Source: an uncultured Nitrospirota bacterium
GTDB taxonomy: Bacteria > Nitrospirota > Nitrospiria > 2-01-FULL-66-17
Reading direction: 5' to 3'
DNA length: 64,000 bases
Assembly: GCA_964570625.1 (NCBI GenBank)
Contig: CAZMYW010000027.1
Coordinates: 285,510-349,509 of the forward strand
The position numbers were made by a program, and so were the translations under genes. How positions within the stretch are numbered: position 1 is the stretch's first letter; the number at the start of each line of letters is the position of its first letter. The notes below the pieces were generated by a model. It was not told the DNA's origin, ran no database searches, and saw only the letters and a program-made list of their open reading frames with translations. This document shows, one piece after another, positions 1-64,000 of the stretch.

Positions 1-1120
1 GTTGCACTCTTGAGTCGCCAAAACCCGCCGTAGGCGCCGACGGTTGCGCGGGAGTCGTGCCGGTATCCACGAGTGAGCTCCGCGTGAATGAGCACACGGG
101 CGGCGATCCGACGCAGAGTGTAGGGGCGTTGTCCACGGGGTTTGTCTGGGCGTAGTCCGGATTGGGAGCCGACGGGGCCGAGGACAGTACCAGATACCCT
201 GTCACCAAATAGTCGAGGTTTTGCGCCCACGAGACTTTGCACGAGGTTGCGTCGGGATCGCCGCAGGTTACTGTAGGCTTCTCAGGGGGAAAGGGTACGG
301 TGGACGCCCCCAGCCCTCCATACGCACCTACGTCGGCACCGCCTTCACCCGCGCCTTTTGCAGCGGAGCCACTTCTGAGATGAAAATCGTTCTCCTCAGG
401 GCCCTTAGTGACTTCCACAAACTCAGGGTCGAGATCATCGGGAGGATTTGGATCCACCTCGTCCCCGCGTTCGCCGCTGTTAGGTGGAACGTTCCAGAAC
501 AGGTTCCCCACAGGCTGGGTGAATCCAACGACCGTTGAAAAGGGTGTGATGGGCATCACTGAGACGTTAGAAAAAATGTTGTTGCGAATGACGATATTCG
601 AGGTCGGGCAGTTGATCCCATTAGCGACGTTGAAGAACGTCACCTGCGCGATTGTGCTTCCGGTTATTGTGTTACCGCTGCAATCAATGGCGATTGACGC
701 AAGCGTGATCACGAGGTTCCTGAGAATCACACTAGGTGACCCTTCGATCTTCACCCCGGTTCCCGAGGTGATCAGGATTAGCCCATCAATCGTGACCGCG
801 GCGGAAGTTCCCCCGATCGTAATAATGGGTTCGTTGGACGCTGCGCGAAGGACGACCTTAGCACCATCCTTAGCGCGGATGGTCACTGAAGTTGAAATCG
901 TCAAATTGTCGACGTATGTATCAGTGGCCACTTCGATGACGTCAGTGGTCGTGGTCCCATCCCTAACCGACATGTCAATGGCTTGACCAATTGTTCTCGC
1001 GTCTTCGGGTACCCGGAAGGTCTCCCCAAAGCTCTGTGCTGACGGAAATGCCGTGAACGCGAAGAAGAGACAGAGAGCCGCCGGTCGAGGGATGCGCCGG
1101 CTCAATCCTAGGGACAACAT
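1..1120 (-). CDS. secreted right-handed parallel beta-helix (PbH1) repeat protein, 5' part only (runs off window start)
   Basis: Own translation of the minus strand from the ATG at 1118-1120 gives a signal peptide MLSLGLSRRIPRPAALCLFFAFTAFPSAQSF. It is followed by beta-helix-like repeats (VTIDGLILITSGTGVKIEGS, ILRNLVITLASIAIDCSGNTITG, NIVIRNNIF). The frame has no stop down to position 1. The + ORF 408..986 is its antisense shadow. Confidence 0.5.
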   Translation of the reverse strand, partial: MLSLGLSRRIPRPAALCLFFAFTAFPSAQSFGETFRVPEDARTIGQAIDMSVRDGTTTTDVIEVATDTYVDNLTISTSVTIRAKDGAKVVLRAASNEPIITIGGTSAAVTIDGLILITSGTGVKIEGSPSVILRNLVITLASIAIDCSGNTITGSTIAQVTFFNVANGINCPTSNIVIRNNIFSNVSVMPITPFSTVVGFTQPVGNLFWNVPPNSGERGDEVDPNPPDDLDPEFVEVTKGPEENDFHLRSGSAAKGAGEGGADVGAYGGLGASTVPFPPEKPTVTCGDPDATSCKVSWAQNLDYLVTGYLVLSSAPSAPNPDYAQTNPVDNAPTLCVGSPPVCSFTRSSLVDTGTTPAQPSAPTAGFGDSRVQ

Positions 1121-1126
1121 GCTAGC

Positions 1127-1639
1127 TCAGTAACTGAGGAGGGAGACGACGTGCTGGTCCTTGAGCCGGTCACGGCCGCGAAGGTCTACCAGTTCGATGA
1201 GCACGGCCACACCAACGACCACGCCGCCGATCGCGCCGACGAGGTGGACCGTGGCCGCCATGGTGCCGCCGGTGGCCAACAGGTCGTCGACGATCAGGAC
1301 GCGCTCGCCGCGGTCGATCGCGTCCTTGTGGATGGCCAGTGAGCTCGACCCGTATTCCAGGTCGTAGGTTTTCTCGTACACCTCGGCGGGCAACTTGCCG
1401 GGTTTGCGGACCGGCACGAAGCCCGCCCCCAGTTCCAGGGCCAGCGGAGCACCCAGGATGAAGCCCCTCGATTCGATCCCGACCACCTTCTGAATGCCCT
1501 CGCCGCGGTAGAACTCGGACAGGCGTTGGATCACGCGGGCAAACGCCTGTGCGTCCCGCAACAAGGTCGTGACGTCGTAAAACAGGACGCCGGGTTTGGG
1601 AAAGTTAGGGACTTCCCTGATTTTGGCTTTGAGGTCCAT
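1127..1639 (-). CDS. apt: adenine phosphoribosyltransferase
   Basis: 170-aa product with the PRTase motif VLIVDDLLATGGT and the Apt-like N-terminus MDLKAKIREVPNFPKPGVLFYDVT. Confidence 0.9.
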   Translation of the reverse strand: MDLKAKIREVPNFPKPGVLFYDVTTLLRDAQAFARVIQRLSEFYRGEGIQKVVGIESRGFILGAPLALELGAGFVPVRKPGKLPAEVYEKTYDLEYGSSSLAIHKDAIDRGERVLIVDDLLATGGTMAATVHLVGAIGGVVVGVAVLIELVDLRGRDRLKDQHVVSLLSY

Positions 1640-1661
1640 ACACCGCTCGGGGAGGGGACGG

Positions 1662-2768
1662 TTAGAGGATTTCGTCGGCCGTGATGTTCTTCTTCCCGAT
1701 CACGACGCGAAGTTTGGTCAGCGCCCCGGCCTCGATCTGTCGCACCCGCTCTCGGGTGAGACCAAACACCTTGCCGATTTCTTCCAAGGTATGGGGCTCG
1801 TCGCCGTCGAGGCCGAATCGCATGACCAGGACCTTTTGTTCGTTGGGCTTGAGGACCTTCATCCACTGGATGATGTCTTCACGTCGCCTGATCCCTTCGG
1901 CGCTCGTAGCCGGCGACACTTGCGACGTGTCTTCGATGATGTCCTTGAGCGTGGTTTCCTGCGCGCTTCCGATGGGACTCTCCAGCGAATAGGTCTTGCG
2001 GATCAACTGCTGCAAGTGAACGACTTCCTCAACCGGGATGCGCAGCCGCCGCGAGATCTCCTTGGCATTGGGGTCGCGGTCGTACTCCTGCATCAGGACG
2101 TCCACCGCCTGCAAGTAGTGGTTGACCTTTTCGACCACGTGCACCGGCAAGCGGATCAACTTGCTCTGGTTGATGATCGCGCGTTCGATTGACTGCCTGA
2201 TCCACCACGACGCGTAGGTGGAAAACTTGAATCCACGGCGGTAGTTGAACTTCTCGACGGCTTTGATCAAGCCGATATTCCCCTCTTCCAGCACGTCGGA
2301 AAACGGGAGCCCTCGGTTGATGTAGCGTTTGCCGATGCTGACGACGAGTCGCAGATTGGACTCGATCATCTGCTCGCGGGCTTTGGCGTCGCCCTTTTCG
2401 ATCAGCTTGGCGAGGCGCTGTTCGTCGGCAAAGGTCAGGAGCGTGGACCGGCGGATCTCTTTCAGGTAGCTCTTGACCGCATCCATCCCCCCGCTGGGTT
2501 CGGATTCGGGCTCGGCCTCGATGACCGTTTCCCGGGCCTCGAACTCCACCTCGTCGTCCGCGGGACGCTCATCGTCGTCCGGCTCAACGTCTGCCTTGAG
2601 GGGAAACGTTTCGTCGGTGGCGGACTCCTGGGGCTCGGCCGAGTCGCCATCGAGCGTGACATCTTTGGCCTTGCGTGGTCGCTTGGAAAGAACGGCTTTT
2701 CGCGCTTTCGGATTAGGCAACGTTGAACCCTCTCGCTCCGGAAGAACCCGCCTGCCATCGCACATCAA
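1662..2768 (-). CDS. RNA polymerase sigma factor, sigma-70 family (principal-like / group 2, RpoS-SigA paralog)
   Basis: Acidic N-terminus. Region 2 motifs LIEKGD, RLVVSIGKRYINRGLPFSDVLEEGNIGLIKAVEKF and YASWWIRQSIERAI are present, with a region 4 HTH (TLEEIGKVFGLTRERVRQIE). The annotated ATG start overlaps acyP by 56 nt, so the true start may be a downstream alternative codon. Confidence 0.85.
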   Translation of the reverse strand: MMCDGRRVLPEREGSTLPNPKARKAVLSKRPRKAKDVTLDGDSAEPQESATDETFPLKADVEPDDDERPADDEVEFEARETVIEAEPESEPSGGMDAVKSYLKEIRRSTLLTFADEQRLAKLIEKGDAKAREQMIESNLRLVVSIGKRYINRGLPFSDVLEEGNIGLIKAVEKFNYRRGFKFSTYASWWIRQSIERAIINQSKLIRLPVHVVEKVNHYLQAVDVLMQEYDRDPNAKEISRRLRIPVEEVVHLQQLIRKTYSLESPIGSAQETTLKDIIEDTSQVSPATSAEGIRRREDIIQWMKVLKPNEQKVLVMRFGLDGDEPHTLEEIGKVFGLTRERVRQIEAGALTKLRVVIGKKNITADEIL

Positions 2769-2997
2769 CCGACTCCACCCGCGCCCCCGGAGGGCCGATC
2801 CGCAGCCGGCCGATCACCGTCTCGATCACTTCACGGGAGCCTTCCAGTCGCACCTCGACTCGCCCGTCGCGCAGATTTTTGGCGTGGCCGCTCAGCCCCA
2901 GGCGAGTCGCCTCCGCCGCGGCGAAATTCCGGTAGCCGATCCCCTGGACCTGGCCGCTGACGTGAACCGTGGCTTGGTGCACCTTGGTATCGCTCAT
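2713..2997 (-). CDS. acyP: acylphosphatase
   Basis: VHVSGQVQGIGYRNF and GLSGHAKNLRDGRVEV acylphosphatase signatures. Start placed at the second Met (MSDTKV), because the upstream Met would run into tRNA-Pro. Confidence 0.75.
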   Translation of the reverse strand: MSDTKVHQATVHVSGQVQGIGYRNFAAAEATRLGLSGHAKNLRDGRVEVRLEGSREVIETVIGRLRIGPPGARVESVDVRWQAGSSGARGFNVA

Positions 2998-3012
2998 CGC
3001 GTTCCGAACAAA

Positions 3013-3086
3013 TCGGGGTGAGAGGATTTGAACCTCCGACACCCAGCTCCCGAAGCTGGTGCGCTACCAGGCTGCGCCACACCCCG
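3013..3086 (-). tRNA. tRNA-Pro (anticodon CGG)
   Basis: Reverse complement CGGGGTGTGGCGCAGCCTGGTAGCGCACCAGCTTCGGGAGCTGGGTGTCGGAGGTTCAAATCCTCTCACCCCGA folds as a cloverleaf. 7-bp acceptor stem, anticodon loop TTCGGGA, T-arm GGAGG/TTCAAAT/CCTCT. CCA is not encoded. Confidence 0.85.
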
Positions 3087-3166
3087 TTGTTCCCCTGTAA
3101 AAGGCAACTCATCTCGCAGCCTCGGGCCTAAAATTCGGCCCTGCGTTGCGCCAAGCAAGCTCGGTT

Positions 3167-3225
3167 GGAACCTCCGACACCCAGCTCCCGAAGCTGGTGC
3201 GCTACCAGGCTGCGCCACACCCCGT
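3167..3225 (-). pseudogene. truncated tandem copy of tRNA-Pro (5' 59 nt only; T-arm and 3' acceptor strand absent)
   Basis: Direct repeat of 3031-3089 at 3167-3227. The sequence downstream of the repeat (GGAGGTTCCAACCGAGCTTG) cannot form a T-stem or an acceptor stem. Confidence 0.6.
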
Positions 3226-3232
3226 TCCTCTA

Positions 3233-4336
3233 TCAGTGCCATGTTTCCAATCGCAAACGGTGCGCCTCGGCGACCCCAGGATGCACCACCCGGCCGTGGT
3301 AGAGATTCAAGCCGGCACCCAGGGCCGGATCGGCCTTCAAGGCCGGCTCGACGCCGTGTTCAACCAACTTCATGACGTAGGGCAGAGTCACCGCGGTCAA
3401 CGCCTGCGTGGACGTCCTCGGGACCGTACCCGGCAGGTTCGCCACTCCATAGTGAATGACCCCATGCACGATAGCCACCGGGTTGGCCTGCGTCGTTTTC
3501 TTCGCTGTCTCGACGCACCCGCCTTGGTCGATCGACACGTCCACGATCACCGAGCCTTTCCGCATCTGCGCCACGGTTTGCGCGGTGACCAGATGGGGGG
3601 TGCGTCCTCCGGAGACCAACACCGCGCCGACCACCAGGTCCGCTTGCACCACCGTCCCGTGAATCGTCTCCGGACTCGCGATCAAGGTCGTGATCCGGCC
3701 GCCGAACAGATCGTCCACCGCCCGCAGCCGGTTGGGATCCTGTTCGAGCACCGTGACCCGCGCGCCCATCCCGACCGCCATCTTGGCCGCGCTGGTTCCG
3801 ACAATGCCACCCCCGAGGATCGTGACCCGTCCCCGCTCCACGCCAGGAATGCCGGACAACAAGACGCCGCTACCGCCGTTGGTCCGTTGGAGATACGAGG
3901 CCCCGATCTGCACCGCCAGGCGACCGGCGATATCGCTCATCGGCCGCAGCAGCGGCCGCACGCCGTCCGCCTGCGTCACCGTCTCGTACGCGATGCCCAC
4001 GATTCCGGCCGCCAGCAACGCCTCGGTCAGGCCGCGATCCGCGGCCAAGTGCAAGAACGTAAAAAGCGTCTGGCCCTTCTGGATCCACGGATACTCTTTG
4101 GGAAGGGGCTCCTTGACCTTCACGATCAGGTCGCCCATCTTGTACACCGCTTCCGTGGAGGCGACCAGCATGGCTCCCGCCTCCTCGTAGGCGCGATCGG
4201 AGAACCCGCTGCCCTCCCCCGCGCCGCGTTCCACGAACACTTGCGCTCCGAGATGGGCGATCGCACGCACCCCTGCGGGGGTCATCCCGACCCGGTACTC
4301 GTGCTCCATAATCTCGCGCGGAACGCCGACTTTCAT
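3233..4336 (-). CDS. ald: alanine dehydrogenase
   Basis: MKVGVPREIMEHEYRVGMTPAGV N-terminus, an NAD-binding GGGIVGTSAAKMAVGMGARVTVLE fold and length 367 aa. Confidence 0.9.
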   Translation of the reverse strand: MKVGVPREIMEHEYRVGMTPAGVRAIAHLGAQVFVERGAGEGSGFSDRAYEEAGAMLVASTEAVYKMGDLIVKVKEPLPKEYPWIQKGQTLFTFLHLAADRGLTEALLAAGIVGIAYETVTQADGVRPLLRPMSDIAGRLAVQIGASYLQRTNGGSGVLLSGIPGVERGRVTILGGGIVGTSAAKMAVGMGARVTVLEQDPNRLRAVDDLFGGRITTLIASPETIHGTVVQADLVVGAVLVSGGRTPHLVTAQTVAQMRKGSVIVDVSIDQGGCVETAKKTTQANPVAIVHGVIHYGVANLPGTVPRTSTQALTAVTLPYVMKLVEHGVEPALKADPALGAGLNLYHGRVVHPGVAEAHRLRLETWH

Positions 4337-4439
4337 CGCGCCCTCACATGGACGTCCGTGTCCGAATTGGGTTAACGTAGCAGTTCGACCCGCGAAAAGT
4401 CAAACGTTGTCCGAGGTTACGAACGACGCGTTGGCGCCG

Positions 4440-6392
4440 TTAGAAGTTGGCTTGCAAGCCGATGCGCGGTGTGAATCCGGCGCTGGGAAATCCGATGGCT
4501 TCTTCATAGTCGGCATCGAACACGTTATCGACCGCCAGGACATATCGCCACGACGGCCGTGCCGTTTTCCAGGTCATCGCCAGATTGACCCGTGTGTAGG
4601 GAGCTAAATAGCGGTCGCCGGTCGGGATCGACGAGTCCAGAACTCGTCCCACATACAGAACGTCTACATTGACGGAGACGGAGGGAGACGGCTGCCATCC
4701 AACCACGACCCCTCCGCGCCACTCGGGACGGTTTCGGAGCTCTTCTTCGGTGCCCACAATGTCCATCCCCAGGTGGGTGAGATGCGAAGACACGTGAAGG
4801 CGCCCGGTCGCCTGTACACCGACCTCCATCTCCACGCCGTTCCCAACGACCTTCGACCGATTGACCAATTGCGGTGGCGGACCCTCTTGCAGATCGATCA
4901 TGCCGTACGACACCGTGGAAAAATATGCGGCGCGGAGCGTCACCCGCTCACCCCACAGGAGCTGCGTCACGGCCACCTCTCCGCTGTGGCTTCGTTCCGG
5001 CAGCAGATTCGGATTGCCCACGATCGGGTGCCCCAAAGCGAAAAAACTGGGCAATTTGAACCCCTCGCCCCAACTGACCCGAAGGGTCGTGTCAGTGGAC
5101 ACGATCCTGTACGAGAACGCCGAACGAACGCTGACCTCGGCGTCGAACTCACTCGGGATATCCAGCCGCAGGCCTGCGTGGGCGCGCAACCCTTCGGACA
5201 CGGTGTATCGACCTTCGATAAACGGCGCCCAGGCTTGACGGTCCATCTCGAAATCCGCCGGAACAACCGTTCCCCCAAAAGACAGCCCGCCTCGGCTGTT
5301 GCCCCTTTCAGATTGAGCTTCGATTCCCAGCCCCACGGCCAACCGTTCGGTGGGGGTCGACCGGCGAAGGAGCGTCACCACCTGGCGGCGGTACCGACTG
5401 TCGGAAAAGTTGGGCGGAATTCCGGCCGGATCACGCACTCCGGGCGCGACGCCAGGTGAATCAGTCTGATCCTGCCGATCGTAGTATTGGATGGTCAGAT
5501 CGGGAATCCAGGTGGAGGGATCCGCAGCAGACAACTCGATCCCCGCGATCATCTCGGTGGAACCCCCCTCCTCGACCTCGCGCAACACGGCGAAAGACGG
5601 TCCACCGCTGTCCTCCGGGAACGTTTCGCGGTGGCCATCCGTGTAGCTCACCGTGGAGCGGAGTCCAATCCACCGGGTCACCCGGCCGCCGAAACTTCCT
5701 CGAATCGTTTGGTTGACCAACGCGCTGCCCTCCGTCGCGGTTCCGCTGTCGAAATAGGAACCGCTCAACGAATACTCCGCGTCGCCAGAAACCCCCTGGG
5801 CCCGCAAGACCGCGTGACGGTACCCAGCGGGTCCACCGGACACCTCCACGCCTCTGACTGCCTCCGACGCGCCGCGAGGGGTCACGATATTCACGACGCC
5901 CGCCAGTGCATCCGAGCCGTAGATCGCGGACATCGGTCCCCGCACGATCTCGACCCGCTCCACGTTCGCGACATCCAGCGTCGACAGGTCGAACGATCCG
6001 CCGCGGCTATTGGTGGGATCGTTCACCTTCACCCCGTCAATCAGCACAACGGTATAGTTGGGATCGGCGCCTCGAAGGTACAGGGAGCTCACCGCTCCGC
6101 CGCCGGCCTGATCGACGTGTAGCCCCGGAACTTGTCGTAACAGGTCGGGGACATTCCGTGCCTGCTGCGCGGCGATCTGCTCTTTGGTGATCACGGTCAC
6201 GCTGGCTCCGCTGTCCTCGATCGTCGAAGGGAGCACCGTTCCGGTCACCAGGACGGGCTCCAGCGTCACTCGTATCGGGCCTGGCTCATGTTCCGTTTGG
6301 GCCTCCGCTAGAATATCCGGTCCGAGCCACAGGCCGAGGCATGCGGTAAGGGCACCGACGAGACGGACCGATCGAATTTCTCCGCGTCCCAT
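4440..6392 (-). CDS. TonB-dependent outer-membrane receptor
   Basis: Plug-domain motifs (DLLRQVPGLHV, SLYLRGADPNYTVVLIDGVKVNDP, VERVEIVRGPMSAIYGSDALAGVVNIVT) and a C-terminal aromatic residue (..LQANF). The signal peptide begins at the internal Met, so the start was chosen at 6392; the ORF extends to 6464. Confidence 0.85.
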   Translation of the reverse strand: MGRGEIRSVRLVGALTACLGLWLGPDILAEAQTEHEPGPIRVTLEPVLVTGTVLPSTIEDSGASVTVITKEQIAAQQARNVPDLLRQVPGLHVDQAGGGAVSSLYLRGADPNYTVVLIDGVKVNDPTNSRGGSFDLSTLDVANVERVEIVRGPMSAIYGSDALAGVVNIVTPRGASEAVRGVEVSGGPAGYRHAVLRAQGVSGDAEYSLSGSYFDSGTATEGSALVNQTIRGSFGGRVTRWIGLRSTVSYTDGHRETFPEDSGGPSFAVLREVEEGGSTEMIAGIELSAADPSTWIPDLTIQYYDRQDQTDSPGVAPGVRDPAGIPPNFSDSRYRRQVVTLLRRSTPTERLAVGLGIEAQSERGNSRGGLSFGGTVVPADFEMDRQAWAPFIEGRYTVSEGLRAHAGLRLDIPSEFDAEVSVRSAFSYRIVSTDTTLRVSWGEGFKLPSFFALGHPIVGNPNLLPERSHSGEVAVTQLLWGERVTLRAAYFSTVSYGMIDLQEGPPPQLVNRSKVVGNGVEMEVGVQATGRLHVSSHLTHLGMDIVGTEEELRNRPEWRGGVVVGWQPSPSVSVNVDVLYVGRVLDSSIPTGDRYLAPYTRVNLAMTWKTARPSWRYVLAVDNVFDADYEEAIGFPSAGFTPRIGLQANF

Positions 6393-6586
6393 CAAGAACG
6401 CGAATACGCGCGCACCGGACCAGTATCGAACGCACGCGTCAACGAGGAAGCCCCTGCATGGCATACCGCCGGAGAAACAGCCGGTACTGTATCGGCCGAC
6501 TCCTGGAAAATCAATCGAAGCCCCCGGCCTCGATACATCGAGTTCTCCTTTGACACGAAAGCGAGCTCGAGCCTACAATACGGCGT

Positions 6587-7702
6587 TTGGAAGACGCCTT
6601 CAGACACCCGATGACCAACCACACACCCAGTCCCGTCCCCCATTTCATCACGGTGGGATGGCAGGACGGCTGCGTGCGCCTCCTGGACCAGCGCCGCCTG
6701 CCGGAAGAAGTGCGTTACCTCGACTGCACCGACTATCGCGAAGTCGCGGAGGCCATCAGAACCCTGGCGGTCCGCGGGGCGCCAGCCATCGGGATCGCTG
6801 CGGCTATGGGTCTTGCCCTTGGAGCCACGACATTGGTCCCGGCATCGTCCGATGAGTTCCAGAGCGGGCTCTCAAAGATCGCCGACGACCTGGCCTCGAC
6901 CCGCCCGACGGCGGTCAATTTGTTTTGGGCATTGGATCGGATGAAGCGCGTCGCCGCGCAGCATCAACACCTTGAGCGCGGAGCCCTGGTTCGGCGTCTC
7001 ATCCAGGAATCTCAAGTGATACTTGAAGAAGACGTGGCGATGAATCGCGCCATGGGAGCGATCGGCGCCACGTTCATTCACGATGGGAACACGATCCTCA
7101 CCCACTGCAACGCCGGCGCGTTGGCGACCGGCGGGTACGGTACGGCCCTCGGGGTGATTCGGGCCGCGTGGGGAAGCGGGAAGCGTATCCGGGTCGTCGC
7201 CGACGAGACGCGGCCGGTGCTCCAAGGTGCGCGCCTCACGGCATGGGAACTGATGCAAGACAGTATTCCGGTCACCCTGATCACCGACAACATGGCAGGC
7301 GCTCTCATGCGGCAGGGCCGCATCCAAGCGTGTATCGTAGGCGCGGACCGGATCGCGGCCAACGGCGACGTGGCGAACAAGATCGGCACCTACAGCGTCG
7401 CGGTGCTCGCTCGCCATCACGGTCTTCCGTTTTATGTGGCTGCGCCGACCTCCACCCTCGACCTCTCGCTACGCTCCGGCGCCGACATTCCCATCGAATC
7501 CCGCAATTCTCGCGAAGTCACACACGTCCACGGGGGGACCACCGTCGCGCCGGACGGTGTGGAGGTGGACAACCCCGCGTTCGACGTCACGCCCGCAGAA
7601 CTCATCACCGCCATCATCACGGAAAAAGGCGCCTTCCGGCCGGCCGACATCCATCGCCTCAATGGCGACGGCGCATCGTTGGCCCCACACCGTCTCGCGT
7701 AA
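6587..7702 (+). CDS. mtnA: S-methyl-5-thioribose-1-phosphate isomerase (eIF-2B alpha/beta/delta family)
   Basis: [32 protein letters not shown] and [21 protein letters not shown] motifs typical of MtnA. Confidence 0.85.
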
Positions 7703-7754
7703 CCCCCGACCCCCGCCTGACGATCCTCCCGCCCGCGCGGTCGGGGTAGCGCGA

Positions 7755-8123
7755 TTACTCCACCGCCTTCACGTCGGTGACGAAATATTCCGTTTCGCCG
7801 AAACAGGTCGTCGGCAAACCCTTGTGTTGTTCGTAGTGAAGCGAGACTCGTTTCCCCATCAATTGATTGATCCGTTCCACGACCGCGTCGTCTCGCACGG
7901 TAAACAGGAATTTCTCGGGCGACGTGCCAGGCATGGACACCATGGACAGTTCCCCCTCCGATGTTTTGCAGATCCACCCCTTCGTGGACAGTTTCTGGAC
8001 GTAACCGGCTCGTTCACCGGAGGAGTAGCTCCACGTCAGCGCCAACCACACGTACAGAACACCGACTAAAATCGCCGCACCGACCAGCCCGCCGATCCAC
8101 CGCATCACGGTTGTCCTATTCAC
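7755..8123 (-). CDS. hypothetical membrane-anchored protein (single N-terminal TM)
   Basis: 122-aa ORF with a hydrophobic N-terminal helix and balanced composition. No family was recognised. Confidence 0.45.
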   Translation of the reverse strand: MNRTTVMRWIGGLVGAAILVGVLYVWLALTWSYSSGERAGYVQKLSTKGWICKTSEGELSMVSMPGTSPEKFLFTVRDDAVVERINQLMGKRVSLHYEQHKGLPTTCFGETEYFVTDVKAVE

Positions 8124-8173
8124 GATGACCTCCCCGTCTCCTGGATATTCCCTTCACTCCGCTGACTGCGCCA

Positions 8174-9442
8174 TCACTTGACGCCGGAAATCGTGACGAC
8201 CACCCGGCGATTCTTCTTCCTCCCCTCCGGCGTCTTGTTGTCCGCAATCGGATTCGACGGGCCATACCCTTTGGCCGTCAACCGCGATGCGTCCACACCG
8301 AGGTCGATTAATGCTTGCCGCACCGCATCAGCCCGCCGTTGGGACAGGCCCACGTTGTTCTGTACGGACCCAACGTTATCGGTGTGACCCTCGACCTCGC
8401 CCGTAGTCTTCGGCGTGGTTTTCATGAACTCCGCCACGCGCAGGATCTCGCTCTGATACTGCGGCTTGATCACGGCCTTGTTCGTGTCGAACTCGATCGC
8501 CAACTCGATGCTCACCTTCTCTTCCGCCGGCGGTTGCGGAGGCGGACACCCGGTCGTATCCACGCGCTCGCCGCGAGGGGTGTCCGGACAACGGTCAGCT
8601 GCATCTGGCACCCCGTCCCCGTCGGCGTCGGTCGGACAGCCTTGTGGGTCGACCGGCATTCCCTCGGGCGTTCCCGGACACCGATCGTGCATATCCAACA
8701 CCCCATCGCCGTCGGAATCCGCCGGTGGCGGCGGAACCGGCGCAGGAGGAGGAGATGAGGATGGTGGTGGTGCTTGCGGCGGAGGAGGCGGCGCGGCGGC
8801 AGCCATCGGCGAGGGTTGCGCGCCGCCCCACGAGAACACGAGGCCCAGCGTGTACTCCAAATTGTTGTAGGTCGGCGAATTGTGCTGGTCCATGATGTGG
8901 CGGACGTCCGCCCGCAATCCGATCGTTCGATTCAGCGCCCATTTCGCACCCACCCCGTAGTCCACGAGGAAGTCCTCGTCGGCTGCCCCACCAGAATCGG
9001 GATCGAGCTTGATGACACCGAATCCGGCCGCAAGGTAGGGGACGACTCGGGCTTCGGGCATCAGATGCCAGAGCCCTTCGATTCGGTACAGATATCCTTC
9101 CACGTCGACCGGAGCCACCTTCGATTCCGTTCGCAGATAATCGAATGCTCCTTCCAGGGCAAATCGCGACGTCCAGTTAAAGCCCAATCGCAGCCCATAT
9201 ACCGGCTTATGTTTGAGTTCCTGATCCGACTCGAACACGTAGCCCCCGATCACGGGGCTGATCGACCATTCTCCGGCCCGCGTCTCGGCCCAAGCCGGGG
9301 ACACCGCCAACCACACCGACGCTATCGCAATGCTCAACCCGCGAAATGCATTCATCGCCATCCTCCCTGATCCGTTAATGACTGTGTCCGCTGCCTGGCC
9401 GGCAGCCCGAGTCATCGCCTGACCCCAAACGGCCGGCGTCAA
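8174..9442 (-). CDS. OmpA-family outer-membrane protein with Pro-rich linker and thrombospondin type-3 (DxDxDGxxD) Ca-binding repeats
   Basis: Signal peptide and an N-terminal beta-barrel, followed by a PPPPQAPPPSSSPPPAPVPPPP linker. Two TSP3 repeats (DSDGDGVLDMHDRCP, DADGDGVPDAADRCP) precede a C-terminal OmpA peptidoglycan-binding domain (NQALSQRRADAVRQALIDLG, RRVVVTI). Confidence 0.85.
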   Translation of the reverse strand: MTPAVWGQAMTRAAGQAADTVINGSGRMAMNAFRGLSIAIASVWLAVSPAWAETRAGEWSISPVIGGYVFESDQELKHKPVYGLRLGFNWTSRFALEGAFDYLRTESKVAPVDVEGYLYRIEGLWHLMPEARVVPYLAAGFGVIKLDPDSGGAADEDFLVDYGVGAKWALNRTIGLRADVRHIMDQHNSPTYNNLEYTLGLVFSWGGAQPSPMAAAAPPPPPQAPPPSSSPPPAPVPPPPADSDGDGVLDMHDRCPGTPEGMPVDPQGCPTDADGDGVPDAADRCPDTPRGERVDTTGCPPPQPPAEEKVSIELAIEFDTNKAVIKPQYQSEILRVAEFMKTTPKTTGEVEGHTDNVGSVQNNVGLSQRRADAVRQALIDLGVDASRLTAKGYGPSNPIADNKTPEGRKKNRRVVVTISGVK

Positions 9443-9457
9443 CCCGTCGCGTCCGTC

Positions 9458-9901
9458 TCAGGCCGCCCTCACCTCGGACGTACAGTGCGGGCAGCGCGTC
9501 GCTTTGATCGGGATGGTAGAGATGCAGTGTGGACAGGTCTTCGTCGTCGGAACCGCTGGCGCCGACACGGGTTCGCGCTTCAGCCGATTGACCTGTTTGA
9601 CCAGCACAAAGATCACGGCGGCGACAATGACGAAGTCCACCACCGTGTTGAGGAACAGCCCGTAGTTGACTGTGGCTGCGCCGGCCGCTTTAGCCGCCTC
9701 CACCGATGGATACGCGGTGTCGGAGAGATTCAGAAATAGGTTCGAAAAATTCACGCTACCCAACGCCAACCCGATCGGCGGCATCAACACGTCGCTCACC
9801 AACGACGACACGATCTTCCCAAACGCCGCGCCGATGATGATCCCCACCGCCATGTCGAGCACATTGCCGCGCATCACGAATTCTTTGAATTCTTTTAGCA
9901 T
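9458..9901 (-). CDS. mscL: large-conductance mechanosensitive channel MscL with C-terminal CxxC..CxxC zinc-ribbon extension
   Basis: [44 protein letters not shown] is near-identical to the E. coli MscL N-terminus. The start was trimmed to this Met. The C-terminus reads [20 protein letters not shown]. Confidence 0.85.
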
Positions 9902-10127
9902 GGGTCCCTCCCTCATCGTTGAGTTGATTCCCAGACGAACGGTCCCCGTCTGTGCGAGCATCCCGGAGTGGCAATAGCCCAGAGCGACCCGGATTGTACG
10001 AAGAAAGGATCGACATTCCAACCCCCCATTGAAGAGCGCCGACTCCAACGTTTCGGGCGTGACCAGGGGGAGAACCGGCGATGGCGTCAGGCAGGTGTTG
10101 CGGGGTGGCGGTCGGGCCGCGGCGCGT

Positions 10128-10520
10128 TCAGAACATCCGTTCGGTGAGGATTAGGAACCAGATGACTCCTGCGTTGAGCAGGGCCACCAACACGACGGCG
10201 GAGCCCACGTCCTTCGCTTTCCCGGAAAGTTCATGGCGGTCGGGCCCGACGCGGTCCACGACCGCCTCGATTCCGGAGTTGATCAACTCGGCCATGATCA
10301 CGAGGGCGAGACTGCCGATCAGGAGAGCGCGCTCCACGCCGTTACTGCCCACCCATACTGCCAGCGGCGCAAGCACCACACACAGAACCACGTCAGCGCG
10401 AAACGCCCACTCGCTGCGCCAGGCCGCCTTCAACCCATCCAGCGAAAATCCAAGGGCTCGGATCAGCCGCCTGACCGGGCCGGTCGGTTGGGGTTTATAC
10501 CCGATCCGTGGACGCTCGAC
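10128..10520 (-). CDS. dgkA: diacylglycerol kinase
   Basis: [13 protein letters not shown] and [45 protein letters not shown] match DgkA. The start is uncertain: there is no in-frame ATG and a GTG near 10520 or 10475 is possible. The ORF track runs to 10652. Confidence 0.75.
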
Positions 10521-10537
10521 GGGCTGTGAGGGGTTGG

Positions 10538-10969
10538 TCACCTTCGCTTGAGATCCCAGTCGTGGTACCAACTCAGATAGAACTGCAACCGGTTGGACGT
10601 CTCGGCCAATTCGGGATATCGCTCCCAATAGTAGTCCACGCCGATGTGCCACGGCGCGCGACGGAGTTCCACCCCGATTGCGGGCCCGTAGGCATTATAG
10701 AAATCCTTATTGTTTTCTCGGAACCGATAGCGCAGTTCCGCAAACGTGTTCAGGGTCAGCTCACCGGGCAGCGTAATCCAATCGATCCCTTGGTTGACGT
10801 AACCTAACACACCCGGTCCGGCGATATCAGACTTTTCGTAGGCAGCGTGGCCCCACGCGGAACCAGGCAGGGCCTCGATCGCGTACGCCCACCCGCACGT
10901 TCCAGCCCCCATCGCGACCGTGCTCACCGCGATTATCACTACTCGTTTCGTTCTTTCACGCCATGCCAC
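10538..10969 (-). CDS. hypothetical secreted Trp/Tyr-rich protein
   Basis: Signal peptide (AYA cleavage). Sits between bcsG and dgkA in the same orientation. No family was recognised. Confidence 0.45.
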   Translation of the reverse strand: MAWRERTKRVVIIAVSTVAMGAGTCGWAYAIEALPGSAWGHAAYEKSDIAGPGVLGYVNQGIDWITLPGELTLNTFAELRYRFRENNKDFYNAYGPAIGVELRRAPWHIGVDYYWERYPELAETSNRLQFYLSWYHDWDLKRR

Positions 10970-10981
10970 GTGTCTTCCTCC

Positions 10982-12541
10982 TCACCGTCTCGCGGTCTGC
11001 AGAGTTGGTTCCACACCGACCGCGTCCGGCCGCAGCTCGACCCAGTGCATCCCAAACGAACGCCCCTTAGCCAGATACTTCTCCCCGTCTTGCACCACGA
11101 TCGCCCCTTGATTCTCCGCCACGAACGCCGTCGAGGGAATCTGATCCGCTATCACGCGAAGATCCGCCTCGGTGAAATCGAACGCCGGGCGCGACGCGAG
11201 TTGGGCCACCAACGACGCGACGGCTAGATAACTGGTCGGCTGATCCACCACCTGTTGAGCGGGATGATCACCACGGAACCACCCCGGCCCGATCAACTTG
11301 ACCCCAACCGGCACGGTGGTGATGGACGGAAGAGGAACCTCTCGCAATCCAGCCGGCTGCACCCGCGATCCCCGAAGCGCCAGACCGTGTTCAGCGACCA
11401 TGACCACCGCGACACGCCGTCCGTCGGCCTCCATCAAGGAAAAGAACCGATCGAAATCTTGGAATAACGCGCGGACGAACTCGGCGTAGTGAGTCGACCG
11501 ATCGTGCGTCGGCCACTTACGGTCGTCGGCATGGCGCCCACCGTCATGCAGCGTAATCGTGTTGTAGTAGAGCATGGCGCGCGGAGAAGACTCCGCTCTC
11601 CTGAGACGCCACCAGTTGGCCAACACCGCGTAATCGTCGTACACCGGCTCCCCGGTGAAGTCGCGCGCCCGAATCGGGGCATCCCCTCGACCGATCGGCG
11701 GAGACGCGTGTCCCAACCGGGTAATCTCCTCGACCATTCCGCCGTAGGTCCCCTCATGATTCAATGTGGAATACAGTCGGTAACCGCTCGCACTCAATCG
11801 ATCGGGCAGATAACAGTCCTCCCCCGCAGGCCGATACAATGCGTCGTGAGGACTCTGGCCGCAGCCGGACCGCAACAACCGGATGGCCGACGGGTTGCTG
11901 TGCGAGGTCACGGAGTTGAATCGAGTGAACAAGACATCGAACTGATCAAAAAAGGGATCTCGATCCAGGCTCGCCGCGGCCAGATCGTCCCACGACAACG
12001 AACACACGTGTAGCAACACGACGTCGAAATCCGGACCCGGTCGACCTGAAAACGTCACCGTCTGTTCGGCTTGAGCGGCATAAAACGAGGCCAGGGCGCC
12101 ATCCACGCCCTCCGGACCTTTTCCGTAGACCCGGATGGCGACGACCGCCAACAAGACGAGCACCACCGGCGTCAGGCGAATCCGGCGACGGATCAGCACG
12201 GCCACCGCGATCATCGTCACCAGCGCCGCGACTTCCACCGTCGCCAGACTTCGCCACACCAGCTGAGCGAGAAACTCATCCGACGGTAACGGGGTGTCCC
12301 GAATAAAGGTCAAGGCGGACGGAAGGGGCGGCAACCACGAATCATGCCAGGCCAGCAGCACCCCCGACGCAACCGTGACGATCCGACGGCCCCACACCAC
12401 CGCGCGATAACGGATCCAAGATGGCGGGGTGGGCAGCAGGATCCAGGCGGCGAACCCCAGATTCGCCACCACATCGAACGGGATATGTCCCCGGAGGTGC
12501 AGGAACACTTTGGCGAGAAAGTAGTACGCCCACCCACTCAT
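10982..12541 (-). CDS. bcsG: cellulose biosynthesis protein BcsG-like (membrane phosphoethanolamine transferase, alkaline-phosphatase superfamily)
   Basis: N-terminal GWAYYFLAKVFLHLRGHIPFDVVANLGFAAWILLPTP parallels E. coli BcsG GWNFYFLVKFGLLWAGYLNFHPLLNLVFAAFLLMPLP. The C-terminal LLHVCSLSWDDL, FNSVTSHSNPSAIRLLRSGCGQ, YNTITLHDGG and VVMVAEHG motifs also match BcsG. Confidence 0.85.
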   Translation of the reverse strand: MSGWAYYFLAKVFLHLRGHIPFDVVANLGFAAWILLPTPPSWIRYRAVVWGRRIVTVASGVLLAWHDSWLPPLPSALTFIRDTPLPSDEFLAQLVWRSLATVEVAALVTMIAVAVLIRRRIRLTPVVLVLLAVVAIRVYGKGPEGVDGALASFYAAQAEQTVTFSGRPGPDFDVVLLHVCSLSWDDLAAASLDRDPFFDQFDVLFTRFNSVTSHSNPSAIRLLRSGCGQSPHDALYRPAGEDCYLPDRLSASGYRLYSTLNHEGTYGGMVEEITRLGHASPPIGRGDAPIRARDFTGEPVYDDYAVLANWWRLRRAESSPRAMLYYNTITLHDGGRHADDRKWPTHDRSTHYAEFVRALFQDFDRFFSLMEADGRRVAVVMVAEHGLALRGSRVQPAGLREVPLPSITTVPVGVKLIGPGWFRGDHPAQQVVDQPTSYLAVASLVAQLASRPAFDFTEADLRVIADQIPSTAFVAENQGAIVVQDGEKYLAKGRSFGMHWVELRPDAVGVEPTLQTARR

Positions 12542-12589
12542 GGCGTGTCGCCCCTCAGACCCGGTGCGTACGGTGCCCCACGCGCCGCC

Positions 12590-15115
12590 TCATCCCGCCG
12601 TGGTTGGTACGGCGCGCTGCTGCCTCGCCGTGTGCTGGGCGAACTCGATCCACGTGATCAAGAATCGGCTCAGCGGTTCCTCACACCGAAGCCCCACATA
12701 CAAGCCGCCGGCCCTAGACTGTTGCCACACGACGCGCCCCCTGATGGTATACACATCCATGCCGGGGATCAATCGGACCACGCACCGCTCCGCAACCGGG
12801 CCCACCGCGTTGGGGAACCGAATCAACAGTCCGGTCTCGCTCATGTCCTCGGTCAGGCCGCTGATCACGTCGTCGCGCGACACCAACTCGCAGGGAACCG
12901 CAAGGTCGAACCGTGGCGCCAGTCGGCGCACCGAACGGTCCTTCCCGAAGGATCGAACCACCGCCGTCGCCAACCACCCGAGTGAACGCCACATTCCGGT
13001 GTCAATCAGTTGAACCCGCTCCCAGGTCGACGGGGAACAGTACATGTGTCGGATGATGCTCGCTCGTTTGCCTTCGTCCAGTTCGCCGAACTCGATCCCC
13101 ACGAACGAGCTGCGGTCGGCCACACGGTCGTTGCGAACCACGGTTCCGCGAAGTTCCGTGGTCTCCCCGTCGCCCAGGATGCGCACATCCACCTGGCGGG
13201 GCAGCAATCGCGGTGGATCGAGAAACAGCCTCACCCCCGATTCGCTCACGTCGAACGTCCGTGCAAGCAGGACCGCGCCGTCCACGCCCAATTCACACGG
13301 CAGCTCCGCCGCGAGCCGGGTCGCGGTCCGACGCTGCGGACGTTCGCGCGCCACCATCGCCGCGGTGGCGCACAACACGACATTGTACAGGCTCCACACC
13401 ATACTCACCGCCAACGCGGGGTTGGACCGCCCCTCCCGAATGAGTTCCGCAACACCCAGCGCGATTCCGACCAACAACAGCGCCGTGATCACCGCGTAGG
13501 GCGCGCTGGGAATGACGTCCAACCGAGACTTGGGCGATTGAATCCCTTTGGGTGTCACCAAAAACGCCCACGACCGGCGGACGAAAATCGTGGTAAAGGT
13601 TGTGATCGCCAACGGGACCGACATGACCGTCTCGTACAGGTCGGCCCAGAACGGGTTGCGGAACCCTCGCGTGACCACACCCGTCGCCACCACCGCCCCG
13701 ACATAGTGGGCGACATAGAACGTCAGCAGCGAGAGTGTGTCGGCCACCACCACGTATGTCCCGAACAGCAGGTAGGCCAACGGAGCGACCAGGTAGATCA
13801 CTCGGGAAGGACCAAGCAGAAAGTAGTAAATCGACGCGAGATAGTCGATTCGCTGCGCCACGCTGAGTCCCGGGAGGAACAACGGATTATCCCGGGACAG
13901 GAACATTTGAATATGGCCTCGCGTCCAACGCTGTCGCTGCCGGATATAACTGGCGCAGCTTTCCGGCGCCAAACCCGCGGCCAACCGCTTATTGACGTAA
14001 ATCGATCGGTACCCCTTGGCGTGCACCAGCAGGGTCGTGTGGATATCTTCCGTGACCGAGGCGGTCACGAACCCGCCAACCTCTTCGAGCGCCCGCCGAC
14101 GAAAAATCCCGCCGCTGCCGCAGAAAAATACCGAATTGTGTCCGTCCCGACCGGGCTGCACGACCTGGAAAAATAAGTCCTGCTCGTTGATCACGTGATC
14201 TTCGAGCCGAAAATTACGTTGGAAGATATCCGGGTTGTAGAAGTGATGCGGTGTCTGCACGAGCGCGACCTTGGAGTCGTCGAAGTGGCCGACCGTTTCC
14301 ATCAAGAAGGTGCGCACCGGCACGTGATCGGTATCGAACAAGAGGACCAGTTCACCGGACGATTGCGGCAGCGTGTAGTTCAGGTTGCCGGCTTTGCCGT
14401 GCTCGCGGGTCGGACGACTCACGTAAATGCAGTTCAACTGCGCGGCCAATGCCCGGACCTCGGCCCGGCCGCCGTCGTCCAAGACATAGACGCGTTTTCG
14501 CTCGGTCCGGTACTCCATCGCCTGACAGGCCACCAGGGTTCGCCGGAGAATGTCGATCGGCTCGTTGTAAATCGTCACGAACACGTCGACCGTCGGCAAC
14601 TGCTCCCGATCAGCGGTTTTGGGCGGACGCTGGATCGGGTTGACGATTTGGAAATAAAAGAACAACACCCCGCCCAGCCCATACAGTTCAGCGGCCAACA
14701 CGGTCAGACTCAGCCCGAGACTGAGCGGATCAGCGGTATTGAGCGTGTACAAGCCGCGCCACAACAGGTAACGGGCGGTCAGGATCACGCTGAGCCCGAC
14801 CACGAACCACTGGAGTTTGCGGCTACGCGGACGCCGAGTTGCGACCACCACGATGACCGCCAGCAGGACCACCGAAATCACCCCGTCGGTGCTGCTCGCT
14901 GCTCCCGGCCACAGGCTCACAGTCTCGGGCGCAGGACCGCCCTCCGGTGAAGGGGAGGTGGCAACGGGTTCCTGGGTCCGGCCGATCCCGGAAGCGAAAC
15001 ACAGCGCCGCCAGGATCAGGGTCCCGGCTAAGAGAACCCGACCCAGGCTAGACTCCAGGGACCAACCGAACACGCCGTACGGTCGGTTATGTTGGATACT
15101 CCCCTCGCTCACCAC
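12590..15115 (-). CDS. bcsA: cellulose synthase catalytic subunit BcsA-like GT2 with two C-terminal PilZ domains
   Basis: VLDDGGR, the DTDH region, FFCGSGGIFRRRAL, TEDIHTTLLVHAKGYRS and QRQRWTRG (QxxRW) are present. Two RxxxR...D/NxSxxG PilZ modules follow (RRTATR..DVSESG; RRLAPR..DMSETG). Confidence 0.85.
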   Translation of the reverse strand: MVSEGSIQHNRPYGVFGWSLESSLGRVLLAGTLILAALCFASGIGRTQEPVATSPSPEGGPAPETVSLWPGAASSTDGVISVVLLAVIVVVATRRPRSRKLQWFVVGLSVILTARYLLWRGLYTLNTADPLSLGLSLTVLAAELYGLGGVLFFYFQIVNPIQRPPKTADREQLPTVDVFVTIYNEPIDILRRTLVACQAMEYRTERKRVYVLDDGGRAEVRALAAQLNCIYVSRPTREHGKAGNLNYTLPQSSGELVLLFDTDHVPVRTFLMETVGHFDDSKVALVQTPHHFYNPDIFQRNFRLEDHVINEQDLFFQVVQPGRDGHNSVFFCGSGGIFRRRALEEVGGFVTASVTEDIHTTLLVHAKGYRSIYVNKRLAAGLAPESCASYIRQRQRWTRGHIQMFLSRDNPLFLPGLSVAQRIDYLASIYYFLLGPSRVIYLVAPLAYLLFGTYVVVADTLSLLTFYVAHYVGAVVATGVVTRGFRNPFWADLYETVMSVPLAITTFTTIFVRRSWAFLVTPKGIQSPKSRLDVIPSAPYAVITALLLVGIALGVAELIREGRSNPALAVSMVWSLYNVVLCATAAMVARERPQRRTATRLAAELPCELGVDGAVLLARTFDVSESGVRLFLDPPRLLPRQVDVRILGDGETTELRGTVVRNDRVADRSSFVGIEFGELDEGKRASIIRHMYCSPSTWERVQLIDTGMWRSLGWLATAVVRSFGKDRSVRRLAPRFDLAVPCELVSRDDVISGLTEDMSETGLLIRFPNAVGPVAERCVVRLIPGMDVYTIRGRVVWQQSRAGGLYVGLRCEEPLSRFLITWIEFAQHTARQQRAVPTTAG

Positions 15116-15389
15116 GGTCCTCGATCGCGTGCCGTTTTACCACACCGTCAGCCGGCAAGTGAACGCCGGTCACGGCTCACGCGTTACGGGAAAGACCGAT
15201 AAAGGGCCTGCTTTCCTCCGAAGCAATTCGAATGAATAGCTAAAAACTTTCCGCGATCCTCTTTCACTGACTCGCGGCTATGAGGGTCGGGGCGCCGATA
15301 TCGCGAGTGTCCGAGGGGTTCCTCGGGCCTTGGGGGCAGGGTCGTTCAGAATTGAACAGGATCGGAAGCCGGCCGACCGGCTGCGTCCG

Positions 15390-16007
15390 TCAGACGCCTT
15401 CTCCGCGGCATGGCGGGCAGCATCTAGCTCCCCCGACCGCCGCAACCAAACGGGTTTCCATCGTCCATTCCCCGCAACGCTCACATGCAGCGGAAGCAAA
15501 GATCCGGGCTGTGGGTGGAGGAGGGACATCGATGGGAGACACGGAAAACAAATCCCGTTCAGGAAGATCGAGGACGCGATGGGAGAGACTGGTCATTTCA
15601 CGGCCAAACCGCTGCTGTTCCGAGGGAGACGCGTCGCCTCCCAACACACGGTTCATCAACGCGGTGAAGGCCACGCCTTCTCCGCGGTCGAAGGATTCCC
15701 AGAAGTGGCAGTAGACTCGAACCGCTCGACCGGTTCGACGATCCACAAACGTATACGCGGCCTTTCCGTACGGGCGATAGACGAGGTTCCCTTTGCCGAA
15801 TGTGCAGCCCGTCACGGCCTGCACCGCGTCCACGGAACAGGAATCATTTTCTACGATCGCCACCAGTTCCTCGTCGCGCGGGCGCTCGCAGGACAGTTCG
15901 CGCATCGCCGCCTTGGCGACGCGGTACCCCATGGCGATATCCAGACAGAGGTGACCGTGAAACGCCACCACCGCGTTGAACTCCGGATCGGTCGATCGGT
16001 CGCTCAC
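15390..16007 (-). CDS. FmdE/FwdE-family protein with C-terminal zinc ribbon
   Basis: AFHGHLCLDIAMGYRVAKAAMREL FmdE signature and a C-terminal CERCGEW...CCPPC ribbon. The start was reassigned to the GTG at 16005-16007. That GTG overlaps the TGA of the upstream small ORF as GTGA, and the long N-terminal part of the track ORF is low-complexity. Confidence 0.65.
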   Translation of the reverse strand: MSDRSTDPEFNAVVAFHGHLCLDIAMGYRVAKAAMRELSCERPRDEELVAIVENDSCSVDAVQAVTGCTFGKGNLVYRPYGKAAYTFVDRRTGRAVRVYCHFWESFDRGEGVAFTALMNRVLGGDASPSEQQRFGREMTSLSHRVLDLPERDLFSVSPIDVPPPPTARIFASAACERCGEWTMETRLVAAVGGARCCPPCRGEGV

Positions 16008-16366
16008 AGGCCGCTCGAACTGGCCAGCGCGCGGGTGACGCACTCGATGATCCGGAACGGCTGCGCGGCTCGGCACTGCCGACAGGAGAGTTCCGAAAAA
16101 TCGCGCTGCACATCGACCGCGCGCACGTATACGGATGCCAAGTGATCCGCCGCACACGTCGCGAGGGGTTCCGCCACTAAGACCTCCGGAGGATCGGCGG
16201 GGCCAGACTCCGTCGAATCCCAACTCGCCAGGCGAACGGCGTGCCGAATCCGGCACGCCCGACACGCGACGACCATTCCGGACTGATTCAACCGCTTGAC
16301 CGCCAGGTCATTGCGGTGCATCGCGAAACACTGTTGCAAAAACGCGGAACTGAGAAACGTCGTCAT
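16004..16366 (-). CDS. small Cys-rich hypothetical protein (two CxxC pairs)
   Basis: 120-aa ORF starting 6 nt after the sigma-54 activator stop and translationally coupled (GTGA) to the FmdE-like gene. CRACR and CRQCR motifs are present. Confidence 0.4.
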   Translation of the reverse strand: MTTFLSSAFLQQCFAMHRNDLAVKRLNQSGMVVACRACRIRHAVRLASWDSTESGPADPPEVLVAEPLATCAADHLASVYVRAVDVQRDFSELSCRQCRAAQPFRIIECVTRALASSSGL

Positions 16367-16372
16367 GGCGCC

Positions 16373-17902
16373 TTAGACCGACGACAGTCCGTACTTTCTG
16401 AGTCGATACCCCAATTGCCGGGGCGTGATCCCCAGCAACTTGGCGGCTCTAGCCTGCACGCTATGCGCCTCTTCCATCGCCTTGAGGATCTGCTGCCGTT
16501 CCAGTTCTTCCACCGTCGAGGTCAACGACGTGTCTGATTCCGGGACAACGGAAAACGAGCGCGAACGCTCCCCGACCACCCCAATGACATCTTGAAGCGT
16601 GATTTGCGGTTGCCGGCCCATGATCACCATCCGCTCCAGCGTGTTCTCCAATTCACGGACGTTGCCCGGCCATTGGTGTTCCACGAGGCGAGCCAGCGCG
16701 TCCGGCATGATGGTGGTTGGTCTCTGATGCTCCAGGCGAAGCCGCTTCAGAAAATGATCGACCAGCAACGGGATATCCTCCTTGCGTTCACGCAGCGGCG
16801 GCACCCGAATCGGAACCACCTTGAGCCGGTAGTACAGGTCCTCGCGGAACAGGCCCTCGGCCACGGCCCGTTCAAGGTCCCGATTCGTGGCGGCGATCAA
16901 ACGAACCTGGACGGTAATGGGCCGAGTCCCCCCGACCCGCTCGAACGTCCGCTCCTGCAACACACGGAGTAATTTGGATTGCATCCCCAACGGCAGTTCA
17001 CCGATCTCATCCAAAAACAGGGTGCCGCCGTCAGCCAACTCGAACCGCCCCTTGCGGAGCGCAGTGGCGCCGGTAAACGCCCCCTTCTCGTGCCCGAACA
17101 GTTCACTCTCGATGAGGTTCTCGGGCAATGCCGCGCAGTTGAGCGTGATGAACGGTCCCTCGGCCTGCGGACTGTTGTAGTGCACCGCGCGTGCGATCAG
17201 TTCCTTCCCCGTCCCGCTCTCCCCCAGCAACAACACCGTGGCGCGGCTTCCACCGACCTTCTCGATGGATTCGAACACTTCGACCATCGCCCCGCTCCGC
17301 CCCACGATCGGCGACGCACGATATTTGGCCTGTAACTGGTGTTGGAGAGACAAGTTCATCGCCTCAAGCTTGCGGCGCTCTTCATCCACCAACCGCTGCA
17401 GCTTAACGGCCTGCCCGATCAGCGACGCCACCACCGCGAGGACCCGCACATCCTCGTCGAGACTGACGGCCGGGTCAGGAGCCGGCCGATCGACGCTGAG
17501 CACCCCGAGGGTTTCGCCCTGCGCTTGAACCGGCACCGCGACCAGTGCGAGTCTGGACAGATCCGCCCGCGACTGCGTGCGGTTGAGGAACAACGGCTCT
17601 TTCCCCAAATCAGGCACGATCATGGGTTCGCCGTTCGTGAACACGGCACCCGTCACCCCCTCGGCGGTCTTGAATCGTCCGCGCGCCATTTCCTCCTCCG
17701 TGAGTCCGTACGCCGCGGTGATCACCAGGTCGTCGGTCCCCGGGTCATGCAGGGCGAGAGTGCCTCGCGTCGTGCCGAGCACCGTGCCGAGAATGCGGAG
17801 GACCTCGTGGCTCGTCTCTCGGATATCGAGTGACGTGGCGAGGCCTCGCGCCACCTCGTACAGGCACGTGAGTTCCTGGACTTTACGTTCGAGCGGGGTC
17901 AT
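16373..17902 (-). CDS. sigma-54-dependent transcriptional activator (GAF sensor + AAA+ + Fis-type HTH; NifA/FhlA-like)
   Basis: N-terminal GAF domain, Walker A GESGTGKE, the GAFTGA motif (EKGAFTGA), an arginine finger region and a C-terminal HTH ([22 protein letters not shown]). Confidence 0.9.
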
Positions 17903-18016
17903 CGGAGACGTACGCGGTCGTCCTCAGGCGCGTCGGGGCGTTCATGTGGACGCCCCGACGGGTTGGATCATCGCTACGGCACCCGGGACGCACCACCGTG
18001 CGTCCGGGCCGCGTCA

Positions 18017-19426
18017 CTAAATGTCAAAGTAGAGGAAAAACTCATACGGGTGCGGACGCAACCGCATTGGATCGATTTCTTTCTCGCGCTTGTAGGTGAT
18101 CCAGGTCTGGAGCGCGTCCTTGGTGAACACGTCGTTCTTGGTCAAAAACGCGTGGTCGGCCTCAAGATTCTCCAGCGCCTCGTCCAGGCTGCCCGGCATC
18201 GTCTTGACCCTCGCCAATTCTTTGCTTTCCATCTCATAGAGGTCTTTTTCAATCGGCAGTCCCGGATCAATCTTGTTCTCGATCCCGTCGAGGCCCGCCA
18301 TCAACATCGCCGCGAACGACAGGTACGGATTACACGATGGATCGGGGAAGCGCACTTCGATCCGCTTGGCCTTGGGGCTCGGCGAGTACATCGGAATGCG
18401 GATCGAAGCTGAACGGTTGCGGCTAGAATACGCGAGGTTCACCGGCGCTTCGAATCCCGGCGTGAGCCGCTTGTACGAATTGGTCGTCGGGTTGGTCAAC
18501 GCCGCCAGCGCGCCCGCGTGTTTGAGGATCCCGCCGATGTAGTACAGGCAGAGTTGCGAGACGCCCGCGTATTCCTTACCGGCGAAGAGCGGCTTGCCCT
18601 CCTTCCAGATCGACTGGTGGGTGTGCATACCGGAGCCGTTATCGCCGAAGATTGGTTTGGGCATGAACGTCGCCGTCTTGTTGTGGCGTTTGGCGACGTT
18701 CTTGACGATGTACTTGAACATCATCATCTTGTCGCCCATGTTCACCAACGAATCGAATCGGATGTCGATCTCAGCCTGGCCCGCCGTAGCCACTTCATGG
18801 TGCTGACGTTCGACCGAGATCCCCACCTTCTGCATTTCCAGCACCATTTCGGTGCGGATATCCTCCTGGGAATCGACCGGGGAGACAGGAAAGTATCCTT
18901 CCTTATGCCGCGGTTTGTACCCGCGGTTGGCGCCCTCCGCCCCCGAATTCCAGATTCCTTCCTCCGAATCGAGGAAGTAGTAGCCGCTGTGGCTCGTCTG
19001 ATCGAAGCGGGCGGTATCCAAGATGAAGAACTCGTATTCCGGTCCGAAGAACGCGGTGTCGCCGATCTTGGTCGATTTGAGGTATTGCTCGGCCTTCTGG
19101 GCAATGAATCGCGGGTCCCGATCGTAAGATTCGCGGGTAATCGGGTCAACGATGTTACAGATCAGGCTGAGCGTCGGGGTTTTCATGAACGGGTCCATCA
19201 CCGCAGTCTTGGGATCGGGCATCACCAGCATGTCGCTGGCGTTGATCGCCTTCCACCCCCGGATCGACGACCCGTCGAACCCCAATCCATCCTTAAAAAT
19301 ACCTTCCGAAAGCTCCTCAACCGGAATCGAAAAATGCTGCCACACCCCGGGGAAGTCGACAAACTTCATATCGACCATCATCGCCTTGCTCTTCTTCGCC
19401 AGCTCCAACACTTCCTTCGCCGTCAT
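18017..19426 (-). CDS. glnA: glutamine synthetase type I
   Basis: [37 protein letters not shown], the [21 protein letters not shown] site and a KPLFAG adenylylation-loop-like region. Start set at the internal Met, which has a GGAGAGGGAG RBS. Confidence 0.95.
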
Positions 19427-19484
19427 CTCCCTCTCCTTTCGGTCCGCACCGTGCCTTCCATTGCTCTCCGACTCCGATCCACCG

Positions 19485-19536
19485 ACAAAAATAAAAAGAC
19501 GTCCCAGGCGCACACCAGCGCCTGAAGGACGTCTTT
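19485..19536 (-). terminator. intrinsic terminator-like hairpin plus U-tract in the glnA 5' leader
   Basis: The minus-strand RNA reads AAAGACGUCCUUCAGGCGC-UGGUGU-GCGCCUGGGACGUCUUU followed by UUUUUAUUUUU. It lies about 60 nt upstream of the glnA ATG. Confidence 0.5.
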
Positions 19537-19715
19537 GTCCTCCGGGTGCCCAGCCCGTGTCAGGGCCAGCAATTGAGCCGCTTATAGCACGCGCCGAACA
19601 TGAGTGTCAAGCGACCCGCGTATCCGCTGAACGATCGTTCGCCATCGCGTCTATTGCAGGTTGACTCTGCAAGCGCCCATGCCGTAAAAAAAACTCGACT
19701 CTGGTCGGACATCGG

Positions 19716-20159
19716 GTGGGTTTCGACAAAATGCCGCAAGCGCCTTCCAGATCGCGCAGAACGTTCGGCGCGATCACTGTGCTCGTTATCACCGCCGCAG
19801 GGTGTGCGGGGACCCCGGAAGCGCGGCACGTCACGATTCCACCGGAACGAGTGGACCGCCTTATCCAATCGCTCTCAACACCGGTCGATCAGCCGCCCAT
19901 GCTAAAAGATCCGGTCGCACATCCGTATTATCCCAAGGAGGTCATCCCGGACAAACGACCCGGGATGGTGCTGCTCAAGATCGACGTCGACGCGAAGGGA
20001 CACGTCACCGCGGTGGAAGTGATCGAGTCCACTGCATTGATCTTCGAATCGCAAGCGCGACAAGCCGCCCGGCAGTGGTCCTTCGAACCCGCACGACGGG
20101 ACGGCGTCAACGTTCCTGCGACCATTGTCGTGCCGGTGGAGTTCAGCGAGAGAAAGTAG
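19716..20159 (+). CDS. TonB C-terminal-domain family lipoprotein
   Basis: Lipoprotein signal (ITAAGCAG). The C-terminal GHVTAVEVIESTALIFESQARQAARQWSFEPARRDGVNVPATIVVPVEF matches the TonB_C fold pattern. Confidence 0.65.
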   Translation: MGFDKMPQAPSRSRRTFGAITVLVITAAGCAGTPEARHVTIPPERVDRLIQSLSTPVDQPPMLKDPVAHPYYPKEVIPDKRPGMVLLKIDVDAKGHVTAVEVIESTALIFESQARQAARQWSFEPARRDGVNVPATIVVPVEFSERK

Positions 20160-20196
20160 GCGGAGATTAGGACCGTCTCAGGCGTCGTGTTTCTTT

Positions 20197-21933
20197 TTAT
20201 CGCTCTCGGTACCGATTCGTCACGGGCATCCGGCGGTCTTTGCCCAGGGCGCGGGGGGTGAGTTTGATGCCGATGGGGGCTTGGCGGCGCTTGTATTCGC
20301 TGTGGTCGACCATGCGGGCCACGGTTTCGACCATCTTTTTTGGATAACCCATCGCTACGATTGATTCCAGCGCTTTATCCTCTTCGACGTACGCCTTGAG
20401 GATAGCGTCCAACACGTCGTACGGCGGCAGCGTGTCTTGATCACGCTGATTGTGCTTGAGCTCTGCGGTCGGTGCGCGATCAATGATCCGCTGCGGGATC
20501 ACCTTCCCGGCCGCGTTGCGGTGGCGCGCGAGATCGTAGACGCACGTCTTATACACGTCTTTGATGACGGCGAATCCGCCGGCCATGTCTCCGTAGAGCG
20601 TGGCGTATCCCACGCTCATCTCGCTTTTGTTGCCAGTCGTCAGCACGAGCCAGCCGAACTTGTTTGAGAGCGCCATGAGGAAGTTACCGCGAATCCTCGC
20701 CTGAACGTTTTCTTCCGTCGTGTCCGGACGGCGACCGGAAAATGCCTCGGCCAGTGCCTTCTCGTAGCCGGCCATCAGGCCGTGGATCGGCAGGGTGACC
20801 AGGCGAATCCCAAGGTTGTGGACGAGATGCTCGGTATCTTCGCGGCTCTGGGTGGAGGTGTACGGCGACGGCATGAACACGCCCACGACCCCCGAAGCAC
20901 CTAGCGCATCCGTGGCAATCGTGGCGGTGAGCGAGGAATCGATGCCTCCGCTGAGCCCGATCACCACAGTCTCGAACCCGTTCTTGGCGACGTAATCTTT
21001 GACTCCGGTCACCAGCGCGCGAAAAACCTCCTCCTCCGGCGCAAGCGCAGGAGCCACCGGGCGATTGACCCAGGTCCGTTTCGGCTTGGAGGATTTGATC
21101 GTCGGGACCTTCACCCGTTGCACGGCCCCGAACTGCTTCAGCATCGCCAACTTCTTTTTTCGACGTCGCGTATCGTGCAGACGCGCCTGAAACACCGCGT
21201 CAACGTCCAAATCGACGACCAGTAGCTCCTCGGCGAACTGCCGTCCCCGCGCCACAATCGTGCCCTGTTGATCTACGATCACACTGTGGCCGTCGAACAC
21301 GAGTTCGTCCTGCCCCCCCACGGCATTCACCGATGCGACCATCACCTGGTTATCCACCGCGCGCGTCGCGAACATCCGCTCGCGGAACGCGCCCTTGCCT
21401 TGGGAGTAGGGCGACGCGCCGATATTGACGATGACTTCAGCCTCACCGACCAGGGACTGTAGCTGCGTCGGCCCCTCTGGAAACCAAATGTCTTCGCAAA
21501 TGTTCACGCCGATGGTCACGCCATTGACATCGAACACCGAGCAGTCTCTCCCCGTTTGAAAGTACCGGTCTTCGTCGAACACGCCGTAGTTGGGGAGGTA
21601 CATCTTGCGGTGCATGCCGACCCGGCGGCCGTTGGCCAGGACAGCCGCGGCATTGAAGATATCACCGTCGCGGTCCACCACACCCACCACCGCGACGATT
21701 CCGCGCGTGGCCGACGTGATGGAATCCAGCGCCTTGAGGTTATCCTGAATAAAACGAGGCTTGAGGAGGAGGTCTTCTGGCGGATATCCGGGCAGCGACA
21801 TTTCGGGAAACGCCACGAGATCCGCGCCCGCTTTGCGCGCTTCCCCGATCAGCCGGCGAATCTTGGCGGCGTTGCCCGTCAGATCTCCGACCGTACTGTT
21901 TATTTGCGCGAGCGCAAGCCGCAGTCGACGCAT
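20197..21933 (-). CDS. nadE: glutamine-dependent NAD+ synthetase
   Basis: N-terminal CN-hydrolase domain (RLALAQINSTVGDL, FPEMSLPGYP) and a C-terminal NAD synthetase domain (VIGLSGGIDSS). Start at MRRLRLALAQ. Confidence 0.9.
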   Translation of the reverse strand: MRRLRLALAQINSTVGDLTGNAAKIRRLIGEARKAGADLVAFPEMSLPGYPPEDLLLKPRFIQDNLKALDSITSATRGIVAVVGVVDRDGDIFNAAAVLANGRRVGMHRKMYLPNYGVFDEDRYFQTGRDCSVFDVNGVTIGVNICEDIWFPEGPTQLQSLVGEAEVIVNIGASPYSQGKGAFRERMFATRAVDNQVMVASVNAVGGQDELVFDGHSVIVDQQGTIVARGRQFAEELLVVDLDVDAVFQARLHDTRRRKKKLAMLKQFGAVQRVKVPTIKSSKPKRTWVNRPVAPALAPEEEVFRALVTGVKDYVAKNGFETVVIGLSGGIDSSLTATIATDALGASGVVGVFMPSPYTSTQSREDTEHLVHNLGIRLVTLPIHGLMAGYEKALAEAFSGRRPDTTEENVQARIRGNFLMALSNKFGWLVLTTGNKSEMSVGYATLYGDMAGGFAVIKDVYKTCVYDLARHRNAAGKVIPQRIIDRAPTAELKHNQRDQDTLPPYDVLDAILKAYVEEDKALESIVAMGYPKKMVETVARMVDHSEYKRRQAPIGIKLTPRALGKDRRMPVTNRYRER

Positions 21934-22176
21934 GCCCACCTCCGCAAAAACTGTACTCACGGCGGGGATGAGGTGTCAAGAACACTGATCCGCGCTTCCA
22001 ACGTGACCGGGTTGTGGACCGAGAAGCGTATTCATGCACTATGAGACAGGAGCCCGTTCAGGAATGCGTCGGATGCCAGGCGGAGCGAGCGCCCGCACCG
22101 CAGCGTACTGTGTCGTACGTGAGGAGCGGACGCGGAGCGACAACGCCGCAGACGGCCATTCATGAACGGGCTCCCG

Positions 22177-22599
22177 CTACCGGACGATCAGCGTGCCCTT
22201 CATGCCGTTGTCATGATGAGAGACTGGGGCTTCCGCGTCGCAGCGAAACGAAAACTCCCCGGCCTTCTTCGGCGTAAACCTGATGATCACCGTGGCGCCC
22301 GGCAAGACTTCCAATTCCTCGACACCATGAACCAGCGCAATCGCGCCCTTGGTCTCCAAATCCACCTTGATGTCCGCCAGCACGTCGGACACGAATTCGT
22401 GCAACACCTTGCCAGAATTCACCAACTTCAGCTCAACCGGTTTTCCGCTTTGAATCTCGATCTGAGCGGGTTCGAACTTGTATTCGGTCATTCGAATCGT
22501 CACGGTTTGCGGCGCCGGCGGAATAGTCCGTTCATCCGCCACGGCGTGGACCGTCAACAATCCCATCGTCAGCATACCGGCCAATATCACTGCTCTCAT
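22177..22599 (-). CDS. cupredoxin-like (type-1 blue copper) periplasmic protein
   Basis: Signal peptide MRAVILAGMLTMGLLTVHA. Candidate Cu ligands are H (HEF), C (FRCD), H (SHHD) and M (NGM), in a beta-sandwich-sized 140-aa product. Start trimmed to the internal Met, which is ATGA-coupled to the upstream gene. Confidence 0.65.
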   Translation of the reverse strand: MRAVILAGMLTMGLLTVHAVADERTIPPAPQTVTIRMTEYKFEPAQIEIQSGKPVELKLVNSGKVLHEFVSDVLADIKVDLETKGAIALVHGVEELEVLPGATVIIRFTPKKAGEFSFRCDAEAPVSHHDNGMKGTLIVR

Positions 22600-23090
22600 T
22601 GTTTCCTCCCCTTCCACCACATGTCGTACAACGGCACCCCGATCAACACCACGGCAGTCCCGGTCATCACCACCCAGCTCGCGATTTGGAGCATGGCAAA
22701 CCCGGGGGCCACGAACCGAATCAGCCACGGAGACGCCAAGTCACTGAACGTCGCCGCAAACGCCAGCACGATCACGGTTCGTTTCAACGGAAGACCGATC
22801 GATGTCGCGACGAACAGGTGCGTCAACACCAACAGGACGATCCCTTCGATAAACGCATGGAAGTGTAGTTCCTCCAGCATCTGGCCCACCGGCCTCGGCA
22901 ACAGGTCTTCATCCCCCGATCCACGATAATGCTCGACGACCTGTTGATACTGCGGCCCCACCCTGGTGAAGGCGATCGCCACCAAACTCACGTAGCCCAC
23001 CGCGGCGAACACCAAGAAAGCCGTGTAAATCGCCTTGAGCTCCGGCGGGCTGAACCGGATCTGGAACCCCTGACGAGAAAAATCTTTCAT
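22596..23090 (-). CDS. 4-TM integral membrane protein, unknown family, His-rich second helix
   Basis: Four predicted helices and LHFHAFIEGIVLLVLTHLF. ATGA overlaps join it to both neighbours. Confidence 0.55.
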   Translation of the reverse strand: MKDFSRQGFQIRFSPPELKAIYTAFLVFAAVGYVSLVAIAFTRVGPQYQQVVEHYRGSGDEDLLPRPVGQMLEELHFHAFIEGIVLLVLTHLFVATSIGLPLKRTVIVLAFAATFSDLASPWLIRFVAPGFAMLQIASWVVMTGTAVVLIGVPLYDMWWKGRKQ

Positions 23091-24631
23091 GACCCGTCTC
23101 CGCCGGCCCCGTACACCGTCGCCGTCAGGGCCAACGCCGTCTTCACCGCCTGCGCGGTGGAGCGGGAGGACAACGTCGCGCCGCTAATCCCGTGGATGTC
23201 GCGGCCGAGGCGTAACGGCGCCGCCAGTGTCTTGCCGGTAAACTGGGCGAGAAATCGCTTGGAACGGATCTCCGAACCCTGCGACTCGCGATAGATCAAC
23301 ACCTGCACGCCCCGCACCACACCCTCGGGAGCGACCGCGACCATAAACGTGATCGGCTGCTCCTTCCCGATAACGTCCACCACCGTCGCATAACCCAACG
23401 CTCCTTCGGCGCCGGTACCGACCCAAAAGGTGACCTCCGACTCGCGAACTCGCCTCCCGATCAGGGATTCGATCCGCGCCCGGTGGCCTTCCGTGAGTGA
23501 CACGGTTTCCTGCGTAAATTGCTCGGCCTCGGGGATCAAAGCCTTGAGCGCTTCTTCACGGCTCATGTACACCACGGCCTGGCCCAACGGTGGACGCACC
23601 ATCATCGCCATCACCGCAGCGACCATTCCGACCAGTATCCGGCGCCTAGCGAGCATATGCGGGGGACAAGGCTCCACCACCAACTCGCTCCATCCGGACG
23701 TCTGGCTGGTGACCACCCGTCCCGTATCGTCCGCGCTCGCAATCACCCCGTCGAGTCCCTGTTGGCCCAACAGATCCACCCCAGCGCGCGGACCCAACAC
23801 AAAGGCCGCCGTGGACAACGCATCGGCATCGAGCGCGGTCCTCGCCACCACCGACGCACTCGCCGCGCGGTGGGCCGGACGCCCTGTTCTGGGATCCAGA
23901 ATGTGGCCGTATCGGATCCCACGGATGATCACGGCCTGTTGGTCGTCTCCCGATGTGGCCAATGCGGCATCGCTCAAGCACACCACGCCCAAGACGCGAT
24001 TCGGATCCCGCGGGTGCCTGATGCCCACACGCCACCCGTCCTCACCAGGCGGCTTCCCGATCGCGTACGCCACGCTGCCGAAATCCACGAGCGCCGACGA
24101 CACGCCCGCTGCGATCAACAACCGGACGACTCGGTCGATGGTATAGCCCTTGCCCATCGCGCCGAACTCGAGTTCCACACAGGAATCTCGGTAGGCCACC
24201 GTCCCGGCGTGCGGATCCACGGCAATCATGGAAAATCCCACTCCAGCCAACAGTCCTTCCAACTCGTCCCCGGCAAGCGGCCGCAACGGCACGCCGCCGT
24301 ATCGGTCGTCACGAATCCGCCACGAGCGCGTGAGCGGCGAGACCGTGGCATCCACGGTCCCGCCGCTGATGACCGAAAACCGACGCGCCGCTTCAATCAA
24401 CCCGAGCAGCTCGGCACCGACCACGACCGGTCCGCGCCAGGCCTCGCGATTGACCCGCGACATCTCGCTGGTCGGATCAAACACGCTCAGCAGGCGTTCG
24501 ATCCGCACGGCCTCGGCAAACGCAGCGCGGAGCAATTCGTTCCCCGGTTCAGGGTCAGTGCCAGGAAGCGTGATATCGAGCACGCTCCCCATACACGGCT
24601 GGCTCCCTCTGGTGATTGGCCGGGCCATCAA
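23087..24631 (-). CDS. FAD:protein FMN transferase (ApbE) fused via a TM segment to an FMN-binding (NqrC/RnfG/NosR-type) domain
   Basis: ApbE-like N-terminal region of about 330 aa, then the hydrophobic RRRILVGMVAAVMAMMV segment. The C-terminal domain carries the flavinylation motif GISGATLSSRS. Confidence 0.75.
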   Translation of the reverse strand: MMARPITRGSQPCMGSVLDITLPGTDPEPGNELLRAAFAEAVRIERLLSVFDPTSEMSRVNREAWRGPVVVGAELLGLIEAARRFSVISGGTVDATVSPLTRSWRIRDDRYGGVPLRPLAGDELEGLLAGVGFSMIAVDPHAGTVAYRDSCVELEFGAMGKGYTIDRVVRLLIAAGVSSALVDFGSVAYAIGKPPGEDGWRVGIRHPRDPNRVLGVVCLSDAALATSGDDQQAVIIRGIRYGHILDPRTGRPAHRAASASVVARTALDADALSTAAFVLGPRAGVDLLGQQGLDGVIASADDTGRVVTSQTSGWSELVVEPCPPHMLARRRILVGMVAAVMAMMVRPPLGQAVVYMSREEALKALIPEAEQFTQETVSLTEGHRARIESLIGRRVRESEVTFWVGTGAEGALGYATVVDVIGKEQPITFMVAVAPEGVVRGVQVLIYRESQGSEIRSKRFLAQFTGKTLAAPLRLGRDIHGISGATLSSRSTAQAVKTALALTATVYGAGGDGS

Positions 24632-24635
24632 TCGG

Positions 24636-25832
24636 TCAATGGAATTGATACCCTACGCCTAGATTGAACCGGGTGCCGTCGTTGTCGGCCCCGTCTTCCC
24701 AGCTCTCCAGATCGGCCTTCACCGCAACATCCGGAATCGGGTAATAGGCCAAACCTGCGGTCATCACCTGCCGTTCGTTGGCCGGATTGGCGGTGAAGCC
24801 GGTCGGCATCGACTTCTGCGTGTCGAAATCTTCATACCGGATGAACGCGACCACGGACTGGTTCGTATCGGGAGCCAGTAGTTTGAGGAAATCATAAGCG
24901 GCTTCCAGGTACCACCCCATCATCTCCTCGCCGACGTCCTCCCCTGTAGCCGTGCTAATCTCAGCCGCACTATCCACGCTGATCGACGCCACCACACCGC
25001 GCAAATCCAGGCCGGCAAGACGCAGCCTCGCGTCCGCCTCCAGAATCCCCACCCCTGCATCGCCCAGCGCCGAGTTCTTCGTGGTATTGGCGCCGCCCTG
25101 GTAGACCGAGAGCCCGAGGTCCACACCCGGCAAGCCGACGTACTCCAATCGGCCCACGATCGCCAGCTCGTCCGAGGGCTGCTCCGCCACGTGTCCCCGC
25201 CCGCCGCGAATCCCGTTCGACGCGGTAAAGCCTTCGGCATTCAACCCGGACACGAGGTACACGCGGTACTTGAGGCCGGCCGGAACCGAGCCGAAGAACC
25301 CAACGCCGCCCTCTTGCCACGTAGTCGGAATGATGGTGCGCTGCACGTACGGTCGCTCCACGCTGTAAAAGAGCGGGGGCTCATGGAATTCGTTCAGCGG
25401 TCCCACCGGCATCAGCATACTGCCGGTCCGCACGTTGAAAGCCGGCGTGATGAGGAAATCCAGGTACGCAAACTCGAGCTCGATCTCGGTGGCCGCGTGC
25501 TCGAAATCGACCTCGGTGTGGACGCTGATGCGGTCGTTAAACTGATAACTCACCCCCCACACCATCCGGTGCAAATCCATGATCGCCGGGGCGTCGTCAT
25601 CGGGAACGCCCGATCCCTCAGGGCTATTGAAATGCAGCTCGCCATACCCGTGGAAACTCACCTTCCCCGTTCCGGATCCCCCGTGCGAGTCGGCCCCGCC
25701 GCCCCCTAGTTGATCCAGGCGCGACTCGATGTGGTCGAGCCGCTCGGTCACCGACTCATCCGCCAGCACGCTCATTGCCGCCGGCCCGACAAGCCATAAA
25801 CAAACCCCCAGCGTGGCCATAGTTCTCTTCAT
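24636..25832 (-). CDS. outer-membrane porin (beta-barrel, phosphate-selective-porin-like)
   Basis: Signal peptide and an amphipathic beta-strand pattern with aromatic girdle residues. C-terminus is ..GVGYQFH. GGAGGA RBS. Confidence 0.65.
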   Translation of the reverse strand: MKRTMATLGVCLWLVGPAAMSVLADESVTERLDHIESRLDQLGGGGADSHGGSGTGKVSFHGYGELHFNSPEGSGVPDDDAPAIMDLHRMVWGVSYQFNDRISVHTEVDFEHAATEIELEFAYLDFLITPAFNVRTGSMLMPVGPLNEFHEPPLFYSVERPYVQRTIIPTTWQEGGVGFFGSVPAGLKYRVYLVSGLNAEGFTASNGIRGGRGHVAEQPSDELAIVGRLEYVGLPGVDLGLSVYQGGANTTKNSALGDAGVGILEADARLRLAGLDLRGVVASISVDSAAEISTATGEDVGEEMMGWYLEAAYDFLKLLAPDTNQSVVAFIRYEDFDTQKSMPTGFTANPANERQVMTAGLAYYPIPDVAVKADLESWEDGADNDGTRFNLGVGYQFH

Positions 25833-25920
25833 TGCTCCTCCTTCGTGGGTGAATGGTGATTCGACTGACTGGGCGCTGGGTGCTCCAAGACCGCTGGCCT
25901 CTGTGGATTCTACCGGTCGT

Positions 25921-26085
25921 CTAACGCGAGGAAACGTTGGGATCGCGCGGAGGCGGAACGGTTCCGGCGATGCGATTCTGGGGAATGAGGACGGTGCGCT
26001 TGCAGCGACGGCACTTCAGCTCCAGGACATCGCCTCTCCACCGGGCCATGAGGCCACCGCACAAGCAGCGGACTTCGGACGCCAC
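25921..26085 (-). CDS. small Com-like zinc-ribbon protein
   Basis: VRCLCGGLMARWRGDVLELKCRRCKRTVLI resembles phage Mu Com (..IRCPHCNKLL..ELKCPRCK..). Start placed at the GTG with a GGAAG RBS. The track ORF start at 26148 abuts the operator and leaves no RBS. Confidence 0.45.
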   Translation of the reverse strand: MASEVRCLCGGLMARWRGDVLELKCRRCKRTVLIPQNRIAGTVPPPRDPNVSSR

Positions 26086-26150
26086 TTTTTCTTCCGCTCG
26101 GCGGGGAGTCACGAGGCTCGATTTCGGTGTCTGTTCACGCTCACCCAATT

Positions 26151-26218
26151 GATAATGGAATTAGATTTCAATTTCATTAAATGGGCGTCATAGTAGTAGG
26201 ATCGGAACAGCTTGTCAA
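26151..26218 (-). promoter_or_regulatory. promoter/operator module 1: TTGACA, 17 nt, TACTAT, followed by a Fur-box-like AT-rich palindrome (GATAATGGAATTAGATTTCAATTTCATTA)
   Basis: Read on the minus strand: -35 TTGACA (26213-26218), -10 TACTAT (26190-26195), then the palindromic AT-rich site 26151-26180 immediately upstream of the Com-like/porin operon. About 80 bp is homologous to module 2. Confidence 0.5.
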
Positions 26219-26279
26219 GCGGGAACGTTCGGACGTGGGAGTTCAGGAACGCCGCGGACGGCGGCGTTGCCCGGTAGGA

Positions 26280-26753
26280 CTACTCTTTCTTGATCTGTTG
26301 ACTGAGGTAGTTTTCAACCCCGACCCGCTTGATCGCGTCGAGTTGGGTTTCGATCCACTCGATGTGCTCCTCTTCACCCTGGACCATCCGCTCCAATTTT
26401 CCGCGGGTGTTGTAGTCCCCCACTTTCACGCAATGGGTGATCGCGTCGGTCAGGACACCCACCGCCTCCTGTTCGAGCCGCAGATCCAAGTTCAACTGTT
26501 CCAGGACGGTTTCGCCGATCTGCACTTGGCCCAGTCTCTGGAGGTTGGGAATCCCGTCGAGGAAGAGAATATGCTCGATGAGTTCGTGGGCGTCTTTCAT
26601 CTCGTCGAAGCTGTGTTTCTTGATCTTTTCGTACAAGCGCTCGAATCCCCAGTGACGACACATTTCCGCGTGCACGAAATATTGATTGATCGCAGTGAGC
26701 TCGTTGGTCAACACGCGGTTCAGCGAATCAACGACGCCCTTTTTGGCTTTCAT
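26280..26753 (-). CDS. bfr: bacterioferritin
   Basis: MKAKKGVVDSLNRVLTNELTAINQYFVHAEM and the EExH ferroxidase residues. 157 aa from the internal Met. Confidence 0.9.
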   Translation of the reverse strand: MKAKKGVVDSLNRVLTNELTAINQYFVHAEMCRHWGFERLYEKIKKHSFDEMKDAHELIEHILFLDGIPNLQRLGQVQIGETVLEQLNLDLRLEQEAVGVLTDAITHCVKVGDYNTRGKLERMVQGEEEHIEWIETQLDAIKRVGVENYLSQQIKKE

Positions 26754-26856
26754 GGTACCTCCCGGACGATGTGGTGACGGGGCTCTAGAACGTGAACGAG
26801 TGGCACCGTATCTCACCGGACCGGGGGATGTCAACAAGGTGCGAGGAACGCAGGGG

Positions 26857-27078
26857 TTACGAGCGGCTGGAGGTGCCGGCTGGAGCCATTCGCTTGGTTT
26901 TGAACTGTTCGGTTCGGGCAAGCGCGGCGAGATCCGCAATCCGCGTCACGCAACGTCCACAACAGTCGTCCCGGTCGATGCCCAGTTCCTCGGCCAACGC
27001 TTTGGGGCTGACGATCCCTGCGCGACCCAAGCTGCGGACATGGGAATCGGTGATGCCTTTACATAAACAGATATACAT
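26857..27078 (-). CDS. bfd: bacterioferritin-associated ferredoxin (2Fe-2S)
   Basis: MYICLCKGITD ... CCGRC cysteine pattern. 73 aa. Confidence 0.8.
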   Translation of the reverse strand: MYICLCKGITDSHVRSLGRAGIVSPKALAEELGIDRDDCCGRCVTRIADLAALARTEQFKTKRMAPAGTSSRS

Positions 27079-27096
27079 ATGCGACCGCCCTCACCG

Positions 27097-27161
27097 TTCA
27101 ATATTGTTCGATATTGAATTGCTTTTTCAAAATTCTAGCTGATCGGACGGGCACGTGTCAA
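27097..27161 (-). promoter_or_regulatory. bfd-proximal promoter (TTGACA, 18 nt, TAGAAT) with a 22-bp palindrome TTCAATATTGTTCGATATTGAA in the short leader
   Basis: -35 at 27156-27161 and -10 at 27132-27137 on the minus strand. The near-perfect inverted repeat at 27097-27118 lies between the predicted TSS and the bfd ATG (27078). Confidence 0.45.
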
Positions 27162-27350
27162 GCAGCGAGTTTCGGATGGGGTATCGACCCCGCAGGGCCT
27201 CCCCGAGGAGAGCGAAAAAAAAGAAACGCCCGGAATGAATGCATTCCGGGCGTTGGGCAAGTAAGCCTCGAGCCTCTGCAGTGCTGTCGTTCGTCGCGGA
27301 GCCGTATCCGCGTTAGGCGATCGTCACGCTCTCAGTCGCCACATACTCGG

Positions 27351-27425
27351 ACAATGAAATTGGAATTAGATTTCATTTTCATTTACAATGCGCGCATCGT
27401 AGCCGAACGGGAAATGACTTGTCAA
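27351..27425 (-). promoter_or_regulatory. promoter/operator module 2: TTGACA, 18 nt, TACGAT, plus Fur-box-like palindrome AATGAAATTGGAATTAGATTTCATT
   Basis: Shares the 14-mer GGAATTAGATTTCA, the TTGACA element and the spacing with module 1. It sits between the fur stop and bfd. Confidence 0.45.
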
Positions 27426-27437
27426 GGGGAAACTGGA

Positions 27438-27944
27438 CTAGTGGCTGTGGGGTTGCGGCGGTTGCGGGGGGCGAGCCTGCTGCTGGCTTTTGTCCGCTCG
27501 GACGGTCTCGCAGGCCTTGCAGAACCCATACAACTCGAGCTTGTGGAACGTGATCCGAAAATCGTGCTGACGGGCCACGTTTTCCTGAAACTCCTCGATT
27601 TGAAAGTTCTCGAACTCGATGATCCGTCCGCAGTGGGTGCAGATCAGATGATCGTGGTGCGATTTCCAGGCCACGTTGTCGTAGATGGTTTTCCCCTTGC
27701 CGAAGTGCCGCTCTTGGGCGAGTTCCCACTGGCACAGCAGCTTGAGGGTCCGATACACGGTAATAATCCCGATCGAGGGATCTTTCTTGGCGACCTGGTT
27801 GTAGAGATCTTCGACCGTAATGTGGTCCTGGTTCAGAAAGAGCTGCGCGATCAACTCACGCTGATGCGTCAACTTCAGGCCGTGTTCGCGCAGTCGCGCG
27901 TGGAGTAGGTCTCGAGATCGAGATTTGGGGGCGGCTTTCACCAT
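27438..27944 (-). CDS. fur: ferric uptake regulator family transcriptional repressor
   Basis: LKLTHQRELIAQLF DNA-binding helix, HHDHLICTHCG..FCKAC metal sites and a Q/P-rich C-tail. Start trimmed to MVKAAPKS. Confidence 0.85.
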   Translation of the reverse strand: MVKAAPKSRSRDLLHARLREHGLKLTHQRELIAQLFLNQDHITVEDLYNQVAKKDPSIGIITVYRTLKLLCQWELAQERHFGKGKTIYDNVAWKSHHDHLICTHCGRIIEFENFQIEEFQENVARQHDFRITFHKLELYGFCKACETVRADKSQQQARPPQPPQPHSH

Positions 27945-28093
27945 CACATCACGTCGTACGACTTGTTGGAACGATACGCTGGTCTGAAAGAGCCTGTCAA
28001 GGTATCCCCGTCTGGAACGACTGCGCGGACCCGGACCCGCACCTTGACTTTCATCCGGGTTTCCATACAATGGCCCCTACTTGAGGAGACTGT

Positions 28094-28279
28094 ATGGCAT
28101 CCGGACGGGAACGAGCGAAAGAATTGAGACGGCGTCAGAAGCGGCGACGCGAGCGCCTTCGGGAAAAAATCAAATCCCTGAAAGCCAAAGCCCAGGTCCA
28201 CGCGGCTAAGAAACCCGTCAAAGCCAAACCGAAACGCGAAAAACCAGGCCCCGCCGCCGCTCCAGCCGAGTCCGCTTAA
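28094..28279 (+). CDS. small highly basic Lys/Arg-rich protein (hypothetical)
   Basis: 61-aa ORF with a GAGGAG RBS 8 nt upstream. It lies in an otherwise empty gap between fur and the ANTAR regulator. Confidence 0.35.
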   Translation: MASGRERAKELRRRQKRRRERLREKIKSLKAKAQVHAAKKPVKAKPKREKPGPAAAPAESA

Positions 28280-28327
28280 CCGACCGAGCACCCACCCCTT
28301 TCCCCCACGGGTCCGGCAAGACCTCGC

Positions 28328-29578
28328 TTACCGCTGACTGCGCGTCGTGCCGATCACGGCTTCCGCGACTTGCCGCATCGGCCGGCGGTTGTTCATACTC
28401 TGACGCTGCAGCACGCGAAAGGCCTCTTCCTCGGTCAGCCGGCGCTCCCGCATCAAGATGCCTTTGGCTTTCTCCACCAGTTTCCGCAGCTCCAACGCGT
28501 CGTGCATTTGCGCGGTCTCCTGCATCAAACGCGTGTTCTCGATCGCCACCGCCGCCTGATTGGCGATCGCCTGCAGCAACTCGATTTCGTCCGTCAAAAA
28601 CACGTGCGGCTCGGCAGTGTAGCTGTTGATCACGCCGACGGCTCGGTCTTTGTACAACATCGGCACTGACAGGAGAGAACGGAGTCCTTCTCGACGCGCC
28701 AGATCGGGATACACGTACCCCGGATCGGCCGTCACGTCGCAGACAGCGATCGGGCGTTTCTCCAGCACCGCCCGCCCGCTCACCGCCTGACCGATCTTGA
28801 GCGGCGGCTTGCTCCGGTACGCGTCGGACAGGCTCTGCGTGGCGGCGATACGCAGTTCCCCTCGCTCGTCGTCCGCGAGCATGATCGAGCAGATCGCGGA
28901 CCCCATGGTTCGAGCCGTGATCGTCACGATGAGGTGCAGCATCTCTTCGAGATACCGCGTCGATGTGATCGTGGTGCTTACCTGCAGGAGCGTCTCGAGC
29001 TGGAGCGTCTTACGGCGCATGCCTTCGTACAAACTGGCGTTTTCGATCGCCCCGCCCACCTGATGGCCGATCGCGGCAAGGAGCGCGATCTGCGAGACGG
29101 AATGGCGATGGGGATCCCGGTGCTGCACGTTGATCACGCCGATGACCTGGTCTTTGGCGATCACCGGCACGGACAAGAATGCCTGATAGCGGTCCTCGGG
29201 CAAGTTATGAAAACACTTGAACCGCGGGTCCTCGCTGGCGTGCTGGTCGATCGCCACGGGCGTACGCTCACGCGCGACCCATCCGGTGATCCCCTCCCCT
29301 ATCTCTAATTTGATTCGACCGATCAGTCGCGGATGCGGCTGTTTGGAGGCCCTCAGCACCAGTTCCTGATGGTTGTCATCGACGAGGTACAGAAACACGG
29401 CATCGCCAGCGGTCACCTCGACGACCAAGTCGATGATCTGTCGGAGCACGGCTTCCTGATCGAGCGTCCCACTGATGGTTTCGCTGATCCGTCGCAAGAC
29501 GTCCAATTCGCGGTTGGTCTGGCGCACCGCGTTGACGGCGGGGCGGGGTCGGCGGGACCGCGTGGTTATCGCAGCCAT
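28328..29578 (-). CDS. GAF-GAF-ANTAR RNA-binding antitermination regulator
   Basis: Two GAF domains and a C-terminal ANTAR domain (LRKLVEKAKGILMRERRLTEEEAFRVLQRQSMNNRRPMRQVAEAVI). Confidence 0.85.
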   Translation of the reverse strand: MAAITTRSRRPRPAVNAVRQTNRELDVLRRISETISGTLDQEAVLRQIIDLVVEVTAGDAVFLYLVDDNHQELVLRASKQPHPRLIGRIKLEIGEGITGWVARERTPVAIDQHASEDPRFKCFHNLPEDRYQAFLSVPVIAKDQVIGVINVQHRDPHRHSVSQIALLAAIGHQVGGAIENASLYEGMRRKTLQLETLLQVSTTITSTRYLEEMLHLIVTITARTMGSAICSIMLADDERGELRIAATQSLSDAYRSKPPLKIGQAVSGRAVLEKRPIAVCDVTADPGYVYPDLARREGLRSLLSVPMLYKDRAVGVINSYTAEPHVFLTDEIELLQAIANQAAVAIENTRLMQETAQMHDALELRKLVEKAKGILMRERRLTEEEAFRVLQRQSMNNRRPMRQVAEAVIGTTRSQR

Positions 29579-29638
29579 CGTGCGGGCATTCTAGCAATCC
29601 GCACGGAAAGTCTCAAATAGCGCCGCGATCGCTTGCGC

Positions 29639-31249
29639 TCACTCCGCCGTGACCAATACGTCGTACGTCCCCAACCGCCCGGCCGATGGCGGGGCCACCG
29701 GCGACCGCGCGATCTGGATGACGTACTCCGCGCCGGCCGTCGCCGCAAATGTCACCCGGGAGGACAACGTCGAAGCGTCGTTGGGCGGACAACTCGACGC
29801 ACACGATGTCGGGTACGTCAGCCCGCTGAGGTTGTCTGAGGCCGTGCCGTCGGATAGCCCCAGTACGTCCAGGATCGTATCCGCGGCGTTGGATACACCT
29901 GCGTCGCACGCAACCGGGCTCCCGGCGCAATGGGACGTGGCGATCGCATAGGTCCCGTCAGCCGGCGCTGTGAACCGCACGTGGTCCACGTCGCCGGCCG
30001 GATACAGCGAGTGGTGCTGAACGGCCGCCGGGTCGGCGATGAATAGGTCGATCGGCGCGGCTCGCGACGGATCGTCGTCGTTTCCGCCGGCTTCGTGATC
30101 ATCGCCCCACAAGTCGATGCTCCGGGCTTCCAGAATCGGTCGCAGATCGCCCGGGTTGGCCGCCTGCCACGCGACCCAGAAACTTTCGAAACTCACCGGC
30201 GACACCGCCAGCCCCTGGACCACGGACCAGACCGAGGAGAGCAACCCGCTGAGCGGGCCGGTCCCCTCATCGCCGTCCTCCGCGTCGTAGACATCCCACA
30301 AGACAGCGGCGACCGCCAATTCGTTGGTGTCGTACCGGGTGGCGGCGCCGAACGACGGCCCTTCGATGTCGAAAACCAACCGGACGCTGTCGCCGCTCGT
30401 GTCGATATGCGTGGGGTCGTTTCGCACTGCGCTGGAAAAGAAGGTTGCCCACCCCTCGGACCACGCCAGGCGCAGATCCATCGTCGAATCGGTCAAGCGG
30501 TGCGGCCCACCCGGCGAATCGTCTCGTGAGTAGACGTCGAGGACGAAATGACCGTACTCGTGGAGCAACACCGCGTCGTCGAACTCGTCAGGGTCCTCCG
30601 CCGTGCCCAGCACGGTGATGGCCTCCGTCGCGGGATTGTAGCTGGTGCCGTTCGGATTGCCGGGAAACCAGTACCACACCAGCGGCGAGACGGGCACGGC
30701 GCCCGAGAGGCCCTCGACCAACTCCCCGCCGCGGATGCCTTGATCCAAGATATTAAACGCACCGGCGCCGAGCGTTCCTCCGGTTCTCAACCCCGCCACC
30801 TCGACGGTTTCTCCGTCGCCGGCGTCGTCGTACGCCAATGCGGCCAACCCGTACAGAAACGGTTCGGCGGCAGACCGCCTCACGCTGACCGCGTATCGGC
30901 TGGACGACGAGAGCACGCGGACGTACACGCCGACTCGGCCGGGATTGTTGAAGGTCACCTGGAATCGCCCCTCGCCGTCCGTCTCCCCCGAAGCCAGCAC
31001 GGCGCCACTCTGGCAGCTGATGAGTTCGAACGCGGCATATCGAATGGGGGTTGCGGAGACCGCGCCGGTCGGCCCCTGCGTCGTGATGACCCGCTTGTCG
31101 TACAGCGCCTGGCCGGAGGCCGAACCGTCGCCGCCGACGTCAATACGCCCCTCGAACGGCGCGCACGACGAAAAGGTCCGCGGCGATCCCTCGTGGCAGC
31201 TCAACACGGCTGCGGCCAAGAGGGCGGCTCCCACGCGAATCACGGACAC
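29639..31249 (-). CDS. secreted lipoprotein with HExxH (LLHEYGHF) zincin-like motif
   Basis: Lipoprotein-type signal (AAAVLSC), Asp-rich putative Ca sites and the HEYGH motif. Start moved to a GTG just downstream of the preceding gene's stop. The track ORF begins at 31381, inside the upstream gene. Confidence 0.55.
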   Translation of the reverse strand: MSVIRVGAALLAAAVLSCHEGSPRTFSSCAPFEGRIDVGGDGSASGQALYDKRVITTQGPTGAVSATPIRYAAFELISCQSGAVLASGETDGEGRFQVTFNNPGRVGVYVRVLSSSSRYAVSVRRSAAEPFLYGLAALAYDDAGDGETVEVAGLRTGGTLGAGAFNILDQGIRGGELVEGLSGAVPVSPLVWYWFPGNPNGTSYNPATEAITVLGTAEDPDEFDDAVLLHEYGHFVLDVYSRDDSPGGPHRLTDSTMDLRLAWSEGWATFFSSAVRNDPTHIDTSGDSVRLVFDIEGPSFGAATRYDTNELAVAAVLWDVYDAEDGDEGTGPLSGLLSSVWSVVQGLAVSPVSFESFWVAWQAANPGDLRPILEARSIDLWGDDHEAGGNDDDPSRAAPIDLFIADPAAVQHHSLYPAGDVDHVRFTAPADGTYAIATSHCAGSPVACDAGVSNAADTILDVLGLSDGTASDNLSGLTYPTSCASSCPPNDASTLSSRVTFAATAGAEYVIQIARSPVAPPSAGRLGTYDVLVTAE

Positions 31250-31254
31250 GGATG

Positions 31255-31983
31255 TCAGGCTTTTTGTGACGCCAGGTCGGGGGCCGGCCAGAACAGGATG
31301 CGGTGGCAATACGTGCAGGTCAACAGCTTCTCGTTTTTGCGGAGATCCGCCACCAGTTGCGGAGGCAGCGCCAATCGGCACCCTTGGCAGGCGCCGTTCC
31401 TCAGGGCCACGACGGCAAGTCCTTTGCGCGTCGTCTTCAAATAATCATACGTCTGGCTGTTGGAGGGAGCCAGTTGGGCTGCCAGCGCGCGTGCGTCGAA
31501 TCCAAGGCGCTCAGTCTCGGCTTCCATCGCTCGCTGCTCGGCCTCGATCCGAGCGCGTTCCTGCTCGAATTCCCCCTTGCGAGCCGCCAGCGCGTCCTCG
31601 CGCTCCTTGATGGTCCGCTGCAGCACTTCGCCGCGATCCATCATTTCGAGGAGCCGTTCCTCGACCGTCCCTTTTTCTTGCTGAGCCAGCTCGATCTCGA
31701 ACAGGTGGGCCTGATACTCCTTGTTGGACTTGATGTCCCCCGATCGGCCCTTGAGTTTCTCGATCCGTTCTTCACGCTCCTTCAGGTCCTGCTCTTTCTC
31801 ACGTCGGTCTCGGTTGACCACGTCGAGATCGCTCTTCGCCTTGACGATCTCCGCGGTTGCGTCCTCGACGGGTTTCGCTGCTGCTTCGATCAGGAGCGGA
31901 ACCTGGCGGCGCTTCTCCGTGTGTGCGTCGAGTTGGAGGTCCAACTCCTGAAGGCGGATCAGTACGGCAAGCTGTTCGTTCAC
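31255..31983 (-). CDS. coiled-coil protein with C-terminal C4 zinc ribbon (COG1579-like)
   Basis: Long heptad-rich region, then CQGC...CTYC. GTG start at VNEQLAV chosen, because the track ATG would read across tRNA-Met. Confidence 0.65.
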   Translation of the reverse strand: MNEQLAVLIRLQELDLQLDAHTEKRRQVPLLIEAAAKPVEDATAEIVKAKSDLDVVNRDRREKEQDLKEREERIEKLKGRSGDIKSNKEYQAHLFEIELAQQEKGTVEERLLEMMDRGEVLQRTIKEREDALAARKGEFEQERARIEAEQRAMEAETERLGFDARALAAQLAPSNSQTYDYLKTTRKGLAVVALRNGACQGCRLALPPQLVADLRKNEKLLTCTYCHRILFWPAPDLASQKA

Positions 31984-32079
31984 GCGGGTTCCTCGACAAT
32001 TCCAAACGCTCCCATTCCGACGGATCTCGTTGTTCGGCGACCGGCGATCAGGCCCGTACGGTTCTCCCCAAACGAGGAT

Positions 32080-32152
32080 GGGCCCACCAGGACTCGAACC
32101 TGGGACCAACCGGTTATGAGCCGGCAGCTCTGACCAACTGAGCTATGGGCCC
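32080..32152 (-). tRNA. tRNA with CAT anticodon (elongator Met, or Ile2 if lysidinylated)
   Basis: Reverse complement GGGCCCATAGCTCAGTTGGTCAGAGCTGCCGGCTCATAACCGGTTGGTCCCAGGTTCGAGTCCTGGTGGGCCCA forms a cloverleaf with anticodon loop CTCATAA. Confidence 0.85.
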
Positions 32153-32155
32153 TCA

Positions 32156-33976
32156 TCATCCCTCCACAAAACTCTTGAGCCGCCGACTCCGGCTCGGATG
32201 TCTGAGCTTACGGAGCGCTTTCGCTTCGATTTGGCGAATGCGTTCGCGCGTGACTTCGAAATCTTGGCCCACTTCCTCGAGGGTGTGGTCGGTGGTCTCC
32301 CCGATGCCAAATCGTTTCCGTAGCACCTTCGCCTCGCGGCTGGTCAACGTGCTCAGCACGTTGCCGATCTGTCGCTGCAGATCATACCGAATCGTCGCTT
32401 CGAGCGGCGACGCGACCCGTTTGTCTTCGATAAAGTCCCCGAGGTGGCTGTCCTCCTCTTCCCCGATGGGCGTTTCGAGCGAAATCGGCTCCTTCGCGAT
32501 CTTGAGGATCTTGCGGACCTTGTCCAGCGACAGATCCATCTTCTCCGCGATCTCTTCGGGTAGGGGTTCTCGTCCGAGTTCCTGCACCAGCAGCCGCGAC
32601 GTGCGGATCAGTTTGTTGATCGTCTCGATCATGTGAACCGGAATGCGGATCGTTCGCGCCTGATCCGCGATCGCCCGGGTGATCGCCTGCCGGATCCACC
32701 ACGTGGCGTAAGTGGAAAACTTGTAGCCGCGGCGGTATTCGAACTTGTCAACGGCTTTCATCAAACCGATGTTGCCTTCTTGGATCAGGTCGAGAAACTG
32801 CAGCCCGCGGTTCGTGTACTTCTTCGCGATGCTGACCACCAGCCGGAGGTTCGCTTCGACCAGTTCGCCCTTCGCGCGTTTGATCTTCTGGTCGCCCAGG
32901 TGCAGCTGCCGGATCGCGCCTTTGAGTTCCGCCGCGGAGACCGCCGCCTCCATTTCGGTGGTCCGGATCAGCCGCAACGCGTTCCGGTACCGTTTTTCCA
33001 CCTGTGAAAACTCGTCCTCGCTCATCTCGATTTTCTTGAGCAGCACCTTGAGCGCGCGGGGATTGTGTTTCATCCGGCGGAAAATCACCAGCGGCTCTTC
33101 CTCCGGACCGCCCATGCGGCGCCGGATGTCGGCCATCTCGCATTCGGAACGGGCGACGTCGTCCGCCAGAGCCTTCAGACGTTTGAGCACTTCGTCGAGG
33201 AACCTGGACTGGAGCTTCAACCCCTCGACTTTCACCACCAAACGGTCCTGGGCTTCCTTCACCTCCTGCTTCATCTTGCGGCGTTTGGCGGCGTCGCTCC
33301 CGGCCCGCTTCCAGCGGATCGCCACGTGATTCAATTCCCGAAGCAGGGTCCGAATGCCGCCCAATAGATGCAACACCTTGTTCTTCAATTCGGACGTGTC
33401 CCGCTCACCCGCCTCCTGGTCGGCGATATCCTCGTCGAAGGCGACCACCAGATCCTCGACCCGAATCGTGTCCTGTTTGAGCAACTCGCCGCTCGCCAGG
33501 ATTTCCCTCACGGTCATCGGCATCCCGAACACGATCGAACTCACCTCGCGTTTTCCCTCTTCGATGCGCTTGGCGATTTCGATTTCGCCTTCCCGGCTCA
33601 GCAGATGGACGCTGCCGATCTCCTTCAGATACAGCCGGACCGGATCGTCGGTTCGGTTCAGAATTCCCGGCGTGAGGTCGATCTCTTGTTCTTTTTCCTC
33701 GCTCTCTTCCAGGAACTCCTCGCCGGTTTCTTCGTTGTCCTCCGGTTCCTCCAGTTCTTCTTCCGCTTCTCCGAGCGGAGGAAAGCGGCCTTCCTCCCCC
33801 GAGTCGACCACTTCGATGTCCATCTCGCCGAACATCACCATAAGATTGTCGATCTGCTCGGAGGAGAGCACATCGGCGGGAAGGGCGTTGTTCAATTCGT
33901 CGTATGTGAGGAACCCCTTTTCCTTCCCCAAGGAGATGAGGTTTTTGACTTCGTCGAGTTTCTCGTCTTTGGACAT
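32156..33976 (-). CDS. rpoD: RNA polymerase primary sigma factor
   Basis: Region 1.1 and an acidic spacer, the RpoD box ([33 protein letters not shown]), regions 3 and 4 ([28 protein letters not shown]). 606 aa. Confidence 0.95.
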
Positions 33977-34027
33977 GAACGTTATGCTCCCGCCGCCTTA
34001 TCCACGCACTGTCTGGGAGGCTCCAGC

Positions 34028-35893
34028 CTACGAGCCCCGATGTTGTTCGATCTCTACGATTTCCTTTTTGAGCCGGCCGAGTTCACGCTGTAACCGTTCT
34101 CTCTCCCCCTGATCCTGACATTGATCGATCGATCGAGGGATTTCCGCCACTCGGCGTTCATGTTGATGACGGCGAAGTGTGACCACACAATCGCGAATCT
34201 GCTGCTCGGGATCGTCCCCATCGAACGGATACGTGGCCAGCTTGGTGAGCGCGGCCGCGACGTCCTCTCGTCCCTCGGACAACGCCCGATCTCGAAGGAT
34301 GACTGGCAGATCGCTGCCACGTGCTCCCAGCTCTCCCCGCGCCGCCTGCAACACGGACCGCAACGTGTCATCCGTCAAGGCGTCGTCGGACACCGCCGCG
34401 AGAAGGCCCGCGGCCAACCGCCCCTGGATCAAGGCCGCCACGACTCCCTCCTCCGCCGGTGGCCACGCGCAAGTGACAGGCGGCGTGTGACTGCGCGGTC
34501 CGCCGGGTACACCTGGTGGGGTCCCGGCCGAACCCGACTTTCGGCCGCGGTGCAGTTCATCGCGCAACGAGGACTCGGCCACGCGAATGCGGTCGGCCAG
34601 CCACCGCACATAGTGGTCGCGGTCGATCGCGTTCGAGAGCTTCGCCACCACCGGCAAAGCGCGCGCCGCCGCGGATTTTTTGGCGTCCGTCGCGCGATAG
34701 TCCCCGGGCGGGACCAGATGGTTCAGCACGAATTCGGTCAGACTCACCGCCCGGTCCAATGCGGCGCGAAACGCGTCGGGACCGTCGTCGTGGATGACCC
34801 GATCAGGATCCTTACCCGGAGGCAAGGAGGCGACGTCCACCCGCAGATCAAGGGGCACGAAGAGATCCACCGTCCGCAGCGCCGCGCGCACGCCGGCGTC
34901 GTCCGGATCGAACACCAGACAGACACGGGTGACCAGTCTGCGGACCGCCTCCAGGTGCGCTGGGGTGAGCGCGGTGCCGAGAGTCGCCACGACGTTGGTG
35001 ACGCCGGCTTGGTGCGCGGCGATCACGTCGAAATACCCTTCGACCACGACCAACACCCCGCTCGACGACACGGCCTGGCGCGCCCGGTCGAGCGCGAACA
35101 ACTGCCGCCCTTTGGTGAACAGCGGCGTATCCGGTGAATTCAAGTACTTGGGGAGCGTATCGTCCAGCACCCGTCCCCCGAACGCCACGACCTGCCCATG
35201 CACGTCGCGGATCGGACAGATCACCCGGTGTCGAAAACGGTCGTACCATCCGCCGCCCTGGGTCCGCGGAACCGCCAGCCCCGCGTCCTGGAGTTGCGCC
35301 GGCGTCCAGCCTTTCGCGGTCAACGCGGTGAAGAGGTCGTCCCACGACGCCGTCGCGTACCCCAGTCCGAACGCCTCGATGGTGTCCGCGGTCACGCGAC
35401 GCGACTGGAGATAGCGCCGGGCCGCATCGCCTTCCCGGCCGGTCAGCCGTCGGCGGAAGTGCTCGGCGGCCGCGATGTGGATGTCGTACAACGATTGGCG
35501 GTGCCGGTCGACGACCGACGATTCTCGGGAAGGCAACGGCACGTTGGCTTTGCGAGCCAGCCACTGCACGGCCTCGGGGAAACTGACCGACTCGCGCTGC
35601 ATCACGAACGCGAAGAGATCGCCGCCGGCCCCGCAACCAAAGCAATGATACAACTGCTTGGACGCGCTGACCGTGAACGACGGACGTTTCTCTCCGTGGA
35701 ACGGACAGAGGCCGACCGCGTTCTGACCGGTTCGTTTGAGGGAGACGTAGGCGCCGATGAACTCGGCGAGGTCCACCCGTTCGCGGATCGCGTGAAGCAC
35801 CGCGTCGGAAAACCCGCGTCCGGGCCGATCGTGTCGGCCCGACCCGGGAACCGCCCGCTCAGCGGAGGGGGGATCGTGAGCCGTTGACGTCAT
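34028..35893 (-). CDS. dnaG: DNA primase
   Basis: Zinc-binding CPFHGEKRPSF..YHCFGCGAGGD, the TOPRIM region (VVVVEGYFDVIA, DPDDAGVRAAL) and a C-terminal DnaB-interaction region. Confidence 0.9.
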   Translation of the reverse strand: MTSTAHDPPSAERAVPGSGRHDRPGRGFSDAVLHAIRERVDLAEFIGAYVSLKRTGQNAVGLCPFHGEKRPSFTVSASKQLYHCFGCGAGGDLFAFVMQRESVSFPEAVQWLARKANVPLPSRESSVVDRHRQSLYDIHIAAAEHFRRRLTGREGDAARRYLQSRRVTADTIEAFGLGYATASWDDLFTALTAKGWTPAQLQDAGLAVPRTQGGGWYDRFRHRVICPIRDVHGQVVAFGGRVLDDTLPKYLNSPDTPLFTKGRQLFALDRARQAVSSSGVLVVVEGYFDVIAAHQAGVTNVVATLGTALTPAHLEAVRRLVTRVCLVFDPDDAGVRAALRTVDLFVPLDLRVDVASLPPGKDPDRVIHDDGPDAFRAALDRAVSLTEFVLNHLVPPGDYRATDAKKSAAARALPVVAKLSNAIDRDHYVRWLADRIRVAESSLRDELHRGRKSGSAGTPPGVPGGPRSHTPPVTCAWPPAEEGVVAALIQGRLAAGLLAAVSDDALTDDTLRSVLQAARGELGARGSDLPVILRDRALSEGREDVAAALTKLATYPFDGDDPEQQIRDCVVTLRRHQHERRVAEIPRSIDQCQDQGERERLQRELGRLKKEIVEIEQHRGS

Positions 35894-36361
35894 TTACGAC
35901 GATGATGGGAGGCGCTCCAAATATCGTTTGACCGCCGCGTTGACGGTCCCACCCTCCGCGCGGCCCGCCACGCGGGACATGGTCGCCTTCATCACGTTGC
36001 CCATGTCTTTCATGCTGGAGGCGCCGATCTCAGTACCCACCGCGCGCACCAGGTCATCGAGTTCTTGCTCCGAAAACGGCGTCGGAAGAAACGACTGGAG
36101 GATGGTGACCTCTTCCTCCTCTTTGACAACGAGATCCTCTCGACCGGCTTTTCGGAACTGCTCGATCGAGTCCCGCCGCTGTTTGATGCCGCTGTGGATG
36201 ACTTCCAGGACGTCGTGGTCGGTAAGCGGGCGGTCTTTCCCTCGATCGATTTCCCGGTTCTTCAGGGCGGCGCGGATCATCCGGATGGTCGACAGTCTGG
36301 CGGTGCGTCCGCTCCGCATCGCTTCCTTCATCTCTTCGACCAACCGTTCCTGAAGAGCCAT
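35894..36361 (-). CDS. yqeY: GatB/YqeY domain protein
   Basis: YqeY-family N-terminus MALQERLVEEMKEAMRSG. Conserved position upstream of dnaG. Confidence 0.85.
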   Translation of the reverse strand: MALQERLVEEMKEAMRSGRTARLSTIRMIRAALKNREIDRGKDRPLTDHDVLEVIHSGIKQRRDSIEQFRKAGREDLVVKEEEEVTILQSFLPTPFSEQELDDLVRAVGTEIGASSMKDMGNVMKATMSRVAGRAEGGTVNAAVKRYLERLPSSS

Positions 36362-36396
36362 TATTCCCCGCTCACGTTGGATGTAAAAAGGTTCTT

Positions 36397-36426
36397 ATTA
36401 TACGGAATGCGTTTCCGGAGGGTCAA
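36397..36426 (-). promoter_or_regulatory. sigma-70 promoter TTGACC, 18 nt, TATAAT for yqeY-dnaG-rpoD
   Basis: The minus-strand reading is TTGACCctccggaaacgcattccgTATAAT. It ends about 35 nt before the yqeY start. Confidence 0.6.
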
Positions 36427-36467
36427 CCCACATCGCGTCATGGGCGTGTGCGAATGATTCGGCGCGC

Positions 36468-36818
36468 TCAGCCTGGCGGCCACGTCATCTGACGCCCTCC
36501 GAGTAGATGGACGTGGAGATGGAACACGGTTTGGCCGCCATTCGACCCCACGTTAATCACGGTTCGGTATCCGGATGCCGCGACTCCGGTTTTGGCGGCC
36601 AGGAGGTTCACGCTCGCCATCAGCGACGCGATCACGGGGGTGTCTTCGACCGCGAGCGCCTGCAGACCGTCGATGTGACGTTTGGGAATCACCAGCAGAT
36701 GCACCGGCGCCTTGGGGGCGGTATCCTGGAACGCCAACACCTCGTCGGTTTCGTGGACGATCGCGGCCGGGAGTTCCCGGCGGACGATCCGACAGAACAG
36801 GCACGTCGACGCGCTCAT
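36468..36818 (-). CDS. HIT-family (histidine triad) hydrolase
   Basis: CLFCRIV, HLLVIPKRH and the HLHVHLLGG triad. Start trimmed to MSASTC. Confidence 0.85.
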   Translation of the reverse strand: MSASTCLFCRIVRRELPAAIVHETDEVLAFQDTAPKAPVHLLVIPKRHIDGLQALAVEDTPVIASLMASVNLLAAKTGVAASGYRTVINVGSNGGQTVFHLHVHLLGGRQMTWPPG

Positions 36819-36861
36819 CCTCTCTCCCTGTTCGTAGTGCCGGTGATGCCGCGAGTCCGGC

Positions 36862-37596
36862 TCAGCGTGTACGGCGGCGGGTTCCTGGTGTCGCACGCCT
36901 CGCGGCGGGTCGTCGCGTGGACGTCGGTCGCGGACGTGCCCCAAACCGTCGTTCCAGCTCTTCATAAATCGCCGCGGGAGCAATCTCGTGGTGCCCCAGC
37001 GCGATCAATGAGTGGAACCAGAGATCCGCCGTCTCCCACACGATCTGATCACGCGCTCCGTTCTTGGAAGCGAGCAGCATTTCGCCCGCCTCTTCGGCGA
37101 CCTTCTTGAGGATTCGGTCGAGCCCCTCGGCAAACAACGACGCAACGTACGATCCATCGACGGGATGGGCCTTGCGATCGAGGATCACGCGATAGACCCG
37201 ATCGAGCACCGCCCCCGTGGGTCCGTCCGTGACGCGAACCAGCCGGTTGCCTTCGACGCGGCGGAAAAAACAGGTGGGTTCTCCGGTATGACACGCCGGT
37301 CCCGTCTGATCCACTTCCACCACCAGCGCGTCGCCGTCGCAGTCGAGCCGGATCGAGACCACGGCCTGCGTGTGACCGGACGTCTCTCCCTTCTTCCAGA
37401 GCATGCGGCGCGAGCGACTGTAAAAGTGCGTGGAGCCCGTCCTGAGCGTCAATGCGAGCGCCTCGCGGTTCATGTACGCCAGCATGAGCACCCGCCCGGA
37501 GGCTCGCTCCTGCACGATGGCGGGCACCAACCCGGCCGCATCGAACCGCACCGCCTTCCCGAGATCGATCGGTTTTTTCGTCTTCGCCTTCGGCAC
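36862..37596 (-). CDS. hisI: bifunctional phosphoribosyl-AMP cyclohydrolase / phosphoribosyl-ATP pyrophosphatase
   Basis: The HisI region ([42 protein letters not shown]) is followed by a HisE region ([22 protein letters not shown]). There is a basic Arg/Pro-rich C-tail. Confidence 0.9.
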
Positions 37597-37604
37597 CGAC
37601 GCTC

Positions 37605-38402
37605 CTAACCCGGCCTCACCACGATGCCCCGTTCGGCCAAATACTCCTTGACCTGCTTGATGCTCAGCCGACGATCGTGAAACAGCGACGCCGCCAGGAC
37701 CGCGTCCGCTCCACCCAACGCCAAGGCCTCGTAAAAGTGCTGAAGCGTTCCCGCGCCGCCGGATGCCACGACGGGCACAGTCACCGCGGACGTCACGGCG
37801 CGCAATAACGCGACGTCGTACCCCTGCTGCGTCCCGTCCCGGTCGATGCTCGTCAGCAGCACCTCACCCGCCCCCAGGTCCACCGCTTGTCGCGCCCAGG
37901 CCACCGCATCCAACCCGGCGGGACGACGGCCGCCGTGCGTCAGCACCTCCCACCCGTCCGTCCCCGCGCGCGCGTCGATCGCCACCACGATGCACTGACT
38001 CCCGAACCGTTCCGCCGCTTCACGGATCAAGTCGGGCCGCGCCACCGCGGCGGTATTGATCGACACCTTATCGGCGCCGGCCAACAGCAACGCCCGGATG
38101 TCGTCGGTCCCGCGAACGCCTCCCCCCACCGTCAGCGGCATGAACGCGCGCTCGGCGGTTCGGCTGACCACGTCGAGCAAGATGGGTCGCTCGTCCGACG
38201 ACGCGGTGATGTCCAGAAAACACAGTTCATCCGCACCCTCGGCGTCGTACCCGGCCGCGGCCTCCACCGGATCGCCGGTGTCGCGCAGGTCCACGAACCG
38301 CACGCCCTTCACCACACGGCCGTCTTTCACATCCAAACAAGGAATAATCCGTTTGGCGAACGTGCCTGATCCGCTGAAAACGGGCGCCTGCTGCGTGGTC
38401 AC
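37605..38402 (-). CDS. hisF: imidazole glycerol phosphate synthase, cyclase subunit
   Basis: [20 protein letters not shown] and [13 protein letters not shown]. The start was reassigned to a GTG at 38400-38402, which overlaps the hisA TGA stop as GTGA. The track ORF's 100-aa N-terminal extension lies inside hisA. Confidence 0.9.
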
Positions 38403-39118
38403 GTCTTCCCCGCCGCCATGGCGTCGCGCAGCGACAACACGCCGCGGTAGAGCGCCTGCCCCACGATCGCGGCCTCGACGCCGCGAATCGCGGCCAGCGC
38501 CCGAACGTGTTCGGTCGTCGCAACTCCGCCGGACGCGATCACCGGGGTCGGCGACGCGCCGGCCACTGCGGCGAGCGCCTCGATATTGGGCCCCTCTTGT
38601 GTGCCGTCCCGGCTGATGTCGGTGTACAACACCGCCGCAACGCCAGACTGGGACGCCTCCCGGACCACGTCCAACGCCGAACGGTTCGTCGCCTCGACCC
38701 ACCCGCGGATGGCGACTCGGCCGTCCCGCGCGTCGACCGCCACCACGATCCGTCCCGGAAACCGCGCGCAGGCCTCCCGCACGAACGCGGAATCGAGCGC
38801 GGCGCGCGTGCCCAACACGACCCGGTCGGCGCCGGCGGTCACGTACCGCTCGATCGTCGCCACCTCGCGCACACCGCCCCCCACCTGCACCGGAACCTTG
38901 ACCGCCTTCAGAATGGCCTCCACCGCGGCGTGGTTTCTCGGCTCACCCTCCACGGCGCCGTCCAAATCCACGACGTGCAGCCGCTCGGCGCCCTCGGACG
39001 CCCAGCGTTCCGCCATGGCGGCGGGATCGTCGCCGTACACGGTCTCCGCGTCGAATCGTCCCTGCCAGAGCCGGACGCACCGTCCGCCTCGGATATCGAC
39101 GGCCGGAATGATCGTCAC
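38399..39118 (-). CDS. hisA: ProFAR isomerase
   Basis: [25 protein letters not shown] and [11 protein letters not shown]. Confidence 0.9.
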
Positions 39119-39762
39119 GACACGGGCCTGGCGGTTTCGGCGCGGAACGCCGAAAATTTCCGGAGGAGCGAGAGCCCCAACGCCTGGCTTTTTTCGGGAT
39201 GGAACTGGCAGGCCACGACGTTTTTCCAGGCGAGTACGGACGCGAATCGCACGCCGTACACCGTCTCGGCCGCGACGATCTGCTGGTCATCGGGGGCCAC
39301 GTAGTAGGAGTGGACGAAATAGAAATACCCCTGGTCGGGAATCCCCGCCAGGACCTCGGGGGGCGGCCGTCGAATCGAGACCGTATTCCACCCCATGTGC
39401 GGCACTTTCAAGCCACCCATGGCGGGGGCGTCGGAGGGGAACCGCACGACGCGTCCGGGAATGACGTTCAGCCCCCGATGCCGGCCGAACTCTTCGCTTT
39501 CGGTCATGAGGAGTTGCATCCCGAGACAGATTCCCAGGAACGGCGTCCCGGCCTCGATCACCTCGCGGATCACGGGTTCGAGCCCCAGGCGATCGAGCTG
39601 TTGCATCCCGGCCTGGAACGCCCCGACGCCGGGCAACACCACACGGTCCGCCTGTCGAATGCGGGCGGGATCGCTGGTCACCTCGACGCGCGCGCCCAGT
39701 TGCTCGAAAGCCTTCTGGATGCTGCGCAGGTTGACCACTTGATAGTCGATGATCGCGATCAC
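39115..39762 (-). CDS. hisH: imidazole glycerol phosphate synthase, glutamine amidotransferase subunit
   Basis: MIAIIDYQVVNLRSIQKAF, GICLGMQLL and FHPEKS. Confidence 0.9.
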   Translation of the reverse strand: MIAIIDYQVVNLRSIQKAFEQLGARVEVTSDPARIRQADRVVLPGVGAFQAGMQQLDRLGLEPVIREVIEAGTPFLGICLGMQLLMTESEEFGRHRGLNVIPGRVVRFPSDAPAMGGLKVPHMGWNTVSIRRPPPEVLAGIPDQGYFYFVHSYYVAPDDQQIVAAETVYGVRFASVLAWKNVVACQFHPEKSQALGLSLLRKFSAFRAETARPVS

Positions 39763-40403
39763 GACTCGATCCGTCCCTTGCTCGACGGCACGCCCGCCAC
39801 GCGAGGATCGATCCGGGTCGCCTGTTCCAGCGCCCGGCCGAACGCCTTGAAAGTCGCCTCCAGCATATGGTGCGCGTTTTTTCCGTACGGCACCTCCACG
39901 TGCAGCGTCAGCCCCGCGTGGACCGAAAGCGCCTCCAAGAAGTGCTCAACCAACTGGGTGTCGAACGACTGGACTTTACGCGTGACCAGCGGCACGCGGT
40001 ACACCAGATACGGACGCCCGGAGAGGTCCACCGTGACGCGCGCCAGCGTCTCATCCATCGGCACCGCGCCGGACCCGAAGCGTCGGATCCCAATCTTGTC
40101 CCCCAATGCCTGTTTGATCGCCTGTCCCAACACGATCCCCAGATCTTCCACCGTGTGGTGATCGTCCACTTCTCGATCACCGGACGCCTTGACGTCGAGG
40201 TCCAACAGCCCGTGTTTCCCCATCACCGTGAGCATGTGGTCCAGGAACGGGATGGAGGTGGACACGCGGGTACGACCGGTCCCGTCCAGATCAAGCGTGA
40301 TCTCCACCGCTGTTTCGGCGGTCTTGCGCGACACCGCCGCCCGTCGCGAGGACGCACGGCGCTTCACCGGTCCCGAGCGTCGCGTGTCGCTGCGTGTCGC
40401 CAC
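39759..40403 (-). CDS. hisB: imidazoleglycerol-phosphate dehydratase
   Basis: DHHTVEDLGIVLGQA and HHMLEATFKAFGRAL. The start is uncertain (alternative codon near 40403 or 40367); the track ORF's N-terminus overlaps hisD. Confidence 0.85.
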   Translation of the reverse strand: MATRSDTRRSGPVKRRASSRRAAVSRKTAETAVEITLDLDGTGRTRVSTSIPFLDHMLTVMGKHGLLDLDVKASGDREVDDHHTVEDLGIVLGQAIKQALGDKIGIRRFGSGAVPMDETLARVTVDLSGRPYLVYRVPLVTRKVQSFDTQLVEHFLEALSVHAGLTLHVEVPYGKNAHHMLEATFKAFGRALEQATRIDPRVAGVPSSKGRIES

Positions 40404-40407
40404 CGGC

Positions 40408-41706
40408 TCAGTCCTCCGGGCGCATGCGGATGTCGATGGCCTGGGCGTGCGCCTCCAACCCCTCCACGCGGGCGATCTGAACGACCTTCTCCGCGAATCG
40501 ACGCAGCGCATCCTGGGAAAACGCGATCAGGCCGCTCTTCTTGGTGAAGTCATCCACCGACAGCGGAGAAAAGAACCGCGCGGTGCCGCCCGTGGGCAAC
40601 ACGTGGTTGGGGCCGGCGAAGTAATCGCCCAACGCCTGCGGGGTGTGGTGACCCAGAAACACCGATCCCGCGTTCTTCACAAATTTGAGCACCTTGTACG
40701 GCCGTTCGATCGACAACTCGAGGTGCTCCGGCGCCACGTCGTTGGCGATGCCGATCGCATCCAGGACCTCCGGCACCACCATGGCGTACCCCCGGTGTTT
40801 CAGCGAGGCCTCGGCGATCTTGCGCCGCTCCAGCTTCGGAAGTTGAAGCGCGAGTTCTTTTTGCACTTTTTTCACGAAGGCGTCCGACAGCGCCACCAGG
40901 ATCGTCCACGCGTCTTCGTCGTGTTCGGCCTGGGAGAGGATATCCGCCGCGATATGGGCGGGATGCGCCGTCTCGTCCGCGATGATGAAAATCTCGCTCG
41001 GCCCCGCCACCATATCGATGTCCACCGTGCCGTACACCAACCGCTTCGCCGTGGCGACGAACGCGTTGCCGGGCCCCACGATCTTGTCCACCCGACGGAT
41101 CGTTTTGGTGCCGTAGGCCATCGCGCCGATCGCCTGCACCCCGCCGATTCGATACACCTCATGGATACCGACCAGATCCGCGGCCACCAGGACGTAGGGA
41201 TTCATCTCGCCACGCGGCGTGGGGGTACACATCACGATCCGCTCGACGCCCGCCACCTTGGCCGGAATGCCGTTCATCAGCACCGACGACGGATACGCCG
41301 CCTTCCCGCCCGGCACATACAGGCCGGCCGAAGCGAGCGGACGTTGTTGCTGGCCCAGGGTCACCCCCGCCTCTTCGAAACTCCAGGAATGGGACTGCTG
41401 TTTGGAGTGGAACGAGTAGATACGGTCGGCCGCCATCTTGAACGCGTCCACGACCTTAGGGTCGGTCTTGGTCAACGCGGCGGCTCGCTCTTCCATCGTG
41501 ACCAAAAATCGTTTCGGCGACATCGCGATACGGTCGAATTGCTTGGTGTACCGCGACACGGCGACATCACCCTTGGCGCGGACGTCATCCAGCATCGCAC
41601 GCACCTTGTGCTCAATCCGCCGGTCCTCGGGTTCGCCGCGGTTGATGAGATTCGCCAACTCGCGCCGGCCCGCTCCGGTCTTCACTTTGATAACCTTCAT
41701 CCCCAT
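40408..41706 (-). CDS. hisD: histidinol dehydrogenase
   Basis: Length 432 aa with conserved GPGNAFVATAKR and HDEDAW-type motifs. Confidence 0.9.
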   Translation of the reverse strand: MGMKVIKVKTGAGRRELANLINRGEPEDRRIEHKVRAMLDDVRAKGDVAVSRYTKQFDRIAMSPKRFLVTMEERAAALTKTDPKVVDAFKMAADRIYSFHSKQQSHSWSFEEAGVTLGQQQRPLASAGLYVPGGKAAYPSSVLMNGIPAKVAGVERIVMCTPTPRGEMNPYVLVAADLVGIHEVYRIGGVQAIGAMAYGTKTIRRVDKIVGPGNAFVATAKRLVYGTVDIDMVAGPSEIFIIADETAHPAHIAADILSQAEHDEDAWTILVALSDAFVKKVQKELALQLPKLERRKIAEASLKHRGYAMVVPEVLDAIGIANDVAPEHLELSIERPYKVLKFVKNAGSVFLGHHTPQALGDYFAGPNHVLPTGGTARFFSPLSVDDFTKKSGLIAFSQDALRRFAEKVVQIARVEGLEAHAQAIDIRMRPED

Positions 41707-41740
41707 ATGGCGTCCTTTCCGCTTCGGTGGCTCCGGTCCC

Positions 41741-42394
41741 TCACGCGTTCGGTGGCCCGGCCGCCGAGACCCGCTCGATGAGTTCGTTAATCCCGGGGTA
41801 CTTGACCTTCATGCTGGCGCGATTCACGATCAGCCGCGCGGTCGATCGCAGGATCTCCGCGACGACCGTCAATTCGTTTTCTTCCAGGGTCTTGCCCGTC
41901 GACACGAGGTCCACGATGCTTTCGGCGAGCCCGATCCGTGGAGCGAGTTCCACCGCGCCGGACAGCTTGACGAGTTCGACCGCCAACCCGCGCTGCGAAA
42001 AATAGCGTTCCGCAATAGCCGGATATTTGGTGGCCACGCGGCACGTTCCGGTCCGCGGGACGCCCCGGGGGCCGACGGGTTTTTTCGGCTCGGCCCACAC
42101 CACGCGACACACGCCGTACCCCAGATCCACGGGCTCGTACACTTCCTTGGGATGCTCGAGCAACACGTCTTTCCCCGCGATTCCCACGTCGGCCGCGCCG
42201 TACTCCACGTAGGTGGGCACGTCGACGGCGCGCACGATCATCACCGACACGCCCGCGTCGTCGGTTCGAAACAACAACTGTCGCGTGTCGCGCGTGAGCC
42301 CCTTGGGACGGATGCCGAGGCGGGCGAACCGCTCGACGGTCGGCTCCAACAACCGTCCCTTGGGAAACGCGATGACCAGGGGCGCGCGGGTCAC
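41741..42394 (-). CDS. hisG: ATP phosphoribosyltransferase
   Basis: [36 protein letters not shown] and the C-terminal regulatory domain. Confidence 0.9.
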
Positions 42395-43653
42395 GCCGCC
42401 TCACGAACGCGTCGAATCACGGCTCCCACGCGGGTCAACTTTTCCTCCATCTGTTCGTACCCCCGGTCGAGGTGGTACACGCGGGAGATGGTGGTCTCGC
42501 CCTCCGCCGCAAGGCCCGCGACCACCAAACACGCGCTCGCGCGCAGATCGGACGCCATGACGGGCGCGCCGCTCAGCCGCGGCACGCCGCGCACCACCGC
42601 GTGGTTGCCCTCCACCCGGATCGAGGCGCCCATGCGTTTCAACTCCGCGACGTGCGTCATCCGGTTTTCAAACACCGTCTCGGTCACCACGCTCGCGCCG
42701 TTGGCCAGGGTCAACACCGCCATCATCTGCGCCTGCATGTCGGTGGGAAATCCGGGATACGGGGCGGTGGTGAAATCCACCCCGCGCAGCGGTCGCGAGC
42801 GCACTACACGCAGTCCGCTCGCATCGGCCGTCACGTCGGCGCCCGCCTCGCGAAGCTTGGCCAGCGCGGCATCGAGATGCCCGGCCACCGCGCCCCGCAA
42901 CAAGACGTCCCCGCCCGTGATCGCCGCCGCCGTCAAATACGTGCCGGTCTCGATCCGGTCCGCCATCACCCGGTACCGGCCCCCGCGGAGCGCGGTTACG
43001 CCTTCAACCGTAATCACGTCCGTCCCCGCTCCGCTGATCTTGGCGCCGCGGGCGATCAACGCGTCGGCCAAGTCGATCACTTCGGGCTCGCGCGCCGCGT
43101 GTTCGATCGTGGTCTTGCCCTCCGCCAGCGTGGCGGCCATGAGCAGATTTTCCGTACCCGTGACGCTCGGGAGATCCAACGCGACACGCGCACCGCGGAG
43201 CTTGCCGGCCTTGACACGGATATACCCGTGTTGGATCGACACTTGCGCGCCCATTCGTTCCAGCCCTTCGAGATGCAGGTTGACCGGACGCGCGCCGATC
43301 GCGCAGCCGCCGGGCAACGACACGCTGGCTTCGCCGCCCCGCGCCACGAGCGGACCCAACACCAGAATCGACGCGCGCATGGTCTTCACCAGCTCGTACG
43401 GCGCGTCAGTCGCGGACAGCGAGGGCGTCGTCACCCCCACCGTTCCCGCGCCGTCGTCGTACGTCCGCGCACCCAGATGGCGAAGCAGCGAAAGAATCGT
43501 CGTCACGTCCCGGAGTCGGGGGACGTTCGAAAACACGCACTCCTCCTCGCTGAGCAACGCCGAAGCGAGCAACGGCAGCGCCGCGTTTTTGGCTCCGCTG
43601 ATGGGAATCTCGCCGGCCAGGGGACGGCCGCCCTGCACCACGATGACGTCCAT
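42391..43653 (-). CDS. murA: UDP-N-acetylglucosamine 1-carboxyvinyltransferase
   Basis: [31 protein letters not shown] and the [10 protein letters not shown] active-site Cys loop. Confidence 0.9.
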
Positions 43654-44543
43654 CAGATCGGCCGAGCCAAGGTCATGATCCGTGGGATCCCGTTAAAGTC
43701 TGCGTCGAGTCGTTCGATCACGAATCCCCCGCGCTCCGCGAGCGCCCGCACCGCTTCCGCCTGACCGAACCCCAGCTCCAGCACGACCCGCCCCCGCGGC
43801 GCGAGCACGGCGGTCACCTCGGCGACGATGCGACGGTAATACCGCAACCCATCGGGACCGCCGCGCAACGCGCCTTCCGGCTCGAAGCGGACCTCGGGCT
43901 GCACACGCTCGTAGTCGTGATCCGCGACGTACGGCGGGTTCGACACCGCCACATCCACCCGGATCTCCTGTTGCGCAAGCGGGGCGAACAGGTCGCCTTC
44001 GAGAAATCGCACGCGCGTCGCCAATCCCAGCCGTTCTGCATTATCCCGCGCCACGCGGAGCGCGGCAGGTGAGTGATCCACCGCGTACACCGCGGCATCG
44101 TGCCGCGTCGCAGCCACGGCCAGCGCGAGGCACCCGCTGCCCGTGCCCAGATCCGCCACCACCGGGTGCGGCACACTCGCCACCGCGTCCAGGACCGCCG
44201 CCACCGCCCCTTCCGTTTCAGGCCGCGGGATCAATACGTCGGGCGTGACCGTCAGATCCAGGCCGTAAAAGGTTTCCCGGCCGATCACATACTGAAGCGG
44301 TTCACGACGCGCCCGGCGCCGCACCACCGCGACGAAACGGTCGCGCTCCTCGTGGGTTAGCGGCAGCCGAGGTTCGAGGTACGCGGCGTGACGCGGGGCG
44401 CCCAACACCTCCGCCAGCAGCGCTTCGGCCTCCAGCCGCGGCGCGTCCAGCTCCGCACGCGCCAACAGACCGCTCGCCCACCGGACAGCGCCCGATCGGG
44501 AGAGAGGCCTTACAGTCGCTGGAGTTGCGCGGTCTGTGTCCAT
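43653..44543 (-). CDS. prmC: release factor glutamine N5-methyltransferase (HemK)
   Basis: The NPPY motif (VSNPPYV) and SAM-binding [11 protein letters not shown]. The start is uncertain; the track ORF runs to 44564. Confidence 0.8.
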
Positions 44544-45598
44544 ACCTGGAGCGCCTCGATACACTCGTCGAGATCCCCGCCGAGCACTTGGTCCAACCGG
44601 TGCAACGTCAGGCCGATCCGGTGGTCGGTGACCCGATTCTGCGGGAAGTTGTAAGTTCGGATCTTTTCACTGCGCTCCCCGCTCCCCACCTGCGCCTTGC
44701 GGTCTCTGGCGATTTGCGCCTCCTGGCGTTCCCGCTCGACTTCCACCAAACGCGATCGCAGGATGCGCATCGCTTTCACGCGGTTCTTCAGCTGCGACCG
44801 TTCGTCCTGACAACTGACCACGGTGCCGGTCGGAATATGAGTGATCCGGACCGCTGAATACGTCGTGTTCACGCTTTGACCACCCGGTCCCGAGGAACAG
44901 AACGTGTCGACACGCAGGTCCTTGGGTTCGATGTGATACTCGACTTCCTCCACCTCGGGGATCACGGCTACCGTCACCGTAGAGGTGTGAATGCGCCCGC
45001 CCGCCTCGGTGACCGGCACACGCTGCACCCGGTGGACTCCGCTCTCGAACTTCAGGCGGCTATACGCCCCTTTGCCCTCGATCAGCATGATGGCCTCCTT
45101 CATGCCGCCGATACCCGTTTCATTGGTCGAGACCATCTCCATCCGCCACCGGTGCGCTTCCGCATACTTCCCGTACATGCGAAACAGTTCGGCGGCAAAC
45201 AGCGCCGCCTCGCTGCCCCCGGTTCCGGCGCGAATTTCCAGAAAAATATTCTTGTCGTCGCGCGGATCTTTCGGCAGCAACGCCAGACGCAGGGATTCCT
45301 GCACCGCGAGCCTCTTGGGTTCCAGCGTCCGGACCTCTTCAAGAGCCAACTCGCGAAACGTCGGTTCGGTGCGGGAATCAGCGGCCATACGCCCGGCCTG
45401 CTCCAACTCGTTGAGGAGCGCGCGATAGTCCTCGTACTGGCCGACGATATCGGCCAGATCGGCCCGCTCCTTCGACAGCCGCTGCACCGCCTGATGGTCG
45501 CCGACCACGGACGGGTCCCCGAGGCTTCGCTCGATCTCGGCGAATCGCGCGGCGAGGGCTTCGAGCCTGCCGATGAGTGGGTCGGCCTGTTGAGTCAC
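44510..45598 (-). CDS. prfA: peptide chain release factor 1
   Basis: GGQ (SGPGGQSVNTT) and PAT-type (PVT here) decoding motifs. Start chosen at the GTG that yields an RF1-length protein of 362 aa. The track ORF starts at 45664. Confidence 0.85.
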   Translation of the reverse strand: MTQQADPLIGRLEALAARFAEIERSLGDPSVVGDHQAVQRLSKERADLADIVGQYEDYRALLNELEQAGRMAADSRTEPTFRELALEEVRTLEPKRLAVQESLRLALLPKDPRDDKNIFLEIRAGTGGSEAALFAAELFRMYGKYAEAHRWRMEMVSTNETGIGGMKEAIMLIEGKGAYSRLKFESGVHRVQRVPVTEAGGRIHTSTVTVAVIPEVEEVEYHIEPKDLRVDTFCSSGPGGQSVNTTYSAVRITHIPTGTVVSCQDERSQLKNRVKAMRILRSRLVEVERERQEAQIARDRKAQVGSGERSEKIRTYNFPQNRVTDHRIGLTLHRLDQVLGGDLDECIEALQVWTQTAQLQRL

Positions 45599-45679
45599 GG
45601 AAAACACGGACGTCGAAATGCCACGGGGGGTGGGGACGACCTGACGGAGGCGTGCCCCAACCACGGAGGCCGTTGGCCG

Positions 45680-45886
45680 TTATTTTTTGCCGGTGCCGTA
45701 CTTTTTCCGGAACCGCTCGACGCGGCCTTCGGTGTCGATGATCTTCTGCGTCCCGGTGAAGAACGGATGGCATAACGCGCAAATCTCCACGCGAATGTCC
45801 TTGACGGTCGATCGCGTCCGCAGCACACTTCCGCAGGCGCAGGAGATACTGGCCTCTTGATAAGTAGGATGGATATCAGTTTTCAC
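45680..45886 (-). CDS. rpmE: 50S ribosomal protein L31
   Basis: [20 protein letters not shown]...[10 protein letters not shown]. Confidence 0.9.
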
Positions 45887-46078
45887 CGGATCACGCTCCG
45901 ATCTTTTTGAAATTACAAACGAATCTCAGCAAGTTTCCCCTAAATTAGCCGGGGTATTATACCGTGTTGGCCCGTCGTTTACAAGGGAAACATCCAAAGG
46001 GCCTGCAAAAACCCGCCACCGATCACGGAGGGCCCATCGCTTGCGTCGGTTCCAGGCCGTGTGTTACCCTTCACACTT

Positions 46079-47077
46079 ATGTGGCGATTCCTCGTCGCGC
46101 TTGCCGCGTGGGTCACCATCCTCCCGGCCTGTACGCGCGGCGAACCCACGGTCATCGCCGTGGCGGTTCACCCCACGAACCCCCAAATCGTCTACGCGTC
46201 CTCCAGCAAAGGCGTGTTCAAGACCCGAGACGGGACCGCGACGTGGGCTCCCCTCAATGAAGGGCTCGAACATTCCCAAGTCCTCGCATTTGCGATTGAT
46301 CGTACCGCCACATCCACGATCTACGCCGGCACCTTTGCCAACGCCATCTATAAGAGCAACGACGGCGGCCAACAGTGGCGGCCGGCCAATGTAGGGATGA
46401 AAGAGCACGTTTCAGTGGTTAATGCCTTTGCGATCTACCCGCGAAACTCCCAGGAGATCTATGCGGCCACCACCGTGGGGGTATTCCGGAGCACGGACGG
46501 CGGAAACCTCTGGGTGGAAACGGTCCATGGCATGGAGAGCGTGTACGTGGTCGCGATCGCGTTCGACCCCCAAACGCCTGATATCCTGTACGCAGGCACG
46601 AGCGGTGGGATGTATAAGAGCCGCGACCGGGGGTCGCGCTGGGAGATTGTCAACCAAGGCCTGATCGAGAGAGCGGTGGGCTCTGCCATGAAGTTGGGAG
46701 TGAACGCCATTTCCGTGAACCCGGACCAGCCCGACAATCTGGTGATCGCCACCGGCAAGGGGATCTACCTCAGCCACAACGGCGGAGGCTCCTGGGAGTC
46801 ACGCACCACGGGCTCGTCGGTGCCCTTTACGACCTCGCTTCAGCGGGACCCAGCCGATGGCGCGCGCCTGTACGCCGGCGGAGACAGCGGGGTGTTCATC
46901 AGCACCGATGGCGGCAACACCTGGGGGCCGGTGAGCACCGAACCACGGCCCGGCGTGGTGCGCGCGCTGGCCGTTGATCCAACCACCCCGGGTGTCGTGT
47001 ACGCGGGCACACAACGCGGGTTGCTCAAGAGCACCGACAGCGGAGGGACGTGGGTCCAAATCGAAGGCTTGCGGTAG
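46079..47077 (+). CDS. BNR/Asp-box repeat beta-propeller lipoprotein (Ycf48-like)
   Basis: Lipoprotein signal (ILPAC) and repeated S-x-D-x-G-x-T-W-like Asp-boxes (SNDGGQQW, STDGGNLW, SRDRGSRW, SHNGGGSW, STDGGNTW, STDSGGTW). Confidence 0.75.
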   Translation: MWRFLVALAAWVTILPACTRGEPTVIAVAVHPTNPQIVYASSSKGVFKTRDGTATWAPLNEGLEHSQVLAFAIDRTATSTIYAGTFANAIYKSNDGGQQWRPANVGMKEHVSVVNAFAIYPRNSQEIYAATTVGVFRSTDGGNLWVETVHGMESVYVVAIAFDPQTPDILYAGTSGGMYKSRDRGSRWEIVNQGLIERAVGSAMKLGVNAISVNPDQPDNLVIATGKGIYLSHNGGGSWESRTTGSSVPFTTSLQRDPADGARLYAGGDSGVFISTDGGNTWGPVSTEPRPGVVRALAVDPTTPGVVYAGTQRGLLKSTDSGGTWVQIEGLR

Positions 47078-47703
47078 TTTCGGTCCTCACCGTCACCGCG
47101 CTCTTGCTCGCCGCGGGCAAGCCGGCACACGGCGAGATCGAACGCCCCCACTCCCTCGCGTTCAAAGTCGGCTATCACGTGTATCCGGACAGCACCTACT
47201 TCGACGCCACCGAGGTGGCTGGAGCTGGCCTCGGAGGCTCCGCGGATTTGTCCGGGCAGAGCCTCGAGCTGTTCGACTACACCTACCAGTGGCCTTCCCG
47301 GTGGAGTCTGAACGCCTCCCTGGTGGGCGGGTACTACCAGGAGTACGTTCCCAACCTGACCGGGCAACATTCGATCTTTGTCCATACCATCACCGTGACG
47401 CCGGTGTATCGACTCGCCGGATCAGACCGGATCGGCGCATGGCAGATCTACAGCGGCGTGGGACTAGGCCGATATGGATCGACCATCCGCTTCGATTCCG
47501 GCGGTGGAAGCAACGAGTACAATACCTACACGTTGGGATACCAAGCGCTGCTCGGCGCGGAGTATCGATACAACGAGCAGACCGGGTTTCTGTTGGAACA
47601 AAAGTTTTCGCGCGCGCGAGTACGATTCGGATCCGAGCTCGGGGACCTGGAAATCGACCTCGGGGGCTTCAACGTGCTGGTCGGCGTCCGAATCCACTTC
47701 TAA
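47050..47703 (+). CDS. small outer-membrane beta-barrel protein (OmpW/opacity-like), C-terminal Phe
   Basis: Signal peptide with an RR n-region and AHG cleavage site. Alternating hydrophobic strands. Ends ..VRIHF. GTG start overlaps the previous gene by 28 nt. Confidence 0.65.
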   Translation: MGPNRRLAVVSVLTVTALLLAAGKPAHGEIERPHSLAFKVGYHVYPDSTYFDATEVAGAGLGGSADLSGQSLELFDYTYQWPSRWSLNASLVGGYYQEYVPNLTGQHSIFVHTITVTPVYRLAGSDRIGAWQIYSGVGLGRYGSTIRFDSGGGSNEYNTYTLGYQALLGAEYRYNEQTGFLLEQKFSRARVRFGSELGDLEIDLGGFNVLVGVRIHF

Positions 47704-47724
47704 CCCGTTGTCCGATCGGTTCGA

Positions 47725-48141
47725 CTACAGCGCCTCGGCATGACCGGCGCCGCGACGGACCTGACTCAGGGCCCTCCGCGCGTGAGTTAGCGCGTCTTCT
47801 CCCCGCCCCTGTCCCCCGGCGTCGACCACCTTCTCGGCATCCTCGATCGCTTGCCGCACGTGGTCGGCCGCGTCTCGCGCATGGCGGTTACCCGGCTGAG
47901 GCAAACTCGCAAGAGCCCGTTCACCAGATTCCATCACTCGCTGAGCATCCATGACCATGCGGTCGAGATCGCGGCGATCGCCGCTGTCGACCATGGCCTG
48001 GGCGGCGGACATCATCTCGCTGATGGCGCGGCGAACTCCATCGGGGTCGCCCGCCCACGCCCAGCCGACGACGGACAGCCACGCCGCGATCGCCGTGATG
48101 AGACCACACCGAACGTTCGGTGAAATCGGGATCACCGTCAT
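47725..48141 (-). CDS. hypothetical periplasmic protein
   Basis: Signal peptide. A helical, Ala/Asp/Arg-rich product of 138 aa. Confidence 0.45.
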   Translation of the reverse strand: MTVIPISPNVRCGLITAIAAWLSVVGWAWAGDPDGVRRAISEMMSAAQAMVDSGDRRDLDRMVMDAQRVMESGERALASLPQPGNRHARDAADHVRQAIEDAEKVVDAGGQGRGEDALTHARRALSQVRRGAGHAEAL

Positions 48142-50117
48142 CAGCGCAGGCTGAAGAACCCCCGTTTCGGCACCAAGCTGATGCCCACGAAAACCCCGTG
48201 CTCAAGCGACCCCGCCATGATCAAGCCGCGATCCGTCATCGACACGGTTTCGAACGCCGCGGCCGGAAACGCCCCCTGCGTCGGTTTCCATTCGCGGCCG
48301 CCGTCGCTCCACCACACACCGCCGCTGGTTGCGACGACCACCACGTCATCGCGGCCGCCCGCGTCGAGCGCCAGCGCCCGTATCGCGACTCCGCTGGGAA
48401 GACCGGACCCGACCGGCGCCCACCGCGTCGAAGCCCCCTGTTGCTGATACACGGTTCGGTCGGTCCACGCGTACACCGAGCGGCCGACCGCCACCCCGAG
48501 AAACGCCTCCGACGCCGCAGGGACGCCGAGGGAGACCCACCGATTGGCGTCGTCTCGCTTGAAGACCTCGCCGCGCTCGGTCAGCGCAATGACCCGCCCT
48601 TCCGGGGTCAGCGCCACGTGTCGCACCTGGCCCGCTGACGGCTCCAGCGGGATCGCCGTCCACTCCACGGCTCCGGGACCCCGCGCAAACAGACCGGACG
48701 AGGTCAGCCCGTACAATCGATCGGCGCTCTCCGCAAATGAGATCGGAGAGCCCGACAACCCGTCGACGTCGGGAACCCAGCGGCTTTTCTCCCAGTCGGC
48801 TCGATAGATGACCTCGGGGGTCGCGGCGTATGGCACGCCGGTGGAATCGACGGCCAGGGCGCGGATGGTCCGCAAGTCGATGCCGTCGTTGAACGGTCCC
48901 CAACTTCGGCCCCCGTCTTTACTGCGATACAGACCGTTGGTACGAGTCCCGGCGAACAACCCTCGCCGGGGATCAGCGGCCAGTGCGCTCACTCCGGGAA
49001 ACAACAGCCCGTGTTCAATCGTCAGCCACGCCCCTTTGGAGTCTCGCAGATCGCGCACCGCCACGCCCCCCGACGTTCCGGCATACAAGATCCCGTCTCG
49101 GGCCAACAACAGGCTCTGCACGTTCGTGTTCGGCATGCCCTGACTGATCGAGTCCCAGCGCCGGCCGCCGTTCACGCTCTGAAATACGCCCTCCCCGGTG
49201 CCCACATAGACTGCGTCAGACCCCACGACCAGACCCCGGATCGAGAGATTGGTCAGCCCTTCGTTGGCCGCGATCCAGTGACGGCCCTGGTCGGTGGTTC
49301 TGAACACGCCCCCTCCGAAGCTCCCGGCATACACCACCCCCGCTCGATCGACGGCGAGCACGCGGATGAAGTTCTCCCGCAGGCCGCGCTCATCGGACAT
49401 CCCTTCGTTGATCGCTCGCCATTTGGTGCCTTGATCGACGCTGGCGAACAGGCCATTGCCGCCGGTTCCGGTGTAGAGCGTCCCATCGAGCCCGAGGGCG
49501 AGCGATCGCGCGAGCATCGTCTCCAATCCACGGTTGATCGGCGTCCAGCGACGTCCGCGGTCTGTGCTCTTGAACACACCGGAACCCGTGCCGGCGTACA
49601 GCAGTCCGGCCCGGGGATCGTGGAGGATCGAGGTCACCTGTTCAAGCCCGATGCCTTCCCCGCTCGCCACCCAGCGGCGCCCCCCGTCTTCGCTCCGGAA
49701 CATTCCGCCCTGAATGGTTCCGGCAAACACCGTCCCCTCCGGCGTCACCGTCAGGGTCATCAGAAACCGATCCGATGGGCCCTGCTCGGCCGGAATCCAC
49801 CGCTCCGCGCCCGGGAGTTTGGTATACACGCCGTCCCCGAACGTCCCGGCGTAGATGGTCCCGTCAGCCCCTTCAGCCAACGCTTGAACGCTCCCCGCGG
49901 TGACGGGACCGTTCGTTTGGTACAAGGTCACGTCACCGGTCGCAGGCGGCTGGTAGCCCTCCTCACGGGTAAGATATTCGAACGGCTCCAGCATCTTGCC
50001 GTCGCCGGTCTGTTCACACCCCTGCGGCTGCCCGCCCATCGCCACTCCGACAGCCAGCACCGCCCCCCAGAATCGCGTACGCACTGTGTGCTCCCTCCCG
50101 CTTACCGTTCCGTCCAC
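48141..50117 (-). CDS. large BNR/Asp-box repeat beta-propeller protein
   Basis: At least 10 Asp-box-like repeats (SEDGGRRW, STDRGRRW, SVDQGTKW, TTDQGRHW, SVNGGRRW, SKDGGRSW ...). Paralog of the 46079 gene. Confidence 0.75.
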   Translation of the reverse strand: MDGTVSGREHTVRTRFWGAVLAVGVAMGGQPQGCEQTGDGKMLEPFEYLTREEGYQPPATGDVTLYQTNGPVTAGSVQALAEGADGTIYAGTFGDGVYTKLPGAERWIPAEQGPSDRFLMTLTVTPEGTVFAGTIQGGMFRSEDGGRRWVASGEGIGLEQVTSILHDPRAGLLYAGTGSGVFKSTDRGRRWTPINRGLETMLARSLALGLDGTLYTGTGGNGLFASVDQGTKWRAINEGMSDERGLRENFIRVLAVDRAGVVYAGSFGGGVFRTTDQGRHWIAANEGLTNLSIRGLVVGSDAVYVGTGEGVFQSVNGGRRWDSISQGMPNTNVQSLLLARDGILYAGTSGGVAVRDLRDSKGAWLTIEHGLLFPGVSALAADPRRGLFAGTRTNGLYRSKDGGRSWGPFNDGIDLRTIRALAVDSTGVPYAATPEVIYRADWEKSRWVPDVDGLSGSPISFAESADRLYGLTSSGLFARGPGAVEWTAIPLEPSAGQVRHVALTPEGRVIALTERGEVFKRDDANRWVSLGVPAASEAFLGVAVGRSVYAWTDRTVYQQQGASTRWAPVGSGLPSGVAIRALALDAGGRDDVVVVATSGGVWWSDGGREWKPTQGAFPAAAFETVSMTDRGLIMAGSLEHGVFVGISLVPKRGFFSLR

Positions 50118-50345
50118 CAGACGGAGGATCGAGTTCTCGGCCTCCGGTTACCCACTCTGGATAATTTCGGCCAATCGGACGGCGCCATCGCTTCCCCGGT
50201 GGTCACCGATCCCGTTGATTACAGGCCACGCGCGCGTCGCGGGCGCCACGGCCTTCTTCTTGCTTCCGGAGATGAGGTTCCTCTCAGCACAGTTGGCAGT
50301 CATCGTTCACCCCGTCTGTGCGCAGACGGAGAAGGGGAGTACGAC

Positions 50346-50516
50346 ATGAGGGATTGGGGTCTGGTGGCGTTGTCCTTCGCGGCGATCAGCGGAGGATTGT
50401 CCTGGGTCGTGTACTTTGGGTGGGATTTGTACACCAGCGTCCCACCCGGCGCACACACGCCGCCGGTGAGTACGCCCAAGAAGGACCAAGGCCGCGAACA
50501 CCGGCACGCCGCGTAA
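50346..50516 (+). CDS. small hydrophobic protein (56 aa, one TM)
   Basis: ATG preceded by a GAAGGGGAG RBS. Product MRDWGLVALSFAAISGGLSWVVYFGWDLY... Followed by a strong terminator. Confidence 0.4.
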   Translation: MRDWGLVALSFAAISGGLSWVVYFGWDLYTSVPPGAHTPPVSTPKKDQGREHRHAA

Positions 50517-50533
50517 CAACCGGCCGAGTGTTC

Positions 50534-50579
50534 CACGCGGGCTCCAGTCCGGACGTCCGGACTGGAGCCCGCGTGTTTT
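50534..50579 (+). terminator. rho-independent terminator (19-bp perfect stem CACGCGGGCTCCAGTCCGG / CCGGACTGGAGCCCGCGTG, loop ACGT, then TTTT)
   Basis: Perfect inverted repeat 50534-50552 / 50557-50575 followed by a T-run. The U-tract is present on the + strand only. Confidence 0.7.
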
Positions 50580-50598
50580 GAACCGGTGACGATCGCGG

Positions 50599-51567
50599 TC
50601 ACCACCATCCACGTCGCCGAAAATATGCCGCCAAACCCACCCCCATCACTCCCATCGCCAGCAACACCGCCGGATAGCCCCAACGCCAGTGCAGTTCCGG
50701 CATGTCATCGAAGTTCATGCCGTAGATTCCCGTCACCACCGTCAACGGCAGCACCACGCTGGCGAACGCGGTGAGCACTTTCATGGTCTCATTCAGCCGA
50801 TTGGATACCACCGAGAGGTACGCATCCCGAACACCCGTCACCGTGTCCCGGTAAAACTCGGCCATCGACGAGACCTGAAAGAGATGATCGTACACGTCGC
50901 GAAAATACCACCGGGTGGTCTCTCCAATCTGCGGGAATGGCTCACGACTGAGCCGGTGGACGACTTCCCGCTGCAAGTGGGACAGCCGGACCAGATGGAG
51001 CAGCTGCCGCTTGACCGTAAACACCCGCCCTAAGAGACTGTGGTCGGGCTGACCCATGACCCGCTCCTCGAGATCATCGGTCACCGCGTCCAAGGTATCC
51101 AACAGCATCACGTACTGATCCGCGACCAGGTCGAGGGCGGCGTGGAGGAGGAAGTCCGTCCCTCGCTTGAATACCGCGGTATCTCGCTGGGCCTGCAACC
51201 GCAGGTCGGCGATGACGGAACATTCGCGGTCATGGACCGTGACCAGGAACTTGGTACTCAGGAAACAGTGCAATTCGGTGGTCTGCAACATCTCCGCGAC
51301 GGCGTCCTGATGGGGGCTATGGACGATCAAAAACAACACATCGCCGTAGTCATCCAGTTTTGGCAGTTCGTTCTGAATCCGGCAGTCTTCGATCGCCAGC
51401 GGATGAAAGTGGAAGACCGTGGCCAACAGGCCGAACTCCGCGTCGGTGGGCGACTCGATATCGACCCACACCCGGGCCGCCGGGTCGGCAAGCACCGCAG
51501 CGAGGCCCTCGGCATCGGCCGGCCCCGGGCCCACCGCCCCGTCCCGTATGACGACGGTGGTCAACAT
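50599..51567 (-). CDS. corA: magnesium/cobalt transporter CorA
   Basis: The GMN motif (YGMNF) lies between two C-terminal TM helices, with a CorA-like N-terminal cytoplasmic domain. Start at MLTTVV, 4 nt after the glnD stop. Confidence 0.85.
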   Translation of the reverse strand: MLTTVVIRDGAVGPGPADAEGLAAVLADPAARVWVDIESPTDAEFGLLATVFHFHPLAIEDCRIQNELPKLDDYGDVLFLIVHSPHQDAVAEMLQTTELHCFLSTKFLVTVHDRECSVIADLRLQAQRDTAVFKRGTDFLLHAALDLVADQYVMLLDTLDAVTDDLEERVMGQPDHSLLGRVFTVKRQLLHLVRLSHLQREVVHRLSREPFPQIGETTRWYFRDVYDHLFQVSSMAEFYRDTVTGVRDAYLSVVSNRLNETMKVLTAFASVVLPLTVVTGIYGMNFDDMPELHWRWGYPAVLLAMGVMGVGLAAYFRRRGWW

Positions 51568-51571
51568 CCGA

Positions 51572-54265
51572 TCACGTCGCGGCCTGTTCCGCGGTCGCGC
51601 CGCGGGGACCCACGACGGCGGCCGCCACATACGCATCGACCGCGTCGGTCAGGGTTCGTTTGATGCGGGCCAGTCGTTCACCGTCAAGGACTTTGCCGCC
51701 GCCGGTGTCCTGAACATAAAACACGTCCACGATCTGATCGACGCGGGTCGCGATCTTCGACGAGTGGATCGACAGTCCCAGGTCGAACAGCGTGCGGGTG
51801 ATGACGTAGAGCAACCCTTGAACGTCGGTGGCAAACACGTCGATGATCGTAAACCCGTCAGAGGTCTCGTTGTCGACCTCCACCTGCGTCGGTTCGGTGC
51901 CGTGCGGAAGCGGCCGGACGCGCGGCAAACGCGTCCCGCGCTTGAATAGATCCTCCACCCGCTGCCACCCCATCACCACGGCGCTGAGCGTGCGCTTCAG
52001 CTCGCCGATGCGGCTGGCAGGCGGTTCACTCGTGTAATCCGGGTCCTGAAACCGAAATGTGTCCACCACCACACCGTCGAGTCGCGTGAACACGTGGGCG
52101 CCGAGAATCTGGAAGCCGAGCGCAGCCAGACTCCCCGCCAGTTTGGAGAACAGTCCGGGGATGATCGAATCGAAGGTGGCCACGGTCAAGTCGGTGGCCT
52201 GCTGGTCCGCTTCCCAGCGGGTGTCCACGAGGACGCCGTCCGGCGGCAGCCGATACACCAGTTCCAGGTGCCCGACGATTTGCTCGGACGGCGTGACCAA
52301 GAAATAACGATCCGGCATGGCCTCGAACTGCCCCTCGAGCCACAACGAAGGCAACCGGTCTCCGAGCAGGTCACGCACCCCCGCCTCGACGCGTCGTCGA
52401 GCCGAGGCGTCGCCCGCGACCCGCCCGCCCGCCAACGCGTCCATCGCCCGGGTGTACAGGTCGTGGAGCAAATCCTGTTTCCACGCGGTCCAGGTGCCGG
52501 GACCCACCGCGGTGATGTCGGCGTAGGTAAACGCGAGAAACATCTGTAACAATTCCGGCTGGCCGGCCTGACGGGCGAATCGAACCAGGACCTTCTCGTC
52601 GCTCAGGTCGCGCCGAAACGCGATCTGCGACATCAGCAAATGATGCCGCACTAAAAACGTCAGCACCCCCCGCTCGTGCGCGTCGAACTCCAGTCGGTCA
52701 GCCACCCGCGAGGCGATTTCTTCGCCGATCAGACTGTGATCCCCGCCCTTACCTTTCCCGATGTCGTGCAGCAAAAGCGCCAGATGCAAGAGATCTTTGC
52801 GGTGGACCTCTCGGTAGACCGCGGCGATCGGCCCATCGGCGTCGGCCAGCGCGCAGGCGGCTTGGACCGCGCGGAGGCTGTGCACGTCGACCGTGAACTT
52901 ATGATACTGGTTGAACTGCATGAGTCCCCGCGCGGACGCGAACTCCGGCAACACCCGCTCCAGGATTCCCACCCGGTGCATGGCCTCCAGGGTGCGCCCC
53001 GCGCCGGACCCGGCGAACAAGGCGAACACCCGTCGCTGGATCGCGAAATTCGCATAAGCGTTCTCAGGCTGATTCGGCACGGCGCGATGGATGGCGTCGA
53101 GGGTGGACTCGGCGATCGGCCGCCCCTGTTCTTGCGCCACGGCGAACAACCCGATCACCGTGTCCGGATCCGCGGCCAGGGCCTCTCGGCGGCGTTCCGG
53201 CAACAACACGGCGTTGCGCGTGACCACGTACCGTCCCTGGATCTCGCGCGCGGTCACCGCGGTGACGAACCGACGCCAGCGGGTCGGGCGCTGCAAGTGA
53301 CGGAGAAACCGGTTGCCGGTCTGGTGCAGCGCGGTGGAAACGCGGTAATACTGCTGCATGAACCGCTCCACGCCGAGCATCTGTGGGCCGTCTTCGAACC
53401 CGAAGAACCCGGCCAGCCGGACCTGTTCGTCGAACGTCAACACGTCGCCCGCTTTGCCCGCGTGAAAATGCATCTCGTTGCGGACCGCCCAGAAAAAGTC
53501 CCGGGCCTCGATCAAGTCGCGATGCTCGATATCGGTCAGCAACCCGCGTCCCACCAGCTCGGCCCACGACGTCGTGCCATAGCCGGCTCGCGCCAGCCAT
53601 CCAATATAGTGTAGGTCGCGCAGGCCGCCCTTACTCTTTTTGAGATCCGGCTCCAACAAGTACACGGTGGACCCGTAGCGCTGGTACCCCGCGTCTCGCT
53701 CGGCGAGTTTCTGCGCGATATACGTGCGGCCGTCCTTCCGCAGTTGAGCGGCGACCGAGTGTTCGAACTCCTCGAAGAGTCCTCGGTCCCCCGCCAGCCA
53801 TCGGGCTTCGAGCAGCGCGGTCCGGATCGAGACATCGCGCCGGCCCAACTCCAGGCAATCACGGATCCGACGAACGCTGTGCCCCACGGTGTACCCGAGA
53901 TCCCACAGCGCGTGGAGCACGCCTTTGCTGACCGCCAACCCCTCGCCGCGAGCCGGGGGGTCGAAGAGGAACATGACGTCCACGTCCGACGCGGGAAACA
54001 GCTCGCCACGCCCGTATCCCCCGACCGCCACCACGGCGCACCCCGACCCGTGGCGATCCACGTCCTCGGGCGCAACCGTCCCACGGTACAGCGCGGCCAC
54101 TACCGCGTCCATGAGCGCGGAAAGGCCGGCGACCGTGTCCGCCCCGCACCGGCGCTCATGGTGGTCGCGACGAAGCCGTTCACGCTGCTCCGCGACGACC
54201 TCGCGCAAACGTCCCGCGTCATGACTCGCGGCAATCACCGCGTCTCGATCCACTCGATTGATCAT
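51572..54265 (-). CDS. glnD: [protein-PII] uridylyltransferase / uridylyl-removing enzyme
   Basis: Nucleotidyltransferase domain (GGYGRGELFPASDVDVMFL), an HD domain (HLALLLHDIGKGKGGDH) and two C-terminal ACT domains. 897 aa. Confidence 0.9.
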   Translation of the reverse strand: MINRVDRDAVIAASHDAGRLREVVAEQRERLRRDHHERRCGADTVAGLSALMDAVVAALYRGTVAPEDVDRHGSGCAVVAVGGYGRGELFPASDVDVMFLFDPPARGEGLAVSKGVLHALWDLGYTVGHSVRRIRDCLELGRRDVSIRTALLEARWLAGDRGLFEEFEHSVAAQLRKDGRTYIAQKLAERDAGYQRYGSTVYLLEPDLKKSKGGLRDLHYIGWLARAGYGTTSWAELVGRGLLTDIEHRDLIEARDFFWAVRNEMHFHAGKAGDVLTFDEQVRLAGFFGFEDGPQMLGVERFMQQYYRVSTALHQTGNRFLRHLQRPTRWRRFVTAVTAREIQGRYVVTRNAVLLPERRREALAADPDTVIGLFAVAQEQGRPIAESTLDAIHRAVPNQPENAYANFAIQRRVFALFAGSGAGRTLEAMHRVGILERVLPEFASARGLMQFNQYHKFTVDVHSLRAVQAACALADADGPIAAVYREVHRKDLLHLALLLHDIGKGKGGDHSLIGEEIASRVADRLEFDAHERGVLTFLVRHHLLMSQIAFRRDLSDEKVLVRFARQAGQPELLQMFLAFTYADITAVGPGTWTAWKQDLLHDLYTRAMDALAGGRVAGDASARRRVEAGVRDLLGDRLPSLWLEGQFEAMPDRYFLVTPSEQIVGHLELVYRLPPDGVLVDTRWEADQQATDLTVATFDSIIPGLFSKLAGSLAALGFQILGAHVFTRLDGVVVDTFRFQDPDYTSEPPASRIGELKRTLSAVVMGWQRVEDLFKRGTRLPRVRPLPHGTEPTQVEVDNETSDGFTIIDVFATDVQGLLYVITRTLFDLGLSIHSSKIATRVDQIVDVFYVQDTGGGKVLDGERLARIKRTLTDAVDAYVAAAVVGPRGATAEQAAT

Positions 54266-54336
54266 TGACTTTTGACCGAGTAATACGGCAGTCTACAGCA
54301 TTATAGTTTCATCAACCCCTGCAGGAAAGGACGACT

Positions 54337-54759
54337 ATGACGGCTTCGCGGATCACCCCCCCGATAACCGCTGCGCCGGCCACCGGGGCCTGTTCCACGT
54401 GTGACCAGATCGTCGCGCGTTTTGCCGGAGCCGGCATCCGGCCGTTGCGCGTGGCGATCAAATGCCGCCGTTGCGGATCCGTCCACCGTCATCCCTCCCC
54501 GCCGCCCGCGCCTCCGATCAAAACCCGCCGAAGTTCGAAAGCCGCGGCGGCGATTGCCCACGAAGTCGCGTATGAGCGCCTGCTCGCGGTGACCTCGGGT
54601 CGCAAGAGCCGCCCCTACTCGGTGTCCGGTGCCTTTCGCGCTCACGATGTGATTGAACATTCGACGTTTGGGCTGGGAGTGGTTACGCATCTGCTCGCCG
54701 GAGACAAGATTCAAGTCGTGTTCAAGAACGGGGACAAACTGCTCGTCTGCCGCCGCTAG
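54337..54759 (+). CDS. hypothetical protein with N-terminal CxxC..CxxC zinc ribbon
   Basis: AGGAAAGG RBS. CSTCDQIV...CRRCGSV ribbon. The C-terminal half has non-low-complexity composition. Confidence 0.45.
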   Translation: MTASRITPPITAAPATGACSTCDQIVARFAGAGIRPLRVAIKCRRCGSVHRHPSPPPAPPIKTRRSSKAAAAIAHEVAYERLLAVTSGRKSRPYSVSGAFRAHDVIEHSTFGLGVVTHLLAGDKIQVVFKNGDKLLVCRR

Positions 54760-54918
54760 ACACGCATCCGGATCGTCGCCTGTCCAGGCCCGGGCCGGAT
54801 GCGAGCCGGATCGCACACGGAAACGCGTTCCGCGCCGCTTGATAACCCGATCAAATGATCGTTCCTCTCGCTTGACGACGCAGGCGCTGCAACAACGCCG
54901 CGGGACGGATCGAGACGG

Positions 54919-55329
54919 TCAGCGCCGCGCCCGTGTTGTCCGGGCCGGTCGTCGCTTGGCAGGCCGAGCGGCCGGACGTGCCGGCTTGGTCGGAGGCGGA
55001 GGCGCCACATACGCCGCCAACGCAGGGTGTGTCTCGGGATCAATGGAGTGTGTCCACGTCAACCCCACCAGGAACCCTCGCGGCGAGGGTGCGAGCCACG
55101 CGACCACCCCCGACAGTTTTTCTTGGGTGGGAGCTCCGGCCTGATCGAGAAAGGCCATGGTCACGGTGACCGCTTCGTTCGGCGGGATGGCCTCTGGAAC
55201 CCGCAGACCGGCTCCGGTCGCACTCACGTTGGTCACCACCGCCGTTAAGGCCCGTCCACCGGACCCCGGAATGACCAGCGTCGTGCCCGTAAGCGTGACG
55301 CGACGTGCCGTTCGTTTTTCCGTAATCAT
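54919..55329 (-). CDS. stand-alone PilZ-domain protein with Pro/Ala/Arg-rich tail
   Basis: RTARRVTL (RxxxR) and NVSATGAGL (D/NxSxxG) c-di-GMP-binding motifs. Start trimmed to MITEKR. Confidence 0.6.
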   Translation of the reverse strand: MITEKRTARRVTLTGTTLVIPGSGGRALTAVVTNVSATGAGLRVPEAIPPNEAVTVTMAFLDQAGAPTQEKLSGVVAWLAPSPRGFLVGLTWTHSIDPETHPALAAYVAPPPPTKPARPAARPAKRRPARTTRARR

Positions 55330-55596
55330 ACCAACCCCCTCATTGAGAGAATCGCCGGTCCCGGCGCTCGGCTGAGCGCGAGGGGACCCGTCCGTTCCGC
55401 CAACGGACACTGCCCGGCCCACCACTGAAACCCTTCAATCGATCGTCTACCCTGACGCGGTGTGTCCCCGATCCGACCAAGCGCCGCGAGCATACCACAA
55501 CCTCGCGGCGACGAGAAGGCTTGTTCCGACTCGGGAAACCGTGTATGATCGCTCGGTTCCATCAACGACAACCCCGACTGATACCGACGGAGCACC

Positions 55597-55929
55597 ATGT
55601 CAACGACCAATCATCTGACCCCGACGCAACACCCCTCGTCCCGTGAGGATCACCGGACGTCGGAGGACCTCAGCGTGGAACAAGAATCCCTGCTCCAACA
55701 CCTGCGGACCGAGTTGCAACAAACCCGCCAAGAACTGGAAGCGCTTCGCGCGACCGTCGAGCATCTGGTGGCGCAAAGCGTCGCGACCTGCAAGAAGTGC
55801 GGCGCGACCTACGACATATTTCGCCATCATTATAGCATCGGATTGTTCGACAATATCGTCTATGTGAAGTGCCCGCAGTGTCAGACCCCCATGCCGGTCG
55901 ATCCCCGCCTCGGTGTCCAGCCGGAGTGA
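55597..55929 (+). CDS. hypothetical zinc-ribbon protein
   Basis: CKKCGATYDI...CPQCQTP ribbon after a coiled-coil segment. GTGA-coupled to the next gene. Confidence 0.45.
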   Translation: MSTTNHLTPTQHPSSREDHRTSEDLSVEQESLLQHLRTELQQTRQELEALRATVEHLVAQSVATCKKCGATYDIFRHHYSIGLFDNIVYVKCPQCQTPMPVDPRLGVQPE

Positions 55930-56321
55930 CCGCCTCCGTGATCCGCGCCGACAAGCTGTACGCCGGTCTTACCTGGGACCTCTACAAGGAGCACATCAAA
56001 AAGTTTTCGCATGCCGCGGTCAAGGGGCTGCCCACAGAAAACGAAATGAAGGAGACCTTGGCGTCGCTCGTGGACACGTCCACCGTCAAGGTGCTGACCC
56101 AGGAGAAGGTCGGGATGGTGGTCACGTTCCACTGGCTCGACACGTTTCCGGCGTTCGACGTCTGTGAGGTCACCGACGTCAAAGGCTTCCTGAGCCAGCG
56201 GTACGGCGGGGGAAAATTCAAGTTGAACCTGTACCACGGCATCAACTTTCTTTCGACCAAGAACTGGGAGACCGAAGGCCCTCCGCTGTGGAAGACGATG
56301 ATCCGGACTCCGGAGGAGTAA
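55926..56321 (+). CDS. hypothetical protein (131 aa)
   Basis: GTG start overlaps the upstream TGA stop. It ends 4 nt before the cytochrome c gene. Confidence 0.45.
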   Translation: MTASVIRADKLYAGLTWDLYKEHIKKFSHAAVKGLPTENEMKETLASLVDTSTVKVLTQEKVGMVVTFHWLDTFPAFDVCEVTDVKGFLSQRYGGGKFKLNLYHGINFLSTKNWETEGPPLWKTMIRTPEE

Positions 56322-56324
56322 CCC

Positions 56325-56807
56325 GTGTCCAAGGCCGTGTATCAATTGTTCGTGGTTTTCGTGCTCTTTTCCGGGGTCATCTACCTGTTGTTGATGATCA
56401 GCCCGGATCAGCCGGCGTCACGAGCCGGCGAACGCGACATCACCATCCCACGTGCGCCGGGTGAGGCCAAACAGATCGCGAACCCGTTCCCCTTGAGCAA
56501 CGAGGTGCTGCTCGAAGGCGAACAAATTTACCAGACCAAAGGCACGTGTTTTACCTGCCACGGAACCTCCGGAAGGGGCGACGGCCCGGCCGGCCTGGAA
56601 CTCAACCCAAGACCCCGCAACTTCATCAATCCCCAGTTCCACGAACTCCGGACCGACGGCGAAATGTTCTGGGTGATCCGCAACGGGAGCCCCGGTTCAC
56701 GGATGTTTTCCTACTCCCCGTCGGTGATCACCGAAGACGAAGCCTGGAAGGTCATCCACTACATCCGAACCCTTCCCACCAGGAACGCGGGATCCGCCCC
56801 CGGTTAG
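56325..56807 (+). CDS. membrane-anchored mono-heme class I c-type cytochrome
   Basis: N-terminal TM helix, heme site CFTCHG and a distal Met region (FSYSP...). 160 aa. Confidence 0.8.
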   Translation: MSKAVYQLFVVFVLFSGVIYLLLMISPDQPASRAGERDITIPRAPGEAKQIANPFPLSNEVLLEGEQIYQTKGTCFTCHGTSGRGDGPAGLELNPRPRNFINPQFHELRTDGEMFWVIRNGSPGSRMFSYSPSVITEDEAWKVIHYIRTLPTRNAGSAPG

Positions 56808-56838
56808 AACACCGCTAGCAGTACCCTCGGGCGACACG

Positions 56839-57019
56839 CAGGCTGCTCAAAAAGCTCCAGCTGCCAGGCCGCAGGGAGGAGGAAACCGGAGCGTACTGGG
56901 TCGTACGCGAGGGCGAGTGGCGCCACGAAGAAGTGGCGCCAAGCCACGAGCGCCGAGACGGTAAGGCGGCCGGCACATCGCAGTACTGCACGCAGCAGAT
57001 GGACTTTTTCAGCAGCCTG
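56839..57019. repeat. MITE-like element copy L (181 bp) with 16-bp terminal inverted repeats CAGGCTGCTCAAAAAG / CTTTTTCAGCAGCCTG
   Basis: The TIRs are seen directly. An internal core of about 55 bp is shared with copy R in the opposite orientation. The right TIR abuts the stop codon of the 57020..59056 gene. Confidence 0.6.
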
Positions 57020-59056
57020 TTAGTCCTGGATGTCGCGGGTGGTGAAGGGCCGCGCCGGTTCCGCCCCCAGAATCCGTCGCAGAATCGAATTCAGCGTCAC
57101 CGGGTCGTTGTCGAACCCGCCGTGCGTCGTACTGCGCGAGGTGCTGGCCGCACCGTGACCACGCCCGGCGATCACCAGCGCCGGGAGTCCTCCGACCATA
57201 CGCTGTACCACCTTGTAGACCTCGTCGTCGGCCCCGAGAAATTTCTCCATCCCGAGAATCGGCACGCCGCGGCGCCCCTCAAAGGCGTTGCTGACCAGAT
57301 AGAGCAATGACTTCCCGTACGGCCCCACGGAATCGGCCCGCTCGGCTTCATCCCCGAGCAAGAAGAGGCTCGGGATCGGGCACCGGCCCTCCCGGATAAC
57401 GGGCAGCACCAGTCGCTTGAATAACGCGACCGTGATCGCGGGCGCCATGAAGTGCAGGCTCTTGATCGGTATCCCCAAGGCGGTGAGGTGCGGCAGGGCG
57501 TGCGCGGCGAAGATGCACCCGGCGCTGTGGCCCACCACGTGGAGTTCCCAGCGTCGTCGCTCGGACTCGCCCGCGCGTTTGAGCGCGGCCTGGCCGTGCC
57601 GCGCCAGCATGGCCATCCCGCCCCGCCTGGCCGGATGCTCCGAGGCCAGCCGCGCGTTTTCTTTCATCTCGTTCCACAACGCGGTTCCGGGAACCGCCGC
57701 GGTCAGCTCGATCGACCGGTCTTTGGCCTCGAGCAGGCCCTCGCGCAAGCGATGCATCCACTCCGCGGCCCCGGCTCGTTGGTCGACGTCGGTGAACAGG
57801 TCGCGGATCATCCCGTTGAGCGACTCCACCACCCCCGACTCCCACATCACGTGGAGCGGGTAGATCTCGTTGGCCAGCAACACGTCGCGAAACGCCACGA
57901 CCCGTCGCGCCACCGCCTGCTCGTCGTTGAGCCCGCCGTGCAGATACAGCAACACCCGACGTTTGGACCAGGTCTTCGCGGCCGCGGGAATGACGTCGTC
58001 GAACAGCCGTGCGAGGTCTTGTTCGGTGGTCCAGTACTCGCCGGACATGGACAACTCCCCGTTGTTGCCCACATCGATCACATAGGGACGGATCGCCGCC
58101 AGCGGAATCGCTTGGCTGGCCCGCTGCAGGCCTTCAGTGGTGTCGGTCGCCCCCGCGGCCCAGAGATCCACCGCCACCGGCACGCCGAGTTGCGCCACCC
58201 AGACGTCGGTGGTGTGCAACAGATAGTCTTCATACGGCAGCAGCGCAAAACCCTCGGCGCCCCACCGGCGGCCCCAGGAGTTCTGGACGATGAACCCCTG
58301 CGAGGTATACCCCACGATGGCCACCGCGTGCCCGCTGTCGGCCCGTCCTTTGCGCGCGATCACGGGCAACTCGCGCTGCCGCACCATCCCGCCCGATCGG
58401 TAGGAGAGCTTGACCTTGCGGGGCCCGGGGGTGTCCCACCCCGCGTGCACCATGAGTGTGGCGTACAAGACGCCGACCTCGTTGAGTGCCGCGTGCATGT
58501 CGCGCACCTGGCGGTGCATGACGCGATAATACGCGCCACCCGGCGTCGCGAGCGCCTCGTCCGCGATCGCCGGCGTAAAATGGTGCACACCGCGCCGGTC
58601 TTTGGGCCACGAGCGTTCGCCGCACACGCCGTGGCGCACCCAGCCCTTGATCGTGCCGCGCGCCGACGAGCCTTCGTACTGCTCGCCCGGCCATTCGTCG
58701 TACCGGCGCGCCAGTTCGTAGAGCATCCGAGCGCTGACCCGCCTCACCACCTTGCGCTGGTTCAGCAGAAAGTTGATCGCCGCGGCCAGCGCGTAGCCGG
58801 TGCAGGCGCCCTCGGCACCCTGATCCAGAATCTCGGGCACCGCGTCGCAGTTGATCAATTGATCGGGAAGCGGGATCAGCCGGGGCTGATAAAACCAGTC
58901 ACGAACGTCGATGCGATCCGGAAATGCGTCGAGGAACCGCCCCATGCGCTGCCCCGCAGAGGTCGCACCCTCCGGCCGAGAGGCCGGTTGACGCGCAGCC
59001 GGTCGAGGCGGACGGGTACGCGATCGAGCCGACGCGGAGCGGTGTTTGGCGACCAT
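57020..59056 (-). CDS. cytoplasmic two-domain enzyme: N-terminal papain-like (C1) cysteine peptidase domain fused to a C-terminal alpha/beta-hydrolase (esterase/lipase-like) domain
   Basis: C1 motifs are IDVRDW, DQGAEGACTGYALAAAI (Gln/Cys), GHAVAIVGY (His) and VQNSWGRRWGAEGF (Asn/Trp). The alpha/beta domain carries LYLHGG (oxyanion hole) and HVVGHSAGC (GxSxG). There is no signal peptide. AAGGAG RBS 5 nt before the ATG at 59056. The N-terminal 37 residues are basic and Pro-rich. Confidence 0.8.
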   Translation of the reverse strand: MVAKHRSASARSRTRPPRPAARQPASRPEGATSAGQRMGRFLDAFPDRIDVRDWFYQPRLIPLPDQLINCDAVPEILDQGAEGACTGYALAAAINFLLNQRKVVRRVSARMLYELARRYDEWPGEQYEGSSARGTIKGWVRHGVCGERSWPKDRRGVHHFTPAIADEALATPGGAYYRVMHRQVRDMHAALNEVGVLYATLMVHAGWDTPGPRKVKLSYRSGGMVRQRELPVIARKGRADSGHAVAIVGYTSQGFIVQNSWGRRWGAEGFALLPYEDYLLHTTDVWVAQLGVPVAVDLWAAGATDTTEGLQRASQAIPLAAIRPYVIDVGNNGELSMSGEYWTTEQDLARLFDDVIPAAAKTWSKRRVLLYLHGGLNDEQAVARRVVAFRDVLLANEIYPLHVMWESGVVESLNGMIRDLFTDVDQRAGAAEWMHRLREGLLEAKDRSIELTAAVPGTALWNEMKENARLASEHPARRGGMAMLARHGQAALKRAGESERRRWELHVVGHSAGCIFAAHALPHLTALGIPIKSLHFMAPAITVALFKRLVLPVIREGRCPIPSLFLLGDEAERADSVGPYGKSLLYLVSNAFEGRRGVPILGMEKFLGADDEVYKVVQRMVGGLPALVIAGRGHGAASTSRSTTHGGFDNDPVTLNSILRRILGAEPARPFTTRDIQD

Positions 59057-59180
59057 GAGACTCCTTTCCCAGATGGAACGAGCCGACGATCAGTCGCACA
59101 ACTCAAGGAAGGTAACGGCAAGAGCATTAGCAAACAGCCGCCGCGAAGTCAAGCAAGTTATTTCGAGATGGAATATCCCT

Positions 59181-59303
59181 GCAGGCTGCTGAAAAAGGCC
59201 CATCTGCTGCGTTCTCGGTCGTCGGAAATCCTCACGTACGACCCAGTACGCTCCGGTTTTCCTCCTTCCTGCGGCCTTGCAGCTGGGCCTTTTTGAGCAG
59301 CCT
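59181..59303. repeat. MITE-like element copy R (123 bp), inverted relative to copy L; TIRs CAGGCTGCTGAAAAAG / CTTTTTGAGCAGCCTC
   Basis: The reverse complement aligns with copy L across the TIR, the 55-bp core (..CCGGAGCGTACTGGGTCGTACG) and a distal GCAGCAGATGG block. Copy L carries an extra 88-bp internal segment. Confidence 0.6.
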
Positions 59304-59305
59304 CC

Positions 59306-60211
59306 CTACGCGCAGAGGGGAAGGGCGTCTGCCGAGACCTCTCCCAGAACCTCTTGCAACCGCGCTTCCACCCCGCAATCCGTCCATCCCGCGTCTTTGA
59401 CCGGAAGAACTGTCAGGGTAGGGCGCGTCAGCCCAGGGAGCCGGCGCAGAAAGGCCGACGAGAAGTTCAAGGGGTGAAACGTCCGGTACACCTCATCGAT
59501 CTCTTCGCGTGTGCCTGCGCTCACCGCCAGACGGCGAAACGCGCCCGCGAGCACCGGCGCCGCCTCCTGGACATACGCCCACAACGTGCTGGCGCGAAAC
59601 ACCATCACGAACGTGTTCCACAGCGCCCCCCGCTCGATCAACTCAGCCGCCCGAGTGGCGCCGGGTTTTTCCACGAATCGCGTCACCGCACACAGACCGT
59701 TCGAGTCCGGCGCTCCCGGCACCACGTATCCATAGTCCGCCTCGGGGCCGGTCGGCGCCACGGCGAGCAGGACGACCCGGGACGGTTGACGCTCCACAGC
59801 TTCGCAGGCGCGCGCGACCTGCGTCATAAACGCCTCGTCATTCGTGACCATATGGTCCGAGGGAAACACCGCCACCGTGGCGTCGCCGTACTCCCGGCCG
59901 ATGCTCACCAGGGGCAGCAAGAGTCCGGGCGCCGTGTCTTTGTTCTCGGGCTGCACCACCACGCGACCGCCCGGACGATTCGCAAGTTGTCGCCACACAT
60001 CGGGAAACGCAAAGTGATCGCGGCTGACCACGGTGAACAACCGGCGTGGCGTGATCAAGCGTTCGGCACGGCGGAAGGTCTGCTCCAGCAGCGAACCGGC
60101 CCCCGTAAAATCGACATACTGCTTGGGCAACGCGTCACCGCGCAGCCGGCGCACGAACGCCTCCAACCGACGCCCGTCTCCCCCCGCCAACACGATACCG
60201 CAGCGCACCAT
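59306..60211 (-). CDS. sugar-phosphate nucleotidyltransferase (mannose-1-phosphate guanylyltransferase-like)
   Basis: MVRCGIVLAGGDGRRL and KQYVDFTGAGSLLEQT N-terminal NTP-transferase motifs. GGGAGG RBS. The track ORF's first 125 codons are discarded. Confidence 0.75.
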   Translation of the reverse strand: MVRCGIVLAGGDGRRLEAFVRRLRGDALPKQYVDFTGAGSLLEQTFRRAERLITPRRLFTVVSRDHFAFPDVWRQLANRPGGRVVVQPENKDTAPGLLLPLVSIGREYGDATVAVFPSDHMVTNDEAFMTQVARACEAVERQPSRVVLLAVAPTGPEADYGYVVPGAPDSNGLCAVTRFVEKPGATRAAELIERGALWNTFVMVFRASTLWAYVQEAAPVLAGAFRRLAVSAGTREEIDEVYRTFHPLNFSSAFLRRLPGLTRPTLTVLPVKDAGWTDCGVEARLQEVLGEVSADALPLCA

Positions 60212-60672
60212 GGCTCCTCCCGCGTCCTTCATCATGCCTCCCGTTGTTGGATGGAAAACAGAAAAGATCAATTCGACAAAAACAGCGATGAAGGATAGCC
60301 GAGGGCGGACCTTCTGTAAAATCGATGCCGCGTTCAACGAGTTCGAAACATGATGAAACAGTGAGCAAGAGATGCCTTGACCTCGCGGTTTCTCGCGTGC
60401 TATCACCTTACTGGTGAGACGCGGACGCGAAACGATCGCGGGACGGACTTCACGTTTTCGAAAGGACACGATCTCAGACACACAGTTGTAAACACCTTCC
60501 ATCATGGCAAACTGCCGGCGACGGCAGGACGCAAAGCACCGGATCTTCCGAGACGCTGAAGACAGCCGGGCCGCCGAGGTGGCAATAATCAAACCAGTGA
60601 TTATTGGCATGTCGGGAGCCCGGCTTTTCTATTCCGGCTCCCGCGGTTGGCGTCACGGGGAACAGTCTCGCG

Positions 60673-61455
60673 ATGTACGACTGCTCGGAGATCAACAAAC
60701 TCCTGCATCCCTCCCTGGATCGGGAGCTGGACATCAAAGAGTCCCTCCGCGTCCAGACCCACCTCAAAGACTGCGCCTCGTGTCGCGAACGGCTCCTGGA
60801 CGATCAAGAATTCCTGGCATACCTCCCGTCGCTCCTGACGCCGAACCCCGCGCCGGACACCGTGCGTCAAGCCGTCACCGATGCGCTATCGCGTGAGGCT
60901 CATCGGCTCGACCAGAGCAGGCTCCGGTGGCGCGCGCTCGCCTCACCCAGCATGCTCGCGGCGGTTACGGTGCTTCTGGCCCTGTTCTACGTCATCCCCC
61001 ACCCGCAGATCCCGACATTGGTGAAGATCGCCCTGGCCGAACATCGGCTCTACATGAAAGACCCTGCGCTCCTGCAAATCAAGAACGACGACGTGCGAAC
61101 CGTGACGCACGCGCTCCAACAGCGACTACCCTTCCCTCTCCACGTCCCGCCAAAAACCACGGCCGACGTCCGACTGGTCGGCGCCGACGTGATGCCCCAC
61201 CCGATCCCCTCCGCGGTGCTTGCGTACCAGGTGAACGACTCACCCGTCTCGCTGCTCGTCACCACCCCGCGAAATATCTCGTTCTCCAACGCCGCGACCC
61301 GGACCTTCAAAAACACGCTCTTTCACTCCGCCTTCCTCGATGGCCTCCACGTGCTGCAGTGGTCGGACCACCGCCACACCTACGTCCTGGTGGCCTGCCG
61401 CGACACACCAGTCGACTCCCTCCCCTTCGCCGTGCTCACGGCCGATGGCTCCTAA
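60673..61455 (+). CDS. zinc-finger anti-sigma factor (ZAS, HxxxCxxC) with TM helix and periplasmic C-terminal domain
   Basis: MYDCSEINKLLH..LRVQTHLKDCASCRERL motif, then a TM helix (MLAAVTVLLALFYVI). No ECF sigma gene is adjacent. Confidence 0.6.
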   Translation: MYDCSEINKLLHPSLDRELDIKESLRVQTHLKDCASCRERLLDDQEFLAYLPSLLTPNPAPDTVRQAVTDALSREAHRLDQSRLRWRALASPSMLAAVTVLLALFYVIPHPQIPTLVKIALAEHRLYMKDPALLQIKNDDVRTVTHALQQRLPFPLHVPPKTTADVRLVGADVMPHPIPSAVLAYQVNDSPVSLLVTTPRNISFSNAATRTFKNTLFHSAFLDGLHVLQWSDHRHTYVLVACRDTPVDSLPFAVLTADGS

Positions 61456-61728
61456 CCCACTCCCCTTAAGAATCGGGAAATTGACACGTAGCACCAATCC
61501 GGGATAGAACAGCCCCGTCCACTAGGGCCTCGTCCTCAACCGCAGGGTCAAAAACCTTGTCATCTCCTGCGTCCACGCGTGCGGTTTTAGAGCATGCTGG
61601 AAGGGTGAGAAGAGCGGGGTCAAAAACAAAAGAAAATTAAACAAAAAGAGAGAGAAATTCAGGACCTTTCGCGAAGTCTAGCGCTCTTTCAGTCAGACCT
61701 CCAAGATTGTTTCATTTGTCCGACCTGC

Positions 61729-62751
61729 TTGAAATCCTATCCGATCATAAAACAGGATGAGATTAGTGAGGCGCATATTTTGCCCAAAGCCTCTGGCGGC
61801 ACGTTGAAGACCTATCTCTGTGTAAAGTGTAACAGTACGTTTGGGAGTCGGCAGGACAAATGGTTTGGAGAATACCTCGGGGTGATAAAGGACAAGGATC
61901 GCTCTATTTTTGGATGCGAAACAAAAAAAGGTTACTTTGAAATTGAGGGTATTCGTGTAGGTGGTAAATTCGAGTTTACGCTCCAAGATGGATTCCAGTT
62001 GTTTATCTGGCAGGATAAGACATCTCCTGCGGCGCTGAAGAAACTACAAGAGCTTCGAAACAATGGAGGTCTAAGCACATACAACGTCAGCATCCCGATT
62101 CCACTTCTAGAGGAGGAAAACCAGAGGCTTTCGGGGATCGGTTTTCTTACCGCGGCTTACTTACTGTGGTTTAAAGAATTTGGATACTCATGGGCTCTGC
62201 AAAAACACCTCGAACCAATAAGGCAGCAGATCCATAAACCGACAGAATCAATTTTGCCTGCAAAGTTTTTGGCTACTACGAATAGCGTGTTTGACAGTCC
62301 GTGGATTGGAATCGCCTTTCTAGGCGGCGAAGTGGCTCTCGCGGCTGGTCTCGCGAATCATGTTGTCCTTTTGCCTCCAGCGGACAGAGTTGATTTCTAT
62401 CATCGAATCTCTCGAATCGACACAGAAAACATCAAGTTGAGTAACCTCCGGACATTTAGTTTTTATAAAAATCACTCCTTCGATGGCCCATTGGGAATAC
62501 TGTTTGGGGATTGCCTTGCCTTGGCCCCTGATGCGCTGCGGGTTGGCGGAAATCCAAATGTTGCTGTGCTGTTTCTCCCGCCTGAAGGAGACTCGCCTCA
62601 ACTCCTGTACCCAGTTCCTGCAAACACCTCAATTTCTATTCCCCCAGACGCTATTAGGATAAGGTCGAGAAGAGGGCGCTTAGCGCCACTGGCTACGTTG
62701 GGCGAAGGCGGGCCAGCAGCTGTAGTTCCGGAGTCCGGAAGCCCCGCGTGA
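61729..62751 (+). CDS. HNH-motif nuclease-like protein with an unknown 280-aa C-terminal domain; N-terminus probably disrupted
   Basis: EAHILPKASGG..TYLCVKCNSTFG HNH core. The matching upstream CxxC (CFICPTC, 61708-61728) is in frame but precedes the only start codon in the track (TTG at 61729). An in-frame ATG at 61594 is followed by TGA at 61606. The locus is AT-richer than the surrounding DNA. Confidence 0.5.
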   Translation: MKSYPIIKQDEISEAHILPKASGGTLKTYLCVKCNSTFGSRQDKWFGEYLGVIKDKDRSIFGCETKKGYFEIEGIRVGGKFEFTLQDGFQLFIWQDKTSPAALKKLQELRNNGGLSTYNVSIPIPLLEEENQRLSGIGFLTAAYLLWFKEFGYSWALQKHLEPIRQQIHKPTESILPAKFLATTNSVFDSPWIGIAFLGGEVALAAGLANHVVLLPPADRVDFYHRISRIDTENIKLSNLRTFSFYKNHSFDGPLGILFGDCLALAPDALRVGGNPNVAVLFLPPEGDSPQLLYPVPANTSISIPPDAIRIRSRRGRLAPLATLGEGGPAAVVPESGSPA

Positions 62752-62882
62752 CGCTTCGCAAAGTGATCGATGGCTTATCGCTGTGATCGGAGGGATATCC
62801 AGAACCAGTTGATTCTGACCCCTCAAGCTGAATCCAGCGAGACCCGCATTGAGGGCCGCGTCGTCCCTTCACAGGGGGAACT

Positions 62883-63380
62883 ATGAAGGCAATGGCTTCT
62901 TTCGCTTTGCTGCTACTGCTAACGAGCTGTGCCGGGCTTGAGCCGGTGCCGGACTCAGAGCGCACGTTCGAGGGTGTCTTTGAAGCTCCAGGATTCACTA
63001 AGGATCAGATATTCACGGCGACACGAATCTGGATCGCAGAGAATTTCAGATCAGCAAAGGCAGTAGTCGAATACGAGAATAAAGAGGAGGGTACGCTAAT
63101 CGGAAACGGAGTCATTTCATACCCTTGTAACGGCATTGACTGCATCGCGAAGGGGAATTGGAAAGTACCATTCACGATGCGGGTCGACATGAAGGATCAA
63201 AAGTTTCGTCTAACGTTCTCAAATCTGCGGCTCACGTGGCCGCCCTCGTCCAACTATCCGGCCGCTGACGGTCCGATGGTTCAGCGCGGCCAGTTGGAAG
63301 CGGTAAGACCCAAGCTGTTGGCATTCGGCCCTGCCATCCTAGATTCCATATCGAGCAACAGAAAGGCGAGCGACTTTTGA
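62883..63380 (+). CDS. hypothetical lipoprotein
   Basis: Lipobox LLTSC, a GGAACT-type RBS and AT-richer codon usage like the upstream gene. Confidence 0.5.
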   Translation: MKAMASFALLLLLTSCAGLEPVPDSERTFEGVFEAPGFTKDQIFTATRIWIAENFRSAKAVVEYENKEEGTLIGNGVISYPCNGIDCIAKGNWKVPFTMRVDMKDQKFRLTFSNLRLTWPPSSNYPAADGPMVQRGQLEAVRPKLLAFGPAILDSISSNRKASDF

Positions 63381-63539
63381 AATCCAACAAGTCCAATACA
63401 GCCGACTCGGGGTCAGACTTGACTTGTTGACTTCTTGAGAGGTCTTCAAGTTTTGGAACGGATCTCTCGCGAAGAACCCACTCTTTTAACGCAATAACGC
63501 ACTCAGAAACTTCCCGAAGCGGGTGCGTAGTTGCTTGGG

Positions 63540-63989
63540 CTAGAACTCGTACGCGGCGATCGTTTTCACCAGCAGGTCGTCGCTGGCTTGGGTGAGGCCC
63601 ACGCCTATGCCGAAATCCACGTCCACTGGGCCGATCGGGAATTTGACGGCTGGGACGAGGTAGTGGATCTGCGCGTCCCACGGCTTCCAGTCGCTGAACT
63701 CGCCTAGCGCTCCGTAGCCTTCGAGGCCCAGGCGGACCTTGCCCATCGGCGCGTATACCCCCACCGCGTATTCGAACTCCACGCCCTCGTCCACATCAGG
63801 AGCATCGAGCGCTTTTTCGAAGATCGGGTTGAGCCGCACAATTACGGGCGCGAAGGTTTTCTCGAAGATCAGACGGGTTTCGAGTTTCTCGGAGCGGCCG
63901 TAGGCGGTGTTGGGAATGTAGTATTCGAAGTACAGCGCGGTGTCGAAGAGCCGCTCGCCCGCTTCAAAAAACCGGTAGCGCGACACCAC
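63540..63989 (-). CDS. outer-membrane beta-barrel protein (C-terminal ..AAYEF), possibly partial at window edge
   Basis: Alternating amphipathic strands with a terminal aromatic residue. The ORF begins 11 nt from the window end, so the true start may lie beyond the window. Confidence 0.45.
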   Translation of the reverse strand: MVSRYRFFEAGERLFDTALYFEYYIPNTAYGRSEKLETRLIFEKTFAPVIVRLNPIFEKALDAPDVDEGVEFEYAVGVYAPMGKVRLGLEGYGALGEFSDWKPWDAQIHYLVPAVKFPIGPVDVDFGIGVGLTQASDDLLVKTIAAYEF

Positions 63990-64000
63990 GGCCCGAAACT

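Follow-up and report, generated by a model that had tools for sequence, protein, structure and literature searches.

The low-GC segment at the right end of the window, by which we mean the whole 64-kb stretch of DNA that was analysed, is probably an acquired islet carrying the gene of a stand-alone defence nuclease, with an ATT start codon that leaves this gene dead or weak, and an unrelated DUF4468 gene. In this model, the cargo would have been acquired horizontally into a hotspot between an anti-sigma gene and a 260-aa gene. The main gene would encode a two-domain protein, with a zinc-stabilised HNH_5 nuclease at the N-terminus followed by a C-terminal domain of ~270 aa. By analogy with nuclease-plus-sensor defence enzymes of the type IV or modification-dependent kind, the C-terminal domain most likely recognises a target or trigger, and the HNH domain would then cut the invading DNA. 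Given the ATT, the protein would either no longer be made or be made at ~1% of the normal level. The ATG and TGA further upstream would be irrelevant leader sequence, and the DUF4468 gene a second, unrelated mobile cargo.

A low-GC islet at a strain-variable site

The islet and its only two genes are:
61453–63535, no strand: variable islet of 2,083 bp, inserted compared with relatives in which the anti-sigma gene abuts the 260-aa gene
61636–62751, + strand: gene of the HNH_5 plus C-terminal-domain family, 371 aa, with ATT at the start; 80% aa identity to P0002
62883–63380, + strand: DUF4468 lipoprotein gene, 165 aa (PF14730, lipobox LTSC)

The limits of the islet were set by blastn against two relatives (L026 and L027), whose homology to the window ends at 61452 and restarts at 63536. 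The gene order in both shows the anti-sigma gene directly adjoining the 260-aa gene, i.e. an empty site, while the same site carries different cargo in three others (L028, L029, and L111). GC content in 300-nt windows is 0.44–0.53 at ~61500–63450 compared to 0.60–0.70 in both flanks, and no other 1.1-kb stretch of the 64-kb window has a GC content as low as that of the HNH gene (0.465; mean 0.626, sd 0.036). At third codon positions (GC3), the HNH gene has 0.47 and the lipoprotein gene 0.61, compared to 0.78–0.84 in the neighbouring genes. The original prediction had described an abrupt drop in base composition and proposed lateral acquisition. Sliding-window GC and GC3 agree with the former, with the limits now placed at 61453–63535. 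Because the composition break coincides with an empty site in some relatives and other cargo in others, the sequence comparison supports the latter, namely lateral acquisition of the islet, at a hotspot that varies between strains and is bounded by the anti-sigma gene and the 260-aa gene. An independent Logan assembly of SRR9952630 (L002) agrees with the window at every one of 4,769 bp, with the ATT and the TGA among them, so that an assembler artefact at these two codons is unlikely.

The presence of a lipoprotein gene was confirmed by a match to PF14730 (DUF4468; 69.8 bits against a cut-off of 22.6) and by a signal peptide with a lipobox (LLLLTSC) that can be read directly in MKAMASFALLLLLTSC. 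The protein also matches phrog_4002 (E 1.4e-37) and has relatives in Acinetobacter and Flavobacterium phages and in small plasmids. A copy with 93% nucleotide identity occurs in an unrelated context in L110, where only the ORF, ~17 nt upstream and ~13 nt downstream are common to the two. Judged from these comparisons, the DUF4468 gene is a separate mobile cargo unrelated to the HNH gene. The suggested pairing of the two genes is therefore not supported, as none of the other loci of the HNH family has a DUF4468 neighbour and the L110 copy lies elsewhere. A 20-nt inverted repeat on either side of the lipoprotein gene (62803–62822/63409–63428) was considered as transposon ends and rejected, because the L110 copy lacks it.

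An ATT at the family start position

The features upstream of and at the start are:
61456–61630, + strand: non-coding leader, common to relatives with other cargo; the homology of L028 and L111 ends at 61630 in both
61594–61608, + strand: mini-frame ATG CTG GAA GGG TGA, within the leader and outside the gene
61636–61638, + strand: ATT at the family start-codon position, where L001 has ATG

In a survey of 64 distinct family loci, nearly all have a canonical start 27–34 codons upstream of the CPxC motif, and the window is the only locus whose open frame has no canonical start ahead of CxxC. Its frame contains no ATG, GTG, or TTG between the upstream stop at 61606 and CPTC at 61717; the first canonical in-frame start is TTG 61729, downstream of CPTC. 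DNA homology with the closest homologue, L001, begins at 61615 and covers no more than the ORF and ~21 nt ahead of it. Within it, the 36-nt block around the start is identical except for ATT in place of ATG, with ~21–22 nt upstream of the start unchanged.

The choice of start decides whether the nuclease site is complete. Starting at ATT 61636, all of C28, C31, H47 (codon 61774–61776), C62, C65, and N66 are encoded; a start at TTG 61729 loses C28 and C31, and one at TTG 61780 loses C28, C31, and H47. The last is the start of the deposited 323-aa annotation P0001, which lies later than the start of the HNH_5 match, so that P0001 has no catalytic His. The deposited model is thus the protein minus its catalytic His and half of the zinc site. 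A correct annotation either begins at 61636 with the non-canonical ATT or marks the gene as startless. The earlier observation that half of the zinc site lies upstream of the start available to the ORF is upheld, since the profile match runs from CPTC 61717 and TTG 61729 comes later.

Apart from the start codon, the coding sequence reads as intact. The frame is open over 61609–62751, without internal stop or frameshift, and the protein aligns ungapped with P0002 over 354 aa (80% aa identity; dN/dS 0.12 and dS 0.88 for the two genes). It contains all family-invariant residues, shows no deviation at the 54 columns conserved at ≥80%, and has 23 lineage-specific changes compared to 14 in P0002, a difference that is not significant. 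Among the signs of a pseudogene, the gene shows a lost initiation codon (ATT where L001 has ATG), and it shows no internal stop, frameshift, or decay at conserved positions. In E. coli, initiation from AUU reaches 1–2% (range 0.02–3%) of that from AUG (bioRxiv 10.1101/063800). With the rest of the ORF in such good condition, the gene would either have lost its start codon very recently or be translated at ~1% from AUU, and it is between these two that we infer the consequence of the ATT in the source organism to lie. The allele would then be a natural experiment in the silencing or throttling of a potentially self-toxic nuclease gene after transfer.

It is possible, though less likely than not, that the ATT is a selected weak start, which would keep a potentially self-toxic nuclease at a very low constitutive level with the gene still active. 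Across its 371 codons the ORF is undamaged, all invariant residues are in place and the conserved columns are unaltered, and the 22 nt upstream are identical to L001 despite a dS of 0.88, suggesting that the initiation region is still constrained. AUU is also a documented bacterial start, used by infC and pcnB in E. coli, and in the window gene it is likewise the sole candidate at the homologous start. However, an intact ORF is equally expected soon after loss of the start codon, the ATT is unique among the 64 surveyed loci, and disrupted copies are not rare in the family (L013, L030/L031, L047, and L108). The AUU of E. coli infC is conserved and autoregulatory, whereas the ATT in the window is a one-off among homologues, so that a lesion is no less likely. 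A quite different route, translation from ATG 61594 past TGA 61606 by readthrough or recoding, or a TGA that is a sequencing error, is extremely unlikely and was rejected on the homologue alignment and the conservation of the leader. The ATG and the TGA are present as originally described and the frame is open from 61609 in phase with this ATG, but the homologue alignment maps the family Met1 to 61636, 27 nt past the TGA, and the 42 nt upstream of 61636 are not homologous to any family N-terminus. Moreover, homology to the closest homologue starts only at 61615, the ATG/TGA segment belongs to the leader common to L028 and L111, both of which lack the ATG at the matching position, and the independent assembly reproduces the TGA. 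With neither a conserved ATG nor homology to family N-termini in the alignment, the mini-frame is not part of the gene, and the in-frame stop does not interrupt the N-terminus as had been proposed. Of the idea that the gene was recently acquired and then inactivated, acquisition stands and inactivation is one of the two live readings, while the stop is not the lesion.

An HNH_5 nuclease domain joined to a C-terminal domain without assigned family

The two domains are:
61717–61869, + strand: HNH_5 (His-Me finger) nuclease domain, with C28 and C31 (CPTC), H47, C62, C65, N66, Q73, and D74
61903–62700, + strand: C-terminal domain of ~266 aa, assigned to no family, with an invariant helix region GFLTAAYLLWF..GYSW..Q..L..R

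The HNH core recognised in the original prediction was confirmed by PF14279 (HNH_5), which matches residues 28–78 (35.7 bits, cut-off 27.5; E 8.5e-9), starting at CPTC (61717), and which is also matched by all 103 aligned relatives. The AlphaFold model of the 371-aa protein is confident (pLDDT 90.7, pTM 0.90), and its N-terminal domain has the beta-beta-alpha-metal fold, with Cas9 HNH, Hpy99I, and McrA among the fold matches. Similarity to the family is collinear over the full length, including the GYSW/Q/R helix region.

The C-terminal domain is also confidently modelled, and it has neither a Pfam family nor a solved-structure match; a profile search of PDB sequences gave no match, in line with the earlier remark that it belongs to no assigned family. 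No likeness to SRA, EVE/ASCH/YTH, winged-helix, or EndoIII readers or to DNA-binding folds was found, i.e. there is no recognisable modified-base reader domain of the type IV kind. Since it resembles none of the known reader or DNA-binding folds, its role as a sensor is a guess from the architecture. When the domain alone was searched against 1.84 billion representatives, it was found only behind HNH_5, and domain shuffling was rejected on this ground. The family protein is a compact nuclease whose C-terminal domain has no Pfam or PDB relative, and by analogy it is most likely a defence nuclease made of one protein, whose sensor domain would be new.

A rare, patchy family among defence genes

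The analysis covered family members P0002–P0115 and 226 clusters, the latter representing a rare, stand-alone family with a patchy distribution across phyla. In 14 of 15 family loci, the GC content of the gene is 6–28 points below that of its flanks. The flanks themselves differ at every locus, and an all-against-all comparison of the flanking ORFs at 65 loci revealed no conserved partner gene; the top ‘cluster’ consisted of the 3′ halves of disrupted family genes. The neighbours include Mrr, HEPN_AbiV, GIY-YIG/RAMA, SIR2 (twice), TIR (twice), and DUF4238, as well as an Eco57I/MmeI-type IIG restriction-modification enzyme, a HEPN RiboL-PSP, a ResIII helicase, and toxin–antitoxin pairs. Of 30 immediate neighbours, ~12 have links to defence, a qualitative count with no background rate attached. 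The family is absent from PADLOC-DB 2.0, no model of which matched at E ≤1. As the family sits among defence genes in many phyla, it is a cheap candidate for a defence screen. The original proposal of a defence or homing remnant therefore keeps its first half, through this neighbour association, and loses its second, given the lack of relatives in IMG/VR, INPHARED, and BFVD. The restriction or abortive-infection partner it looked for is not there, as none is conserved and the gene stands alone.

Two other functions can be weighed on the same data. A free-standing homing endonuclease, i.e. a selfish element that spreads by cutting empty sites, is a very improbable reading of the gene. An HNH nuclease is present, GC is low relative to every host, the distribution across phyla is patchy, and the window and L001 are homologous only over the ORF and a further 21 nt; but neutral flanks would be unalignable at a dS of 0.88 anyway, and we found no relative among IMG/VR, INPHARED phages, PLSDB plasmids, and BFVD. 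Introns, inteins, and conserved genes never harbour the gene, the flanks differ at every family locus and thus offer no recurrent target, and in Marinobacter the member is an ordinary integron cassette. Nor is it at all likely that we are dealing with an orphan type II restriction endonuclease, or with a toxin that has lost its partner through decay of a two-gene system. HNH type II enzymes exist, with Hpy99I among the fold matches, and the islet is small and mosaic. Against this, the window and most of the ~65 loci contain no methyltransferase or small immunity gene; specifically, no cognate methyltransferase is found in the islet or recurs among the neighbours at family loci. The solitary gene is under purifying selection across many phyla, which argues that it works alone.

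Comparison with known systems

HNH_5-only proteins form the uncharacterised ‘group 8’ of Jablonska et al. 2017 (PMC5714182), whose account of the group describes bacterial proteins and reports no viral members. In the window protein, the His-Me finger follows the pattern CxxC...H...CxxCN...QD and includes a zinc site. Its family is likewise bacterial with no viral members reported, and group 8 may be the same family. Among PF14279 proteins, the window copy differs in its ATT start and in the C-terminal 270 aa, which lie outside any Pfam model.

Single-protein type IV (modification-dependent) restriction nucleases offer a further likeness. The END nucleases, which combine a PLD domain with an inactive EndoIII, are a type IV single-protein restriction system (PMC12191111). 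Like McrA and END, the window family is stand-alone, has no methyltransferase, joins a nuclease to a large second domain, and is associated with defence islands and horizontal movement. McrA, an HNH enzyme, is also among the fold matches of the HNH part, although its domain order is the reverse of that in the window family, where HNH comes first. The modelled second domain of the window family shows no similarity to the type IV readers (SRA, EVE, YTH, winged-helix, and EndoIII).

The comparison with integrons is mixed. In Marinobacter, the family member is part of an integron cassette array, with a 79-nt attC-type repeat downstream of it and again behind neighbouring ORFs, which agrees with the listing of PF14279 among abundant integron-cassette functions in a survey (PMC7370490). 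Similar to the endonuclease cassettes in that survey, the window gene is a single-ORF unit with an extremely short 5′ region of its own. However, the islet has no integron integrase, and no attC-like repeat or palindrome with R″/R′ cores was found in 62752–62882 or 63381–63535, i.e. downstream of either ORF, by a crude scan that was blank at every locus, even in the Marinobacter arrays. The attI/attC core is also not the same as the junction GGGGTCAAAAACAAA.

Leader and cargo junction at the hotspot

Three further features lie in the leader:
61545–61555, + strand: direct repeat GGGTCAAAAAC, copy 1, conserved in L028 and L111
61615–61630, + strand: 16-nt junction GGGGTCAAAAACAAAA, the overlap of leader homology (L028, L111) and HNH-gene homology (L001)
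61617–61627, + strand: direct repeat GGGTCAAAAAC, copy 2, inside the 16-nt junction

The leader ends in ...GGGGTCAAAAACAAA on its 3′ side and contains a promoter-like TTGACA-N17-ATAGAA box at ~61483–61511, so it may serve as a promoter or 5′UTR. In three to four lineages, the start of unrelated co-oriented low-GC cargos falls on one and the same nucleotide. Three of these lineages (L028, L111, and L001) also have a common 150-nt right-end element that closes the cargo and was not found in the window. No integrase, transposase, or attC site was seen at the hotspot. The leader gave no match in Rfam, its two-box pattern gave 0 matches in JGI metagenome contigs, and a consensus fold from two sequences was uninformative. 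GGGGTCA was rejected as a general recombination motif, since this 7-mer is found in the window about as often as chance predicts and the 12-mer shows no association with other family loci.

The 175-nt leader, the promoter-like box, and the two GGGTCAAAAAC repeats form the basis for reading the hotspot as a new kind of gene-capture platform. This reading, and that of the family as an undescribed single-protein anti-phage system with a new nucleic-acid or infection sensor, are possible but doubtful. With its precisely common cargo junction, the hotspot offers a small, tractable case of content exchange in integrase-less defence hotspots. In L001, the GGGTCAAAAAC repeat has diverged to GGGCCAAAAAT.

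Base composition and content of the islet

Windowed GC falls from 0.60–0.70 outside the islet to 0.44–0.53 across ~61500–63450, and third-position GC is 0.47 in the HNH gene and 0.61 in the lipoprotein gene compared to 0.78–0.84 in four neighbouring genes, bearing out the original prediction of an abrupt drop in base composition. Nowhere in the window is GC lower than in the 1.1 kb around the HNH gene, where it is 0.465 (mean 0.626, sd 0.036). The islet is real, and so are the HNH gene with its missing start and the lipoprotein; the features of the region are as follows.

60496–60578 (+), c-di-GMP-I riboswitch (RF01051, 52.3 bits), immediately ahead of the gene for the zf-HC2 anti-sigma factor
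61453–63535, islet, the extra DNA of the window relative to the related contigs L026 and L027 (blastn)
61456–61630, non-coding leader of ~175 nt, directly after the anti-sigma stop codon
61636–62751 (+), HNH gene, 371 aa, with ATT at the start position
62883–63380 (+), gene for a DUF4468 protein with a lipobox

The start codon of the HNH gene

The open frame carrying the HNH motifs spans 61609–62751, with TTG 61729 as its earliest canonical start. A Pfam HNH_5 match (PF14279, 35.7 bits versus a cut-off of 27.5) confirmed the HNH motif and begins at CPTC (61717), so half of the zinc site does lie ahead of the available start, as had been predicted. The deposited protein P0001 (323 aa) begins beyond TTG 61729, at TTG 61780, and lacks the catalytic His too; if this start is used, the product would be truncated, though with the C-terminal domain complete. 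A GAGG ~9 nt upstream of TTG 61780 is probably why gene callers picked it.

The translated frame matched 115 relatives of ~320–395 aa, nearly all with HNH_5, and the aligned relatives open M-K/x..., ~30 residues ahead of CPxC. The closest, P0002 on the Logan contig L001, is 80% identical. In the start region the L001 DNA reads GGGGTCAAAAACAAAAGAAAATGAAACAAAAAGAGA and the window GGGGTCAAAAACAAAAGAAAATTAAACAAAAAGAGA, with the ATG of L001 opposite ATT at 61636–61638 in the window, the sole mismatch within a 36-nt block. Across 64 distinct family loci with recovered 5′ ends, drawn from genome and metagenome collections, the start is in nearly every case ATG (in a few GTG or TTG) 27–34 codons upstream of CPxC, and the window is the sole locus without a canonical start in that interval. 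The original prediction had the N-terminus interrupted by an in-frame stop, and the ATG at 61594 and TGA at 61606 that it named are present. DNA homology between the window and L001 runs from 61615 to ~62693–62700, leaving both codons (61594–61608) outside, and the starts of the homologues map to 61636; the claim of an interruption is therefore wrong. The true anomaly is the start codon itself, with ATT in place of ATG. L002, assembled independently from run SRR9952630, matches the window locus without a difference over 4,769 bp, which argues against an assembler artefact.

Compared with L001, the gene has a dN/dS of 0.12 at a dS of 0.88. Agreement of at least 80% among the other relatives (P0002 set aside) defines 54 conserved columns; the window protein departs from none of them and P0002 from one. 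The invariant residues of the nuclease (C28, C31, H47, C62, C65, N66, Q73 and D74) and of the C-terminal domain (T172, Y175, L176, F179, G183, Y184, S185, W186, Q189 and R196) are all kept. Neutral flanks should be unalignable at dS ~0.9, yet the 22 nt upstream of the HNH start are identical between the window and L001, suggesting a constrained, A-rich translation-initiation region with no Shine-Dalgarno sequence. The ATT could mean that the start was lost very recently, or it could be a weak start that is tolerated or selected. In E. coli, AUU initiates at 1–2% (range 0.02–3%) of AUG, with confirmed AUU starts only in infC and pcnB (bioRxiv 10.1101/063800). Since disrupted copies exist in the family, split into two ORFs in L013, L030/L031, L047 and L108, we lean, not strongly, towards recent start loss; a weak start remains as the other reading.

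An HNH_5 family found beside defence genes

The AlphaFold model (103 sequences; pLDDT 90.7, pTM 0.90) is confident except for the final 16 residues. The C-terminal domain alone, used as query, retrieved 226 clusters among 1.84 billion cluster representatives, in which it begins at residue 90–110 of 320–390-aa proteins essentially without exception, showing that the domain is rare and occurs only behind HNH_5. Neither PADLOC nor NCBIfam has a model for it, and among the groups of a His-Me finger classification is an uncharacterised one that has HNH_5 only and is bacterial, without viral members (PMC5714182).

The GC of the family gene is 6–28 points under both flanks in 14 of 15 loci (e.g. 0.49 versus 0.70 in L014). 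The hosts are Nitrospirota, Acidobacteriota/Thermoanaerobaculia, Deltaproteobacteria, Bacteroidota, and Alpha- and Gammaproteobacteria, and no relatives were found in IMG/VR, the INPHARED phages or the PLSDB plasmids. No neighbour gene is conserved across the family loci. The genes often directly adjoin defence genes, and their neighbours include Mrr (L033), HEPN_AbiV (L040), GIY-YIG/RAMA (L045), SIR2 (L050, L070), an Eco57I/MmeI-type enzyme (L062), DUF4238 (L071), TIR (L015, L024), HEPN RiboL-PSP (L089), a ResIII helicase (L008), AAA_14-DUF4143 (L009), and HepT/MNT, RelB/ParE and PIN (L019, L024). The window gene is a new member, with an altered start codon, of an HNH_5 family that is uncharacterised, is associated with defence islands and carries an unassigned C-terminal domain. 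The best-supported reading of the family is a defence nuclease that acts alone and has a novel second domain. In working logic it probably resembles single-protein modification-dependent nucleases (PMC12191111), to which we only liken it because it has no recognisable reader domain, the one testable feature of membership in that class.

The Marinobacter member (P0103) lies in an integron-type cassette array, with a 79-nt attC-type repeat (TAACAA...GCGTTA) after its stop codon and again after the next ORFs (L017 8961–9039, 9437–9515, 10120–10198 and 12859–12937; L019 1464–1542 and 3919–3997), in agreement with a survey that places PF14279 among abundant integron-cassette functions (PMC7370490). 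At least three distinct arrays or contexts contain the identical protein. In L010 the family gene (GC 0.32; host flanks 0.59) sits between two 356-aa GFO_IDH_MocA oxidoreductase genes (765–1835 and 2936–4006), as if inserted between tandem paralogues. L043 carries two different HNH_5 nucleases in tandem, the second (6880–7887, 335 aa, with no BLASTP match to the family) directly downstream of the family gene.

The lipoprotein gene

The lipoprotein matches the phage family phrog_4002 (E 1.4e-37), with relatives of ~40% identity in temperate phages of Acinetobacter and Flavobacterium and on small plasmids. Phage and plasmid accessory genes of this kind are often involved in superinfection exclusion. 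A second copy, on contig L110, is 93% nucleotide-identical and shares only the ORF with ~17 nt upstream and ~13 nt downstream, its surroundings being different; among the other HNH-family loci, none has a DUF4468 gene beside it. The two genes, both real as predicted, are therefore independent cargo and not a system, and the suggestion that they belong to one element is not supported.

The insertion site and its junction

In L026 and L027, whose anti-sigma protein is 77% identical to that of the window, the anti-sigma gene is followed directly by the 260-aa gene. Other relatives carry different cargo at this site, all at GC 0.50–0.55 between flanks of 0.64–0.66, and the site is a hotspot.

Cargo at the anti-sigma/260-aa site in further relatives
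L029 (89%): XRE-type HTH gene, of which L026 and L027 hold a remnant
L028: secreted protein, 135-aa protein, NYN-domain protein and 177-aa protein
L111: Schlafen/AlbA_2 protein and 466-aa protein
One further contig: MGS-like gene

L028 and L111 both come from one MAG (GCA_040960215.1), and their syntenic regions are ~85% nucleotide-identical with different hotspot cargo, which probably means that sequences of two related genomes were binned together. The riboswitch and anti-sigma arrangement is kept in 4 of 4 relatives checked (L026–L029, 57–59 bits). The islet genes follow downstream of the riboswitch in the same orientation, and a search of 61400–63600 gave no terminator-like site.

The leader is common to the window, L028 (7781–7967) and L111 (6781–6964), with a counterpart in L001 (~450–545). 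Its features are a promoter-like TTGACA-N17-ATAGAA box and, 72 nt from each other, a pair of GGGTCAAAAAC repeats, the first of which L001 retains as a diverged copy 73 nt upstream. It gave no match in Rfam or in JGI metagenome contigs, and the site has no recombinase or attC site. The leader may be a promoter/5′UTR for incoming cargo, a small-RNA gene with an integration site at its end, or the terminus of a non-autonomous element. A right-end element of ~150 nt, common to L028 (10723–10878), L111 and L001, is missing from the window. The islet supplies a clean candidate for a defence gene, a correction to the annotation, and a hotspot whose cargo junction is oddly precise: window homology with L028 and with L111 stops at the same base, 61630, the end of ...GGGGTCAAAAACAAA, and the homology with L001 from 61615 overlaps that of the leader by 16 nt. 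After the leader, three different cargos start at the same nucleotide.
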